Shown: positions 1 through 64,000 of the stretch, one piece after another
Layout: each line of letters begins with the position of its first letter
How positions within the stretch are numbered: the first letter of the stretch is position 1
Assembly: GCA_043806755.1 (NCBI GenBank)
Contig: JAZDGS010000051.1
Span: 4,546 to 68,545, forward strand
Source of the DNA: Pseudomonadota bacterium
GTDB taxonomy: Bacteria; Desulfobacterota; Desulfobacteria; Desulfobacterales; UBA2156
Reading direction: 5' to 3'
Length of the DNA stretch: 64,000 nt
Position numbers and translations under genes: made by a program
Notes under the pieces: generated by a model
What the model was told of the DNA's origin: nothing
The model's input: only the letters and a program-made list of their open reading frames with translations
Database searches by the model: none

Positions 1-645
1 ACGGGGAACCGAGTCGCCTTCGAGCATGATCTGTTTAACCCTGCAGGTCAACCGCTGGCCGAGTTTTCCACCCGGATGAATTCGGACGAAATCACTGGAT
101 TTAAACTTTTTTTTATTGATGAGGACCACGGCAAGGGCATCCCCGACCGCCAAAAGCGCCGTAGTGCTCGCGGTGGGCGCCAGCCCCAGGGGGCATGCTT
201 CCTTATCGACCCCAACATCGATCACAATATCGCTGATCATCCCCAGAGTCGAATGCGGCTTTCCGGTAAATGCGATGATTTTGCATCCGATTCTTCGAAT
301 GCTCGGTATTAAAATGTTGAGTTCATCCGTCTCTCCGCTGTTGGAAAGGGCAAGGAACACATCGTCTTTGCTGACCATTCCGAGATCGCCGTGCATGGCT
401 TCAACAGGGTGCATGAAGAGAGACCGGGTACCGGTGCTGTTCAAAGTCCCGACGATTTTTCGTCCGATCGTACCTGATTTACCGATACCGCTGATGATCA
501 GGCGCCCTTTGGAATGGCAGATGAGTTCCACCATCTCTGCAAAGCGCCGATCGATATGGCCAATGAGCTTAAGGATTCCGTCCGCCTCGATTTTGAGCAC
601 TTCCTTTGCCTGCTCGATCATATCTTTCACCGAACCGCTATCCAT
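1..645 (-). CDS. kdsD: Arabinose-5-phosphate isomerase (KdsD/KpsF family), N-terminal SIS part; the 3' end runs off the window
   Basis: Absent from the ORF track because it has no in-window stop. Reverse-strand translation from the ATG (complement of 643-645) reads MDSGSVKDMIEQAKEVLKIEADGILKLIGHIDRRFAEMVELICHSKGRLIISGIGKSGTIGRKIVGTLNSTGTRSLFMHPVEAMHGDLGMV...LAPTASTTALLAVGDALAVVLINKKKFKSSDFVRIHPGGKLGQRL. The GIGKSG and HPGGxLG motifs are typical of SIS-domain KdsD/KpsF. The + strand ORF 116..691 is its antisense shadow. Confidence 0.85.
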   Translation of the reverse strand, partial: MDSGSVKDMIEQAKEVLKIEADGILKLIGHIDRRFAEMVELICHSKGRLIISGIGKSGTIGRKIVGTLNSTGTRSLFMHPVEAMHGDLGMVSKDDVFLALSNSGETDELNILIPSIRRIGCKIIAFTGKPHSTLGMISDIVIDVGVDKEACPLGLAPTASTTALLAVGDALAVVLINKKKFKSSDFVRIHPGGKLGQRLTCRVKQIMLEGDSVPR

Positions 646-1018
646 AAGATTCGCTATAATATCCTTTGTTTGTTATCCGAATGAATGTTGAGGCAAACTC
701 ATTATACCAGTTGATCAAATTTATCAATCAAAATCAAGAAACCTCATTGCCATTAAGGCGTCCAACCTGCATTGAATCTCTCCTTTACCATCAGATCATG
801 GAATCACCGGTCGTTTTTTTAAAATAAATCCGAATCGTTCGAACCATTCGCTTAATACCTGAATCTTGTATAAAAATTAACGAGAAGCAGGGTTATTAAT
901 GCATTACATACGAAAGCTTCCAACTCATGCAAGATTCAGGTATTATTTGACATTTGCATGAAAAAACATACAAGCCTTTTTAAAAAATGGGAAAACCATT
1001 TTTGTATCGAATGATCAG

Positions 1019-1048
1019 GCCTCAAGGATCCATCCTCGGGGCTTTTTT
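1019..1048 (+). terminator. Intrinsic-terminator-like hairpin plus U6 in the leader of the RdhA-like gene (possible attenuator)
   Basis: GCCUC-A-AGGA UCCA UCCU-C-GGGGC (5+4 bp, 1x1 internal loop) is followed directly by UUUUUU at 1043-1048. It lies 10 nt before ATG 1058 and 52 nt before the alternative ATG 1100. No ORF lies upstream on this strand. Confidence 0.35.
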
Positions 1049-1057
1049 CATGGATCA

Positions 1058-2533
1058 ATGGTTGCTGAAAAAATAACAACATTGCTGCGAGAGGGACCGA
1101 TGAATATGCGTTTTGCACCGATTATTCTGCTGGTTTTTTCTTCTTTTTTTTGCGCTGCGGCCGCTCTTTTTTTTGCTATCGAATCGTTTCGGGAAAAAGA
1201 GCCCAGGGCCCCCTGGATCGGTTTGGGTGGGGTGATTTTTTTTGCTGCAATAGCCGAGATTATTTACATGTTTCCGGTAACTCAACCGTTCATTTTTCTT
1301 TTATTTCTCCTGATCGGCCTTATTTTTATCATTTTTCTGATTCCCACCGCTCCCAACTTGAAGGCAATTGAAGGGGCGAAGGGATATGCCGTCGCCCATG
1401 TGTCCCGGTTCGATGAACGAGACATTGTTTTTTCACGGAACCGTTCCCTCCGCCCGAGCTCAAAGGAATACCGGGCATATTATTCACTTCACCCGGAAAA
1501 AGAAGCGACCGATGCCAGGCGAAGAAGCAAGGGGGGTCCTGTGGGCCGCATCGGCGATATCGACAATGGGTATCCTCCCAATGTGGCCATGATCGAGGCC
1601 TGTTTTCAGATACCGACGATTTTCGGGAATCATATCGATGCAACACTCCCCAAAGGAGGCCCGCTCCACCCTCTGGATCTACAAAAGGCAAGCACTATTA
1701 TCAAAGGATTTGCCGCTCATCTCGGGTCGGACCTGGTGGGGATTTGCCGGGTAAATCCAGAATGGGGCTATTCACACAGAGGTGAAATTTTCTACGATAA
1801 TTGGAACGACTGGGGAAAAGAATTGGATTCGCCGCTCCCCTTTGCAGTGGTGATCGCTACCGAAATGGAACACGAAATGGTTGGGGCGGGCCCTCACACT
1901 CCAGCCCTCATGGAAAGTGCGAAAAATTACGCCAAAGGATCTTTTATCGCCACCACGCTTTCCCGGTGGTTTATATCCATGGGATATCGGGCTGTGCCTG
2001 AGCATAGCCGCCATTATGATTTGAACATGGTGCCGCTGGCGATCGATGCCGGACTTGGAGAACTCGGCCGGTTCGGATACTTGATCACCGACCGATTCGG
2101 ACCTCGTGTGCGCTTGTTTGCGGTGATCACCGACATGCCGCTTACAACGGATAAACCATCGGACCTCGGAGTGGATGGTTTCTGCCGCCGTTGCCGGAAA
2201 TGCGCCGATTCCTGCCCGTCTAAGTCGATTCCGCATGGAGAAAAAGCTGTCATCAACGGAATTGAAAAATGGAAAATCAATGAAGAGACCTGCTTCGACT
2301 ACTGGGCCAAAGTCGGGACCGACTGCTCCATATGCATGGGAATATGCCCGTTCAGCAGACCCTGCAGCCCCATCCATCGCCTGGCACGCTGGATGATCCG
2401 GCGTTCATCACCGACACAGATGGTTTTCCCTTACATCGATAACCTGATTTACGGAAAACGATGGAAGCCCCGGCCGGTGTCCGAATGGATCAATTACCGA
2501 TCCGTCATCACCCATCCCGGGACCGGTGAATAA
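1058..2533 (+). CDS. Membrane-anchored reductive-dehalogenase-family (RdhA-like) iron-sulfur protein
   Basis: 491-aa ORF. The N-terminus has three hydrophobic helices (FAPIILLVFSSFFCAAAALFFAI, WIGLGGVIFFAAIAEIIYMF, FIFLLFLLIGLIFIIFLI) and no twin-arginine motif. The C-terminus carries FCRRCRKCADSCP (CxxCxxCxxxCP) and CSICMGICP (CxxCxxxCP), the two-cluster signature of the RdhA/QueG family. The true start may be ATG 1100 (MNMRF), which has GAGGG just upstream. Confidence 0.75.
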   Translation: MVAEKITTLLREGPMNMRFAPIILLVFSSFFCAAAALFFAIESFREKEPRAPWIGLGGVIFFAAIAEIIYMFPVTQPFIFLLFLLIGLIFIIFLIPTAPNLKAIEGAKGYAVAHVSRFDERDIVFSRNRSLRPSSKEYRAYYSLHPEKEATDARRRSKGGPVGRIGDIDNGYPPNVAMIEACFQIPTIFGNHIDATLPKGGPLHPLDLQKASTIIKGFAAHLGSDLVGICRVNPEWGYSHRGEIFYDNWNDWGKELDSPLPFAVVIATEMEHEMVGAGPHTPALMESAKNYAKGSFIATTLSRWFISMGYRAVPEHSRHYDLNMVPLAIDAGLGELGRFGYLITDRFGPRVRLFAVITDMPLTTDKPSDLGVDGFCRRCRKCADSCPSKSIPHGEKAVINGIEKWKINEETCFDYWAKVGTDCSICMGICPFSRPCSPIHRLARWMIRRSSPTQMVFPYIDNLIYGKRWKPRPVSEWINYRSVITHPGTGE

Positions 2534-3058
2534 GCGGCAGGTTTTGATGGATGCTTCTTCTGCAGCATCAAAGACCCCCTTTTTGACCAAGCAGTATCAA
2601 CATACCGGATCAAACCAATCTCCTATTCTGCTTCCTTAATGAAAAAGCGGTGCGCCTTTAATTGTTCCCGCTTTTTTATTGATTTTGGTTTCGTTTTCCA
2701 GCGGACGAAAGAAGTGTCTATTCCTCCATTTCACCAGCAACAAAAGCGATCATTATTTGATTGGAAGCAGCTAAAAAATTTGAGCCGGCCGTATTGACAA
2801 AATTGAAAGAATAATTAATTTCTCGAACAAAGGTTATTCCCTGTTTCAAAAAGAGTGAGCACGTATTCTTATTAATGAATCCATTATAATGAACGCAGGA
2901 TTCGATCTTTTTTTAAATTGATTTATGGTTAAGATGATTCACCATTTCTTGTTCGGTAATTCACAACCATCACGTACCAATGCCCTATTCCCACTGCTCT
3001 TTAATCTAACCTGCAGTGGACGACCGATATTTCATTAAAAAAGGAGGAAAGTGAAAAA

Positions 3059-3346
3059 ATGAAGATCAAACCGTTAAATGACAGAGTGCTGGTGTTAAGG
3101 GTTGCAGAAGAGCAGAAAACGGCCGGGGGGATCATTATCCCTGATACCGCTAAAGAAAAACCCCAGGAAGGAAAAGTGGTCGCTGTTGGTCCCGGGAATC
3201 TGGATGATAGCGGCAAGCGGGTCCAACTGGATGTAAAAGTGGGCGATCGGATCCTCTTTTCAAAATACGCCGGAACCGATATCAAAATCGATGGGGTGGA
3301 GCATATTTTCATGAAAGAAGACGACATTTTAGGTATCTTAGATTAA
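3059..3346 (+). CDS. groES: Co-chaperonin GroES
   Basis: 95 aa, [12 protein letters not shown]...[34 protein letters not shown] upstream. Immediately followed by groEL. Confidence 0.97.
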
Positions 3347-3354
3347 GGAGGTAA

Positions 3355-4989
<1,635 letters not shown>

Positions 4990-5024
4990 TCCGCTGTTTG
5001 CCTATCAAGGAATGACGTTTTAAT

Positions 5025-5057
5025 GAAGAGACGGGCCGTTAATCAGCCCGTCTCTTC
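5025..5057 (+). terminator. groESL terminator hairpin
   Basis: GAAGAGACGGGC-cgttaatca-GCCCGTCTCTTC, a perfect 12-bp stem 36 nt after the groEL stop. No strong U tract follows. Confidence 0.5.
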
Positions 5058-5371
5058 CAAAGCCTTTAAGAAAAATCAATCGGTTCATCAAATCCAGGTC
5101 AACCGCAGCACGCGTTATTGACCGCCCAATTTATCAAGAATTTGGGGAGAATGATGATTCCCGCTCGCCCTTATATCGATTTCGACGCACTGCCTCCCTA
5201 GACCGACAGCATTTATTTTGGCCGGCAACATCCTTTTCTTCCGCATCCCTTGTTTTTTTCGGATCGATTGGCTAAATGTATGTATTCTAAAAAATAAGAA
5301 TGATTTAGACTAAACAGATCAACGGACGTCTTTTTTAAACGGTAACTCATGCAACTGAAGGAGGAATTCTA

Positions 5372-6598
5372 ATGGAGGCAAAAAAGTGGGGCAAGAATCC
5401 ACTTTCTGTTTTGTTTTTCGTATGCTTGGTTTTTCTTCCGTTTGGATTGAAACCCGCATCCGGCAGAGAAACGAAAACTGATGAGCAAAAACCTGAGCGG
5501 CTGATCACCATGAACGCCGAATATTCCGGTATCGTTGTTCCCAAAGGTGAAGATGTCAGCATGGATCTGATTTTTCAAAACAAGGGACGCAGCGACGAAA
5601 CCGTGTCTGTAAAAATCGCCGAAAAACCAAAAGGGTGGAAAGCGAAAATCAAAACCTACCGATTTTTGGTGACCGGCGTTCTCGTTCCAGCGGATGAAAA
5701 AAAAACGCTCACATTCGAAGCCGTTCCGGAAAAGGGGATCACTCCCGGAGATTATCGGTTTAAGGTGGAGGCCAAAACTCACGACTCCCGTTTTCAGATG
5801 TCACAGGATATTCTGATAACCGTGAAAAGCGAAGATGATAAAGAAAAAGAAGGGCGGGGTGTCAAGCTGACGACATCCTATCCGGTAATCCGAGGGCCAT
5901 CCGATGCGAAATTCGAATTTTCGCTGGAGGTGGACAGCAAGCTCGATAAGGAATCGGTGTTCGATCTTTTTGCCCAAGGCCCGGCCGAATGGGATATCAA
6001 CTTTAAGCCGGCCTACGAATCGAAATACATTTCGAGCCTCCGGCTGAAAGGGAATCAAAACCAGACCATTGCGGTTGAGGTAAAACCTTCCATCAATTCA
6101 CCGGCCGGGGAATATCCGATTCTTGTACGGGTCAGCTCAGGCGATGCAAAAGGGGACTCGAAATTGATGGTCATCCTTACCGGGACATATAATCTTGAAG
6201 TCGGCACCGTCAGCGGCCTTCTCTCCCTGGAAGCCCGCCAGGGGAAACCCGCAAACCTTTCGTTTTATATTAAGAACACCGGGTCGGCTGAAAACTCCGG
6301 AATCAAGTTTATGTCTTTTAAGCCGGAAAACTGGAAGGTGGAATTTAAGCCCGAACTCATCGAAACCATCGAACCGGGCGGCTTGAAACAGGTGGAAATG
6401 ACGATTACTCCTTATGAAGAAGCATTGGTCGGCGATTATTCGGTGAGCGTGAATGTCGAAGGAGAAAAAGCGAGTAAAACCATAGAGTTTAGAACGACCG
6501 TGAAAGCCTCGGCAACATGGGGATGGATCGGCATCGGCATCATTGTGCTGGTCATCGCCGGCCTGTTCGGTCTTTTCCGATGGCTGGGAAGGCGATAA
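5372..6598 (+). CDS. Exported, C-terminally anchored repeat protein (NEW3/CARDB-like beta-sandwich repeats; COG1470-like)
   Basis: 408 aa with an N-terminal signal-like helix (LSVLFFVCLVFLPFGL) and a C-terminal TM anchor (WGWIGIGIIVLVIAGLFGLFRWLGRR). It has repeated ...PGDYRFKVEA... / ...AGEYPILVRV... / ...VGDYSVSVNV... modules. AGGAGG RBS upstream. The stop lies directly before the ABC ATPase start. The family name is from memory. Confidence 0.6.
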   Translation: MEAKKWGKNPLSVLFFVCLVFLPFGLKPASGRETKTDEQKPERLITMNAEYSGIVVPKGEDVSMDLIFQNKGRSDETVSVKIAEKPKGWKAKIKTYRFLVTGVLVPADEKKTLTFEAVPEKGITPGDYRFKVEAKTHDSRFQMSQDILITVKSEDDKEKEGRGVKLTTSYPVIRGPSDAKFEFSLEVDSKLDKESVFDLFAQGPAEWDINFKPAYESKYISSLRLKGNQNQTIAVEVKPSINSPAGEYPILVRVSSGDAKGDSKLMVILTGTYNLEVGTVSGLLSLEARQGKPANLSFYIKNTGSAENSGIKFMSFKPENWKVEFKPELIETIEPGGLKQVEMTITPYEEALVGDYSVSVNVEGEKASKTIEFRTTVKASATWGWIGIGIIVLVIAGLFGLFRWLGRR

Positions 6599-6599
6599 C

Positions 6600-7352
6600 A
6601 TGGGTATTCATCCTGTCATCGAAACCCAGGCGCTAACGAAACGATACCTTCATCAACTGGCGGTCGACCGCCTGACCTTCACGGTCGGAGAAGGCGAGAT
6701 CTTCGGCTTTTTAGGCCCCAACGGCGCCGGCAAAACCACCACCATCCTGATGCTCATGGGCTTAACGGAGCCGACATCCGGAAAAGCCCGCGTCCTCGGC
6801 TTTGATCCCTCTCGGGAGCCCATTCAGGTCAAATCAAAAATAGGATATCTCCAGGAAAATATGGGCTTTTATCCGGACCTTAACGCCAGGCAGATGCTCT
6901 GTTTTATTGCGGAACTCAACGCCCTTTCCGGATCCTTGGTCGAAGAGCGGATTGCCGGCGCCCTGGAGACCGTCGGGTTGATCGGAGAAGCGGATAAAAA
7001 AATCGGTGCGTATTCCAGAGGGATGAGGCAGCGGCTCGGAATCGCTGAACTTTTAATCAAGGATTCAAAAGTGGCTTTTCTCGATGAACCGACCCTGGGG
7101 CTCGATCCCGATGCCACCAATCGGATGATCGATCTGATCCAAAGCCTGTCCCGGGACCGAAAGATGACCATCCTCATTTCGAGTCATATGCTTCATCAGA
7201 TTCAAAAAATTTGCCATCGTGTGGGGATTATGATCAAAGGCAAACTGGTGGCTCAAGGTTCGTTGGATCTGTTGGCACAGGAGAAGTTCGGTATCGGAAG
7301 CGAAAAATACTCTCTTGAGGAAATCTACATGAAATATTTCCAGGAGGCCTAA
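6600..7352 (+). CDS. ABC transporter ATP-binding protein
   Basis: Walker A GPNGAGKTT, signature YSRGMRQRL, Walker B VAFLDEPT. I place the start at ATG 6600 (MGIHPVIETQALTKRY), 2 nt after the upstream stop, rather than at the track's 6543. Confidence 0.9.
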   Translation: MGIHPVIETQALTKRYLHQLAVDRLTFTVGEGEIFGFLGPNGAGKTTTILMLMGLTEPTSGKARVLGFDPSREPIQVKSKIGYLQENMGFYPDLNARQMLCFIAELNALSGSLVEERIAGALETVGLIGEADKKIGAYSRGMRQRLGIAELLIKDSKVAFLDEPTLGLDPDATNRMIDLIQSLSRDRKMTILISSHMLHQIQKICHRVGIMIKGKLVAQGSLDLLAQEKFGIGSEKYSLEEIYMKYFQEA

Positions 7353-7354
7353 GC

Positions 7355-8314
7355 GTGAGGGGCGTTAAAGCGATTATTAAAAAAGAGCTTTCAGATCATT
7401 TTACCAGCTACCGATTTATGATCATTTTTTCCATGATCGCCATGGTGAGCTTAATCACCGCATACATGGTGGGGTTAAACATCCGTCAGGAGTTAAAAGA
7501 AGTCGCCAAGCCGCGTTTTGTCTTTCTAATGCTGTTTACTTCGTCCGGGGCGATGTTTTCACTGGTTCAATTTGTATCCTTCTTCGGTCCTCTGGTCGGA
7601 TTGATTCTTGGATTCGACACCATCAACCGGGAACGGAATCAGGGAACCTTGAGCAAACTTTTGTCTCAACCCATTTACCGGGATGTGGTCATCAACGGAA
7701 AATTTTTAGCGGGCGTGATCATGATCACCATTATGATCCTTTCCATTATGCTGGTGATAACAGGATTGGGATTGCTGGTGGTCGGAGTTATACCCGGGGC
7801 TGAAGAACTTGGGAGGATCGCTATTTATCTCGTTATCAGCATCATCTACATTTCCCTTTGGCTGGCCGTTGCCATCTTATTTTCTATCCTTTTCAGAAAT
7901 ACGGCGACTTCCGCTCTGGCTGCTTTGGCCATTTGGATTTTCTTTTCCTTTTTCATTTCCCTGGGGGCAAATGTGCTGGCAAGCGCTATCACCGGCGGCA
8001 TGACCGGAGAAGACCGCACCGAGGTGATCCTTAAGAATGCTAAAATCGTCAACGCATTCTCCTTGTTTTCACCAATGAAGCTTTATTCGGATGCCACGGC
8101 AACGATCATCGATCCCAGGCGGAAATCGACCCGTTCCATCATCGCCGTCGGACCTCTTGAGCAGATCTCCATGTCACGATTTTCCGGACCGCTTCCGTTA
8201 ATTCAAAGCATCCTGGTCGTAGCCCCTTATCTCATTTCCCTTGTGGCTCTCACGGTCATCTGTTTTGCCGTTTCTTATGCCGTATTTATGAAACAGGAGA
8301 TCCGATCCTTATAG
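7355..8314 (+). CDS. ABC-2 type transporter permease
   Basis: 319 aa with about 6 hydrophobic helices. GTG start 3 nt after the ATPase stop. Confidence 0.75.
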   Translation: MRGVKAIIKKELSDHFTSYRFMIIFSMIAMVSLITAYMVGLNIRQELKEVAKPRFVFLMLFTSSGAMFSLVQFVSFFGPLVGLILGFDTINRERNQGTLSKLLSQPIYRDVVINGKFLAGVIMITIMILSIMLVITGLGLLVVGVIPGAEELGRIAIYLVISIIYISLWLAVAILFSILFRNTATSALAALAIWIFFSFFISLGANVLASAITGGMTGEDRTEVILKNAKIVNAFSLFSPMKLYSDATATIIDPRRKSTRSIIAVGPLEQISMSRFSGPLPLIQSILVVAPYLISLVALTVICFAVSYAVFMKQEIRSL

Positions 8315-8447
8315 GGAAGCCGTTGGTCCCAATATCAAAATTTCACTTGTGGTTTTTACCAAAGCACCTTAAAAAAGATTCATGGCGCATCGAAGGAACA
8401 TCCAATACCTTGATTCTGCCTTTCATGTGAACCGATCCGGAGGGGCA

Positions 8448-9293
8448 TTGAAGATCAAAACGATCGTCCACATCTTTTTCCTCTTGATCATACCTGGATT
8501 TTTTTCATCCATAGGATTCTCAAAAGGATACGACCTTTTGGAACAAACCGAAACCGGGATTATCAACTGGTCGAAATGGACCATTGAAGCAACGGGGGTC
8601 GGAACGCTTCCCGAAAAGCGCCCGGAAAACCCTTCCAAGGTCTCGCTTGATGCGGCAAAACAAGATGCTCATAAAAAAATCATTAAAGCGCTTCAACAGG
8701 TTCGGATTTCAAATTCAACCACCGTTGGAAAAATATCCGACAAGAGCAGCGGTATCCTGGAGAAGATCGAAGCCCTGACTAAGGATGCTCAAATCATCAA
8801 ACAGGAATACTTATCGGACGGAACCGCTAAAGTAACGATGGAATTTAATCTGACCGGAGCCTTTACTCAACTTACGCTACCCCAGGAGATCAAGCAAATT
8901 GAGTCCGTAAAACCCATATCCCCGACCGATTCAAAACCTCCTGTTTTTACCGGCTTGATCGTAGATGCCACCGGAATCGGTGCAAGGCCTGCCCTGGTCC
9001 CGAAAATTATCGATGAAAACAATGGTGAGGTTTTTGGCTCCGCATTCGTGAGTCGGGAATCCGCAGTAGGGCAGGGAGTGTGCGGCTACTATCAGGATCT
9101 ATCATTTGCCCGGAAACATCAGCGTGTGGGAGATCACCCTCTGATCGTTAAGGGCCTGAGAACCGATAGCGGAGCGGAATCGATCATCGTCATCAGCAAT
9201 ACGGATGCTGCCAAGTTAAAAAGCGCTTCGGAACATCTTCAACTGTTGAGGAAATGCCGTGTTCTTATTGTCATCGATTCACCGGCCAAATGA
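8448..9293 (+). CDS. Hypothetical exported protein
   Basis: The track ORF starts at 8382. A TTG at 8448 has a GGAGG 5 nt upstream and gives a signal-like N-terminus (LKIKTIVHIFFLLIIPGFFSSIGFS). No family recognised. Confidence 0.5.
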   Translation: MKIKTIVHIFFLLIIPGFFSSIGFSKGYDLLEQTETGIINWSKWTIEATGVGTLPEKRPENPSKVSLDAAKQDAHKKIIKALQQVRISNSTTVGKISDKSSGILEKIEALTKDAQIIKQEYLSDGTAKVTMEFNLTGAFTQLTLPQEIKQIESVKPISPTDSKPPVFTGLIVDATGIGARPALVPKIIDENNGEVFGSAFVSRESAVGQGVCGYYQDLSFARKHQRVGDHPLIVKGLRTDSGAESIIVISNTDAAKLKSASEHLQLLRKCRVLIVIDSPAK

Positions 9294-9302
9294 GGAGGGC
9301 TC

Positions 9303-9902
9303 ATGATTTTGAAAATCCAGCACCTGATTGCAGTAGCTCTATGCGCTCTTTTTTTACAGGCATGCAGTGCGAATATGCTGGTGCCAAAACCGAAGCTCGA
9401 TTCTCCGGCTCATCATGTGAAAACCGGCTTTAAACTCATCGACCTCGAGAAATACGATGGGGCGATGCGCGAATTTAACAGAGCGGTGGAACTCGACCCA
9501 AAGTTCGTTCCCGCTCATGTTGGGGTGGCTCTCGCCCATGCCTTTGCAGGAGATTATGAAAAGGGCCTGGCATCGCTTGAAACCGCCTTCAGACAAGCGG
9601 GAAATAAAGAGGACCAACTGGCAGTGAACATCGGCTATATGCGGCTTTTTACCATTGGAGACGGGAACATCAAACCGGACTGGCTCCAGCAGATCGAGAA
9701 CGCTTTTCAAAAAGCCGTGGAAATCAAGCCTGAAAGCCCCGATGTCTATTTTTACATGGGCATTGCCTATAAGAAATCGAACCGATACGACGAGGCTCTA
9801 AAACAGTTTGTCAAGGTCTTTGAAATCGGAAAGGAGTTTGTCGAAGAAGCGGATCGGGAATATACCGCCATTCAACGAATGAAAAGGGCCGCCTCACAGT
9901 AG
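9303..9902 (+). CDS. TPR-repeat lipoprotein
   Basis: Signal peptide with lipobox (ALCALFLQAC|S). TPR-like repeats (YDGAMREFNRAVELDPKF..., YFYMGIAYKKSNRYDEALKQF). GAGG RBS upstream. Confidence 0.7.
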   Translation: MILKIQHLIAVALCALFLQACSANMLVPKPKLDSPAHHVKTGFKLIDLEKYDGAMREFNRAVELDPKFVPAHVGVALAHAFAGDYEKGLASLETAFRQAGNKEDQLAVNIGYMRLFTIGDGNIKPDWLQQIENAFQKAVEIKPESPDVYFYMGIAYKKSNRYDEALKQFVKVFEIGKEFVEEADREYTAIQRMKRAASQ

Positions 9903-9923
9903 GAGCGGCCCTTTTCTTCTTTT
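9886..9923 (+). terminator. Rho-independent terminator between convergent genes
   Basis: GGGCCGC-N12-GCGGCCC followed by TTTTCTTCTTTT. It overlaps the stop codon of the TPR gene and sits 23 nt from the ahcY stop. Confidence 0.55.
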
Positions 9924-9945
9924 GGAACTATCCGAGCCATAGGGA

Positions 9946-12380
<2,435 letters not shown>

Positions 12381-12438
12381 CTGGAATCTCCTTTGTTAAA
12401 ACATATGATCTTTCTATTTCATTTAAGGCTCGGCACTC

Positions 12439-12511
12439 GTGCTTGGCCGTGGAACCAGGGCACCCTCTTTCCTTTGCGGCGGAAGGCGTTGCAGCCAAGC
12501 TTCCTGGCCTG
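12439..12511 (-). promoter_or_regulatory. Structured 5' leader of metK-ahcY: candidate SAH-type riboswitch (H-type pseudoknot)
   Basis: Minus-strand RNA: CAGGCCAGGAAGCUUGGCUGCAACGCCUUCCGCCGCAAAGGAAAGAGGGUGCCCUGGUUCCACGGCCAAGCAC. CCAGG pairs with CCUGG and GCUUGGCU pairs with GGCCAAGC in an a-b-hairpin-a'-b' order. GGCUGCAAC and CCACGGCCAAGCAC occupy the positions where, as I recall it, the SAH riboswitch has ..GCGCUGCGAC.. and ..AACGGCGCUCAC... The class call is from memory and no covariance model was run. Confidence 0.4.
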
Positions 12512-12564
12512 AATGCCGGGAATGACTTCGATCGGTCTATCCTCCAAAAATGAATTAACTTTTT

Positions 12565-12593
12565 ATTTTATGCCAATCAAACCGATTTGTCAA
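12565..12593 (-). promoter_or_regulatory. Sigma-70-type promoter of the metK-ahcY operon
   Basis: Minus strand TTGACA (12593-12588), 17-nt spacer, TAAAAT (12570-12565). It predicts a leader of about 175 nt ahead of the metK ATG. Confidence 0.5.
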
Positions 12594-13133
12594 CCGAAGG
12601 GTGATAATTTTTTCAGATTCAAATCGATCCCGTTATTTCATAAAAAAACAGGATGTGGACTGGTGGGTGATCCGATTTAATCATTGGGAAAAAGAAGTAT
12701 ATCTGCTTGCGGATTTCGAATATCAGATCGCTGGAAAGAGCGGCAACAATGGGACAGAGACAACGCCAGGAGCGAGATGATCTTTCGATACGGATTCGAT
12801 ATCCCGATTACGTATTGTTCATCCTGGATTTGAAGATTTCCGTTGAGCCGGCACTGAATTATTTTCTCTAGAACAACTCGTCCCGGTTTGAATTTTTTTA
12901 GAAAGGCGGTCAGCCACTTCCCGGCTGACCCGGCTATTTGGTATAATTTTTTTATAACCCAAAGGGGTTGGATTGTCAAGGGAAGCAGCAGGAGCGTACC
13001 TGACGGCGGTCGATTCCCGACGTTTTTAGTGTAGTGACAAAACGGACGGCTTGAAACCGTTTGGCCAAGGTAAGTTGCAACAAAAGCGTTTCTTTATCCG
13101 ACACCGAAATGGAATGAGCGGAAACCGTAAGCC

Positions 13134-13298
13134 CTATTTCTTTCGATTCTGGAATTCGGCAGATGGGTCGGATGGCGGTTTTCTTGTCACCTGACAAGAA
13201 TCTTTCATTCATGTTGAGATGCCGAGTTTTGGAAGGATATACGTTTGCAGGACAATCCAAACGCCGATGACCGCAATGAGGATGATGATTTCTTTCAT
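13134..13298 (-). CDS. Candidate small membrane selenoprotein (54 codons with in-frame UGA at codon 30); otherwise a 29-aa membrane peptide
   Basis: Below the ORF-track size cut-off. ATG at 13298 with AAGGGA 8 nt upstream, 40 nt downstream of the mobB stop. Translation: MKEIIILIAVIGVWIVLQTYILPKLGIST-UGA(13211-13209)-MKDSCQVTRKPPSDPSAEFQNRKK-TAG(13136-13134). The N-terminus is a clean TM helix. A Cys lies 5 residues after the UGA. Confidence 0.4.
13181..13200 (-). other. SECIS-like hairpin downstream of the in-frame UGA
   Basis: UGA-AUGAAAGA-UUCUUGUC-AGGU-GACAAGAA: a perfect 8-bp stem with a 4-nt apical loop containing GU. The loop starts 16 nt after the UGA, which fits the bacterial SECIS geometry known from E. 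coli fdhF. Confidence 0.4.
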
Positions 13299-13337
13299 GA
13301 CCATTTCCCTTATAAAAATTCCATGTTAATGCGCAAG

Positions 13338-13838
13338 TCACGATTTTCCGGAGTGAATATATCGTGTTTCAATAAAATCAGCCAATTTTTGAATTTCTTC
13401 CAAACCGAATACCGGAACATTCATTTTAACAGCAGAGTCCGATACCATGGCCACAAGGTTATCGTTATCCTTAAAAAGAGGTTCGCTGTGAACTTGAACG
13501 CGGAATATCTCTATCTTGGGCCGAGCTTCTTTTTTAAAACCTTCGGCAATCACTAAATCGACATCCTGAAAATATTTTTCAAGCGTGTCCAGAGACTCGC
13601 TTTCGAGATCATCCTTCACCATAACAATCTGGCCGGGTGATGAAATAATAACCGTATCGGCTCCGGCATTTTTGTGACGCCAGCTGTCTTTTCCCTTCAT
13701 GTCGACGGCATATCCATGATGAGCGTGCTTAATCGATCCGATCCGATACCCTCTGCTTTTGAGCTCGGCAATCAGCTTTTCAATCAGCGTTGTTTTTCCT
13801 GACGATGAATTTCCGACGATGGAGACAACCTGAGTCAT
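13338..13838 (-). CDS. mobB: Molybdopterin-guanine dinucleotide biosynthesis adaptor protein MobB
   Basis: 166 aa, VVSIVGNSSSGKTTLIEKLIAELKSRGYRIGSIKHAHHGYAVDMKGKDSWRH, a P-loop followed by the KH.HH motif. Confidence 0.85.
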   Translation of the reverse strand: MTQVVSIVGNSSSGKTTLIEKLIAELKSRGYRIGSIKHAHHGYAVDMKGKDSWRHKNAGADTVIISSPGQIVMVKDDLESESLDTLEKYFQDVDLVIAEGFKKEARPKIEIFRVQVHSEPLFKDNDNLVAMVSDSAVKMNVPVFGLEEIQKLADFIETRYIHSGKS

Positions 13839-13986
13839 TATTCACTCAAAGCGATCATTCAACTGATTCATATTCCGGCCGGACAAACCATCGGCCAAAA
13901 AAAACCTAAGAGAAAATTAACCCGCAATTCATATCTGTCAAGATGCAAATGAGCGATTAAGGCCGGAAACTCTTTTTTAAAATTAT

Positions 13987-14003
13987 GGATGCCGGCAGCA
14001 TCC
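13987..14003 (-). terminator. Possible terminator of the etf operon
   Basis: Minus strand GGAUGC-UGCCG-GCAUCC followed by AUAAUUUUAAAAAAG, about 40 nt after the etfA stop. The stem is short. Confidence 0.35.
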
Positions 14004-14043
14004 CACGTCCTGCCGCCGGCAATTTGAAAAAGGTATGGGAAGC

Positions 14044-15030
14044 CTATTTTTTCCCCTCATTGATCTTCTCGGTGAGTGAGGGGATAAAATCAAGAATATC
14101 CACCACAACACCCACATCCGCAACCTGGAATATGGGGGCTTTTGGATTTTTGTTAATTGCAACCATAAACGGAGATCCTTTAATTCCTCCAAGGTGTTGA
14201 AAGGAACCGCTGATCCCGAGGGCCATATACACTTTCGGTTTAACCGTCTGGCCGGATGTTCCCACCTGACGGGATTTTTCCATCCATTTCGCATCGACAA
14301 TGGGTCGCGAACAAGAGACATCTGCGCCCATTGCCTGAGCCAGTTCATGAATGATTTCAAGGTTCTCTTGTTCTTCAATCCCCCTTCCAACCGATACCAG
14401 AACCTCAGACTTGGTGATATCCACGTCTCCGACCTCGGCTTGCACCAATTCCAGAAAACGGCGACCGCAGTCAGGCATGCCTTCTTGAAAGGCATCAGCG
14501 GTTTTATCGGTCAGGAGGCCTGACCTATCCTTATTTTCGTTTGGAGAAAAAGAACCTGCTCGAATCGTGATGACCGCCCCTTCGGAGATATCGCAGGAAA
14601 CGTGGGTTCTCACCATTCCGTTGAATTCTTCCCGGACGGCCAAAAGCAGATTCCCTGTGATGCCGTCCATAGCGACGACATCCGGAAGGTATGTCGATCC
14701 AAGGCCGATGGAAAGGCCCGGGGCCAGATCCATGCCGAAATGTTCATGGGGGATCAATACGATATTTCCCCTGGGGAGGACCCGTTGCAAAAGAGCGCGA
14801 ATAAGGGCTGCATCGGGATAGGCAATGCTCTCGTTATCGATCTTCCAAACATGTTCGTAAGATTTGGCCGCTTCACGGCATGCGGCATCCAAATCACTAC
14901 CCCATCCGGCAACGACAGCCGTTACAGAAGCTTCGGGATCGATTTTGGCCGCTGCTGAAAGGAGTTCCAGGGCAGAATCATCGGGTATCCCTTTTTTGTG
15001 AATGATATATGAAAAAATTTGCCGGGCCAT
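14044..15030 (-). CDS. etfA: Electron transfer flavoprotein alpha subunit
   Basis: 328 aa. The C-terminal FAD-binding region reads ..VGTSGQTVKPKVYMALGISGSFQHLGGIKGSPFMVAINKNPKAPIF. The start overlaps the etfB stop (TAATG). Confidence 0.9.
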   Translation of the reverse strand: MARQIFSYIIHKKGIPDDSALELLSAAAKIDPEASVTAVVAGWGSDLDAACREAAKSYEHVWKIDNESIAYPDAALIRALLQRVLPRGNIVLIPHEHFGMDLAPGLSIGLGSTYLPDVVAMDGITGNLLLAVREEFNGMVRTHVSCDISEGAVITIRAGSFSPNENKDRSGLLTDKTADAFQEGMPDCGRRFLELVQAEVGDVDITKSEVLVSVGRGIEEQENLEIIHELAQAMGADVSCSRPIVDAKWMEKSRQVGTSGQTVKPKVYMALGISGSFQHLGGIKGSPFMVAINKNPKAPIFQVADVGVVVDILDFIPSLTEKINEGKK

Positions 15031-15821
15031 TATCGGATCCCTCCTTTGGATTTCAATATGTCGATCAGCTTATCGATGATTTCATCCGTGTTCCCTTCAA
15101 GGATTTCAGCGCCTTTTCCAAGTTCGGGGGCAAAATAATCGATCTTTTTCACTTTTGACCCTCCCTTCCCGATCGACTCAACCGGGACGCCGAGCTCCGA
15201 TGCGCCATACACTGGGATTTCCACTGAAGCGACTTTGCGTATCCCGCGGATGCCGACATATCGAGGTTCGTTGATCCCCGTTTGAATCGTGAGAACGCAT
15301 GGAAGTTTGATTTCGTTGAATTCCTGATTCCCACCGGCGATCTCACGCCCCACTTTGATGGTCTTGTCATCAACAACCTCAATCACGTTCACCAGAGACG
15401 CAAACGGCCATTTGAGCATGGTGGCCAGCATTCCCCCGACCTGTCCCGCACCGTCGTCTGCCTGAACTCCGGTAAGAACCAGATCATATGCCTCTTTTTC
15501 AATATGCGCCTTGAGGATGGCCGAAATTCCCCGCCCATCCGAACCGTTGAACGCTTCATCGGAAAGGTGGATCCCTTTATCCGCCCCCATCGCCATTTGT
15601 CTCCGGATAACTTCATCGGCTTCTGCTTCTCCGACGGAAACCACGGTCACGCTGCCGCCTGTTTTATCGCGGATCCGGATCGCTTCTTCAACCGCATAAT
15701 TGTCCCACTCGTTGATCGAATAAACCAGATCTTCCCGTTCGATATCGGTTCCATCCTTGCCAACCTGGATTTCATTTTCCGAGGTATCCGGAACCCGTTT
15801 GATACAGACCAATACTTCCAT
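15030..15821 (-). CDS. etfB: Electron transfer flavoprotein beta subunit
   Basis: MEVLVCIKRVPD... I chose ATG 15821, which has GGGAGG 6 nt upstream, rather than the track's 15845. Confidence 0.9.
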   Translation of the reverse strand: MEVLVCIKRVPDTSENEIQVGKDGTDIEREDLVYSINEWDNYAVEEAIRIRDKTGGSVTVVSVGEAEADEVIRRQMAMGADKGIHLSDEAFNGSDGRGISAILKAHIEKEAYDLVLTGVQADDGAGQVGGMLATMLKWPFASLVNVIEVVDDKTIKVGREIAGGNQEFNEIKLPCVLTIQTGINEPRYVGIRGIRKVASVEIPVYGASELGVPVESIGKGGSKVKKIDYFAPELGKGAEILEGNTDEIIDKLIDILKSKGGIR

Positions 15822-15903
15822 ATTCATCCTCCCTTGATTTGCCACCCTTTGACTTAACCAATCACTCTTTCAGAAAAACCGAAACCAATCCAATGGGCCA
15901 TGA

Positions 15904-17964
15904 TCATTGATCCTGTATCATTTGCTGATCGATCAGCTCCGCGATATCCACCGCGCGCATTTTCCCCTCAAGGCCGCTGGTTTTAATGGCATCCTCAATA
16001 TTGACCATGCAAAACGGACATGCGGTGACGATAACATTCGCTCCGGCTTCTTTGGCCATCTCCACCCTCAGTTTGCCCATACGGGTCTCTTCGGTGGGTT
16101 CGTAGAAAAGCATCAATCCCCCACCGCCGCAGCAAAAAGATCGATCTTTCGATCGTATCATCTCCACGCGCCTCATTCCCGGGACGGCATCCAGAACGCG
16201 CCTTGGAGCATCATAGATGCCATTGTGCCGTCCGAGATAACATGGATCGTGATAGGTGAAAACCAAATTCGGGTCTTCGATCCCTTTTAAGCGAATTTTT
16301 CCGGATAGGATGCTCCGCTCCATTAGCTGAGAGATGTGCTCAACGGGTTTAATGTCCGAATAATCATTTGTTAAGGCGTTAAATGCATGCGGATCGGCAG
16401 TGACGATCCCGTTCACCTGACCATTCCGAATAGCATCCGTATTTTGGCGCTTCAGTTCTAAAAAAAGCATCTCTTCTCCGAAACGCCTGACTTCGTGCCC
16501 GCTGTCCATTTCCGCGGGTCCAAGAATGCCGAAATCGATCCCGGCACCCTTTAATATTCGGGCCGTTGCCCTGGCGATTTCCTGAATCCGATCGTCATAA
16601 GACGTGATGCTATCCACAAAATAGAGCATATCGGCGCTCTTCTTTTCTCCCAGAACTTTCACAAAGCCTAAATCCTTGGCCCAGTCTCCCCGTTTCTTCT
16701 CCATTTTACCATAAGGATTCCCTCGTTTTTCCAAAGAGCCAAGGGGTTTTTGCAGCGATTGAGGGACGCGACCTTCATCCACCAGCCCCCGCCGGACGTC
16801 GACGATCTTGTCGATATATTCAATCAGCAAGGGGCATTCCTCCTCACAGGCCCCGCAAGTGGTGCAAGACCAGATTTCATCCTCTTCCAGCACACCTCCG
16901 ATAAACGGAACAGGATCGGGAGCTTTTCCAATAATCGAAAACGTATCAAAGGAATGATTTCGGCATTTGATGGAAATAAACCTCGGCGACAGAGGGCGGC
17001 CGACGGCATTTGCCGGACAGTTATCCGAACATCTCCCACAATCGGCACAAGAATAAAAATCAAGCATATGTTTCCAGGTAAAGTCTTCGTATGTTTTCAC
17101 ACCGAAGGATTCCAGCTGATCCAGGGCATCTTCCCCGATTCCCCACTTGACCGGCTTCACCACTCCTTTTCGAAGCTTCATAAAATAGACGTTGGGAAAG
17201 GAAGTGATGACGTGAAAATGCTTCCCTAAAGGGAGAAAACATAAGAAAAAAAAGAAGGCCAAATCGTGAATGAAATAAGCACCCAAATGAACAGCCTGAA
17301 GGGTACTTTGGGATTTCTCTGTAAAAAATCCGGCAGCCAATGCCGAAAGCGTTCCCGGAATGTGAATCCCCGTCGGATATCCTTTTTGCATCTTGGCAGC
17401 CGCAACGCTCCCTTCAAATAAGGCCTCGGAGAGCATCAGTGTCGATATCAACAGAAGAACGAACACCGCCTCCGCCGTGTGCTCTTTCCCGTATTTTGCC
17501 GGTACGGCGTATCGTTTCGGTTTGAAAAAAGCCCTCCGGATAATGGCAATGATGCAGGTTCCAAAAACAATGGTTCCGGCAATATCTTTAAGTACCTCAT
17601 ACGCCGATCCGACAGCACCGCCCAGGCCGGGTAATACAAAATTGTCGAAAATGCCGAGGATCACCAGAGTCATGGAGCGCAGTGAAAGAATGACAAATCC
17701 GGCAAAGAGCAGAATATGCAGAACACCGGCAAGCCGGTATCGGGGCTGGCGGTACTGAGCTAGGGCATATTTTAGCATGTTCAGCAGACGCTCAGGCCAT
17801 TGGTCGAATCTGGGGTCTTTTGCTCCTTTGAACAAAGGAATCATCCGACGATAAATGATATAGGAAAAAATGCCGATTCCCAAAACCGGGATTAAGACGG
17901 AGAAGATCATGGTCGGAATTCCGAAAACCGAAGCGCCGGCCGGGGAGGTCAATGCCATTTCCAT
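15904..17964 (-). CDS. Membrane-bound Fe-S oxidoreductase (N-terminal cytochrome-b-like TM domain, 2x[4Fe-4S], two CCG domains), the Etf-associated type
   Basis: 686 aa with about 6 N-terminal TM helices. Ferredoxin motifs CADCGRCSDNCP and CTTCGACEEECP. CCG-type motifs ..DPCYLGRHN.. and ..SFCCGGGG... It heads the etfBA operon, an arrangement known from syntrophic fatty-acid oxidisers as the Etf:quinone-linked FeS oxidoreductase. Confidence 0.8.
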   Translation of the reverse strand: MEMALTSPAGASVFGIPTMIFSVLIPVLGIGIFSYIIYRRMIPLFKGAKDPRFDQWPERLLNMLKYALAQYRQPRYRLAGVLHILLFAGFVILSLRSMTLVILGIFDNFVLPGLGGAVGSAYEVLKDIAGTIVFGTCIIAIIRRAFFKPKRYAVPAKYGKEHTAEAVFVLLLISTLMLSEALFEGSVAAAKMQKGYPTGIHIPGTLSALAAGFFTEKSQSTLQAVHLGAYFIHDLAFFFFLCFLPLGKHFHVITSFPNVYFMKLRKGVVKPVKWGIGEDALDQLESFGVKTYEDFTWKHMLDFYSCADCGRCSDNCPANAVGRPLSPRFISIKCRNHSFDTFSIIGKAPDPVPFIGGVLEEDEIWSCTTCGACEEECPLLIEYIDKIVDVRRGLVDEGRVPQSLQKPLGSLEKRGNPYGKMEKKRGDWAKDLGFVKVLGEKKSADMLYFVDSITSYDDRIQEIARATARILKGAGIDFGILGPAEMDSGHEVRRFGEEMLFLELKRQNTDAIRNGQVNGIVTADPHAFNALTNDYSDIKPVEHISQLMERSILSGKIRLKGIEDPNLVFTYHDPCYLGRHNGIYDAPRRVLDAVPGMRRVEMIRSKDRSFCCGGGGLMLFYEPTEETRMGKLRVEMAKEAGANVIVTACPFCMVNIEDAIKTSGLEGKMRAVDIAELIDQQMIQDQ

Positions 17965-18162
17965 TTTATATTTCTTTCATGTTTGAAGTTCTTCGTTGCC
18001 GGCAGCGGATAATCTTAGACCGCAATGAGTTGTGCCAATATTTCATTGGCTCACTAGCTCAACAGCCCCGCTTGTTGCGGGATCTCCGTTTTGCTCCGGC
18101 ATGCGAGAAGGAATCTGCTCGCCCGAGCGGTTCCAATCGAATGAACTCCAACGGCAATTGAT

Positions 18163-18188
18163 AAAATGAATGAATATTCATTCATTTT
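18163..18188. promoter_or_regulatory. Perfect 26-bp palindrome, putative TetR operator (site 1), in the divergent FeS-etf / fadD intergenic region
   Basis: AAAATGAATGAAT|ATTCATTCATTTT is perfectly self-complementary. The core TGAATGAATATTCATTCA (18167-18184) recurs at 22643 and 22778. Confidence 0.55.
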
Positions 18189-18378
18189 ACAAAGACCCTT
18201 ACGCCTGTCAATAAAAAAATCACCCCTTTTTAATGCACCGCCCCATCTTCTGTTTGTTGACAAATCGTCATGGTAATAATAAATACTTAAAAAAACATCA
18301 TTTATGAATCCACCTGAACGGTTATCATAAAAGAGTACCACGAACCCATCATCCATTCGGAAAAGCAAGGGGGAACGT

Positions 18379-20082
18379 ATGACCAAATTGGTATCATATC
18401 ATGATAAGCCATGGTTTTCCAGCTACGAAAAAAGAGTCCCTGAAAAAATCGTCTATGAAACCACCTGCCTCCCTGAATTTTTAGAAGAATCCGCCCGCCG
18501 GTTTCCTTCGCTGATGGCGCTTTCATTCCAGGGGTACTCGATCAACTTTCGCGACCTGAACATCATGGTCAATCGTTTTGCCAAAGCCCTCCATGAATTC
18601 GGTATCCGGAAAGGCGACCGGGTCGCCATTTTGTTGCCGAACCTTATCCCGTGCGTGGCGAGTTATTATGCCGCGCTCAAGATCGGCGGAATTGCTGTCC
18701 TGAACAATCCCCTCTATTCGGACCGCGAGCTCGAGCACCAGTTGAATGATTCCAAATCCAAAATACTTATCACTCTAGACCTTCTGGGGAATCGGATGAT
18801 TGATCTTAGGCCAAAGACACATATTAAAGCGATCATCTATACTTCCATCGGAGATTATCTCCCCTTCCCAAAAAATATTCTTTTTCCTCTGATCGCCAAA
18901 AAAAAAGGGCTTTCAGCAGACGTGAAATCCGCCCCGGATGTCCACAAATGGAAAACGATCCTGGCCAATTCCCAGCCGGATCCGCCTTCTATCGACCTTT
19001 CTTTTGAAGAAACCGCCATGCTTCAGTACACCGGAGGGACAACCGGAGTATCGAAGGGGGTCATGCTGACCCATGAAAATTTAAGCAAGCAGGTTCAGCA
19101 GCTATCCGCCTGGTTCCCTCAGTTTGAAAAAGGGAAGGAAATCATGCTGGGCGCTCTCCCGTACTTCCATGTGTTCGGGCTTTCGGCCGCCATGAATTTT
19201 TCGATTTTTATGGGGTGGGGGCAGATTCTAGTCCCTAAACCCCAGCCGGAACCTCTGCTGGAAGCCATTCGAAAATTCAAGCCCACCTTCGCACCCCTCG
19301 TACCGACCATGTATATCGGAATCCTCAACCACCCGGACATCGACAAAACCGACCTGACCTCAATTAAGGGTTGTTTTTCCGGGAGCGCTCCGCTTCCGGT
19401 GGAAGTGATCCGCAAATTCGAAGAAAAAACAGGGGCCATTATCGTGGAAGGATTCGGATTGACCGAAGCGACACCGGTTACCCACATCAACCCGTTCGGC
19501 GGCCAGCGCAAGGTGGGAAGCATCGGACTTCCCATATCCGATACGGAGTCGCGCATCGTCGAACTCGACGACTGGACCAAGGACGTAACGGTTGGAGAAC
19601 CCGGGGAACTCCTCATCAAGGGGCCTCAGGTTATGAAAGGGTATTGGAAAATGCCCGATGAAACGGCCGCCACCCTCTCGGACGGTTGGCTCCATACCGG
19701 AGATATCGCAAAAATGGATGAAGAGGGGTACTTTTTTATCGTCGATCGAAAAAAGGATATGGTGATCTCAGGAGGATATAATGTTTATCCGCGCGAGATC
19801 GATGAGGTGTTCTACGATCACCCTAAAGTCCTGGAAGCCTGTTCCATCGGCATTCCTCACCCCACTCGCGGGGAAGCCGTTAAGGTTTTCGTCGTTCTGA
19901 AAGAAGGGGAAAAAGCCACTCCTGAAGAATTCATTGCCTATTGTCAAACCCGGCTTGCCAAGTTTAAACTCCCAACCGAGATCGAATTTAGGGATAGCCT
20001 TCCAAAATCGGTTGTGGGAAAAGTATTGAGAAAAGAATTAAAAAATCAGGAAAAGACCAAACCGAAAGCCGGCGATAAGTGA
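18379..20082 (+). CDS. fadD: Long-chain fatty acid-CoA ligase (AMP-forming)
   Basis: 567 aa with the AMP-binding motifs [27 protein letters not shown]-like [45 protein letters not shown]. Confidence 0.85.
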   Translation: [567 protein letters not shown]

Positions 20083-20116
20083 AGCTCCCCGCTCTGAAGA
20101 GCGGGGCTTCCCGGTA
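20081..20116 (+). repeat. 36-nt hairpin repeat, copy 1 (also the likely fadD terminator)
   Basis: GAAGCTCCCCGCTCTGAAGAGCGGGGCTTCCCGGTA, containing CCCCGCTC-TGAA-GAGCGGGG. It matches 33/36 with 22802-22837 in the same orientation. It overlaps the fadD stop codon. Confidence 0.6.
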
Positions 20117-20174
20117 TTGATTTACCCTTGAACCCTTGTGGGCAAATACTGAACTAAAGTCTTCGCCTAAAAGC

Positions 20175-21965
20175 TTAGAACGGATATTTCTTAATCTTGA
20201 TCACCTTATCCGCAATCAGACGTTTTAACGGGATGGTATCTATCGGTTGAAATCCCACCAAATGATCGACCGCCGTCAGGAGTCGGTTTAAGGCTTCCCC
20301 CTTTTCAACATAAGCCAGAATTTGTTTCGCCCATGAAACCATTTTTGGGAGGGTGTCGTTGACGTACACTGTAATTGCCGCCGCATGATATTCAGCCTGC
20401 TTTTCGCCCTTCTTTTGAAGGATCTTCACCGCCCGAAGGAGACCGCTCTCCATGGCATAAATCTCCATGATCATATCCGACAGCATTTCCATGACTTCCT
20501 GCTCATCCGCCAGCCTCATCATCAGCTTGTTGGCCGCAGTCCCAGCCGCCAAGAGGAGTATCTGTTTGCTCATCTTAACCAGATGGTTTTGAAGGGAAAG
20601 GGGAGAATCATCCTGGGTTTTCACATGAAAGCCGCCTTCCTTAAGCCCCTTCTGAACCTTCGAAACCGCATCGAAAATGGCAAGCTTCCCTTGCATGGCT
20701 CTTCTAAAAAGGGTCCCGGAAATCAGTAACCGATTGATTTCGTTCGTCCCCTCGAAAATCCGGTTGATCCGGGCATCGCGATACATCCGCTCCGCCTGAT
20801 ATTCGGCGGTGTAACCGTTTCCCCCATGGATCTGCAACACCTCATCGGCACAATAATCCAGAACCTCGCTCCCGAAAACCTTCGCTATGGAGCACTCGAT
20901 GGCATACTCGGAGATGGTTCTTGCGTTCACTTCCGGCTGCTTCCGCTCCTCAGCTCCAACCTTACTGAAAATATCTTCAAGGGATGCTGCCATTCGATAC
21001 ACCATCGACTCCGCCATGTAGGCCCTGATGCTCATGTTGGCCAGCTTATTTTTAATCATTCCGAAAGAACAGATCTTTTTCCCGAACTGCTCTCTGGTAT
21101 TGGCATATTTGGAAGCTTCGGCAATCGCCACCTTGCATCCGCCGACCACGCTTGCGCCCAGCTTGTACCGGCCGATATTCAAAACGTTAAACGCGATCTG
21201 ATGCCCCTGCCCCACTTCAAACAGCACATTTTCCACAGGGACACGGCAGTCCTTAAACACAACCGGAGTGGTAGAAGAGCCTTTTATCCCCAATTTTTTT
21301 TCTTCCGCGCCATTGGAAACACCCGGGAATCCCCGTTCCACGATAAACCCGGTAAATTTTTCTCCATTAACTTTGGCGTAGACGATAAACATGTCGGCCC
21401 ATGCGCCGTTGGTGATATAGATCTTTTCGCCGTTTAACAGGTAGAATCGGCCGTCTTCTGAAAGCGTCGCGGTTGTTTGCGCGTTTAATGCATCCGAACC
21501 GGCATTCGGTTCTGTAAGGCAGTATGCGGCGATGTACTCTCCGGAGGCCAGTTTTGAAAGGTATTTTTTTCGCTGCTGTTCATTCCCGAAATAGACGATC
21601 GGAAGAGTCCCGATTCCGGTATGAGCACCGTGGGCAACGGCAAAAGATGCCCCCGTGGAGCTCGCCATGGCTTCCGTGACCAGGCAGGTGCTGATTTTGT
21701 CCATACCTTCTCCGCCGTATTCTTCAGGAATATCGGTCCCGTTCAAACCCAATTCTCCTGCCATTCGAAAAAGGGAACGGGCAAATGCGGGATCTTTTTC
21801 TTCAATATGATCCATGTTCGGCTGGATCTCTTTTTTTGTAAAATCCAGGGCCGCCTGAAAAATCATCTGATGCTCTTTCGTCATCTCCTCAGGAATGAAG
21901 ATATCCTCAGGAAGGACGTCCGTAATTAAAAATTCGCCTCCTACAAATACTTTTCTTTTTCCCAT
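20175..21965 (-). CDS. Acyl-CoA dehydrogenase (long form with extra C-terminal helical domain)
   Basis: I start it at ATG 21965 (MGKRKVFVGGEFLITD...), which has AAGGAG upstream and lies 1 nt after the TetR stop. The track's 22088 start would overlap tetR. ACAD motifs are present: CLTEPNAGSDA, ..YITNG.., QIHGGNGYTAEY. Confidence 0.9.
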   Translation of the reverse strand: MGKRKVFVGGEFLITDVLPEDIFIPEEMTKEHQMIFQAALDFTKKEIQPNMDHIEEKDPAFARSLFRMAGELGLNGTDIPEEYGGEGMDKISTCLVTEAMASSTGASFAVAHGAHTGIGTLPIVYFGNEQQRKKYLSKLASGEYIAAYCLTEPNAGSDALNAQTTATLSEDGRFYLLNGEKIYITNGAWADMFIVYAKVNGEKFTGFIVERGFPGVSNGAEEKKLGIKGSSTTPVVFKDCRVPVENVLFEVGQGHQIAFNVLNIGRYKLGASVVGGCKVAIAEASKYANTREQFGKKICSFGMIKNKLANMSIRAYMAESMVYRMAASLEDIFSKVGAEERKQPEVNARTISEYAIECSIAKVFGSEVLDYCADEVLQIHGGNGYTAEYQAERMYRDARINRIFEGTNEINRLLISGTLFRRAMQGKLAIFDAVSKVQKGLKEGGFHVKTQDDSPLSLQNHLVKMSKQILLLAAGTAANKLMMRLADEQEVMEMLSDMIMEIYAMESGLLRAVKILQKKGEKQAEYHAAAITVYVNDTLPKMVSWAKQILAYVEKGEALNRLLTAVDHLVGFQPIDTIPLKRLIADKVIKIKKYPF

Positions 21966-21966
21966 T

Positions 21967-22608
21967 TCAATTCTCCTTTTCCCGGATTTGCGTAAGAGCC
22001 TTATCCTCGCTCTTCCCCGCACTGCCGACCCCTTTGATGAGAAGATCCACAAGTGGATCCGCCATTGAGACCAAATCATATTTCCCATTCGAATGCAGCC
22101 AGGTATTGATCACTTCATCGACCGAGCCGATAATGAAGCGCTTGACCAATCCCATATACAAATCCTTTCTCATGCTCCCTTCTTCCTGCCCATGTTCGAT
22201 AATCCCTGAAATCAGATCCAGATACATCTTTGACATCTCCTTGATCTGTTCTTCCGCCAGTCGGTTGATCTGATGAGTTTCCGTCTGGTAAACGACCGCC
22301 ATATTTTTGTTGTTCTGGAACTCTTCAAGATGCGCCCGGACAAGATTCCGTAGCTTCTCTTCGGCGTCCTGCCCTTTTTTCACCGCTTCCTCAAAGCGTT
22401 CAAATACCTGCTTGGTTTTGTATTTGAAAAATTGAATCAAGATATCGTCTTTATTTTTAAAATACAGATAAATGGTTCCATCGGCCACACCGGCTTCTTT
22501 TGCTACCTGTGAGACGGTAGACTGAAAGAAGCCATGATCGGCAAATACCTTTATCGCTGCTTCAAGGATGCGATCGTATTTGTCATTTCGCTTTCCTTTC
22601 GTCGGAAT
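21967..22608 (-). CDS. TetR-family transcriptional regulator (fatty-acid oxidation regulator candidate)
   Basis: The track ORF (GTG 22488) lacks the HTH. The in-frame upstream sequence reads IPTKGKRNDKYDRILEAAIKVFADHGFFQSTVSQVAKEAGVADGTIYLYFKNKDDIL, a canonical TetR N-terminus. No ATG, GTG or TTG occurs between the upstream in-frame TGA and this region. ATT at 22608 sits 6 nt after GGAGG. Confidence 0.8.
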   Translation of the reverse strand: MPTKGKRNDKYDRILEAAIKVFADHGFFQSTVSQVAKEAGVADGTIYLYFKNKDDILIQFFKYKTKQVFERFEEAVKKGQDAEEKLRNLVRAHLEEFQNNKNMAVVYQTETHQINRLAEEQIKEMSKMYLDLISGIIEHGQEEGSMRKDLYMGLVKRFIIGSVDEVINTWLHSNGKYDLVSMADPLVDLLIKGVGSAGKSEDKALTQIREKEN

Positions 22609-22642
22609 GGTACACCTCCTTTTCCATAAAAAGTTATTTAGT

Positions 22643-22660
22643 TGAATGAATGTTCATTCA
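22643..22660. promoter_or_regulatory. Putative TetR operator (site 2), 35 nt upstream of the tetR start
   Basis: TGAATGAATGTTCATTCA, identical to the site-1 core except for one central base. Confidence 0.55.
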
Positions 22661-22777
22661 TTTATCAAAAACCCGGATATAGTGTCAAGAAAAAAGTAAT
22701 TTATGGTTAATTTACTTTAATTTCGATCTTATATCAAAGAAGATGTCTTCCATATAGCAAATAAATTGGCATGGTTC

Positions 22778-22795
22778 AAAATGAATATTCATTCA
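22778..22795. promoter_or_regulatory. Putative TetR operator (site 3, one perfect half-site)
   Basis: AAAATGAAT|ATTCATTCA. The right half is identical to the core and the left half matches 6/9. It contains the perfect 10-bp palindrome TGAATATTCA. Confidence 0.4.
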
Positions 22796-22801
22796 ATTTG
22801 T

Positions 22802-22837
22802 GAAGCTCCCCGCGCTTAAGAGCGAGGCTTCCCGGTA
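22802..22837 (+). repeat. 36-nt hairpin repeat, copy 2
   Basis: GAAGCTCCCCGCGCTTAAGAGCGAGGCTTCCCGGTA, 3 mismatches to copy 1 at 20081-20116. Confidence 0.6.
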
Positions 22838-23006
22838 AGGAAAATATCTATTTCAGATAGCTTCCCTTGACCCCGCTTTAAAAGGCTGGGATTGCGGGAA
22901 TCGGACCGGTCAAACTAAAAAGGAGAGGGTCTTTAGGAGGTCTGCGTGCAAATAAAAAAGGCATCTGGTTTTGAACACAGATGCCTTAATATAAGCTGGA
23001 TAAGAT

Positions 23007-23207
23007 TTATAGCTTTCTTACATTTTTTGCCTCCGGACCCCGTTCGCTTTGTTCTACATTGAAGCTCACACGATCCCCTTCAGAGAGGGTTTTGAACCCG
23101 GGAGCATCAATGGAAGAATAATGGACGAACACATCTTGGCCGTTTTCTTGGTTAATGAATCCATATCCCTTTCTGTCATTGAACCATTTCACTGTTCCCT
23201 CTGCCAA
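23007..23207 (-). CDS. cspA: Cold-shock protein (CspA family)
   Basis: 66 aa, [15 protein letters not shown]...DVFVHYS, the RNP1/RNP2 motifs. Confidence 0.95.
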
Positions 23208-23443
23208 GGCCCTGACCTCCTTTCAAAAATAACCAAAATTGAAACAAGCCCCCGGTCGTCACGCCGGCAAAGGAACCATTCCTAAGAGCGATGTCGACCT
23301 CCCTTTGCCCGGACATGTTTCAGACAGCATGGCTGATTTGTCGATGGAAACCCGCCCGGCAACGAACCATATGGCAAAAAAATATCAGAGGTCAAGCGAA
23401 AAAATCGGTTGCGGGCTTGAAAATGACGGGGTTTTTGATAAAG

Positions 23444-24193
23444 ATGTCTTCATTGCAAAAAGAGCCGGAGCCGATGAGCATCCCCCTTTCGATCATTATC
23501 CCCGTTTACAATGAATCTGACATCATAAATGACACGCTTCAGCAGCTCTTGAGCCGGCATTTTTACTTTCCCTTTGAAATAATCGTTGTTGACGGCGATC
23601 CTAAAGGAACCACCATCGCGTCCATCTCTTTTTTGCACATCATCAAAATCATCGGGAAAAAAGGACGCGGATCCCAGATGAATGCAGGCGCCCGCCTGGC
23701 AAAAGGTGATGTGCTGCTTTTTCTGCATGCCGATACCCTGCTCGATTCAGGTGCATTCGAAAAGATCATGTCGGTGATGAACCATCCCCAGGTTTCGGCC
23801 GGAGCGTTTCAGTTGGGCATCCGGTCCGGAAAGACCGCCTATCGAATCATCGAAAAAGCAGTAACTTTCCGAACCCGATTCTCAAAAATCCCTTACGGCG
23901 ATCAAGGGATCTTTGTTCGAAAAAAGACGTTCTTCCAAATGGGGGGGTTTAAGGACATTTCTATCATGGAAGATGTGGATCTGATGAGGCGGCTAAAAAG
24001 AAGCAAAAGAAAAATCGTCCTGCTTTCGGAAAAAGCATACACGTCGTCGCGGCGATGGGAAAAGGAAGGAATCCTCTACTGCACCCTTCGAAACTGGGCG
24101 CTGATATCGCTCTATCTGTTGGGCCTGCCACCGTCGAGACTTGCCAGGTTTTATCGGTCGCGCCGATCCAGGCTAGCCGAAAAGATAGAATAA
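23444..24193 (+). CDS. Family-2 glycosyltransferase (small TIGR04283-like type, from memory)
   Basis: LSIIIPVYNES...EIIVVDGDPKGTT...GRGSQMNAGARLAKGDVLLFLHADTLL...YGDQGIFVRKKTFFQMGGF..MEDVDLMRRL...SSRRWEKEG. The start is uncertain (ATG 23444 or 23474). The track's 23291 start looks too long. Confidence 0.75.
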   Translation: MSSLQKEPEPMSIPLSIIIPVYNESDIINDTLQQLLSRHFYFPFEIIVVDGDPKGTTIASISFLHIIKIIGKKGRGSQMNAGARLAKGDVLLFLHADTLLDSGAFEKIMSVMNHPQVSAGAFQLGIRSGKTAYRIIEKAVTFRTRFSKIPYGDQGIFVRKKTFFQMGGFKDISIMEDVDLMRRLKRSKRKIVLLSEKAYTSSRRWEKEGILYCTLRNWALISLYLLGLPPSRLARFYRSRRSRLAEKIE

Positions 24194-24676
24194 AACGGCC
24201 TTGTCTCCGCTGTCCGTCGGATCCATGTGGTCAAACTGAACTCCGATCATTGAATCGGATATGTTTTTTACGATTACCTTTTTTTTCACAAGAGATCTTG
24301 CGGCATCATCGAGGTGAAATTCAACCACCAGCCTATCCCCCAACACGACATTCACTTTTCCCTTGACTTGAAATCGCAGGCCGCTGCGGGATAAATCGAG
24401 GATGACGACGTCCCTGGACTCCTTTGTTTTTGGATTATAATAAATACCGAAAAGCTCGGCCCTTTTCCTGAACGCTTTTCTTCTGTCCAAAACGATCATG
24501 AACTCATGCCCGCACTTGCAACGGATTGTTGCCCTGATCTCCCGCGGCAAGCTCAGATATTTGGACACATCTTCCGTCCTCGATCGAGAGCACTTCGGGC
24601 ATACGAACGTGGCGAGATTGTCGGCGGATATGTGAATTTTTTCCGTCATGAGTTGCTTGCTTAGATCTCCCGGCAA
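24173..24676 (-). CDS. PilZ-domain c-di-GMP receptor with N-terminal zinc-ribbon
   Basis: CPKC..(21 aa)..CKCGH zinc ribbon, then the PilZ motifs RRKAFR (RxxxR) and DLSRSG (DxSxxG). The 3' end overlaps the convergent GT2 gene by 21 nt. Confidence 0.8.
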   Translation of the reverse strand: MPGDLSKQLMTEKIHISADNLATFVCPKCSRSRTEDVSKYLSLPREIRATIRCKCGHEFMIVLDRRKAFRKRAELFGIYYNPKTKESRDVVILDLSRSGLRFQVKGKVNVVLGDRLVVEFHLDDAARSLVKKKVIVKNISDSMIGVQFDHMDPTDSGDKAVLFYLFG

Positions 24677-24969
24677 TTCATCAGTTGCTAAGGGTCAGGT
24701 CCATGAAATATGTTTAACTGGAAAGGAAATTGTATGACATTGTTACGTACGTATTTATCCAAACTTGAAAAAAATATCAACAGGGTTCTACTGTTCATAT
24801 TCCTGTCGGAATTTATATTGCATTCTACAAGCCTATCCGTTATCTTATTTCCATCCATATACGGCCGGTTTGAGCATCCGTGCTATTCCGGCAAAACTTC
24901 TTATTTTTCCTTCGGGATGGAACAGCACCATCTGTTTTGGTGTTTTGAGATCACTTCAGGAGAGCCGAA

Positions 24970-25287
24970 ATGGATTTCCAAACTCTCGCAGACGACCTTG
25001 GTTTTGATTTGGAGGAATTTAAGGAACTGGTTGAACTTTTTGTGGATACCGGAAGCGCCGACCTCAACTCGATGTTCTCCGCCATCGAAGAGAAGAATGT
25101 CGAGAAGGCGGCCAAAGCCATTCATTCCCTAAAAGGCGCCTCCGGCAACCTTGGATTCATTGAGATTCACCAAATCGCAAAAAAAATGGAAATAGACGCC
25201 AGAAACAATCGGCTTGAAGAAATTTCAGAGCCGGCCAAATTAATAAGAGAAAAAATGAAAGCCATTTCCGACCAGTTGAACGGATAA
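24970..25287 (+). CDS. Hpt (histidine phosphotransfer) domain protein
   Basis: 105 aa, ..AAKAIHSLKGASGNLGF.., the HxxKG phosphotransfer motif. Confidence 0.8.
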   Translation: MDFQTLADDLGFDLEEFKELVELFVDTGSADLNSMFSAIEEKNVEKAAKAIHSLKGASGNLGFIEIHQIAKKMEIDARNNRLEEISEPAKLIREKMKAISDQLNG

Positions 25288-25339
25288 AACCGTCGAACGC
25301 ACCGAAAAAGCCCATTCCAAGGACGAAGGGATCGCGGAA

Positions 25340-26290
25340 ATGACAGACAAGGGGCTGAAAAGCGACTTTCCGATACTGATCGTCGAAGACAGCCCGGTAT
25401 CCCGAAAGATACTGGAGAAAAACCTCCTTAAGGCCGGATATGAAGTGACTTCGGTGGAAAACGGCCTGGCGGCTTTGGAGAAACTTCAAAACCGGTTTTT
25501 CCCCATCGTTTTGAGCGACTGGATCATGCCTGAAATGGATGGGCTTAACTTATGCAGGGCGATTCGAGAAGGACATTTTCAGGGGTATATTTTCATCGTT
25601 TTGCTGACTGCCAGGGATTCCAAATCGGATATTATCGCCGGCCTGGAAGCCGGCGCCGACGATTACCTGACCAAACCCTTTCACAGTGCCGAATTGATGG
25701 CGCGAATTCAGACAGGGATTCGGATCCTGAATTTGGAAAAATCCCTGAAAAAAGCCAACGAGGAAATTCAGCGGCTTTCAAAAATCGATCCCCTCACCGG
25801 ATGCTTTAACCGTAGTTATCTCAATGAGCGCCTGCCGCATGAAATATTGCGGGCGAGAAGATACCGGCACCCTCTGTCCCTGATCCTGAGCGACATCGAC
25901 CACTTCAAGAAAATCAACGATACCCATGGACATCTCATCGGAGATGCCGTGTTAAAAGATTATGCGAACGGATTAACGGCGGGCATTCGGATCAACGTCG
26001 ACTGGGTGGTCCGATACGGCGGAGAAGAATTCATCATCATTCTTCCTGAAACCACGTGCGATGATGCAGTTCGTGTCGCTGAACGGCTCCGAATGAAAAT
26101 TGAAAAGATGAAAATTAAGATAAACGGCGATTCGTTATTCGTCACCTCCAGCTTTGGAGTAACCGGATTCGACACCTCGGTTTCCGATGAATGGATTTCT
26201 CCCGAAATGATGATCAAGCGGGCGGATGAATATCTTTATCAGGCCAAACAGACCGGACGGAATCGGGTCAACGGCGGATTGATGGAGTAA
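25340..26290 (+). CDS. Response regulator receiver - GGDEF diguanylate cyclase
   Basis: REC domain (ILIVEDSP...VLSDWIMPEMDG...LTAR...GADDYLTKP) followed by GGDEF (DPLTGCFNR...SDIDHFKKINDTHGH..GD...RYGGEEF). An RxxD-like I-site context is present. Confidence 0.9.
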   Translation: MTDKGLKSDFPILIVEDSPVSRKILEKNLLKAGYEVTSVENGLAALEKLQNRFFPIVLSDWIMPEMDGLNLCRAIREGHFQGYIFIVLLTARDSKSDIIAGLEAGADDYLTKPFHSAELMARIQTGIRILNLEKSLKKANEEIQRLSKIDPLTGCFNRSYLNERLPHEILRARRYRHPLSLILSDIDHFKKINDTHGHLIGDAVLKDYANGLTAGIRINVDWVVRYGGEEFIIILPETTCDDAVRVAERLRMKIEKMKIKINGDSLFVTSSFGVTGFDTSVSDEWISPEMMIKRADEYLYQAKQTGRNRVNGGLME

Positions 26291-26406
26291 AAGCGAAGTC
26301 CCTGAATGCGAGGGGCTTTCAAACCTTCTCCGAATGGGAAAACAGACCGGTCTGAGGCTCTAACCATTGGAATACGGGACTTACAAAAGAGAAAAGAGAG
26401 AGCGAC

Positions 26407-28623
26407 ATGTCAGATGAAGCCAGAGAAAAAGAAAAATCCGGCAAGAAACGGCTGAAACTCGGCGAATATCTTCTTCTTTCCGGGATCATCAATCAGAAGA
26501 CATTGGATCATGTTCTTGAACTCCAAAAAACCCAGAAAAAGAAAATCGGTCAGATTTTGATCGATCTGGGTATTGTGGATGACATCGTTATTGCAAAAGC
26601 CCTGGCACAACAACTGAAGATTCCTTACATGCGCCTGACAAATATACTCATTTCCAATGAAGCCCTCGAACTGGCTCCCGCAGCACTCGTCGAAGAAAAC
26701 GTGTTCGTTCCGATTCGTATAAAAAACAAAAAACTGACGATCGCCATGGCAAACCCCTTAAATGTTTATGCCATCGACGATTTGCGCTTCGTCATCAAGA
26801 TGCCAATCGAAATCGTCGTCGCACCCGAACGCGATGTCCTGGAAATAATCGAAAAACACTATCACAGAAAGCGATCGTCAATGCTGGATATGGGCTTTTC
26901 TGCCGAAACCGATGAGAGCATCGAGATTATCCAGCCTCTTAAAGAGAGTGAAGAAAATATCCAGGACCTGCTGAATATTGCAGAGCTTCCGCCGGTAATC
27001 CGATTTGCCAACACCATCATCGCCGATGCCATCAAATTAAACGCCAGCGATATTCACATCGAACCTCAACAAGACTCCGTCGTGATTCGATACCGGGTCG
27101 ACGGCGTCATGCGGGAGATCATGAAAACGGACAAACATGTCCACCCGCCGCTCGTGTCGAGAATCAAAATTATCTCCAATCTGGATATCTCCATCCGCAT
27201 GAAGCCCCAGGATGGAAAAACCCAGGTTAAGGTCGGCACCAAGCGTTACGACCTTCGGGTATCCTCCCTTCCCACCTCATACGGCGAAAAAATCACCATC
27301 CGTATTCTGAATCCGGCAACAGCCCTGATGACCCTTGAAGAACTCGGTTTTTCGCAAGATTCGCTCATGCATTTCACCGAGGCCATCCAAAAACCCCAGG
27401 GGATCATTCTGGTTACCGGTCCAACCGGAAGCGGCAAAACCTCCACCCTTTACGCCTCCATCAATAAACTGAATTCGCCTAAGGTGAATATCATCACCGT
27501 GGAAGATCCCGTGGAATACGACATCGCCGGCGTCAATCAGGTGCAGATCAATCCGAAAGCGGGAATCTCCTTTGCGGCCGGCCTTCGGTCTATTTTGAGA
27601 CAGGACCCGGACATCGTCCTTGTTGGAGAGATTCGGGACAACGAGACCGCCGGAATCGCATTTCAGGCGGCCCTTACCGGCCATCTGGTCTTTTCCACCC
27701 TTCATACGAACGACGCTCCGTCTGCCGTCACCCGATTATTGGATCTGGGAGTGGATGCATTTCTGATCCCGGATGCACTGGTTGCCGTACTGGGTCAGCG
27801 GCTCGTCAGAAAAATATGCAACGAGTGCAAAGAGCCGTTTGATCCGGACCCCAAGACCATCGAAAGGATCCGCTCTTATCTGCCCAAGGATAACCAGACA
27901 CGCTTCTGGCACGGAAAAGGGTGTGAATCCTGTCAATTTTCAGGCTATACTGGAAGGATCGCCATATTTGAAATCCTGATGATCACCTCTTCGGTAAAAG
28001 AAGTGATCGCCCCCGGCATCTCTTCAATTGTTCTGAAAAAAGCTGCCGAACGGGAAGGATTCCACCCGATGGTAGTTGACGGTATTCAAAAAGCACTGCA
28101 GGGGATCACCACCATCGAAGAGGTTCTTCGCGTCGCCACCCTGGAGGTCGAAGATGAACTGGGGAAGGAACACCCTGAACCCTCCTCGCCGCCCTCAGCA
28201 GAAGAATGCCGCATGGATATGGGAGTGATACCCTCAGGCCCTCCCATCAGCGACACCAAAACGGTCCTGGTGGTGGATGACAATGCCGTGGCCCGGAAAG
28301 TCGTCCGACAAATACTGGAGGCGGAACATTATGAAATCACCACTGCTGAAAACGGCCTGGAAGCATTAAAAGCCGTTTCTCAGCAAAAACCGGATCTCAT
28401 TGTAACCGATCTGATGATGCCGGAGATGGATGGAATGTTACTGATTAAGAAACTCAAATCCCAGCTCGCCACCCGTTTGATCCCCATCATCATGCTTACG
28501 GCAAAGGACGAGGTCGATTCGGAAGTAAGGGTTATCGAAGCAGGCGCCGACGACTATTTGACCAAGCCGATCAGCCGCAAACGATTCGTCGCAAGGGTAA
28601 ACCGGCTCATGAGAAATGCATAA
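26407..28623 (+). CDS. GspE/PilB/MshE-type secretion ATPase with N-terminal tandem MshEN c-di-GMP-binding motif and C-terminal receiver domain
   Basis: N-terminus KLGEYLLLSGIINQKTLDHVLELQ-KTQKK-KIGQILIDLGIVDDIVIAKALAQQ, two copies of [RK]LGxx[LIV][LIV]xxG[LIV][LIV]xxxxLxxxLxxQ separated by 5 residues. T2SSE core with Walker A GPTGSGKT, Asp/His boxes and the tetracysteine CNEC...CESC. C-terminal REC domain (VLVVDDN...IVTDLMMPEMDG...LTAK..GADDYLTKP). Confidence 0.9.
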   Translation: MSDEAREKEKSGKKRLKLGEYLLLSGIINQKTLDHVLELQKTQKKKIGQILIDLGIVDDIVIAKALAQQLKIPYMRLTNILISNEALELAPAALVEENVFVPIRIKNKKLTIAMANPLNVYAIDDLRFVIKMPIEIVVAPERDVLEIIEKHYHRKRSSMLDMGFSAETDESIEIIQPLKESEENIQDLLNIAELPPVIRFANTIIADAIKLNASDIHIEPQQDSVVIRYRVDGVMREIMKTDKHVHPPLVSRIKIISNLDISIRMKPQDGKTQVKVGTKRYDLRVSSLPTSYGEKITIRILNPATALMTLEELGFSQDSLMHFTEAIQKPQGIILVTGPTGSGKTSTLYASINKLNSPKVNIITVEDPVEYDIAGVNQVQINPKAGISFAAGLRSILRQDPDIVLVGEIRDNETAGIAFQAALTGHLVFSTLHTNDAPSAVTRLLDLGVDAFLIPDALVAVLGQRLVRKICNECKEPFDPDPKTIERIRSYLPKDNQTRFWHGKGCESCQFSGYTGRIAIFEILMITSSVKEVIAPGISSIVLKKAAEREGFHPMVVDGIQKALQGITTIEEVLRVATLEVEDELGKEHPEPSSPPSAEECRMDMGVIPSGPPISDTKTVLVVDDNAVARKVVRQILEAEHYEITTAENGLEALKAVSQQKPDLIVTDLMMPEMDGMLLIKKLKSQLATRLIPIIMLTAKDEVDSEVRVIEAGADDYLTKPISRKRFVARVNRLMRNA

Positions 28624-28716
28624 TTCGAGCAGGTACACTTTGGGCAAGGAAAAACAAAAAGAGGAAAGCATTGCCGCCAAACGATTTTGCATCGGGACAA
28701 GATGGAGGATCAACGG

Positions 28717-29154
28717 CTATTTGCCTTTCAGGATGCGGATGATTTTGGGCTTGTAATGTTCTCTTTTGGCAAGCTGGTTTCCGGAGAGCCGGACAAGTAA
28801 AAAGGCTATGATAAGAAATAAAAAAGCGCCTATAACCGACATTGCAGGAGGATCAACATTGAAAAAGGGGGCGATCTTCTGGCCGGTAAATCCCCCTATC
28901 ATCAGGCTTAAAATGGGAAAGATATAAATGAGAAATGAGGCCTTCATGAGCGAGGAGGTTTCAAAACCGATGAGCACGCGATCACCCTCAAGTGCGCCGG
29001 CTGAGTTGATCGCTTCCACCTCCATTTCCTTCCCCCCGCCCAAGGTCGAACATGCGCTTTTGGCTGTGCATGATTCACAAGCCCCTGTTCTCTGTGTCCG
29101 GACCCGGGCATTCGCCCCTTCCCGGGAGATGACGATCCCTTCTTCGGTTGTCAA
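28717..29154 (-). CDS. rseC: RseC/MucC-family (SoxR-reducing system) membrane protein
   Basis: 145 aa, N-terminal ..RTGACESCTAKSAC.., then two TM helices. Confidence 0.7.
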   Translation of the reverse strand: MTTEEGIVISREGANARVRTQRTGACESCTAKSACSTLGGGKEMEVEAINSAGALEGDRVLIGFETSSLMKASFLIYIFPILSLMIGGFTGQKIAPFFNVDPPAMSVIGAFLFLIIAFLLVRLSGNQLAKREHYKPKIIRILKGK

Positions 29155-29458
29155 AAAAGTATCCAGCGATAAAAAGGTGGTGGATTAAAACAGCCTCGTT
29201 TTCACAAAACGCTTTACTGCAAAACTGCCGATCGATCTCTTTTGTGCGTTTCTGATCGTTGGTAACGGATTAATCCGCATTGTCCGAAATGTCAACGATG
29301 GCGTTGGCAGGTCTTAATCGGTTTTCGAGGATACCATTGAATGTGACGGCTAATTCCATTTTTGCCACTTTAACTATCCTGGTTTTTATTGTAGACTTAC
29401 CGATAAGCGCCATATTTTAAACAAAGCCCGATTCGGATGGTGCCGATCCCGGCAAACG

Positions 29459-30280
29459 ATGAATCCCTATAAGCAACAGATTATTGAGACCGCACAATTC
29501 ATCCGGAAACGGATTCACGCCGATCCGGAATACGGACTGGTCACCGGAACAGGACTGGCCGGCTGTGCAGAGGCATTTGAACCTATCGCTTCTATTCCAT
29601 ACCGGGAAACCCCCCATTTTCCGTTCTCAACCGTCTCCGGCCATCCCGGGCGGATTCAATTCGGAAGTATCGGCGGTAAACACATCATCGTCATGCAGGG
29701 GAGATACCATCTGTATGAAGGATACTCTCCAGGGCAAGTCGTTTTCCCGATCCGGGTGATGCAGGAATTGGGGGTTCGGATGTTGATCCTGTCGAACGCG
29801 GCAGGCGGGGTGAATCCCCAATTCCATTCAGGGGATATCCTGATCATCACCGATCACATCAACCTGACCGGCTCAAATCCTCTTGCCGGACCCAATGAAG
29901 ATCTCTGGGGAGTCCGCTTCCCGGACATGAGCCGGGCATATGATCCTCAACTGATACGCCTTGCCGCCACTGTTTCGGCGGATTTGAAAATCCCAATTAA
30001 AAAGGGTGTTTATGCCGGACTTCACGGACCATCCCTTGAAACACCGGCTGAAATCCGGTATCTTAGGCTCATTGGAGCGGATGCGGTCGGATTTTCAACG
30101 GTGCATGAAACCATTGCCGCTGTTCATGCTCAAATGGCCGTTCTCGGAATTTCCATTATCACCAATGTTCATAATCCTGAAAAGCCGGAGCCGACGACGG
30201 TTGAGGCGGTTATTTCCGTTGCGGAAAAGGCTGGACCCTCCCTAAGCGGATTGATCCGGACAATTCTTTTAAGAAAATGA
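29459..30280 (+). CDS. punA: Purine nucleoside phosphorylase, trimeric PNP/MTAP family (possible methylthioinosine phosphorylase)
   Basis: 273 aa, ..GRIQFGSIGGKHIIVMQGRYHLYEGYS...ILSNAAGG...VGFSTVHE... The stop overlaps the mtaD start (ATGA). Confidence 0.85.
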   Translation: MNPYKQQIIETAQFIRKRIHADPEYGLVTGTGLAGCAEAFEPIASIPYRETPHFPFSTVSGHPGRIQFGSIGGKHIIVMQGRYHLYEGYSPGQVVFPIRVMQELGVRMLILSNAAGGVNPQFHSGDILIITDHINLTGSNPLAGPNEDLWGVRFPDMSRAYDPQLIRLAATVSADLKIPIKKGVYAGLHGPSLETPAEIRYLRLIGADAVGFSTVHETIAAVHAQMAVLGISIITNVHNPEKPEPTTVEAVISVAEKAGPSLSGLIRTILLRK

Positions 30281-31629
30281 AAGAGGCTCCTCTTTTTGAT
30301 ATCGTCATAACCAACGGGATGGTGTTAACCATGGACGGCCATGGCACCCAAATCTCCAATGGAGCCGTTGCCGTTTTCGGTTCCACCATCGCGTTTGTCG
30401 GAAAATCATCGGATCTCCCTCAAAAAACCGCAGTGCAAGTCATCGATGCAAAAGGGGGGATCGTCATGCCCGGACTGGTCAACACCCACACGCACCTTCC
30501 GATGTCCATTTTCAGAGGGCTTGCCGATGATCTGCCGCTCGATGCCTGGCTCAACCATTACATTTTCCCGGCTGAAAAACGGCACATCCGCCCGGAAACG
30601 GTGCGAATCGGGACCCTGTTATCCTGCTGCGAAATGCTGTTGTCAGGAACAACCACCTGTTGCGATGGATATTTTTATGAGGATAACGTCGCCGGCGCCA
30701 TGCTCGAGACGGGTCTTCGCGGTGTGCTCGGGCAAGGGGTGATCGACTTTCCGGCGCCGGGCATTCCGGACCCCCGGCAGCATATCCCCGCCGCCGTCGC
30801 TTTTATTCAAAAATGGATAAACGCCTATCCCACCGTAACCCCTTCCATTTTCTGCCACTCCCCCTATACGTGTTCGAAAAAGACGTTGGTGCGGGCAAAA
30901 TCAGCGGCAAGGGATCATGGAGTTTTGTTTCAAATCCATGCAGCGGAAATCAAGACCGAATGGGAACGGATTAACGCCATACATCAGACCACTCCCATCC
31001 GGTATCTCGATCAGCTGGGGCTGTTGGATGAACAGACCCTACTCGTTCATGCGGTATGGCTCGATGATGAAGACATCACGGTCATCGCGGAAAGAAGGGC
31101 GACGGTTTCTCACAACCCGGAAAGCAATATGAAGCTTGCCTCAGGAATCGCTCCGATTCCCCGGCTGCTGAAAGCCGGTGCAACGGTGGGGCTGGGGACC
31201 GACGGTTGCGCGAGCAACAACAATCTGGATCTTTTTTGCGAGATGGATGTTGCGGCAAAGCTGCATAAAGTCAGCGCATTGGATTCAACCCTCATGGATG
31301 CTGAAACGGTGGTCAGAATGGCCACCATCGACGGCGCCAGAGCCATCGGCCTAAACAAAAGGATCGGCTCCATCGAAATAGGGAAAGATGCGGATCTGAT
31401 CGTATTAAACGCCCGAACCCCCAGGCTCCTGCCGGCATATCATCCGTTTTCCCTGATCGTATATTCGGCTTTAGGCCCTGATGTGCGCCATGTGATCATC
31501 GACGGAAAACCGGTTGTTCGGGATGGGGTACTTCTTACGGTCGACATTGAGGAGATCATGGATCAGGCCGCCTCATTGGGTGAAACGATCCGAAAAAGCC
31601 TATTATCGCCTCAATGGCAGAACAAATAA
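30277..31629 (+). CDS. mtaD: 5'-methylthioadenosine/S-adenosylhomocysteine deaminase (amidohydrolase superfamily)
   Basis: 450 aa, ..MPGLVNTHTHLPMS.., ..HAAE.., ..GTDGCASNNNLD.., the metal-binding signature of MtaD-type deaminases. Confidence 0.8.
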   Translation: MKEAPLFDIVITNGMVLTMDGHGTQISNGAVAVFGSTIAFVGKSSDLPQKTAVQVIDAKGGIVMPGLVNTHTHLPMSIFRGLADDLPLDAWLNHYIFPAEKRHIRPETVRIGTLLSCCEMLLSGTTTCCDGYFYEDNVAGAMLETGLRGVLGQGVIDFPAPGIPDPRQHIPAAVAFIQKWINAYPTVTPSIFCHSPYTCSKKTLVRAKSAARDHGVLFQIHAAEIKTEWERINAIHQTTPIRYLDQLGLLDEQTLLVHAVWLDDEDITVIAERRATVSHNPESNMKLASGIAPIPRLLKAGATVGLGTDGCASNNNLDLFCEMDVAAKLHKVSALDSTLMDAETVVRMATIDGARAIGLNKRIGSIEIGKDADLIVLNARTPRLLPAYHPFSLIVYSALGPDVRHVIIDGKPVVRDGVLLTVDIEEIMDQAASLGETIRKSLLSPQWQNK

Positions 31630-31692
31630 CCGATTTGCCGGCTGAAAACGGCGGCCGTATCCAGCTCTTGTTTCTTACCCCTGAACCCCTGA

Positions 31693-31709
31693 ATCCGCCG
31701 GAGGCGGAT
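31693..31709. repeat. REP-like GC hairpin (B-type) between convergent mtaD and apt; probable bidirectional terminator
   Basis: ATCCGCC-GGA-GGCGGAT. The same CCGCCGGAGGCGGA core occurs at 59784-59798 and a variant at 43570-43582. It is preceded by TACCCCTGAACCCCTGAA, which resembles TACCCTTGAACCCTTG at 20123. Confidence 0.5.
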
Positions 31710-31767
31710 CACTCTTTGAATCTTTGACCCTTTTCTTCCAATTCATTTGAAAAAAAACGGCTTTTAC

Positions 31768-32289
31768 TTATTCCCCTTCGAATTCGGTGAGGGTAAAGGT
31801 TTTGTATTCTTTAATCATCTCCCACCCTTTAAGATCCGGAAGCCCGATTAAAAATGCGCATTCCACGACCTCGCCTCCCAGTTTTTCCACCAGTTTGGTG
31901 GCGGCTGAAATCGTTCCTCCGGTTGCAATCAGATCGTCGATAATCAAGACCCGGTCTCCCTTCTGAACGGCATCTTCGTGAATCTCAACGGTAGAGGTTC
32001 CATATTCGAGGGTGTATTCCGCACTGACGGTTTTATAGGGGAGCTTCCCTTTCTTCCGGATTGGAACAAATCCGACATTTAACTGATATGCCAGTACCGC
32101 TCCAAAAATAAACCCCCTGGCATCGATTCCCGCCACCTTGTCGATCTTCATGTCCTTGTATCGCTCGTAGAATCGGTCGCACGCCGCTTTAAACGAGACG
32201 GGATTTTGCAAAAGGGTGGTGATGTCCCTAAACATCACGCCTTTTATTGGCCAGTGGGGGATCGTCCGGATTGCGTTTTTTAAATCCAT
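31768..32289 (-). CDS. apt: Adenine phosphoribosyltransferase
   Basis: 173 aa, ..[13 protein letters not shown].., the PRPP-binding motif. Confidence 0.95.
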
Positions 32290-32299
32290 GGGTCAAACC

Positions 32300-33046
32300 T
32301 CATTTGATTTTGGTTATGGCGTTGATCAACAGCATTTTAACGTTTTGCGCATTCTGATGAAAAACTCTCAGGATTTCTTCCCAGGAGACCGGGACTTCAT
32401 CCTCTTTCCAGCAATCGTAATCCGTAGACATGGCGACGCATGCGTATGGTATGTTCACTTCATTGGCCAAAGCGGCCTCCGTTGCAATGGACATATTAAT
32501 AATGTCGCCTCCCCAGATTCGAAACATTTTTGATTCGGCTCTCGTGGAGAAGCGCGGGCCTTCTATGGTAACCACCGTCCCTTTGAAATGGGTCCGGAAA
32601 CCGAACTCCATGGATGCTTCATAAAGAACCTTTCGCAACTGGGGATCAAAAGGATCGGCCATGGCCGTATGATATGTCCCGGCCTCAAACGATTCGAAAA
32701 ACGTTGATTTCCGATGCCGGGTGAAATCGATGAATTGATCGACGATGACAAAATCTCCCCTTCCGATTTCTTCTTTGAGGCTGCCGCACGCGGTGGTGGA
32801 GATGATATGTGTCGCCCCCTGTTCTTTTAGGGCCCATATATTGGCCCTGGAATTGACCTGCGTCGGGCTGAATTGGTGTCGCCTTCCATGCCTTGAAAGA
32901 AGCATCACCTCATTACCACCGATATGCCCAAGGGAAATGGATGAAGAGGGTACGCCATAAGGGGTTTCGACTTCCAGCTCCGAGGATCGCTTGAAAATAT
33001 CCGGATCATCCAACCCTGATCCGCCGATAATCCCGACTTTTACCAT
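32300..33046 (-). CDS. mtnP: S-methyl-5'-thioadenosine phosphorylase
   Basis: I start it at ATG 33046 (MVKVGIIGGSGLDD), which has AGGAG upstream. The track's 33202 start adds 52 implausible residues. ..LSRHGRRHQFSPTQVNSRANIWALK... Confidence 0.9.
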   Translation of the reverse strand: MVKVGIIGGSGLDDPDIFKRSSELEVETPYGVPSSSISLGHIGGNEVMLLSRHGRRHQFSPTQVNSRANIWALKEQGATHIISTTACGSLKEEIGRGDFVIVDQFIDFTRHRKSTFFESFEAGTYHTAMADPFDPQLRKVLYEASMEFGFRTHFKGTVVTIEGPRFSTRAESKMFRIWGGDIINMSIATEAALANEVNIPYACVAMSTDYDCWKEDEVPVSWEEILRVFHQNAQNVKMLLINAITKIK

Positions 33047-33299
33047 AACCGCTCCTGAAATATTCTTTCTCCCAAAATGTCTGGTATGATACCAAAAGAT
33101 CATCCGAAAGTCAATATAGGCCCTCTTGCTCCTTGAACAACCGCCGTAACAATCGTTTGATGACCTGTAATAAATCTGTTTGTTGTTGACCCCAAGCGGC
33201 ATGTACGGTAATTAAATAAGATATCATGAAGGTTAAGCATTGATCAGGAAAATCCCGTTGAAATGAATTGCTGAAAAACCGGTTGAAAAGTAAGCTTCT

Positions 33300-33473
33300 T
33301 TGAATCGACTTCCGATCTTCATCATTCGCGCCATTTTAGGATGTGTCTTTGCCGTTGTACTCACCCGAATGTTTTTTGGCCGGACAGACCCTTTTCTCGC
33401 GGGTGGACTGGCGGTCCTCCTGGTCGGAATGGCATATGTCACGGAGTATCTGAGGAACCGAAACAAACCTTAG
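33300..33473 (+). CDS. Possible 57-aa two-helix membrane protein upstream of selB
   Basis: Below the track cut-off. TTG start directly after an in-frame TAA. Translation: (M)NRLPIFIIRAILGCVFAVVLTRMFFGRTDPFLAGGLAVLLVGMAYVTEYLRNRNKP. It has two clean hydrophobic helices and a basic C-tail. The RBS is weak. The 77-aa minus ORF 33233..33466 is its antisense shadow. Confidence 0.35.
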   Translation: MNRLPIFIIRAILGCVFAVVLTRMFFGRTDPFLAGGLAVLLVGMAYVTEYLRNRNKP

Positions 33474-33527
33474 CCCGGGTTACGCACACGGATGATCGAT
33501 GCTTGATACCATAGGAGCGTTCCTCAT

Positions 33528-35447
33528 TTGAAACAGATTATATTAGGAACCGCCGGCCACATTGATCACGGTAAAACCAGCCTGATCAAAGCCCTCACCG
33601 GAATCGACACGGATCGGCTCAAGGAAGAAAAAGAGCGCGGCATCACCATTGAATTGGGATTTGCCTCCCTGGATCTCCCCACCGGAGAGCGCTTGGGGAT
33701 CGTGGATGTCCCCGGGCACGAAAAATTTGTTAAAAATATGGTTGCAGGCGCCACAGGGATCGATATGGTCGCCATGGTGATCGCAGCGGATGAAGGGATC
33801 ATGCCCCAAACCGTCGAGCATATGGAAATATGTTCGCTGCTGGGGATTCGGTACGGCGTTGTGACGTTGACCAAAATCGATCTGGTGGATGCCGAATGGC
33901 TGGACCTGGTCCAAGAAGAGGTCCGGGATTTTGTTCGGGGAACGTTTTTGGAAAACGCCCCCATCGTGCCGGTCTCTTCTTCCACCGGCCAGGGGCTTGA
34001 CGTGTTTGTCAAGACTTTGGGCGAGTTGAGCGGAAAGATCCCGCTCCGCCCCCCTTCGAGTCTGCTCCGCATTCCCATTGACCGGGTCTTTATCATGAAA
34101 GGATTCGGTACGGTCATTACGGGGACTCTTATTTCCGGGTTCGTTACTGCCGGTGAGCCGGTTATGATTTACCCTTCGAGCATTTCTTCAAAGGTCCGCG
34201 GAATCCAGGTTCATAACCAGTCCGTCGAAAGGGCCGAGGCCGGGATGCGTACGGCGATCAACCTCCAGGGAGTGGAAAAAACGATGATTAACCGCGGGGA
34301 TGTGATCGCCCGGCCGGAAACTCTGAAACCGACCTATATGATTGACGTGATGTTTCATTTTCTGAAAAGCAATGCGAAACCGGTCAAAAACCGGACCCGA
34401 ATCCGGTTTCATACAGGTACGAGCGAAGTGCTTGGGAACCTGATCCTCCTCGAAACCGACGAGCTTCCCCCGGGACAGACAGCGGCAGCTCAAATTCGCC
34501 TTGACGCTCCGATTGCTGCCGTAAAGGATGATCGATATGTGGTTCGAAGCTATTCTCCGGTCCGGACCATCGGCGGCGGGCAGATCCTCAACCCCATCCC
34601 TCCCAAACATAAACGATTTAAAGCCGATATCGTCGACGGACTAAAACGGATCGCTTCTGATCCGCCCGCCGAGGTCATCCTCCATCATATCCGTCAATCC
34701 GACTATGACGGTATTTCGTTTTCCGATCTGTTGATCATGACCAATACCCAGGAAAAGAAACTCGAAAACATTCTTCAGGGGCTTCTTTCACAGCGGCGTA
34801 TCCTTTTATCGGATAAGGAAACCCGGATCTATATCCACTCGGACGTTTTTAAAACGTTAAAAGAAAAAATCATCAACTATTTAAAGGGATACCATGACCT
34901 GTTCCCCTTGAAAACCGGAATGTCCAAGGAAGAGCTCAGATCCAAATTCCCTCAACATCTTGAGGCAAAGGTTTTTAATCTTGCGATCCAGCAAATGATT
35001 CTCGAGAAATCGATCCAACAAGAGGAGCAAGCGCTTCGTGTGGCCTCCCATGTGGTGATGCTTGGAAAAAACCAGGCGGCGATTCGAAAAAAAATTCTCG
35101 ACATGTATTGCCACAGCTTCCTGACTCCACCCTATTTTACGGAGCTTGTTAAAGACCTGGATCTCAATCCGAAGCATGGATCAGACATCCTCATGGTTCT
35201 TGTTGACGAAGGCGAGCTGATTAAGGTAAAAGAAGATCTTTTTTTCCATACCAGTGCCATAAATGACTTGAAAAAAAGACTCGTTGATTTTCTTGAACAG
35301 AACCGGGAAATGACAACTCCTCAGTTTAAGGAGCTGGCCGGCGTTTCCAGAAAATACCTCATCCCGTTGATCGAGTATTTCGACCTAAAACACATCACCA
35401 TCCGGATCGGCGATATTCGAAAGCTTCGAACCAAAGCCACCAATTAG
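33528..35447 (+). CDS. selB: Selenocysteine-specific translation elongation factor SelB
   Basis: 639 aa. The GTPase domain reads [28 protein letters not shown] long C-terminal winged-helix extension is typical of SelB. TTG start. Confidence 0.9.
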
Positions 35448-35463
35448 AAAGACGGCAAATATC

Positions 35464-36582
35464 ATGGAAGATTTTGAAAAGAGCGGAAATGAAGAGGGCT
35501 GGCGACCGGGATTCAAGCGCTTCGTGACAAAGCGCGCCATTGTGGGGGTCCTTTTGACGGTTGTCGTTCTATGGATCGCCGGGTCGATGATCGGGTTCTT
35601 TCAGAAGCCGAAAACCCAAGGCCAAAAAGAGATCGCTAAAAGAGAAACGGAAAAGGTGGCCGGACCTATTACGATTCCTGAAAAATCCCATGAATCCTCT
35701 CCGGAGCATGTTGCTCTGGAGCAACAACAGGAATCACCCCGGGAAATCGGTCATTCGCCGACATCCGAAACCGAAACGAAAAGCGCTTCAAAAGCACACG
35801 AGGCGCTTCATCCGCCCAAGCGTTTCTTTCCTGCAAAAGGGATGGCCTTTGTGGATGCCCTGATCAAACCCCTTGAATATGAACTGAAAGAACGGTTTTG
35901 GGGGTGGCGGCCCAACGACCTTTTCCGTTTCACCGACAACGTCAATACGTTTCAACTCGGAGTTTTGGAAGTTACCCGGCGGAGCACGGTCATTCTGGCG
36001 GAACGGGTTTCCCGGACCGGCAGCGCCGAAGCGTTTGATAAAAACCTGGAAAACGCCATGAACTGGTTTATGATCAAGCCCAATAAATACTGGTTCCCGT
36101 CGGCTGAATCCAAATACAAGATGGGGCTTGAGGAATTAAGGATTTATTTTAAGAAACTCGAAATAGGACAGGCCGCGTTCTATACCCGAACCGATAATCT
36201 GATCCCATTGCTGATCGCATATGAAGACCTTTTGGGAAGCTGTGATGAGAATCTGGTCAAGCAGAAGGAAAAGGACGGTCAACCGGTCTCCCACTTTATG
36301 GCAGACGATTATTTCTTTTACGCAAAAGGGGTTGCCGGCACGTTATTGACCATCCTCGAAGCAGTGCAGGCGGATTTCAATGAGATTGTGGAATCCCGGA
36401 AAGGAACGGAAGTCCTTCATCATGCTATTGAATCGTGTCTTATCGCCATAAAAATCGATCCCTGGATTGTTACCAACAGCAGCCTGAGCAGTATTTTTGC
36501 CAACCATCGCGCTAATATGGCGGCACCGATCAGCCACGCACGGTTTTATATGGGAGTTTTAATAAAAACATTATCCACGTAA
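35464..36582 (+). CDS. Hypothetical N-terminally anchored protein (possibly DUF2333-like, low certainty)
   Basis: 372 aa with a single N-terminal TM helix (AIVGVLLTVVVLWIAGSMIGFF), then a low-complexity linker and a globular domain. It starts 16 nt after selB. Confidence 0.6.
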   Translation: MEDFEKSGNEEGWRPGFKRFVTKRAIVGVLLTVVVLWIAGSMIGFFQKPKTQGQKEIAKRETEKVAGPITIPEKSHESSPEHVALEQQQESPREIGHSPTSETETKSASKAHEALHPPKRFFPAKGMAFVDALIKPLEYELKERFWGWRPNDLFRFTDNVNTFQLGVLEVTRRSTVILAERVSRTGSAEAFDKNLENAMNWFMIKPNKYWFPSAESKYKMGLEELRIYFKKLEIGQAAFYTRTDNLIPLLIAYEDLLGSCDENLVKQKEKDGQPVSHFMADDYFFYAKGVAGTLLTILEAVQADFNEIVESRKGTEVLHHAIESCLIAIKIDPWIVTNSSLSSIFANHRANMAAPISHARFYMGVLIKTLST

Positions 36583-36602
36583 TTTTTCAAGGCATCCGAA
36601 GG

Positions 36603-36700
36603 GTGGTGTCAAATCTTGATTTTTGATTTTAGGCTGTCGAGCTTATTCCTCTAACGTATATAGATGTCAATGAAAATCAAAAATCAAGATTTGACACCAC
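36603..36700. repeat. Perfect 28-bp inverted repeat with 42-nt spacer between convergent genes
   Basis: GTGGTGTCAAATCTTGATTTTTGATTTT (36603-36630) and its exact reverse complement AAAATCAAAAATCAAGATTTGACACCAC (36673-36700). Confidence 0.9.
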
Positions 36701-36705
36701 TATCC

Positions 36706-37884
36706 TCAAAGCGGGGGAACGCAATCCGCAATCCGTTGGCAGATGCTTTCGTGGAAAAGCATCCCATCTGTGGTGAGTGCGCAAGACTCAGTCGTCACTT
36801 GAATCATCTTCTGTTTCAAAAGAGGGGGGATCGCTTCTGAAAAGGTCGAAAAAAACGGAATCCCTGTCATTTTTTCAAACGATTCCACTGAAATTCCTTC
36901 TCTCTTCCGAAGTCCCAAATAGATCGCCTCGAGCGCCTGCTGGTCTCTTGATAACGTCTCTTTTCCGGCTAAAGGACGCTTTTCTAAAGAAAGCTGACGG
37001 ATATACTCTTCAAGACTTCTGCAGTTCCAGGATCTCTCATATCCATTAAATGAATGGGCTGCCGGGCCAAGTCCGATGTAATGGGCAAAATTCCAGTATT
37101 TCTGATTATGCCTGGACCGGACAAAAGGGGCAAACTCATTCTTTTTTCCGGCAAAATTGGAAATCTCGTAATGTTCAAAACCGCGTTTCTCAAGATGCGA
37201 ATCGGTTTTCAGAAAAAGTCGGGCCGCCTGTTTTTCCGGCATTTTACGGATTTTTTTTTCACGAAGATCGGCATGCAGGAGGGTCCCCGGTTCATATGTC
37301 AGCAGGTAACAGGAGAGATGATCCGGCATAAATTCCACCCCCCTTTCAAGATCGGACAGCCAGCTTTCTATCGTCTGCCCTGGAATGCCATATATCAAAT
37401 CGAGTCCCAAACTATCGTACCCGGCATGTCGAGCCCATCGGATGGCATCTGCGGCATCGTGTTGATCATGCAGGCGCCCCAGAAAGGCAAGGTGATGATC
37501 GTTGAAGGATTGAACACCGATATTAACCCGGGTGACGCCGGCCTGACGATACTCCAAAAGGCTTTTCTTATTCACTGTTTTGGGATTGATCTCAAGGGTG
37601 ATTTCCGCATCCGCAAGCAAATCGAATTTGCTCCGGCATGCTTCAAGGATCTGATGGATCCCAGTGGGGGAGATCACCGAAGGGGTCCCTCCGCCAAAAT
37701 AAATCGAATCAAAAGCGGGAAAACCCATATCGGATTGTAAACGGATTTCGGTTGCAAGGGCTTTTAGAAAAGATGGTATTAAACTCAGGTCGGTAATGGA
37801 ATAGAAGTCACAATAACGGCATTTTTTACGGCAAAAGGGGATATGAATATAGAGCCCCGGCCGCAGGCTTTGATTCTGTTGCAT
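36706..37884 (-). CDS. hemW: Radical SAM heme chaperone HemW (HemN-like, coproporphyrinogen III oxidase family)
   Basis: 392 aa, ..LYIHIPFCRKKCRYCDF.. (CxxxCxxC), ..GGGTPS... Confidence 0.85.
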   Translation of the reverse strand: MQQNQSLRPGLYIHIPFCRKKCRYCDFYSITDLSLIPSFLKALATEIRLQSDMGFPAFDSIYFGGGTPSVISPTGIHQILEACRSKFDLLADAEITLEINPKTVNKKSLLEYRQAGVTRVNIGVQSFNDHHLAFLGRLHDQHDAADAIRWARHAGYDSLGLDLIYGIPGQTIESWLSDLERGVEFMPDHLSCYLLTYEPGTLLHADLREKKIRKMPEKQAARLFLKTDSHLEKRGFEHYEISNFAGKKNEFAPFVRSRHNQKYWNFAHYIGLGPAAHSFNGYERSWNCRSLEEYIRQLSLEKRPLAGKETLSRDQQALEAIYLGLRKREGISVESFEKMTGIPFFSTFSEAIPPLLKQKMIQVTTESCALTTDGMLFHESICQRIADCVPPL

Positions 37885-37919
37885 GGTATTCTACAGCACG
37901 GGTGCCGGCGTTGATGATT

Positions 37920-38465
37920 TCACGTTCCGATCGATTGCCCCATTTCCAGCCCCAGTTCGAGAGCCTTTTGGTTGATGTTGATAAAGCCGCTCGGTATCCG
38001 GTCCTCCAAAACCTTCATGACCGATTCGGGCTTCACAATACCGGTCAACCCCACCACGGCGCCCAGCATGCAGATATTGAATACAATCGGTTTTCCGATC
38101 CTTTCCATAACCGATTGATACATCGGCAGCTCTTTCTGCTGAGCATCCACCTTGCTTTGGGTTTTCACATAACGGGTATCGGTGATGAGCAACCCCCCTG
38201 GCCGGATGATGGAATAGAACCGGTTGTACGCCTCCTGGGTCAAACAGACCAGAACATTCGGTTCGGTCACTTTTGGGAAAAAAATTTCGGAATCCCATAT
38301 GATGACATCGGATCGGGTCGCCCCTCCCCTGGCCTCCGGCCCATACGACTGGGACTGAACAGCTACGAGATTCTCATAAAGCACTGCCGCTTCTGCGAGA
38401 ATGATGGCCGCCGTTACGATTCCTTGCCCCCCTGAACCTGAAAAAATCATTCTGCACCGTTCCAT
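37920..38465 (-). CDS. korG: 2-oxoglutarate/2-oxoacid:ferredoxin oxidoreductase gamma subunit
   Basis: I start it at ATG 38465 (MERCRMIFSGSGGQGIVTAAIILAEAA). The track's 38606 start overlaps korB. Confidence 0.85.
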   Translation of the reverse strand: MERCRMIFSGSGGQGIVTAAIILAEAAVLYENLVAVQSQSYGPEARGGATRSDVIIWDSEIFFPKVTEPNVLVCLTQEAYNRFYSIIRPGGLLITDTRYVKTQSKVDAQQKELPMYQSVMERIGKPIVFNICMLGAVVGLTGIVKPESVMKVLEDRIPSGFININQKALELGLEMGQSIGT

Positions 38466-38514
38466 GCCTCGCCCCCTCGACCCGTTATATCCTTGAACCC
38501 TCAAGACATCCCGC

Positions 38515-39336
38515 TTATGGGATGGGAGTCGACTCTGATCGACCCATCGCCCGTTCGATGATCTTATCATATTCCTTGCAGTATTCAGGCATCTCTTTTT
38601 GAACAAAGACTCCCCGCTCGATCAGAGCCGGATTTTCCTTCTTGGCTTTGGATCCGATCTGCGTTGTCTGATTTTTATAATGGGTCATCATATCCACAGC
38701 GCTGCCCATTTTATTTTTCCGACCGAAATAGGTCGGGCATTGGGAAAGGACTTCCACCACTGAAAAGCCCTCGTGCAGGATCGCCTGCTGAAGGAGATCA
38801 ATCAACTGGTGAACATGAAAAGTGGTGGTTCGTGCCACGAAGGTCGCTCCTGCTGCAACGGAAAGGTCAACTACGTCGAAATCATGGTCGATATTGGAGA
38901 ACGGAGCGGTTGTGGCCATGGTTCCGTATCCGGACAGCGGGGAGTACTGACCGCCGGTCATGCCGTAAATTCGATTGTTCATGATGATGGCAGTCATCTC
39001 GATATTCCGCCGGGCCGCATGGATAAAATGGTTCCCACCGATGGCCAGGGCGTCCCCGTCTCCCATGGGAACGATGACGTTTAATGAGGGCAAACCGAGT
39101 TTAAGGCCGGTGGCAAATGCGAGTGCACGGCCGTGGATGGTATGCAAGGTATGGAAATCAACATACCCGGATATTCGGGAGGAACATCCGATCCCGGATA
39201 CCATCGCGATCTCGTTTTTGCTCAGCCCGAGTTTTTCGATGGCCCGGATCAGTGCGTTCAAAACGATCCCGTGGCCACAACCCGGACACCAGAGATGAGG
39301 GAAAAAACGCTCCCTGATATAGTCCTTAACCGGCAT
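38515..39336 (-). CDS. korB: 2-oxoglutarate:ferredoxin oxidoreductase beta (TPP-binding) subunit
   Basis: 273 aa, ..WCPGCGHG.., ..GDGDALAIGGNH.. (TPP motif). Confidence 0.9.
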   Translation of the reverse strand: MPVKDYIRERFFPHLWCPGCGHGIVLNALIRAIEKLGLSKNEIAMVSGIGCSSRISGYVDFHTLHTIHGRALAFATGLKLGLPSLNVIVPMGDGDALAIGGNHFIHAARRNIEMTAIIMNNRIYGMTGGQYSPLSGYGTMATTAPFSNIDHDFDVVDLSVAAGATFVARTTTFHVHQLIDLLQQAILHEGFSVVEVLSQCPTYFGRKNKMGSAVDMMTHYKNQTTQIGSKAKKENPALIERGVFVQKEMPEYCKEYDKIIERAMGRSESTPIP

Positions 39337-39340
39337 CCTC

Positions 39341-40489
39341 TTATACCCCCTTTCCCTGAATCACTCTAAGTACGTTCCTAATATCGGTGGGCGTAATGAA
39401 CGAACCGTCTATCCGGTTTGCCAGAAATACCTTTTCTGGCTCGTCAACCGCCAATTTGACGCTCTGGAGGGCCTGCCCCATATTCATTTCCACCACCAAT
39501 ACGAATCGGGCATTCCGGCAGACATCCCGAACAGCGTCAAAGGGGAACGGCCACAGGGTCTGCAGCTCCAGGAGCCCCAACCGCTCTCCCCTGGGCCGCC
39601 GGTTTTGAACCACATGCAAAGCGCTCCTCGCGCTCGATCCATAGGAGATCAAAACCACTTCCGCATCGTCCAAGTCATATTTCTTAAACCGGGTGATCCG
39701 GTTGGTATTGTTATTGATCTTGTCCATCAAATGGCGAAGAAGCCCCTGAACGACTCCGGGGTTGCTGGAGGGGAATCCCCACATGTCATGGAACAGCCCC
39801 GTCACGTTGTACCGGTGCACACCCCCGAAGTCCGACATGGGGAGCCGTCCATCTTCCCGGGGCAGATACGGATGGTAATCCACCCCTTCTTTTACGGATG
39901 TGCGCAGTCTATGAACCAGCGGGACTTCATCTTTTTCGGGCATGATCAGCCGCTCACGCATGTGCGCCACCACCTCATCAAACAGCAGAATCACGGGCGT
40001 CCGGTAGGTTTCAGCCAGATTGAACGCTTCCACGGTCATCAGGAATACGTCCTGATGATTTGAGGCGGTCAATGCAATGATGGCATGGTCTCCATGGGTT
40101 CCCCATCGCGCCTGATTCACATCTCCCTGAGATACGCTGGTCGGAAGCCCCGTGGATGGCCCCCCCCGCTGGACATTCACGATCACGCACGGAATTTCCG
40201 CCATGATTGCATATCCCAGTGCTTCCTGCATCAGGGAGAAACCGGGCCCGCTGGTGGCGGTCATCACCTTATGGCCGGCAAGAGACGCTCCGATGATAGC
40301 GCACACGGATGCGATTTCATCCTCCATCTGAATGAACTTTCCCCCGATTTTTGGGAGCCGGAAAGACAGTTGTTCGGCAATCTCCGTTGATGGTGTGATA
40401 GGATACCCGGCAAAAAAATCCAGGCCGGCATATAGTGCCCCCTCCACGCATGCTTCGTTTCCCTGCAGAAATAAAACCTTTTTTTCCAT
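39341..40489 (-). CDS. korA: 2-oxoglutarate:ferredoxin oxidoreductase alpha subunit
   Basis: 382 aa, ..GNEACVEGALYAGLDFFAGYPITPSTEI... Confidence 0.9.
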   Translation of the reverse strand: MEKKVLFLQGNEACVEGALYAGLDFFAGYPITPSTEIAEQLSFRLPKIGGKFIQMEDEIASVCAIIGASLAGHKVMTATSGPGFSLMQEALGYAIMAEIPCVIVNVQRGGPSTGLPTSVSQGDVNQARWGTHGDHAIIALTASNHQDVFLMTVEAFNLAETYRTPVILLFDEVVAHMRERLIMPEKDEVPLVHRLRTSVKEGVDYHPYLPREDGRLPMSDFGGVHRYNVTGLFHDMWGFPSSNPGVVQGLLRHLMDKINNNTNRITRFKKYDLDDAEVVLISYGSSARSALHVVQNRRPRGERLGLLELQTLWPFPFDAVRDVCRNARFVLVVEMNMGQALQSVKLAVDEPEKVFLANRIDGSFITPTDIRNVLRVIQGKGV

Positions 40490-40498
40490 TTCAGATCC

Positions 40499-40702
40499 TT
40501 ATTCCATCTCGACTTTAATGGCGAGGTCCGGGCATCTTAGTTCGCAGAGCTGACAGCAGATGCAGTCTTTTGCCCTTGCCACAACAACCTTCTCTTTTTC
40601 ATCGAGCTCAAGAACGCTTTTCGGGCAAAATGCAATGCAAATCCCGCACCCTTTGCACCAGTCAAAATTAATGACATGCTCTTTTAGTTTTGGCTTGGCC
40701 AT
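40499..40702 (-). CDS. korD: 2-oxoacid:ferredoxin oxidoreductase delta subunit (2x[4Fe-4S] ferredoxin)
   Basis: 67 aa, CKGCGICIAFCP and CICCQLCELRCP. Confidence 0.8.
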   Translation of the reverse strand: MAKPKLKEHVINFDWCKGCGICIAFCPKSVLELDEKEKVVVARAKDCICCQLCELRCPDLAIKVEME

Positions 40703-40760
40703 ATATACCCTTTCACCGTTTTTTGCGCATCAAACCCCATCCTGCGGACCCGGCCATCTC

Positions 40761-43508
40761 TCATGTTTTCGTTAAGATTTTTCTCAATACGAAGGGGAGG
40801 ATGCCTCCGTTTAGGAAATACTCGACCTCTACAACCGTATCGAGGCGCGCTATGGTTTCAAACCGTATTTCTTTTCCGTCTTCTTTTATCGCCTTAACCG
40901 TAAGTCTTTTCCTTGGCTTCATCTCTTTAATATCTGAAATATGATATTCTTCAGATCCGTCGAGTCCGATCTTTTCCGGGGTTTCATTTTCCAGAAACAT
41001 CAACGGAAGGACGCCCATTCCGACGAGATTGCTCCGATGGATCCGTTCATAAGATTTCGCAATAACCGCCTTGACCCCCAGAAGGGATGTCCCCTTGGCA
41101 GCCCAGTCCCTTGATGAGCCGGTTCCGTATTCCTTCCCCGCAAAAATCAAGAGTGGCACCCCCTCCCTTTGATAGGCCTTTGAAGCTTCGAAGATAAACA
41201 TCTGTGTTTTTTCAGGGTATTTGGTCGTGTACCCCCCTTCTTTCGGGCTTGCCAGGCGGTTTTTAAGCCGGATATTTCCAAACGTTCCCCGAACCATGAC
41301 TTCATGATTGCCTCTCCGGGCACCGTAGGAATTAAAATCTGACGGCTTTACGTTTTCCTCTTTCAAGTACCGTCCGGCAGGATAGGCTTCCGGAATGGCT
41401 CCGGCAGGTGAAATGTGGTCGGTAGTCACCGACTCGCCGACCCAAACAAGGGCTCTTCCTTTTTCCAGATCCGACGGAAAACCGTGCCGAAGGGTAACAT
41501 CGTCAAAGTAGGGGGGTTTTTTTATATATGTGGATTCGTTGTCCCAAAGGAAGGTCTTACTTTCCGTCACATCAAGATTTTTCCAAAATTCGTCACCCTC
41601 GAAAATACACCCGTACTCTTTTTTATAAAAAACCCGCTTCAGATTTTTTCCCACGATTTCCCGGACTTCATCCGCGCCGGGCCAGATTTCGTCAAGATAA
41701 ACCGGATTCCCGTTCGGATCGACCCCAACCGGCTCCGTGGTCAAGTCAATGTCGATCCTTCCGGCTATGGCAAAGCCGACCACCAGCATGGGAGATGCCA
41801 GAAAATTGGCCTTGACGCTCTGATGAATCCGGGCCTCAAAGTTCCGGTTTCCTGAAAGAACCGCCGCCACGGTCAAATCATGGTCTGATATCACCTTCTC
41901 GATTTCAGTATGCAACGGGCCGCTGTTTCCGATACACGTCGTGCACCCGAACCCTGCCACATGAAAACCGAGCGCTTCGAAATAGGGCATTAAACCGGAA
42001 TCGTCCAGGTATCGTTTCACCACTTTTGAACCCGGAGCCAGGGATGTTTTCACTGCAGGGGGGACTCGAAGCCCCCTTTCAACCGCCTTTTTGGCGAGCA
42101 GGCCGGCTCCCACAAGAAGGTCCGGATTGGAAGTATTGGTGCATGAGGTTATGGCGGCAATGACGACGCTTCCATCCCCGATACGATCTTTCTTTCCGTT
42201 CAGGTCGACCTCGTGCATCCTCTGGCTGATGGGCCGACAAGTGGATGCCCGCACTGTTTTGCTCCCTGACTCATGATGGAATTGAGACAGTTGCGCAAGA
42301 TCCGTATCCCGGTCGTATCGACACCCCAGAATCCCGGCAAACGTTTGCTTTAAATCGATTATCTCAATCCGATCCTGGGGCCTTGCCGGTCCGGCCACCG
42401 ACCGTCGCACCGACGACAGGTCGATCTCAAGGACTTCCGTGTAATCCGGTGTATCGGCTTCAACATAAAAAAGGCCCAACGCTCTGGAATACGCCTCCGC
42501 AACCCGAGCCCTCTCCGCGCGATTGGTGAGCCTAAGGTAATCAATGGTTTTTTCGTCGATAGGAAAAAAACTGACCGTGGCGCCGTTTTCCGGGGTCATG
42601 TTGGCGATGGTTGCCCGCTCCGGAACCGTAAGCGTTTTAATCCCCGGACCGAAATACTCCACGAACGTATCGACCACGCCCTTTTGCCTCAAAAGCTCGG
42701 TGATCATCAACACCAGATCCGTCGCCGTCACCCCTTCCTTCAGCCTGCCAAGCAGTCTGACGCCGATGACCTCGGGGATGGTCATATAATATGGTTGCCC
42801 CAACATGACCCCCTCAGCCTCGATGCCGCCGACCCCCCATCCCAATACGCCGATTCCGTTGATCATCGTGGTATGCGAATCGGTCCCCACCAGAGTGTCG
42901 GGATAGGCGATGATTTGTCGTTTGGATTTTTCCGTCATAACCACTCTTCCCAGGTATTCCAGATTGACCTGATGGCAAATTCCGGAATTAGGGGGGACCA
43001 CTTTTAGGTTTCGGAAGCTTTTTTGTGCCCATTTGAGAAGCGCATACCGCTCGCGGTTCCGTTCATACTCCTTGGTCACATTTTGATGAATGGCATTCAA
43101 CGTTCCGAAATAATCCACCTGAACCGAATGATCGATGACAAGCTCCGTCGGGACCAGGGGGTTGACCAGCTCCGGATCCTTTTTTAAGTCCCTGACCGCA
43201 TCCCGCATGGCGGCAAGGTCCACAATTGCCGGGACTCCGGTGAAGTCCTGCATGAGCACTCTGGATGGATGAAACGGGATCTCAACCGGCGTGTCATATC
43301 GCCCTTTCCATCCGGCGATATTCAACAGGTCTGCTTCTCTGACCACGTTTCCATCCAGTTTTCTCAACAGGTTTTCTACCAGTATCTTGATTGAAAGCGG
43401 AAGCCCTTGAATCCTTGCAATCCCCTTTTTTTCCAGCAATTGGATGTCAAAGATGGTCAGTTTACGGCTTCCCACAAGGATTTCCCTCATGAAATCCTCT
43501 TTTTTCAT
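40761..43508 (-). CDS. acnA: Aconitate hydratase A
   Basis: 915 aa, ..VGTDSHTTMINGIGVLGWGVGGIEAE.., ..ITSCTNTSNP.., ..GCTTCIGNSG.. (cluster ligands), ..GSSRDWAAKG... Confidence 0.95.
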   Translation of the reverse strand: MKKEDFMREILVGSRKLTIFDIQLLEKKGIARIQGLPLSIKILVENLLRKLDGNVVREADLLNIAGWKGRYDTPVEIPFHPSRVLMQDFTGVPAIVDLAAMRDAVRDLKKDPELVNPLVPTELVIDHSVQVDYFGTLNAIHQNVTKEYERNRERYALLKWAQKSFRNLKVVPPNSGICHQVNLEYLGRVVMTEKSKRQIIAYPDTLVGTDSHTTMINGIGVLGWGVGGIEAEGVMLGQPYYMTIPEVIGVRLLGRLKEGVTATDLVLMITELLRQKGVVDTFVEYFGPGIKTLTVPERATIANMTPENGATVSFFPIDEKTIDYLRLTNRAERARVAEAYSRALGLFYVEADTPDYTEVLEIDLSSVRRSVAGPARPQDRIEIIDLKQTFAGILGCRYDRDTDLAQLSQFHHESGSKTVRASTCRPISQRMHEVDLNGKKDRIGDGSVVIAAITSCTNTSNPDLLVGAGLLAKKAVERGLRVPPAVKTSLAPGSKVVKRYLDDSGLMPYFEALGFHVAGFGCTTCIGNSGPLHTEIEKVISDHDLTVAAVLSGNRNFEARIHQSVKANFLASPMLVVGFAIAGRIDIDLTTEPVGVDPNGNPVYLDEIWPGADEVREIVGKNLKRVFYKKEYGCIFEGDEFWKNLDVTESKTFLWDNESTYIKKPPYFDDVTLRHGFPSDLEKGRALVWVGESVTTDHISPAGAIPEAYPAGRYLKEENVKPSDFNSYGARRGNHEVMVRGTFGNIRLKNRLASPKEGGYTTKYPEKTQMFIFEASKAYQREGVPLLIFAGKEYGTGSSRDWAAKGTSLLGVKAVIAKSYERIHRSNLVGMGVLPLMFLENETPEKIGLDGSEEYHISDIKEMKPRKRLTVKAIKEDGKEIRFETIARLDTVVEVEYFLNGGILPFVLRKILTKT

Positions 43509-43536
43509 TTTTCCTCCCTATCCAACTCAAAACAGA

Positions 43537-43583
43537 ATAGCCAGAGGCTATCAAAAGCGGATCGCTTGTCCGCCTCTGGCGGG
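43537..43583. repeat. Pair of REP-like hairpins (A-type and B-type) upstream of acnA
   Basis: ATAGCC-AGAG-GCTAT (43537-43551) and CCGCC-TCT-GGCGG (43570-43582, flanked by CTTGT). Each is the inverse of the copy at 59757-59798. Confidence 0.5.
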
Positions 43584-43774
43584 TTGGCACCATCGTCTCT
43601 CCAATCAAAGACCATAGGACCCATTGGGTATCAACTCCAATCTCCTCTCCGACGCCGACCCTTGACACTCTTTATGGGCTTCTGTATGGTTTTGGACCAC
43701 ATCTGAATGCAGGATCTTTTACCACAGGTTAACGAATAAATACAGTTCCATTTATCGTCTTAAAGGATTCCAAA

Positions 43775-44289
43775 ATGGATATTCGATCGGAACGGTTTAA
43801 ATACCTTGCTCCCGGCGAACGGATACTCATGGGCCCGGCCCGAGTTCGGTTCCGGCAAGGACTTTACAGGCCATGGCTGCCCCGTGCATCGGTCATCTCG
43901 ATCCCTATTTTTTGACGATCATGGACGAAACCCAGGAATTGCTGAGATATTTGTTTCAGACTCAAAATCGATTGACCATCCCCGTCTCCGGGACCGGAAG
44001 CGCCGGCATGGAAGCCTGCTTGGTCAACCTGGTGGAACGCGGCGACGAGGTCATGATATGCGTCAACGGGGTCTTCGGCACCCGGATGGCCGATATCGTG
44101 AATCGGATCGGCGGCGGGTTGGGCGAATTTGCCGGCAAGGTCTGGCGGGTCGGATTGATGGGGCATTCCTGCACCCAGCGAAATATTTTCCTGTTTCTGG
44201 CAGCGCTCGAAACCGTGCTTAGACAAGAGGGGTTCAACGTGAAACCGGACGCCGTTTCAGCAGCCGGCGCCGTTTATGATGAGAAGTGA
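43775..44289 (+). pseudogene. Class-V (AGXT/serine-pyruvate type) aminotransferase remnant: frameshifted and internally deleted
   Basis: From ATG 43775 the frame reads [21 protein letters not shown]. The expected ..[25 protein letters not shown].. continues in another frame, consistent with one missing G in GGCCCGGCCCGAG near 43835-43840. The downstream ORF (43873..44289) joins ..[18 protein letters not shown] directly to the C-terminal ..[13 protein letters not shown]...AALE.. block. About 200 aa, including the PLP-lysine region, are therefore missing. Confidence 0.7.
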
Positions 44290-46409
44290 TTTTTTACCGT
44301 CGGAACCGACGTTGTTTTATCCAGCATTTCCCTGATCTTTTTCAATAACGCGCTGATGTTAAACGGCTTTCCAATAAATGCAGCCGTGCCGGAAGTCGTG
44401 GCGGCGGTGAGCTTCTCATCGGACAGATAACCGCTGGCGATAATAATCTTTACGTGTGAATTGATCCGGGTCAATTCATTCAGGCACCTGTATCCGCCCA
44501 TCCCCGGCATATTCAGATCCAGGATGACCAGATCAACAGCATCTTTTTTCCTTCGATAAATGTCGACGGCTTTTTCTCCGCTGTCCGCCAAAAGGATTTT
44601 ATACCCGAAACGCTCCAGAAGGGATTCACCGATCTCCCGGATGGCTTCCTCGTCATCTACCAGAAGAATGGTTTCATTTCCTTTGGGAATTTCCTCATTA
44701 TCGATTGCCTCGGTTCCGTCGCTTTCGCTTTCAATCCCAAGTATCGGGAAGTAGATTTTAAAGCATGTTCCACGACCCACATCGCTTTCACAGGTGATGT
44801 AACCACCATGATTTTTAACAATTCCGTAGACCATGGCCAGCCCGAGACCGGTCCCCTTTCCCGTCTCCTTGGTAGTAAAAAAGGGCTCAAAGATGTGCTT
44901 AAGAATCTCTTGATGCATCCCGCACCCCGTATCCTCCACGGAAAGGAGAACATACTCACCCGGTACAGAGCCCAGATTTTTTTTGCAAAAATCCTCTGTC
45001 AACCGGGTGCTCTTTGTGCTTATTATCAGTCCGCCGCCGTCAGACATGGCATCTCTGGCGTTCACCCCCAGGTTCATGATGATCTGTTCGAGCTGAACCG
45101 GATCGGCATTAATCACCGGAAGACGATCTGTCAGATCTGTTTCAATCCGGATCATCTTGGGGATGGTCCGCTCCAAAAGCGTGCAAACGCCTTCAATTTC
45201 ATGGTTCAGATCAACGGGCCTCAGCTTCGCCTCCACTTTTCTTCCGAAAATGAGCAGCCTCTGGGTCAGATCCCGCGCTCTTTGTGCGGATTTCTCAATC
45301 GCCTGAAGTTTCGAATAATCCGGATCTTTTTGCGTCTTGTCCATCATCAGGAGTTGAGTAAACCCCGAAACAGCCTGAAGAATATTATTGAAATCATGGG
45401 CCAATCCGCCGGCCAGAGTACCGATCGCCTCCATTTTATGGGCCTGCATGAGCTGGGCTTCCAGGCCCTTCTTTTCCGAAATATCCCTAAGCGTCACGAG
45501 CATCCCTGCCGGTCTCCCATCGTGATGATGATACCGGGATGCGCTGATACTCACATCCAGAATGCGACCATCCTTGGTGTACCGTTTGGTTTCATAACCA
45601 TGACAGGGTGTACCGTTTTCGATAAGATTCCTGATAATGGCTAAAGAAGTCTCCTTTTCGGATTCAGGAACAAATGGAACCCGTTTTCCCATTACCTCTT
45701 CAGTAGTCCAGCCGAAAATCCGGGAAAAAGACGGGCTAATATATTGGGCGTTTCCTGACATATCGTAAATAACGACAGCATCGGCTGACGAATGGATGAG
45801 CGATTGGTAAAGATCCTGGGCTTTTTTGGTTTCTTCATAGAGCTCCCGATATTTGAGCTCGCTATCCCTTAAGGCCCGCTCGGCTTTTCTGAGATCCGAA
45901 ATATCCCTGTAAAGGCCGTAGGCGCCGACGACTTTCCCATCAATGATCACGGGAACTCCGAAAAACTCCACATCCGCGAGGCTCCCGTCTTTTTTCAGCC
46001 GCATGCCGGATCCATGTATCGATTCGCCTCCCATGGTTTTTTTGGAATAAGAAAAGGCCTCATTGAAATGGGCCGGGGTTGCCACCACGTCGTCAAGCGA
46101 TAGGCCTTTCAGTTCCGACTCTCTATATTGAAAGAGCGTTTCGAAGGCCTGATTGCATGAAATGATGCTATTGTTTTCGTCAAGATGGACGATGGCCAGC
46201 AAATTGTGGTTGACCAACGATTCGAGGTTCCGCTTTTCATGCCTTAAGCGCTCCTCGGTCCGTTTTCTTTCTTCAATCTCTTTCTGAAGTCTTGTTTCGA
46301 GTTGTTTTCCGCTTAAGATCTGTTCCTCAAGATTTTTTACCTTTGTCGTCAGATCCTCGCGAGACATTGATGGAGTCATCGGCGAGAGTCCTTCCTGATT
46401 GATTGCCAT
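44274..46409 (-). CDS. Hybrid sensor histidine kinase (coiled coil, PAS domains, HisKA, HATPase_c, C-terminal REC)
   Basis: 711 aa with the H-box ..[13 protein letters not shown].. and the N/G boxes ..[10 protein letters not shown].., ..DTGCGM.., ..[11 protein letters not shown]... The receiver reads ILLVDDEE...[11 protein letters not shown]... Confidence 0.85.
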
Positions 46410-46482
46410 ATTTTATAAATCCGATAGGTTATGAGCACTTTGTTTTAAGTGATGCATTGATAACCGGATTTTTTAATCCGAT

Positions 46483-47709
46483 TTATCTGAAATTTTCCAT
46501 AATGGCTTTTGCAAACGCCGAACATTTCAATTCGGTAGCCCCGCTCATCTGTCTGGCCAGATCATATGTCACCCGTTTTTGACGGACGGTTTTTTGAAGA
46601 CCTTTCCGGATACGGACCGCCGCCTCCTTCCACCCCAAAAACTCGAGCATCATCACGCCGGACAGGATCAGGGATCCCGGATTCACCTTATCCTGATCAG
46701 CATATTTCGGAGCGGTTCCATGGGTCGCTTCGAAAACGGCATATCCGTCGCCGATATTGGCACCCGGCGCCATGCCGAGCCCTCCGACCATTGCGGCAAG
46801 CGCATCCGACATGTAGTCCCCGTTCAAATTCGGCATGGCGAGGATATCGCATTCATCGGGTCTTAGCAAAATCTGCTGGAACATGGCATCAGCGATCCGG
46901 TCTTTGACGACGATCTTTCCGGCAGGAACCTTCCCGTTATAACGGTTCAGCAAATCCTCTTCGGTGATAATGCTCTCTCCGAACTCCTCAAGCGCCACTT
47001 CGTATCCCCAATTCCGAAAGGCTCCTTCAGTGTATTTCATTATGTTTCCCTTGTGGACCATGGTGACGCTTTTCCTGCTGTTTTCAATAGCAAAGGAAAT
47101 CGCCATCTGCACCAGCCGGCGGGTCCCGAACCGGCTCATCGGCTTGAGCCCGATCCCCGAGCCCTGACGTATCGGTTTTCCGGTTTCATGTTGAACCAGG
47201 TCGATGATCTTTTTTGCCATCGGGGAATCGGCTTCCCATTCAAGGCCCGTATATACATCTTCGGTATTTTCCCGAAAGACCACCATGTCGACTTTCTCAG
47301 GATGCCGGATAGGGCTGGGTATGCCGCGAATGTAGGTGATAGGCCGCACACAGCCGTATAGATCCAGTTCCTGGCGCAAGGCCACATTAATGCTGCGGAT
47401 TCCCTTTCCGACCGGTGTGGTCAGCGGCCCTTTGATGGCGATCCGGTGGTTTTTAATCATTTCCAGCGTTTCGGCCGGCAACCAGGTGCCGGTGTGCCGG
47501 AACGCTTTTTCTCCGGCCAATGCTTCCACCCACTCGATTTTTCGGCTGGAACCATAGGCATGGAAAACCGCTCCGTCCAGAACCATGCGGGTTGCCTTCC
47601 AGATATCCGGCCCAGTGCCATCCCCCTCGATATAGGGGATTTCGGGGTAATCGGGAATGACAAATCCGTTCTCTTTGGAATAAGTGATCACTTTTTTCGA
47701 TTCATCCAT
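46483..47709 (-). CDS. icd: Isocitrate dehydrogenase (NADP-dependent, homodimeric type)
   Basis: ..[14 protein letters not shown].., ..IKGPLTTP.., ..[10 protein letters not shown]... I prefer ATG 47709, which has AAGGAG 5 nt upstream inside the end of the LarA-like gene, over the track's GTG 47715. Confidence 0.95.
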
Positions 47710-47711
47710 CT

Positions 47712-49013
47712 TCACTCCTTCTCAGTATGATCAACCGCCCGGTGCGATATTAAAAGCGGTCTATAATCAATCCCAGGTCCGACATTAACCAGCAAACCGG
47801 CGTTGGGAAGCACGGCCATCGACCCGCTCAATTGCTTCACCAATTCCTCAGCCTGACCCTTGCGGATTTTTCGGATTCCTATTTTCCGGCAGATCGAATC
47901 ATCCATATCCGTGACCATGCAGATCGTGACTCGATCGACCTTCGACATCATGGAGAGCGCTGTCCCTCCGTTTCCTTCATACGCATCAGCAAGTCTTCGG
48001 AACGCGCCTTCAAAGCCGCCGAGTTCAAACCAGGGCAAAAACGTCTTGGAACCGACTCCGTCCGGACATCTCGCCAAAATAACTATTGTTCCGCCATCTC
48101 TGGCAAATTTCGCTGCATTTTCAATGGCTTTGTGCGCCTGGATAAAGTTGATATCTTTCGGATGCCCTCCGCATGAAGCGACAACCAGATCAAATGTGTG
48201 ATCGCTTCCGATCTCACAGTTTTTTCCATGCTCTGCGCACGCTGCCAAGAAATGACTTCTCCCCCGGCCGACCCGGATATCAGACACCCTTCCCTTGTCA
48301 TCTAAAATACCATGCAGCGCCAGGTGTGCTGAAAACCGGTCTTCAATTTCATCCAGGTCTTCGGCAACCGGATTCCCCGGCAAAAGGCCGGGTCGGCATT
48401 CGGCGACCAGTTTCATGTTTGTTTTGTCCAGAAACAATCCATGGTTTAGATAAATGGATTTGCGCAGCCCCAGACCCGGAAAAATCAGCTTTCTCCCTCC
48501 TCCGTAACCGGCAAAATAATGGTGGGATATGGCTCCAAATGTGACAACAAATGTTGATTTTAACAGGTCTTTCCGAAGGGTGATAGGCGTTCCCCGCGAT
48601 GTCCTTCCGAGTTCTTTGAAAAGTTTTTCGTCCCTGAAATCATGGTGTATAAACGCATATCGACGGTATGTTTCTCCATAGGCGCCAAGGCTCTCCTGTT
48701 GAGTCTGAACCCCGTGGGTCCCATAGGCGATATAAATACGAATGCAACCGGATGCGGCCCCGACCTTTTCCAGCCCCTGAAGCAGTAACGGAAGAAAAAC
48801 CGGATAATCGCATAGACGGGTCTTGTCCGAAATCACCACGGCAGTACGCGAAAAATCCGGCTGCAGTGACTCAAGCGTACGGTGCAGTCTGAGCAGGAAG
48901 GTCTTTTTGGTTATTTTCAACGGCGGGTTTCGGATATCGAAAATCTCGGCATGGGCCGGCATTTCAACGGAAAAGTGCTGCGTTCCATATTTGAGGTTCA
49001 ATTGTTTCTGCAT
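47712..49013 (-). CDS. LarA-like (lactate racemase family / DUF2088) protein
   Basis: 433 aa, ..[13 protein letters not shown].. and ..[21 protein letters not shown].., matching the LarA substrate/NPN-cofactor-binding motifs as I recall them. The stop is 2 nt before the icd ATG. Confidence 0.75.
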
Positions 49014-49044
49014 GCCAACCTTTTAAAAGCATTTACTATTATTC

Positions 49045-50577
49045 TCAATGGAGCGCCCCCACCGCCTCTTCCACTTCCGCAATCATTTTTCCGCTCCTGA
49101 TTAATTCCACCATCGACCCGATATCATGGGACAAGACTCGATCTGTTTCAAGGTGACGGACGGCTTTCCGGATGATCCGATACGCTTTCAGGGTCCCTTT
49201 CCCCGGCTTTAAGTTGGTAAACAGGTCCATTGCCTGGGCGGCACATAAAAGCTCTATTGCGATAACATGTTCGGCGTTTTTCACGATTTGCCGGCTTTTT
49301 CTGGCTGAAATGGCTCCCATGGACACATGATCTTCTTTATTTGCCGACGTCGGTATGGAATCCACACACGCCGGATGCGACAGGACTTTGTTTTCCGATA
49401 CCAGGGCGGCAGCCGTGTACTGGGCGATCATAAATCCGGAGTTCAGCCCCCCGTCGCTCACCAGAAAGGCCGGAAGCCCGCTCAACTGGGGATTCACCAA
49501 TCGCTCAATCCGACGTTCGGAAATGTTGGCCAGTTCCGAAACCCCTATACAAAGAAAATCCAGGGCGGTAGCGATCGGCTGGCCGTGGAAGTTGCCTCCC
49601 AGTAAAAATTCCCGGGTGTCTGAAAAGATGATGGGGTTGCATGTCGATCCGTTCATCTCGATTTTCAGAACGTTTTTAACATAATTGATGACATCCCGGC
49701 TGGCTCCGTGTACCTGGGGTGAACAGCGGAGGGTATACGCATCCTGAACCCGATGGCAATCCTTATGAGATGAAATGATTTCACTTTTTTTTGTGATGCG
49801 AAACAGGTTGTCGGCGGAAACACCCTGGCCGGGATGAGGTCTGACCTGATGGATACGGGGGTCGAATTCAGTCCTGCTTCCCATCAACACTTCCAAACTC
49901 ATTGCGGCGGCGATGTCTGCTGTTTTAGCCAGTCGAACGGCATCATAAAGTGCCAGTGCACCGATGGCCGTCATGACCTGGGTCCCGTTCACCAATGCCA
50001 ACCCTTCTCCTGCCTGAAGCTCGATGGGTTGAAGACCGCATGCATCGAGCGCCTCCCGGCCGGATATTCGCTTTCCCCGGAACAACGCCTCTCCCATTCC
50101 GATGAGAACCAAAGCGAGATGCGCCAATGGCGCCAGGTCGCCGCTGGCACCAACCGATCCTTGCTCCGGAACGATTGGGCAGACATCGGCATTCACGAGT
50201 TCAATGAGCCGGTCAACGGTTTCGGGCCGGATTCCCGAGTACCCCTTTGCCAGATCGTTGATCCGAAGCGCCATTACCGCCCGCACCGTTTCCTTCTCCA
50301 GCGGTTCGCCGACACCCGCGGCATGGCTCATGAGAATATTTTTCTGGAGTTGCCGCGTCTCCTCTCTGGAGATGATAATGTCGCTAAGGGCTCCAAAACC
50401 CGTGGTAATTCCGTAGATGATCTCTCCGTTAGCTACCCATTTGTCGACCAGACGGCGGGACTTTTCGATCCGGCCTCTTCCCTTTTTGGAAAGGCTCACC
50501 TGTGCGTGGTTCCGGGCAATATCGGCAAGCGTTTCAAGGGTTAACTCGTTCTCTCCAAACACAACGGCCTTTTTCAT
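49045..50577 (-). CDS. hutH: Histidine ammonia-lyase family enzyme (MIO-dependent)
   Basis: ..YGITTGFG.., ..NILMSHAAGVG.. (the Ser-His pair typical of HAL rather than PAL/TAL) and ..GSVGASGDLAPLAHL.. (the Ala-Ser-Gly MIO triad). I start it at ATG 50577 (MKKAVVFG), which has AAGGA upstream. Confidence 0.85.
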   Translation of the reverse strand: MKKAVVFGENELTLETLADIARNHAQVSLSKKGRGRIEKSRRLVDKWVANGEIIYGITTGFGALSDIIISREETRQLQKNILMSHAAGVGEPLEKETVRAVMALRINDLAKGYSGIRPETVDRLIELVNADVCPIVPEQGSVGASGDLAPLAHLALVLIGMGEALFRGKRISGREALDACGLQPIELQAGEGLALVNGTQVMTAIGALALYDAVRLAKTADIAAAMSLEVLMGSRTEFDPRIHQVRPHPGQGVSADNLFRITKKSEIISSHKDCHRVQDAYTLRCSPQVHGASRDVINYVKNVLKIEMNGSTCNPIIFSDTREFLLGGNFHGQPIATALDFLCIGVSELANISERRIERLVNPQLSGLPAFLVSDGGLNSGFMIAQYTAAALVSENKVLSHPACVDSIPTSANKEDHVSMGAISARKSRQIVKNAEHVIAIELLCAAQAMDLFTNLKPGKGTLKAYRIIRKAVRHLETDRVLSHDIGSMVELIRSGKMIAEVEEAVGALH

Positions 50578-50785
50578 GCCATATCCTTTTTTAATCTGCC
50601 GTTTTTTTTCTTTTCCCCTTGTCTTCAAACGGATTGGGAGTAAGGCCTTAACTTATTACATGTGGATCCCTTAATTCAAGAGTTCTTCATGCTCTTTCTT
50701 TTTTCCATCCACCGCAATAAGGCGAAGGGTCATTTGACTTATCGGTTCCAAAAAGATAAATTTTAAATATAAGGAGAAAAAAACG

Positions 50786-53434
50786 ATGGTTAAACCACTA
50801 AAAACCGTTTTTCACGACCGACATATCGCCATCGGCGCCAATATGGTGGAATTCGGCGGATGGCACATGCCTTTGCACTATCGCTTAGGAATTCTTCAGG
50901 AGCACCTAGCAACCCGAAAAGGAGCCGGCCTTTTCGATGTCTCCCACATGGGACGGTTTACCATTTCCGGGAAAAACGCCCTTCCGTTTCTGCAGTATTT
51001 GTTAACCAACAGTGCCGCTGCACTTGAAGTGGAGGAAAGCCATTATACCATCATTCCCAACGAAACCGGCGGCGCCATCGATGACGCCTACCTGTATCGA
51101 TTCAAGGAGGACGAGTACCTGCTCGTCGTCAATGCGGCCAATTCGGAAAAGGACCGGGTCCATTTTAAGAGCATTCTGAAACGATTTCGGGACGTCGAAC
51201 TTTCGGATCAAACATCTGAAATCGCCATGCTGAGCCTTCAGGGCCCAAAGACAAAGGAGACCCTTCTTAAGGCTATTGATTCGGGACGGTTGCCTGAACC
51301 GTTACGCAATGCGCTCTCGGTTGCAACCATTTCCGGATCAGCCGTTCAAATCGGAAGGACCGGATACACCGGAGAACCACTCTGTTTCGAGCTTTTTATT
51401 AAGAGAGCGGATGCGCTCCCGGTCTGGGACCTCCTCGTTTCCCTAGGGGCCCAGCCCATCGGGTTGGGCGCTAGAGACACCCTCCGGCTGGAAGCCGCCC
51501 TCCCCCTCTATGGACACGAATTCGGCCTGGATCCAGAAGGAAAAGAGATCCCTATTTTTTCCTGTCCGCTTTCCAGGTTCGCCGTCAGTTTTTCGCCGTT
51601 GAAAGGAGAGTTCATCGGCCGGACTCCACTTTTACGGCAGTTCGAAACACTCAAAAGGATCGCCTTTCAGGATTTTTCGGATATGAAAGAGCTTCCCCGC
51701 CGGATCATGGCCGTGGCCGCAATCGAAAAAGGGGTCCCCCGGCAGGGGTACCGGGTCTTTTGCAGGGGCGCCCATGTGGGATACGTCACCAGTGGCACCA
51801 TGACTCCGTATTGGAAAGTCGAAGGAGAAGGGATTGGATCCCGCCTCACGGATCAATCCGAGCTGAGAGGGATCTGCCTGGCATTCATCGACAGCCGTCT
51901 TAGAGAAGGAGACGAACTTGAAATCAAAATCCGGGAAAAGCCGATAAAGGCCGTCGTCGTCCCGTATCACCTGAGAAGTGAAGCGCCCCCCTTTGCCCGC
52001 CCGATCCCCTGGAACCGGATCCACCAGGAAAAGCAACCCGCCGGGAATACCGCTCAGGTCAAAAAAATCAGGGATCTGTTGACCAGATCCATCGAAAATA
52101 CCCGGTGGCGTCAGGAGGAATGCATCAACCTGATCCCTTCGGAACAGACCCCCTCTCCGCTTGTCAAGCTCCTCTCCATTTCCGATCCGGCCGGCAGATA
52201 TGCCGAACATAAGCCGGTCCGGGCTTTTTCGGAAGCAGAGGTTTTTTATTATCAGGGAACCGATTTTATTTCTGAAGTGGAGAACCTGCTAAAAGAAGAG
52301 CTGCGCCGGTATCTGGGATGCACCGAGGTTGAAACCCGATTGGTATCCGGACAGATGGCCAATGCCACGACTTTCAGCGCCATGGTGGATTATCTCAACC
52401 GGGCGGATCGAAAAAACGAACAGCGCCGAATCCGAAAGGTATTGAACAACCACATCATCAAGGGTGGGCACTTGAGCGCCCAGCCGATGGGCGCCCTTCG
52501 GGATTTTGTCATGCGAGACCCGAAAATGGAAAAACCGGCGGTGGTCAACTTTCCGGTCCTCCCTGATGATCCGTTTAAAATCGACGTGGCCGCCTGCCGG
52601 GATGTGATTGCCGAACACCGCCCGGAATTCATTATTTTCGGCAAGAGTATGACCCTTTACAAGGAACCGGTGGCCGAGATCCGGGCCACCGTCGATGATC
52701 TGTCCCTTGATTGCGTGATCATGTTCGACATGGCCCATGTCCTGGGCCTGGCGGGACCTTTGTTCCAGGAACCGTTCAAGGAGGGTGCGGACCTTGTCAC
52801 CGGTTCAACCCATAAAACCTATTTCGGTACCCAGCGAGGGATTGTCGCGTCCGATTACACGCTCGAAGATCCGCGTTACGAACTTTGGGAAGCGATCCTG
52901 CGCCGGTCGTTTCCGGGGAGCACCAGCAATCACCATCTCGGAACGCTGGTCGGGCTGTTGATGGCCGCTTATGAAATGAATGCCTTTAAAGATTCATATC
53001 AGAAACAGGTCCTTGCAAATGCGAAAGCCTTTGCAAAAGCCCTTAAGGATTGCGGGCTCGATGTGGCCGGAGATCCGGAGATCTCGTTCACGCAGACCCA
53101 TCAGGTCATCCTGAATGTCGGATATGCAAAGGGGCCTGAATTCGCCAGGCGGCTTGAGGAGAACAACCTCATCGTCAACTATCAGGCCGCCCCTCTGGAA
53201 GAAGGCTTTACCGCCGCCGGATCGCTCCGGATGGGGGTTCAGGAGATGACCCGGTTCGGGATGAAAGAAAAACATTTTCAGCAACTGGCCCAAATGACGG
53301 CCGATTGCGTGCTGAGCAACCACTCGATTAAAACCGAGATCGTCAACTTCCGAAAACATTTCCTTAAGATGCATTATTCCTTTTCGATGGATGAATTCAA
53401 AGACCTGCTTATTGAATTGCACAAACGGATCTGA
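50786..53434 (+). CDS. Fusion protein: GcvT-type aminomethyltransferase (N) plus divergent serine hydroxymethyltransferase-like PLP domain (C)
   Basis: 882-aa uninterrupted ORF. The N-terminal ~400 aa (..FHDRHIAIGANMVEFGGWHMPLHY..LFDVSHMGRF..GYTGE..GLGARDTLRLEA..) are GcvT-like. The C-terminal ~450 aa (..INLIPSEQTPSP...MFDMAHVLGL...GSTHKTYFGTQRG..) are SHMT-like, with the THK PLP-lysine motif. AAGGAG RBS upstream. Confidence 0.85.
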   Translation: MVKPLKTVFHDRHIAIGANMVEFGGWHMPLHYRLGILQEHLATRKGAGLFDVSHMGRFTISGKNALPFLQYLLTNSAAALEVEESHYTIIPNETGGAIDDAYLYRFKEDEYLLVVNAANSEKDRVHFKSILKRFRDVELSDQTSEIAMLSLQGPKTKETLLKAIDSGRLPEPLRNALSVATISGSAVQIGRTGYTGEPLCFELFIKRADALPVWDLLVSLGAQPIGLGARDTLRLEAALPLYGHEFGLDPEGKEIPIFSCPLSRFAVSFSPLKGEFIGRTPLLRQFETLKRIAFQDFSDMKELPRRIMAVAAIEKGVPRQGYRVFCRGAHVGYVTSGTMTPYWKVEGEGIGSRLTDQSELRGICLAFIDSRLREGDELEIKIREKPIKAVVVPYHLRSEAPPFARPIPWNRIHQEKQPAGNTAQVKKIRDLLTRSIENTRWRQEECINLIPSEQTPSPLVKLLSISDPAGRYAEHKPVRAFSEAEVFYYQGTDFISEVENLLKEELRRYLGCTEVETRLVSGQMANATTFSAMVDYLNRADRKNEQRRIRKVLNNHIIKGGHLSAQPMGALRDFVMRDPKMEKPAVVNFPVLPDDPFKIDVAACRDVIAEHRPEFIIFGKSMTLYKEPVAEIRATVDDLSLDCVIMFDMAHVLGLAGPLFQEPFKEGADLVTGSTHKTYFGTQRGIVASDYTLEDPRYELWEAILRRSFPGSTSNHHLGTLVGLLMAAYEMNAFKDSYQKQVLANAKAFAKALKDCGLDVAGDPEISFTQTHQVILNVGYAKGPEFARRLEENNLIVNYQAAPLEEGFTAAGSLRMGVQEMTRFGMKEKHFQQLAQMTADCVLSNHSIKTEIVNFRKHFLKMHYSFSMDEFKDLLIELHKRI

Positions 53435-54474
53435 TGATCATAGACGCAAACCGTTTCAAAACATTGAAAAAACAAACGACCCTCATCATTATCGGCATTT
53501 TCTTCATCTTGATATCTGCGAGTGTTCTCTTGCTGGATATCCTTCTTTACGCCAAAAGTCCTACCGGAACAGATATCGAACCCAAAACGATCATCATTCA
53601 CCCGGGAGAGCGCTTTGGCGGGTTGGTCCAACACCTTTACAAGGAAGGGATTATTTCGAGCCGCTTCAAATTCACTCTGTATGCCCGAATGAACGGTTAT
53701 GTAAAGCAGATCAAGGCGGGCGAATATTCCTTCTATCCCACCATGTCTCCCGAACAGCTCATCGATGTCATGATTTCCGGCAAGGTGGTTCTCCATCGGA
53801 TAACGATTCCGGAAGGATTCACTTCCAGACAGGTTGCCGAGGTTTTATCGAAAGCCGGTCTGGCTCCCGTAAGTGAATTCATGGAAGCGATTATGGACTC
53901 TGAATTTGCCAGTGAAAACGGGATTGATGCGAGTTCCCTGGAGGGATATCTTTTTCCGGATACCTATCACTTTTCCAAAATGACCCCCACCCGGAAAATC
54001 ATTACCACCATGACGAACCGGCTCCAGTCGATACTAAAACCGGCATGGAGCAAAGAAGCCGACCGGATGAAATTTTCGATCCATCAGATCATTACGCTGG
54101 CCTCGATTATCGAGAAAGAAACCTCCATCGATTCCGAGAGACCCGTCATCGCATCGGTCTTTCATAATCGCCTTAAAAAAAAGATGAAGCTCGAAAGCGA
54201 TCCAACGGTCATTTACGGAATTCGGGGATTTGACGGAAACATTAAAAAAAGACATCTTTCCGAACCGACCCCGTACAACACCTATCAGATCCATGGGCTT
54301 CCGCCGGGTCCCATTGCCAATCCAGGCGCCAGATCCATCGAAGCGGCGCTGTTTCCCGCTAAAACAGGGTTCCTCTATTTTGTTTCTAAAAATGACGGCA
54401 CCCATGAGTTTTCAGAAGACTTTAGCACCCATAAGCTCGCCGTTAAAAAATACCAAATGGGAAAGAAGGGTTGA
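53434..54474 (+). CDS. mltG: Endolytic murein transglycosylase MltG (YceG-like)
   Basis: 346 aa with an N-terminal TM helix, ..IPEGFTSRQVAEVL.., ..LEGYLFPDTY.., ..ASIIEKE.., ..YNTY...GLPPGPIANPG... The start overlaps the upstream stop (TGATG). Confidence 0.85.
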   Translation: MIIDANRFKTLKKQTTLIIIGIFFILISASVLLLDILLYAKSPTGTDIEPKTIIIHPGERFGGLVQHLYKEGIISSRFKFTLYARMNGYVKQIKAGEYSFYPTMSPEQLIDVMISGKVVLHRITIPEGFTSRQVAEVLSKAGLAPVSEFMEAIMDSEFASENGIDASSLEGYLFPDTYHFSKMTPTRKIITTMTNRLQSILKPAWSKEADRMKFSIHQIITLASIIEKETSIDSERPVIASVFHNRLKKKMKLESDPTVIYGIRGFDGNIKKRHLSEPTPYNTYQIHGLPPGPIANPGARSIEAALFPAKTGFLYFVSKNDGTHEFSEDFSTHKLAVKKYQMGKKG

Positions 54475-55499
54475 TGAATTCATGGACCTTATCGGATGAA
54501 ATACTGGCCGGTCAGCGGCTCATGGTCGGCTTTGACGGGACCGGCCTTGATCCGGATTTAAGGTATCTGATTCAAACCGTTCACGTGGGCGGAATCATCC
54601 TTTTTTCGAAAAATATTCGGACCCCAAAACAGATAAAAGAGCTGTGCGGAGACGCTCAACACTTCGCTAAGTCCTGCCGACAACCCCCTCTCTTTATTGC
54701 CGTCGATCAGGAGGGGGGAGAGGTCGCCAGGCTAAAGGCGCCATTTTCGGTTTTTCCCGGAAACTGTGCCATGAAGAACGAAATGGATGCGATCCGTTTC
54801 GCAGAAGTGACGGCTTCCGAACTCAAAGATGTCGGCCTGAATATGAATATGGCTCCGGTCCTGGATGTGATCCCCGTCGGCATGAACGGCATTATGGCCA
54901 AACGCTCTTTCGGAAGCAACCCGCAACGGGTATCGAAAATGGGCGCCCTGATCATCGATCACTTCCAAAAAAACCGGATCATGGCGGTTGCCAAGCATTT
55001 CCCGGGAATGGGCCGTGCCGTGGCCGATCCCCACAAAGAAATTTCAAGCCTCGATATGGATCCGGAAGAAATGGATCAAACCGATCTTTTCCCTTTCAGA
55101 ATCGCCGTATCCCATAGCGTTGCCGGTGTGATGCTTTCCCACCTGCTCTACCGGAAAGCAGACCCCGATTGGCCGGCAAGCCTTTCCGTCGCCATCGCAC
55201 ATGACCTTCTTCAGCGTAAAATGAAGTATAAGGGGATCGTTCTGACGGATGATTTGGATATGGGAGCCATCGAAAAACACTTTGATTTGGACCTGATCGT
55301 GGACCGGTTGATTGACGCGGAAATCGATATCGCCTTGATCTGCCACCGGAGCGATAAAATCGAACACGCCTTCGAAGGATTCCTCAGACGGTTTGGGTAT
55401 TCGGCGGAAATTCGGCAGAAAGGAATTTCATCGGCTCAAAAAATACTAAACCTGAAAGCCGATTTTCTGGAAAATGGGGCAGGCCCCGCTACTTTTTGA
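54471..55499 (+). CDS. nagZ: Beta-N-acetylhexosaminidase NagZ (GH3)
   Basis: 342 aa, ..VGGIILF..N.., ..IAVDQEGG.V.RL.., ..KHFPGMG.. and ..VLTDDLDMGAI... ATGA overlap with mltG. Confidence 0.85.
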   Translation: MMNSWTLSDEILAGQRLMVGFDGTGLDPDLRYLIQTVHVGGIILFSKNIRTPKQIKELCGDAQHFAKSCRQPPLFIAVDQEGGEVARLKAPFSVFPGNCAMKNEMDAIRFAEVTASELKDVGLNMNMAPVLDVIPVGMNGIMAKRSFGSNPQRVSKMGALIIDHFQKNRIMAVAKHFPGMGRAVADPHKEISSLDMDPEEMDQTDLFPFRIAVSHSVAGVMLSHLLYRKADPDWPASLSVAIAHDLLQRKMKYKGIVLTDDLDMGAIEKHFDLDLIVDRLIDAEIDIALICHRSDKIEHAFEGFLRRFGYSAEIRQKGISSAQKILNLKADFLENGAGPATF

Positions 55500-56477
55500 G
55501 TAGACATCGTCGGTTAATCGGGATGCCTCCCCCCGCTGCAGGCGATGGTACCCTACATAAGCGATCATCGCCGCGTTGTCTCCGCACAGATCCAGAGGCG
55601 GGATGCAGACGGTCATCTTATTTTTTTTTGCCGCTGCCGCCACCGCTTCACGCAGCCGGCGGTTTCCGGCCACACCTCCGACCAGAGCAAGATGACGGCA
55701 CCCTTTCGCCTTTGCCGCCCGGATCAGCTTGGCCGTCAACACCTCCACCACAGACTCCTGAAATCCGGCGGCGATATGGGCCGTCTCTTCCGCGTATCCC
55801 GGATGGGTCCGGATATATCGGTTGACCGCTGTTTTGACGCCGCTGAAGCTGAAATCAAACCGGGATTCGTCCATAAACGCTTTCGGGAAGGGAATTCGAC
55901 CCGGATCCCCGTTTTCAGACAATCGATCGATCGCCGGGCCGCCAGGATATCCCAGCTTCAGCATCTTAGCCACCTTGTCGAATGCTTCTCCGGCGGCATC
56001 GTCCCGCGTTCTTCCCATGATTTCGTATTGCAGGCGGGCCGTAACGTGATAAATGCCGGTGTGCCCTCCGGAAGCGAGAAGGACGACAAACGGAAAAGAG
56101 GGAGGGTCTCCTGAAAGGAAAATGCTGTGGATATGCCCCTCCAAATGGTCGACTCCCACCCAGGGGACATTGAGGACATAGGCGATCGATTTTGCAAAAG
56201 AAAATCCCACTAGAAGCGAACCGACCAAACCGGGCCCCCGGGTTACGGCCACCCCTTCGATATCCTTTAACCCGATCCCGGCCTTATGAACAGCCTCTTT
56301 CATCACACCGCCGATGGTTTCGATATGCTTTCTTGAGGCGAGCTCCGGGACGACCCCCCCAAAAGGGTGGTGAACGGCAACCTGGGATGCCACCACCGAA
56401 GATAAAATGGTTGATCCATCCTTCAACACAGCCACAGCCGTCTCATCGCAGGACGTTTCAATCCCTAAAACGATCAC
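55446..56477 (-). CDS. tsaD: tRNA N6-adenosine threonylcarbamoyltransferase TsaD
   Basis: 343 aa, MIVLGIETSCDETAVAV.., ..HH.GH.., ..LVGGVAGN... Confidence 0.95.
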   Translation of the reverse strand: MIVLGIETSCDETAVAVLKDGSTILSSVVASQVAVHHPFGGVVPELASRKHIETIGGVMKEAVHKAGIGLKDIEGVAVTRGPGLVGSLLVGFSFAKSIAYVLNVPWVGVDHLEGHIHSIFLSGDPPSFPFVVLLASGGHTGIYHVTARLQYEIMGRTRDDAAGEAFDKVAKMLKLGYPGGPAIDRLSENGDPGRIPFPKAFMDESRFDFSFSGVKTAVNRYIRTHPGYAEETAHIAAGFQESVVEVLTAKLIRAAKAKGCRHLALVGGVAGNRRLREAVAAAAKKNKMTVCIPPLDLCGDNAAMIAYVGYHRLQRGEASRLTDDVYSKSSGACPIFQKIGFQV

Positions 56478-56529
56478 CGATCTCCTTACTAAACCGGCTT
56501 CTCATCCATTTCCATGCACGATTCAGGTA

Positions 56530-58359
56530 TCAAATGCCGAGATCCACATCATCGATGCAAACGGAGAAACGCCTTAAAAAAAGCCCCTGTGATTTGCAGA
56601 AACGCTTCACTTCTTCGATTCGGGTCGCTTCCGAATTGGTAAACGAGACCAGCAACCCGTTGACCGGGTGTTTTTGAATAACCTTTTCCACATCCCCGAA
56701 AGATCCTAGAATGGGGTATCCCTGCAATTTCTTCCCGAGTTTTAACGGATCGTCGTCGATAAAACCGACCGGCTTAACCCTCAGCTTTTGGTTGTTTAAA
56801 ATCTCCCGCAACAGGATCTCCCCTCCCCGTCCCGCACCATAAATCAGGATCGAATCGCCGGAGAGCGTTTTCCGTTTCATGGTGTCTCTAAAAAAACGGA
56901 AGGATCCGCGGGTCCCCAGGAGCAATCCGGTCATCAGAAACCAATCGATCACGAAAATCCCTTTTGAAAAGTCCTCGAACCGATAGATGAACGTGACCAC
57001 GGCAATGGATAAAAGGGTGGCCATCCCCGATGCCCTGAGGTAAACCAGGACATCGCTTGAGCTCATGTAACGCCAGATCCCCCGGTAGATGCCCAGGGTG
57101 AAAAAGGATAAAAACTTGCAGGCAATAACCGCAGGGAGAGATCTTAAAAAGACTTTAAAATAAACCGGAAAGGAATCGGCATCAAACCGGAGACGATAGG
57201 AAAGATAATAGGAAAAAGCGATGAGTCCGAAGTCCATGGCCACCAGCATGATCTGGCGCTTGAAGGTGAGTTCAACAAGGATGGGCGTATATGGTCGATC
57301 CCGAAGCAGAGAGAATTCCTTCTCCGGATAAACCCTTATTTGGGCCAAATAAATTCCCATCAACAGGATCGAGAGGGCGACCGGGATGATCACCACCGGT
57401 GAGGTCAGGGTGTCGCTTCTGAAGACAAATATCGCCGACACTCCTGAAACCGCCCCGATTCCATATAGAAACAGAACCGCTCCCCGTTCGGAAAGCCCCA
57501 TTAACACCAGCCGGTGGGATGTGTGGTCTCTCCCTCCGATCGACGCCTTGCGTCCGCTCAGAATGCGGATCATCGTTACCAAAGTGGTGTCCAAAATGGG
57601 GACCATGAGGATCATGACAGGGACCGCATAAAGGGAGATCGGATTCCCGTTTTCTGCCCCGGTGGCAAGGAGTGTGAGCATGGAAAGAGCAAAGCCGATC
57701 ATCAGGCTTCCGCTGTCTCCCATGAAAATGGATGCCGGATTGAAATTGTAAATTAAAAATGCGGCAAGAGCGCCGGCGAAGATGAGGGCCATCTGTGTGA
57801 ACTGGGGTGATTTCTGATAAAACAGAAAGGAAAGCAACACGGCCGCCACCAGACCCACTCCGGCACACAACCCATCCATGTTATCCAACAAATTAAAGGC
57901 GTTGGTAATCCCCACGATCCACACGATGGTGACCATGGTATCCAATGTCATGGAGGTAAACCAGTGCAACCGAAAGCCTAAAAATGCAATGAACGAGGCC
58001 AACATGAACTGCCCGATCAACTTGGTATGGGGTTTGATGCGGAAAAAATCGTCCGCAAGACCCAGCAAAAAAAGAGCCGTCATCCCGATCCAGATCACCG
58101 CCTCCGGCTGCGGGAGCAGTTTATGAAATGAAGATCGATCCAGATGCGAAAAAACGGTGGAAAAATCGGAAAGGTAAAAAAGCGGAACAGCGATGGCCGC
58201 ATAGATGGCTACACCGCCGAACAGCGCGGTCGGTTTTTTATGCCAGCGTTCCTGGGAAGGGTGGGCCATTAACCCATTCCGAACGGCAATATGCCGGGCA
58301 ATGGGGGTCAGAACTAGGCATAACAAAAAAGATAGGGCGAAAAGTGCGTACACCATCAT
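56530..58359 (-). CDS. MraY/WecA-family (GT4) polyprenyl-phosphate sugar-1-phosphate transferase fused to extra TM helices and a C-terminal Rossmann/CoA-binding-like domain
   Basis: 609 aa. The N-terminal ~330 aa carry ..DDFFRIKP.., ..NAFNLLDNMDGL.., ..FMGDSGSL.. The C-terminus ..ILIYGAGRGGEILLREIL...VGFIDDDPLKLGK.. resembles the nucleotide-binding module found in WbaP/CapD-type proteins. Confidence 0.8.
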   Translation of the reverse strand: MMVYALFALSFLLCLVLTPIARHIAVRNGLMAHPSQERWHKKPTALFGGVAIYAAIAVPLFYLSDFSTVFSHLDRSSFHKLLPQPEAVIWIGMTALFLLGLADDFFRIKPHTKLIGQFMLASFIAFLGFRLHWFTSMTLDTMVTIVWIVGITNAFNLLDNMDGLCAGVGLVAAVLLSFLFYQKSPQFTQMALIFAGALAAFLIYNFNPASIFMGDSGSLMIGFALSMLTLLATGAENGNPISLYAVPVMILMVPILDTTLVTMIRILSGRKASIGGRDHTSHRLVLMGLSERGAVLFLYGIGAVSGVSAIFVFRSDTLTSPVVIIPVALSILLMGIYLAQIRVYPEKEFSLLRDRPYTPILVELTFKRQIMLVAMDFGLIAFSYYLSYRLRFDADSFPVYFKVFLRSLPAVIACKFLSFFTLGIYRGIWRYMSSSDVLVYLRASGMATLLSIAVVTFIYRFEDFSKGIFVIDWFLMTGLLLGTRGSFRFFRDTMKRKTLSGDSILIYGAGRGGEILLREILNNQKLRVKPVGFIDDDPLKLGKKLQGYPILGSFGDVEKVIQKHPVNGLLVSFTNSEATRIEEVKRFCKSQGLFLRRFSVCIDDVDLGI

Positions 58360-58381
58360 TTCAATCGCCGGAAAAGGCCGG

Positions 58382-58555
58382 TCAGCGGAGGGTCCCCGGG
58401 CGCCGTCGCACCGTACCGGTGCCGCTTCCCTTGGATCCTCAGCCCTGACAAAAGCCTTGTTTAGGCTGACCTTTTTCGAGCCACTTCAGAAATCTTGCAA
58501 ACGGTTTTGATATTTTGTTGTAAAACCGCACGCCTTGTTCTTTGTTATTATCCAT
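58382..58555 (-). CDS. Speculative 57-codon ORF with a CxxU motif (in-frame UGA at codon 39); otherwise a 38-aa peptide
   Basis: ATG 58555, 5 nt after the purM stop. Translation: MDNNKEQGVRFYNKISKPFARFLKWLEKGQPKQGFCQG-UGA(58441-58439)-GSKGSGTGTVRRRPGTLR-TGA. The hairpin GCACCG-GUA-CGGUGC (58422-58408) has its loop 22 nt after the UGA. The sequence after the UGA is low complexity, so confidence is low. Confidence 0.2.
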
Positions 58556-58560
58556 ATTGC

Positions 58561-59604
58561 TTACACCCATTGAACCCGACCCTTGGAGTCATCTCTTTTA
58601 ACGATCTCTCCAATGACAAATCCGTTTTCATTCATGGCATTCAACCGTTCGATGGCATCCCGGACATTTTCCTCCGGTAAAATCGCAACCATGCCGATGC
58701 CGTTGTTGAATGTTCGCATCATTTCCTCATCCGAAACATTCCCTGCTTCTTTTAAAAACTTAAATACCGGAGGGATTTTCCAGCTTCCTTTGTTTATGAG
58801 AATTCCGCACGATTCCGGGATGATCCGCACGATGTTTCCCGTAATGCCGCCGCCGGTGATGTGCGCCAGCCCATGAACCGGATTGTCCTTTGCCAGTCTG
58901 AGAACACTTTTGACGTAAATTTTCGTCGGCGTTAACAGAATGTCGCCGAGAGTCGAACCGAGTTCCGGCACCATATCGTTTACGTTGAGTTTCAACAGAT
59001 CGAAACAGATCTTTCGAACGAGGGAAAAACCGTTGCTGTGAAGCCCGCTGGATGCGATTCCGATTAGGCGGTCTCCGACTTTGATTTCACTTCCGTCGAT
59101 GATTTTCCGGTTGTCCACAATACCCACGGCAAACCCGGCAAGGTCATATTCATTGCGATGATAAAAACCCGGCATTTCCGCCGTTTCCCCGCCGATCAGA
59201 GCGCAGCCGGCTTCCGTGCATCCGTCGACAATCCCCTTGACGATCTGTACGGCCGTATCTGTCTTTAAAGTGCCCATTGCCAGATAATCCAAAAAAAACA
59301 GGGGTTTTGCCCCCTGAACCACGACATCGTTGACGCACATGGCCACCAGATCGATCCCAACGGTATCGTGTTTGTCCGTCATAAAGGCAATTTTTAGTTT
59401 GGTCCCCACCCCATCCGTGGAACTGACCAGAACCGGATTCGATATGTCCTGAAGCTTTAATGAAAAAAGACCCCCGAACCCGCCGATGCCGCCGATCACG
59501 CTGGAGCCGAAGGTGGGCTTTGCGATTTCCTTGATCCGATCCACGAACCGGTCGGCTTTGTTGATGTCAACGCCTGCATCTGCATAGGTCAATGGTTTTA
59601 TCAT
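58561..59604 (-). CDS. purM: Phosphoribosylformylglycinamidine cyclo-ligase (AIR synthetase)
   Basis: I start it at ATG 59604 (MIKPLTYADAGVDINKAD), which has GGAGA upstream. ..GGFGGLF.., ..STDGVGTK... Confidence 0.95.
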   Translation of the reverse strand: MIKPLTYADAGVDINKADRFVDRIKEIAKPTFGSSVIGGIGGFGGLFSLKLQDISNPVLVSSTDGVGTKLKIAFMTDKHDTVGIDLVAMCVNDVVVQGAKPLFFLDYLAMGTLKTDTAVQIVKGIVDGCTEAGCALIGGETAEMPGFYHRNEYDLAGFAVGIVDNRKIIDGSEIKVGDRLIGIASSGLHSNGFSLVRKICFDLLKLNVNDMVPELGSTLGDILLTPTKIYVKSVLRLAKDNPVHGLAHITGGGITGNIVRIIPESCGILINKGSWKIPPVFKFLKEAGNVSDEEMMRTFNNGIGMVAILPEENVRDAIERLNAMNENGFVIGEIVKRDDSKGRVQWV

Positions 59605-59756
59605 TGCGGTCTCCGGGAAGGGTTGTAAACCTGATTCGGTGGTCGTTCGTATCGAAAACGCTAATCCCAATCCGATTAAAAGTCAAAACAATTTTTTTGA
59701 CAATGGAAACACCCTGTTGTAATTAGATTAATTTTATCCGGTGAAGTATCGGACTT

Positions 59757-59798
59757 GATAGCCTCTGGCTATGAGGATGCGTTTCCGCCGGAGGCGGA
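59757..59798. repeat. Pair of REP-like hairpins (A-type and B-type) in the purM / aminotransferase divergent region
   Basis: GATAGCC-TCTG-GCTAT (59757-59772) and TCCGCC-GGA-GGCGGA-CAAG (59784-59802). The 16-nt A unit and the 18-nt B unit recur, each inverted, at 43537-43583. Confidence 0.5.
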
Positions 59799-59848
59799 CA
59801 AGTCGCCGGAATTGAAGGAAATAACTTAACGACGATAAGGACAAGATC

Positions 59849-61051
59849 ATGACCCGATTTGCAAGACTGGATCGGCTTCCGCCATATGTTTTTGCCACCG
59901 TCAACCAGATCAAGACGGAGGCAAGGCATCAGGGTAAAGATATCATCGATCTGGGGATGGGAAACCCGGATTTGGGGACCCCTCCCCATATCGTCGCAAA
60001 ACTCATTGAAGCGGCTCAAAAATCCCACAATCACCGGTATTCCGCATCCATGGGGATCACCAAATTAAGAGTCGCCATATCGAACTGGTACAAACGCCGG
60101 TTTGACGTGGACATCAACCCCGACACCGAAGCCATCGTCACCATCGGCGTCAAGGAAGGGCTTTCCCATTTGATCCTAGTCACCATCCGACCGGGAGATG
60201 TGGTGTTTACTCCTAATCCGACATATCCCATCCACCCCTATTCGGCGATCATCGCCGGAGGAGATGTCCGTGGCATACCGATGGGACCGGATGAAAATTT
60301 TTTCGAAAATTTGATGAAAGCCACCAAACAGACCTGGCCCAGACCCAAGGTGCTGATCCTTTCCTACCCGCATAACCCCACAACCGAAATGGTGGAACTC
60401 GACTTTTTTCAGAAAATCGTCGAATACGCCAAAGAGCACGACATTATAGTGATTCACGATTTTGCTTACGCCGACCTGGTTTTTGACGGCTACAGCGCTC
60501 CCAGTTTTCTTCAGGCCAAAGGGGCAAAGGATGTGGGCGTGGAATTTTTCTCCTTGTCCAAGAGTTACAGCATGGCCGGCTGGCGGGTCGGATTTTGCGT
60601 GGGAAATCCCGAAATCGTGGCCGCTCTGAAAAGGATTAAAAGCTATTTGGACTACGGTATCTTTCAGCCTATCCAAATCGCCGCCATCATCGCATTAAAC
60701 GGCGAAAACGAAGAGGATCTCAAAACCAATTTAAAAGAACGGCAAAAATGCGTCATGGACGTCGTGGAAACCTACCGGCAACGAAGGGATGCGCTGGTGT
60801 CCGGGCTGGAGCGGATCGGATGGCACATCAAACCCCCAAAAGGGACCATGTTCGTATGGGGCAAAATTCCGAACAAATACGTTAAGTTAGGGTCGGTGGA
60901 GTTCGCCAAGTTCATGATTCATCATGCCCAGGTTGCTGTATCACCCGGCCTCGGGTTCGGTGAATATGGGGACGAGTACGTGCGCTTTGCATTGATTGAA
61001 AACAACATGCGCATCAATCAGGCGGTCAGAGGAATCAAAAAAATCCTATAA
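59849..61051 (+). CDS. Class I/II PLP-dependent aminotransferase (AlaC/AspC-like)
   Basis: 400 aa, ..LPPYVFA.., ..IDLGMGNPD.., ..SYPHNPT.., ..[15 protein letters not shown].. (PLP lysine). Confidence 0.85.
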
Positions 61052-61061
61052 GAGGTTTTAA

Positions 61062-62381
61062 ATGAACATCATCCATGTCGGACTCCTCGGTTGCGGCACG
61101 GTGGGAACAGGGGTCGCCAGGATCCTGATGGAAAAGGAGCCGCTCATCAGCGACCGGGTGGGCGCCGTCATCCGTCTAAAAACCGTGGCGGACATCGATC
61201 TGGAAAAAGACCGGGGGATCCGGTTTAAAAACGGGATGCTTACGAAAAACGCATTTCAGGTGGTTAACGACCCGGAGATCGATATCGTCATTGAAATGAT
61301 CGGCGGCGAAGGGGTTGCCAAGGATCTCATCTTAAGAGCCATTGAAAACAAGAAACCGGTCGTGACGGCAAACAAGGCGCTTCTGGCGAATCAAGGGAAT
61401 GCGCTCTTTAAGGCCGCGGCGCAACACGGGGTGGACCTGGCTTTTGAAGCGAGCGTGGGCGGGTGCATGCCGGTTATTAAAGCCATACGGGAATCCCTGG
61501 TGGGAAACCGGATCCAATCCATGATCGGCATCCTCAACGGCACCTGCAATTACATTCTTTCCAAAATCACCAACGACGGGAGCGTCTTCGAGGCCGCTTT
61601 GGCGGAAGCCCAAGCCAAAGGCTTTGCAGAAGCCGATCCGACGCTGGACGTGGAGGGGCACGACACAGCACACAAGCTGGCCATCCTGTCCGCCCTTGCC
61701 TACGGGATGGAGATCAATTTGTCGGATATTTACGTCGAAGGGATTTCCCGTATCGCCCCCATGGACATCGATTTTGCCCGGCAATTCGGATATACGGTTA
61801 AACTTCTGGCTATCAGTAAGAGCTTAGGAAGCGCCGTGGAAGCAAGGATTCACCCCACCATGATCCCTTTTGAAAACCTCCTTTCCAGCGTCAGCGGCTC
61901 GGTAAATGCGCTCACCATCACCGGAGATGCGGTGGGGGATATGATGTTCTATGGCTACGGGGCCGGCATGATGCCGACCGCCTCCGCCGTCATCAGCGAT
62001 GTCGTGGATCTCGCCCGAAACCGGATATCCGGGGCGTCCAGGGGAAGAATCCCCATGCTCTCGTATCAGCCCGGACGCATCCGAAAAATTCCGATTGTCC
62101 CGATCAAAGAGATCTCCACACACTACTACTTCAGATTTGCCGCCCTGGACCAACCCGGCGTTTTATCCAAAATATCGGGCGTTTTGGGAAATTATGGAAT
62201 CAGCATTAAATCCGTCCACCAGAAAGGACGAAAGACAAACGGTTCGGTCCCGGTGGTGATGCTATCCCATCTTGCCAAGGAAGAAAACGTCATCAAGGCG
62301 CTTTCGGAAATAGCCTCCCTGGATGTCGTGGAAGACAGGCCGGTTCTCATCCGCATCGAAGATGAAGCCGGGCAGGACTGA
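61062..62381 (+). CDS. hom: Homoserine dehydrogenase (with C-terminal ACT domain)
   Basis: 439 aa, ..VGLLGCGTVGTGV.., ..VVTANKAL.., ..FEASVGG.MP.I.., ..ILNGTCNYIL.., ..DPT.DV.G.D.AHKL... Confidence 0.95.
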   Translation: MNIIHVGLLGCGTVGTGVARILMEKEPLISDRVGAVIRLKTVADIDLEKDRGIRFKNGMLTKNAFQVVNDPEIDIVIEMIGGEGVAKDLILRAIENKKPVVTANKALLANQGNALFKAAAQHGVDLAFEASVGGCMPVIKAIRESLVGNRIQSMIGILNGTCNYILSKITNDGSVFEAALAEAQAKGFAEADPTLDVEGHDTAHKLAILSALAYGMEINLSDIYVEGISRIAPMDIDFARQFGYTVKLLAISKSLGSAVEARIHPTMIPFENLLSSVSGSVNALTITGDAVGDMMFYGYGAGMMPTASAVISDVVDLARNRISGASRGRIPMLSYQPGRIRKIPIVPIKEISTHYYFRFAALDQPGVLSKISGVLGNYGISIKSVHQKGRKTNGSVPVVMLSHLAKEENVIKALSEIASLDVVEDRPVLIRIEDEAGQD

Positions 62382-62448
62382 TTGAAAAAACCGATAACAC
62401 CCGATGGAACCCATTGAAATCATATCGATTCAAGCAGGCTGAACAAAC

Positions 62449-63078
62449 ATGGAAAAGCAGAATCCGCTGTATATGATCTGTTCCGACATGGAAGGTATTT
62501 TCACCCCTGAAATATGGATCAACGTGGCTGAAAAAATCGGAATCCCCGAGCTAAGGCTCACGACCCGGGATGTTCCGGATTACGATGTTCTGATGAAACA
62601 CCGTCTGGCCATTCTTCATAAAAACGGCCTCAAATTATCCGATATCCAGAAGGTGATCGCTTCCATGAACCCCCTTGAGGGGGCTCTTGATTTACTGAAT
62701 TGGCTCAGATCCAGGCATCCCACCATTATCGTTTCCGACACGTATGTTGAATTTGCCGGCCCCTTGCTCGAAAAAATGGGGTGGCCCACCCTGTTTTGCC
62801 ATTCCCTGGTCCTGAACTCAGGCGGCATGATCAAGGACTACAAACTCAGGCAGCCCGATGGAAAACGGATGACGGTGATTTCGCTTAAGAACCTCAATTA
62901 TAAAGTGATCGGAATCGGCGACTCATATAACGATATTTCCATGCTCAAAGAAGCCGATACCGCCATCCTGTTCCGTCCGCCGGAAAATGTGAAAAACGAA
63001 TATACGAATTTTCCGGTGGCTGAAACCTATGATGATGTCAAACGGATGATTCGAACAATCACCGGAGCCGACTCTTGA
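62449..63078 (+). CDS. thrH: Phosphoserine phosphatase / homoserine phosphotransferase ThrH (HAD family)
   Basis: 209 aa, collinear with Pseudomonas ThrH as I recall it: ..DMEGIFTPEIWI..AEK.GI..L..TTRD.PDYDVLMK.RL.IL...GLKL.DIQ.VIA...PLEGA...GDSYND..ML.EA...ILF.PPENV... Confidence 0.85.
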   Translation: MEKQNPLYMICSDMEGIFTPEIWINVAEKIGIPELRLTTRDVPDYDVLMKHRLAILHKNGLKLSDIQKVIASMNPLEGALDLLNWLRSRHPTIIVSDTYVEFAGPLLEKMGWPTLFCHSLVLNSGGMIKDYKLRQPDGKRMTVISLKNLNYKVIGIGDSYNDISMLKEADTAILFRPPENVKNEYTNFPVAETYDDVKRMIRTITGADS

Positions 63079-63099
63079 TGAAGAAGGAATCGATGTAAA

Positions 63100-63507
63100 A
63101 TGAACAAACCTCACCGGACCCTCTGCCGCGTCATCTACGGGGATACCGACAAGATGGGATATGCTTATTATGGAAACTACATGCGTTGGTTTGAAATCGG
63201 GCGAACCGAGCTGTTCCGCTCCATGGGATTGAACTATAAATCGATTGAAGAGAAGGGGGTTTTTCTCCCGGTTTCGGAAGCCTTTGTCAAATACGTTTTT
63301 CCGGTTCGTTATGACGATGAACTGGTGGTGGAAACCAGGATCGATTCCGGTGTCAAAGGAGGGGTCAAATTCGATTACTGCATCCGCAGGCAGGAAGGAG
63401 GTATCATCTGCGCGACCGGTTATACCAAGCATGCCTGCATCAACCCGGAAGGGCGTTTGATCCGTCCCCCGGCGTTTCTATCCCGTTTGATAAACGAAAC
63501 CTTGTGA
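63100..63507 (+). CDS. Acyl-CoA thioesterase, YbgC/4HBT (hotdog) family
   Basis: 135 aa, ..VIYGDTDKMGYAYYGNYMRWFEIGRTELFR.., the catalytic Asp context typical of YbgC. Confidence 0.8.
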   Translation: MNKPHRTLCRVIYGDTDKMGYAYYGNYMRWFEIGRTELFRSMGLNYKSIEEKGVFLPVSEAFVKYVFPVRYDDELVVETRIDSGVKGGVKFDYCIRRQEGGIICATGYTKHACINPEGRLIRPPAFLSRLINETL

Positions 63508-63529
63508 TCAGGATCCATCCGGAGGGAAA

Positions 63530-64000
63530 TTGAAAAAGCAAAAACCGGCAGCTGTTGATATCAGTGCGTTTGACTCCTGCAATATCCTCGTTGTCGGAGA
63601 TTTGATGATCGACGAATACATCTGGGGGGATGTCAATCGGATCTCCCCGGAAGCGCCTGTCCCCATCGTTTTAGTAAAAAGCGAAAGCTATACGCTGGGC
63701 GGCTCTGGAAACGTCATCAACAATATCGTGTCCCTGGGAGGGACTGTCTTGGCTGCCGGTGTCATCGGCACCGGCCGGAATGGAAAGCGGCTGTTAAATA
63801 GATTTGCGCAACTCGGTGTGGCCACGGACGGGATCATCCAGGACTCGGAGAGACCGACAACCCGGAAGACCCGGGTGATTGCCACCAACCAGCATGTATT
63901 GAGAATCGATAGGGAATCCAGAACCGAAATCTCGAACAAAACCCACAATCGCCTCTGCAACTTTTTGAACAAAACGATTCCAAAAGCCGATCTGGTTCTG
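63530..64000 (+). CDS. D-glycero-beta-D-manno-heptose-7-phosphate kinase (RfaE/HldE domain I), 3' end outside the window
   Basis: TTG start with GGAGGG upstream. ..ILVVGDLMIDEYIWGDVNRISPEAPVPIV...LGGSGNV..N...LG.., the ribokinase-fold PfkB signature of HldE domain I. Open to the window end. Confidence 0.8.
   Translation, partial: MKKQKPAAVDISAFDSCNILVVGDLMIDEYIWGDVNRISPEAPVPIVLVKSESYTLGGSGNVINNIVSLGGTVLAAGVIGTGRNGKRLLNRFAQLGVATDGIIQDSERPTTRKTRVIATNQHVLRIDRESRTEISNKTHNRLCNFLNKTIPKADLVL

Follow-up and report, generated by a model that had tools for sequence, protein, structure and literature searches.

A predicted 54-residue membrane selenoprotein with a compact SECIS-like hairpin, encoded downstream of mobB

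Described selenoprotein systems and the small gene downstream of mobB

Selenoproteins decoded through SelB and a SECIS element, such as FdhA and the thioredoxin-like UxxC proteins, share an in-frame UGA, a stem-loop located inside the coding region, a Sec residue near a Cys and the existence of Cys homologues, while the bacterial SECIS model places a G in the first two loop positions at a distance of 16-37 nt from the UGA (PMC13188914). The small gene described here has each of these traits in common with them, including the loop G and the 16-37 nt spacing, but in place of UxxC or CxxU it has a predicted U-x4-C motif, its product comprises only about 50 residues without a thioredoxin fold, and its hairpin is of unusually small size and follows the UGA at an unusually short distance. 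As its decoding appears to be standard, it would constitute a new family of an otherwise usual selenoprotein type. None of the 119 selenoprotein families in a 2026 review fits it (PMC13188914), nor does any of the deep-Sep candidates; for BSepDB, in which membranes are not mentioned, the comparison with the small gene is by its total of 111 families only. Catalogues such as those of the 119 review families and the 111 of BSepDB rely on methods biased towards longer, domain-bearing proteins, and 29-residue products cut at a UGA are missed in them. To these, the small gene would add a U-x4-C Sec motif at the membrane interface together with a very compact SECIS.

Several other systems resemble the small gene in part. 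The eukaryotic SELENOK and SELENOS are likewise small single-pass membrane proteins with Sec in a polar, probably disordered, predicted cytosolic tail, but their Sec is near the C-terminus, whereas the one predicted here is at the membrane interface, and their SECIS is located in the 3' UTR. We know of no detectable homology between either protein and the small gene, the resemblance being architectural only. The MerT-like putative mercuric transporter and the SO_0444 Cu/Zn efflux transporter also combine membrane Sec/Cys motifs with metal-gene neighbourhoods, but these transporters are polytopic and have CxxU, UxC or CU motifs, and their NCBIfam/Pfam models are unmatched here. At about half of its loci, the small gene shares with the E. 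coli selAB 5'-UTR element a SelB-type hairpin at a translation initiation region, but the E. coli element is non-coding and decodes no UGA, whereas the predicted SECIS here is within an ORF. Lastly, ECF sigma and zf-HC2 genes are found downstream in many loci, as in SigR-RsrA modules, and are absent from the window (i.e. the whole 64-kb stretch of DNA that was analyzed). To our knowledge, no small selenoprotein has been described ahead of operons of the SigR-RsrA type.

The small gene occupies 13134..13298 on the minus strand of the window and consists of 29 codons, a UGA (Sec), 24 further codons and a TAG, an architecture that recurs in at least 120 loci. A preliminary description of this DNA had placed a minus-strand ORF just after mobB, opening at an ATG at 13298 behind an AAGGGA ribosome binding site, and direct reading bore out all of these points. 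The Shine-Dalgarno-like AAGGGA is at 13306..13311, 7 nt 5' of the ATG, and the mobB gene (13338..13838, minus strand; Pfam MobB, 9.6e-49) ends with a TGA at 13340-13338, 39 nt upstream of the small ORF. The two genes are probably co-transcribed, and a terminator-like hairpin with a T-rich tail located about 75 nt past the TAG (ACGGTTTCAAGCCGT; 13036..13060, minus strand, from a consensus scan only) is the probable end of their transcript. The 29 N-terminal codons (13212..13298), encoding MKEIIILIAVIGVWIVLQTYILPKLGIST, comprise an MKE head, a TM helix with an invariant Q18 and an interfacial LPKLG(I/V)ST segment, as judged from two alignments. The helix had been described as running directly into a UGA, and it does so at 13211-13209 (13209..13211, minus strand), where the homologues have TGA at the matching column and some relatives have Cys. 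An 8-nt spacer, AUGAAAGA, separates this UGA from the putative SECIS stem-loop UUCUUGUC-AGGU-GACAAGAA (13181..13200, minus strand; loop 13192-13189), which lies within codons +3 to +10 and includes the TGT codon (13194..13196) for a Cys five residues after the Sec, i.e. the second half of U-x4-C. The 24 read-through codons, MKDSCQVTRKPPSDPSAEFQNRKK, and the position of this Cys were likewise as had been proposed; the ORF list places their TAG stop at 13136-13134 (13134..13136). Direct reading and the ORF list together yield a full predicted product of 54 residues, MKEIIILIAVIGVWIVLQTYILPKLGIST-U-MKDSCQVTRKPPSDPSAEFQNRKK.

The selB gene that had been noted in the window is present on the plus strand at 33528..35447, and its product has the GTP_EFTU domain plus three SelB-specific domains in Pfam (Beta-barrel_SelB, SelB-wing_2 and SelB-wing_3); no tRNA, and none of selA, selC and selD, was seen within the 64 kb. 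TGA serves as an ordinary stop elsewhere, as in mobB, and ends about 35% of the long ORFs in the window and the family loci. A scan of the remainder of the window for genes with an in-frame TGA, meant to supply positive controls, recovered adjacent or antisense ORFs only. The 121-residue ORF at 12976..13341 that competes for the same locus had been regarded as a non-coding translation; it has no family match in Pfam or NCBIfam. The small ORF's own frame is periodic across homologues, with entropies over the N-terminal 29 codons of 0.87/0.40/1.43 at codon positions 1/2/3. Homologues of the sigma, anti-sigma, Fe-S and membrane partners found at other loci are absent from the window.

The preliminary description could not place the peptide in a named family, and Pfam and NCBIfam gave no match near any cut-off for Sec-to-Cys versions, for 65 family members or for 10 natural Cys forms. 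Among the specific candidates considered, FeoB_associated, MgtS, CcmD, KdpF and other small membrane families yielded no profile match near any cut-off. The families TsoA LULAxC, DG, DW, DF, GOS_B/C and OS_HP3/4/5, all named in the review (PMC13188914), had no match in NCBIfam release 20. For peroxiredoxins (PxxxTxxC), a faint PrxQ match was obtained with 11 of 65 members (best E 0.007), but a single helix of about 50 residues makes the peroxiredoxin thioredoxin fold impossible.

Conservation of the UGA, the hairpin and the codons beyond

Homologous loci were first fetched through MobB alone, with no small-ORF motif assumed. Two MAGs with MobB identities of 57-62% have the same small ORF directly after mobB: L003, which reads ...LPRMGVST-TGA-VKEACQVTSK... 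and, as in the window, has no gene after the small ORF, and L007, which reads ...LPKLGIST-TGA-VKDACQVTRK... and is followed by an ECF sigma gene. In the closest relative, L001 (96% MobB), the sequence is N-masked exactly at the small-gene locus. A profile built from the window, L003 and L007 sequences matched only 29-residue database proteins, all of which end exactly at the stop. A metagenome DNA scan with the pattern P-x2-G-x2-T-[TGA/TGT/TGC]-x-(K/R)-(D/E/N/H... GAN)-x-C-Q-V-T then yielded at least 120 loci, and all of the 123 matches listed proved to be true family members. This pattern imposes part of the motif, and the unbiased evidence consists of its free columns and of a dozen loci (11 distinct sequences) that were fetched otherwise. 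A Met is located exactly 29 codons before the UGA in all 105 listed members with a readable start.

A 65-member profile retrieved 114 database proteins, about 90 of which are 29-residue "hypothetical proteins," the sole named entry being Dpo_1c02760 (EMS81137.1) of Desulfotignum phosphitoxidans DSM 13687, also of 29 residues, while the full-length entries include seven with W and one (P0007) with Cys at the Sec column. When 1.84 billion cluster representatives (clusters at 50% identity) were searched exhaustively with an HMM, 740 matched at E <= 0.001, and 196 of 260 fetched relatives stop exactly before the Sec column. The family is widespread, with databases carrying it only as a 29-residue fragment cut at the UGA. 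Selenoproteins can thus lie concealed among 29-residue "hypothetical proteins" and among entries that place W or G at a UGA. Sulfate-reducing Desulfobacterota, in which the family occurs, have some of the largest selenoproteomes.

Every one of the 123 matches listed has TGA at the Sec column, although the pattern also permitted TGT and TGC, and so do all 10 distinct loci in which this codon was unconstrained (L003, L007, L202-L208 and L211). The W entries L202-L204 are TGA at the DNA level and were translated by gene callers with another code, and five more entries obtained via the N-terminal part alone (L205-L213) are all TGA. The terminal stop of the listed family loci varies (TAA 79, TGA 16, TAG 15; background TGA about 35%). 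The UGA is directly followed by C (69) or A (35), either of which creates a weak termination context. An exception to the TGA is L215, which has a genuine TGG and a GC-rich hairpin, GCGCGG-UGGAA-CCGCGC, at the same place, and a few representatives have G, S or R at the Sec column.

The hairpin agreed with what had been claimed for it: a perfect 8-bp stem 8 nt past the UGA, with a predicted folding energy of -9.2 kcal/mol, whose AGGU loop starts 16 nt away and has a G at position 2, a geometry that fits the bacterial SECIS model (PMC13188914). In a single sequence such a structure is within chance, since the window has 17 perfect 8-bp hairpins versus about 10 expected and the predicted fold of the 111-nt region is no more stable than those of shuffled sequences (z = -0.77), and the significance of the hairpin therefore derives wholly from comparative data. 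In Rfam, neither the window nor the locus itself matched a SECIS family, the only hit being a sub-threshold tRNA-like one. Among the 111 distinct listed sequences, the Gln and Val codons invariably end in G where the pattern permitted R and N, and the Thr codon ends in A (105) or G (6), always paired with U; upstream codons use synonyms freely, e.g. CCG 36, CCT 31, CCA 25 and CCC 19 for Pro. Pair 14-27, which the pattern left free on both sides, is U-A in 73 sequences and C-G in 38, with no mismatches. Compensatory changes are also evident in loci fetched independently, as L003 has G-C at a pair where the window has U-A, and in L205 a TGC Cys codon is joined by a Thr to Ala (GCA) replacement such that U-A becomes C-G. 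An alignment of 62 sequences has 85.7% of its cells paired, with double changes at four pairs; none of 500 shuffles attains the observed pairing or covariation, slid registers fall to 34-72%, and RNAalifold independently recovers the same 5-bp core and 4-nt loop. Family stems are of 5-8 bp with a median of -6.2 kcal/mol, and the loop is AGGU, or its variants AGGG and AGUU, with G at position 2 and beginning 16 nt past the UGA. We conclude from these patterns that the conserved hairpin is very probably a bacterial SECIS acting in standard decoding. Among SECIS elements it lies at the small end, and its spacing is at the lower limit of the model.

Evidence for translation past the UGA was restricted to pattern-free columns or to independently fetched loci. 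Codon +1 is always NTN in the listed loci (CTG 68, ATG 34, GTC 5, along with GTT, TTG, ATT and CTT), and with T as its middle base it specifies a hydrophobic residue throughout. Codon +2 specifies K/R through AAA, AAG, AGA and AGG, to which the independent loci add CGG and CGT, and codon +4 is Ser or Ala, with Ser encoded by both TCN and AGC. Of the full-length relatives, 35 of the 38 of W(TGA) type and 14 of the 15 of Cys type have the Cys at +5. Beyond the motif, the tail is poorly conserved and rich in K/N/S/D/E, and its differences between close pairs without an overlapping gene fall 41/72/130 on positions 1/2/3 of the read-through frame. In sigma-linked loci, the codon periodicity of the tail region follows the sigma frame, and the openness of the tail frame had no discriminating power, frame +1 often being longer. 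On balance, the K/R and Ser codon switches and the NTN codon point to constraint at the amino-acid level, and the sequence past the UGA is very probably translated.

Cys forms of the protein offer a further line of evidence. Cys is found at the Sec column in 15-16 of 53 fetched proteins, which are almost all full-length representatives, and these forms read (I/V)PTC(M/L)SG(A/S)C followed by anything (NVP, SAS, RAG, SVG, ALG and others). Because C-x4-C is retained in 14 of 15 Cys forms while "QVT" is lost, the "CQVT" of the Sec forms is imposed by the RNA, leaving [U/C]-x4-C as the protein motif. The hairpin is absent from L214 (TGC) and still present in L201, the P0007 locus, which has a real TGT. 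Exchange of Sec and Cys beside a second Cys is a classical selenoprotein signature. The family would almost always use Sec and seldom Cys, as far as its sequences indicate. The preliminary description had proposed a candidate selenoprotein that could be judged by its homologues, by any Cys orthologues and by the Sec machinery of the genome. The comparative data support it on the first two counts: homologues keep the TGA and conserve both the hairpin and the codons past the UGA, with changes of coding and compensatory type, and Cys orthologues exist as 15-16 cluster representatives, the DNA having been seen for L214 and L201. Of the machinery, selB is encoded in the window. In our view, a real selenoprotein of 54 residues that crosses the membrane once is highly likely to be the product of this locus, with Sec incorporation predicted from sequence comparison.

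Alternative readings and the downstream sigma gene

The association of many family members with an ECF sigma gene raises the question of whether the hairpin has a further role. The small gene would belong to an undescribed family, possibly the smallest bacterial selenoprotein, whose SECIS, in about half of the members, doubles as the Shine-Dalgarno sequence (AGGUGA) of the sigma gene and forms a selenium-dependent translational switch, a composite proposal that we advance tentatively and regard as rather unlikely in full. Such a switch would couple translation of a stress sigma factor to selenium or redox status through the binding of SelB/Sec-tRNA and through whether the ribosome terminates or reads on. 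By analogy with the repression of E. coli selAB (PMC13449736), an effect of selenium or SelB on sigma translation is plausible. The window has no sigma gene, and this role cannot apply to its copy.

Another reading holds that the UGA and hairpin are mainly a selenium-sensing leader for the overlapping ECF sigma gene, the window copy being a remnant. The spatial arrangement lends this some appeal: in 55 of the 65 sigma-linked listed loci, offset +34 (4 nt past the stem) is where the sigma ORF begins, AGGUGA is located 9 nt upstream of the sigma start, the tail has 24 codons in most sigma-linked loci, and in E. coli SelB can repress selAB by way of a SECIS-like element that lies 3 nt from the Shine-Dalgarno sequence of selA (PMC13449736). 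However, the helix and LPKLG..T-U-x4-C are conserved as amino acids in both classes of loci and also in Cys forms without the hairpin, and about half of the distinct loci, the window included, have no sigma gene and yet keep every feature. A leader function can add a role to the protein, but cannot replace it, and we judge the leader account to be improbable.

Less probable still, with only a slight chance of being correct, is a micro-protein of 29 residues that truly ends at the UGA, the hairpin then being a terminator, a stability element or the ribosome binding site of the next gene. Databases do annotate the 29-residue product, the loop and 3' arm read AGGUGA, a Shine-Dalgarno match, with an ATG at +34 in 39 of the 41 sigma-linked listed loci that have a 24-codon tail, and the hairpin is terminator-like on the plus strand. 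Nevertheless, the window and L003 retain the TGA, the motif and the hairpin with no downstream gene or nearby start codon, a real stop would not be TGA each time, the switching of K/R and Ser between codon families, like the NTN codon, reflects amino-acid-level constraint, and the Cys homologues read straight through with C-x4-C, all of which argue against a product of 29 residues. An intrinsic terminator after the 29-residue ORF was rejected, as the coding-strand hairpin is followed by AAAACCGCC (AAAACC) with no T-run, and only the opposite strand is terminator-like; a separate terminator-like site is located at 13060-13046. Finally, read-through of the UGA as a non-Sec residue, whether by near-cognate insertion of Trp, Cys or Arg with stimulation by the hairpin or by reassignment of the codon, is the least probable account, for although some database entries have W or G at the Sec column and one relative (L215) has a real TGG, the W entries that were checked are TGA translated under another code, ordinary genes of the window and the family loci have TGA as their stop, the hairpin fits the SelB-type model with selB present, and replacement of Sec by Cys beside a second Cys argues against non-Sec read-through.

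Predicted product, gene neighbourhood and proposed function

If the locus encodes a selenoprotein as predicted, its synthesis can be envisaged as follows. Ribosomes would begin at the ATG at 13298 and translate 29 codons that make the TM helix. SelB with Sec-tRNA would then bind the stem-loop 8 nt past the UGA at 13211-13209, such that Sec is inserted and termination is avoided, after which 24 further codons would be translated. The resulting protein would present a Sec-x4-Cys pair directly after the helix and, beyond this pair, a tail that is polar, rich in lysine and probably disordered. The AF2 model of a natural Cys form is a single helix (pLDDT 66; 84-88 over residues 1-20) and is otherwise uninformative. 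The flanks of the helix average 0.9 K+R on the N side versus 3.2 on the C side, and these charges suggest an N-out, C-in orientation with the tail and the Sec/Cys pair on the cytoplasmic face.

Our confidence in a proposed function is much lower than in selenoprotein status. Most likely, the Sec/Cys pair would form a reversible selenenylsulfide or bind thiophilic metals at the membrane surface, and the protein may serve as a small redox/metal-handling partner of membrane electron-transfer or thiol-disulfide modules. Gene neighbourhoods provide the context for this proposal. The preliminary description had placed the small gene downstream of mobB, which stands for the window locus but does not extend to the family as a trait, mobB being directly upstream in only 21 of the 123 listed loci. 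More frequent upstream neighbours are a Tat-signal HybA/HmcB-like 4Fe-4S protein (48/123 listed loci) and a polytopic membrane protein that has no name and is about 160 residues long (54/123). Immediately downstream, 65 of the 123 listed loci, but not the window, have an ECF sigma gene (Sigma70_r2/r4), with a zf-HC2 (RsrA-like) anti-sigma gene next in 18 of the 123; the top model of the zf-HC2 protein is RsrA at 32 bits, under the cut-off. A search for an ECF-type promoter upstream recovered only the KKQWT..R-stop C-terminus of the upstream membrane gene. These associations raise the possibility that selenium is linked to Fe-S and thiol-disulfide modules of the membrane and to an ECF sigma/zinc anti-sigma stress pathway.

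DtxR-type regulators, FeoB and CopA are encoded near many family members, and all of the neighbourhoods combined suggest a chemistry associated with the membrane, of either thiol/selenol redox or thiophilic-metal type. The L208 locus includes a sigma-54 activator, DsrE and thioredoxin together with the same Fe-S/membrane pair, and in L214, which provides the single neighbourhood inspected for a Cys form, a DsbD_TM-thioredoxin fusion is encoded 5 nt later.

Genes flanking the small ORF in relatives

Among the metagenome matches listed (L081-L200), roughly half of the family carries an ECF sigma-70 gene at an offset of +34 from the TGA, as exemplified by the locus L143 (915-1567). At these sigma-linked loci, the sigma-70 gene starts 4 nt 3' of the SECIS stem and overlaps the selenoprotein tail in a different frame, and the place expected for its Shine-Dalgarno sequence is occupied by AGGUGA from the loop and 3' arm of the SECIS. 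The sigma-70 gene is followed at the sigma-linked loci by a gene for an RsrA-like zf-HC2 anti-sigma factor; this sigma/anti-sigma arrangement is absent from the 64 kb window.

Upstream of the small ORF, a conserved polytopic membrane protein of ~160 aa is encoded among the same listed matches (L081-L200; e.g. L158, 1870-2353); it ends in ...KKQWT..R and has no match in Pfam or NCBIfam. Among the matches listed, its partner is always a Tat-signal HybA/HmcB-like 4Fe-4S protein, and together the pair resembles a membrane redox module of two subunits that has yet to be named.

The Sec column in relatives and in database entries

The closest relative is L001, the MAG Deltaproteobacteria bacterium RBG_13_49_15, with a MobB identity of 96%, and it suggests that the window derives from close kin of this Rifle-sediment lineage. 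However, the small ORF is not comparable in L001, because N runs (2414-2604 and 2688-2784) fall exactly upon its expected place and upon the stretch that follows.

In public databases, proteins called from short contigs show the TGA as W or G (P0005, P0006, P0008-P0012 and P0116-P0130). These residues reflect translation with another genetic code, and the resulting "full-length" entries contain a hidden selenocysteine. At the loci L211-L213, found by N-terminal similarity, the tail was called by JGI as a separate 33-aa gene. A genuine TGG (Trp) occupies the Sec column in one relative, L215 (58-285), where the position of the family hairpin is still taken by a SECIS-like, GC-rich one (GCGCGG-UGGAA-CCGCGC). 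Either Sec was lost recently in L215 or its TGG is an assembly error. At this column, G, S or R is present in a few further representatives.

Other signals around the small ORF

When read on the plus strand, the SECIS hairpin (13181-13200) receives an intrinsic-terminator score due to the T-rich run that comes after it. Since no gene ends on the plus strand near this site, the score looks incidental. At 13020-13090 (+), Rfam yields a sub-threshold tRNA match (24.5 bits vs. a cut-off of 29) with the anticodon loop CUUGAAA, whereas ARAGORN calls no tRNA there. The match coincides with a terminator-like hairpin at 13046-13060 (-), ~75 nt 3' of the small ORF, and is thus probably this minus-strand hairpin rather than a tRNA.

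Approximately 600 nt separate the terminator region from metK (12380-12980, -). No Rfam riboswitch was found in this stretch, and it contains a promoter-like, near-consensus site, TTGACA-17-TAAAAT, at 12593-12565 (-) as well as a TTGACA...TATAAA pair near 12975-12945 (-).
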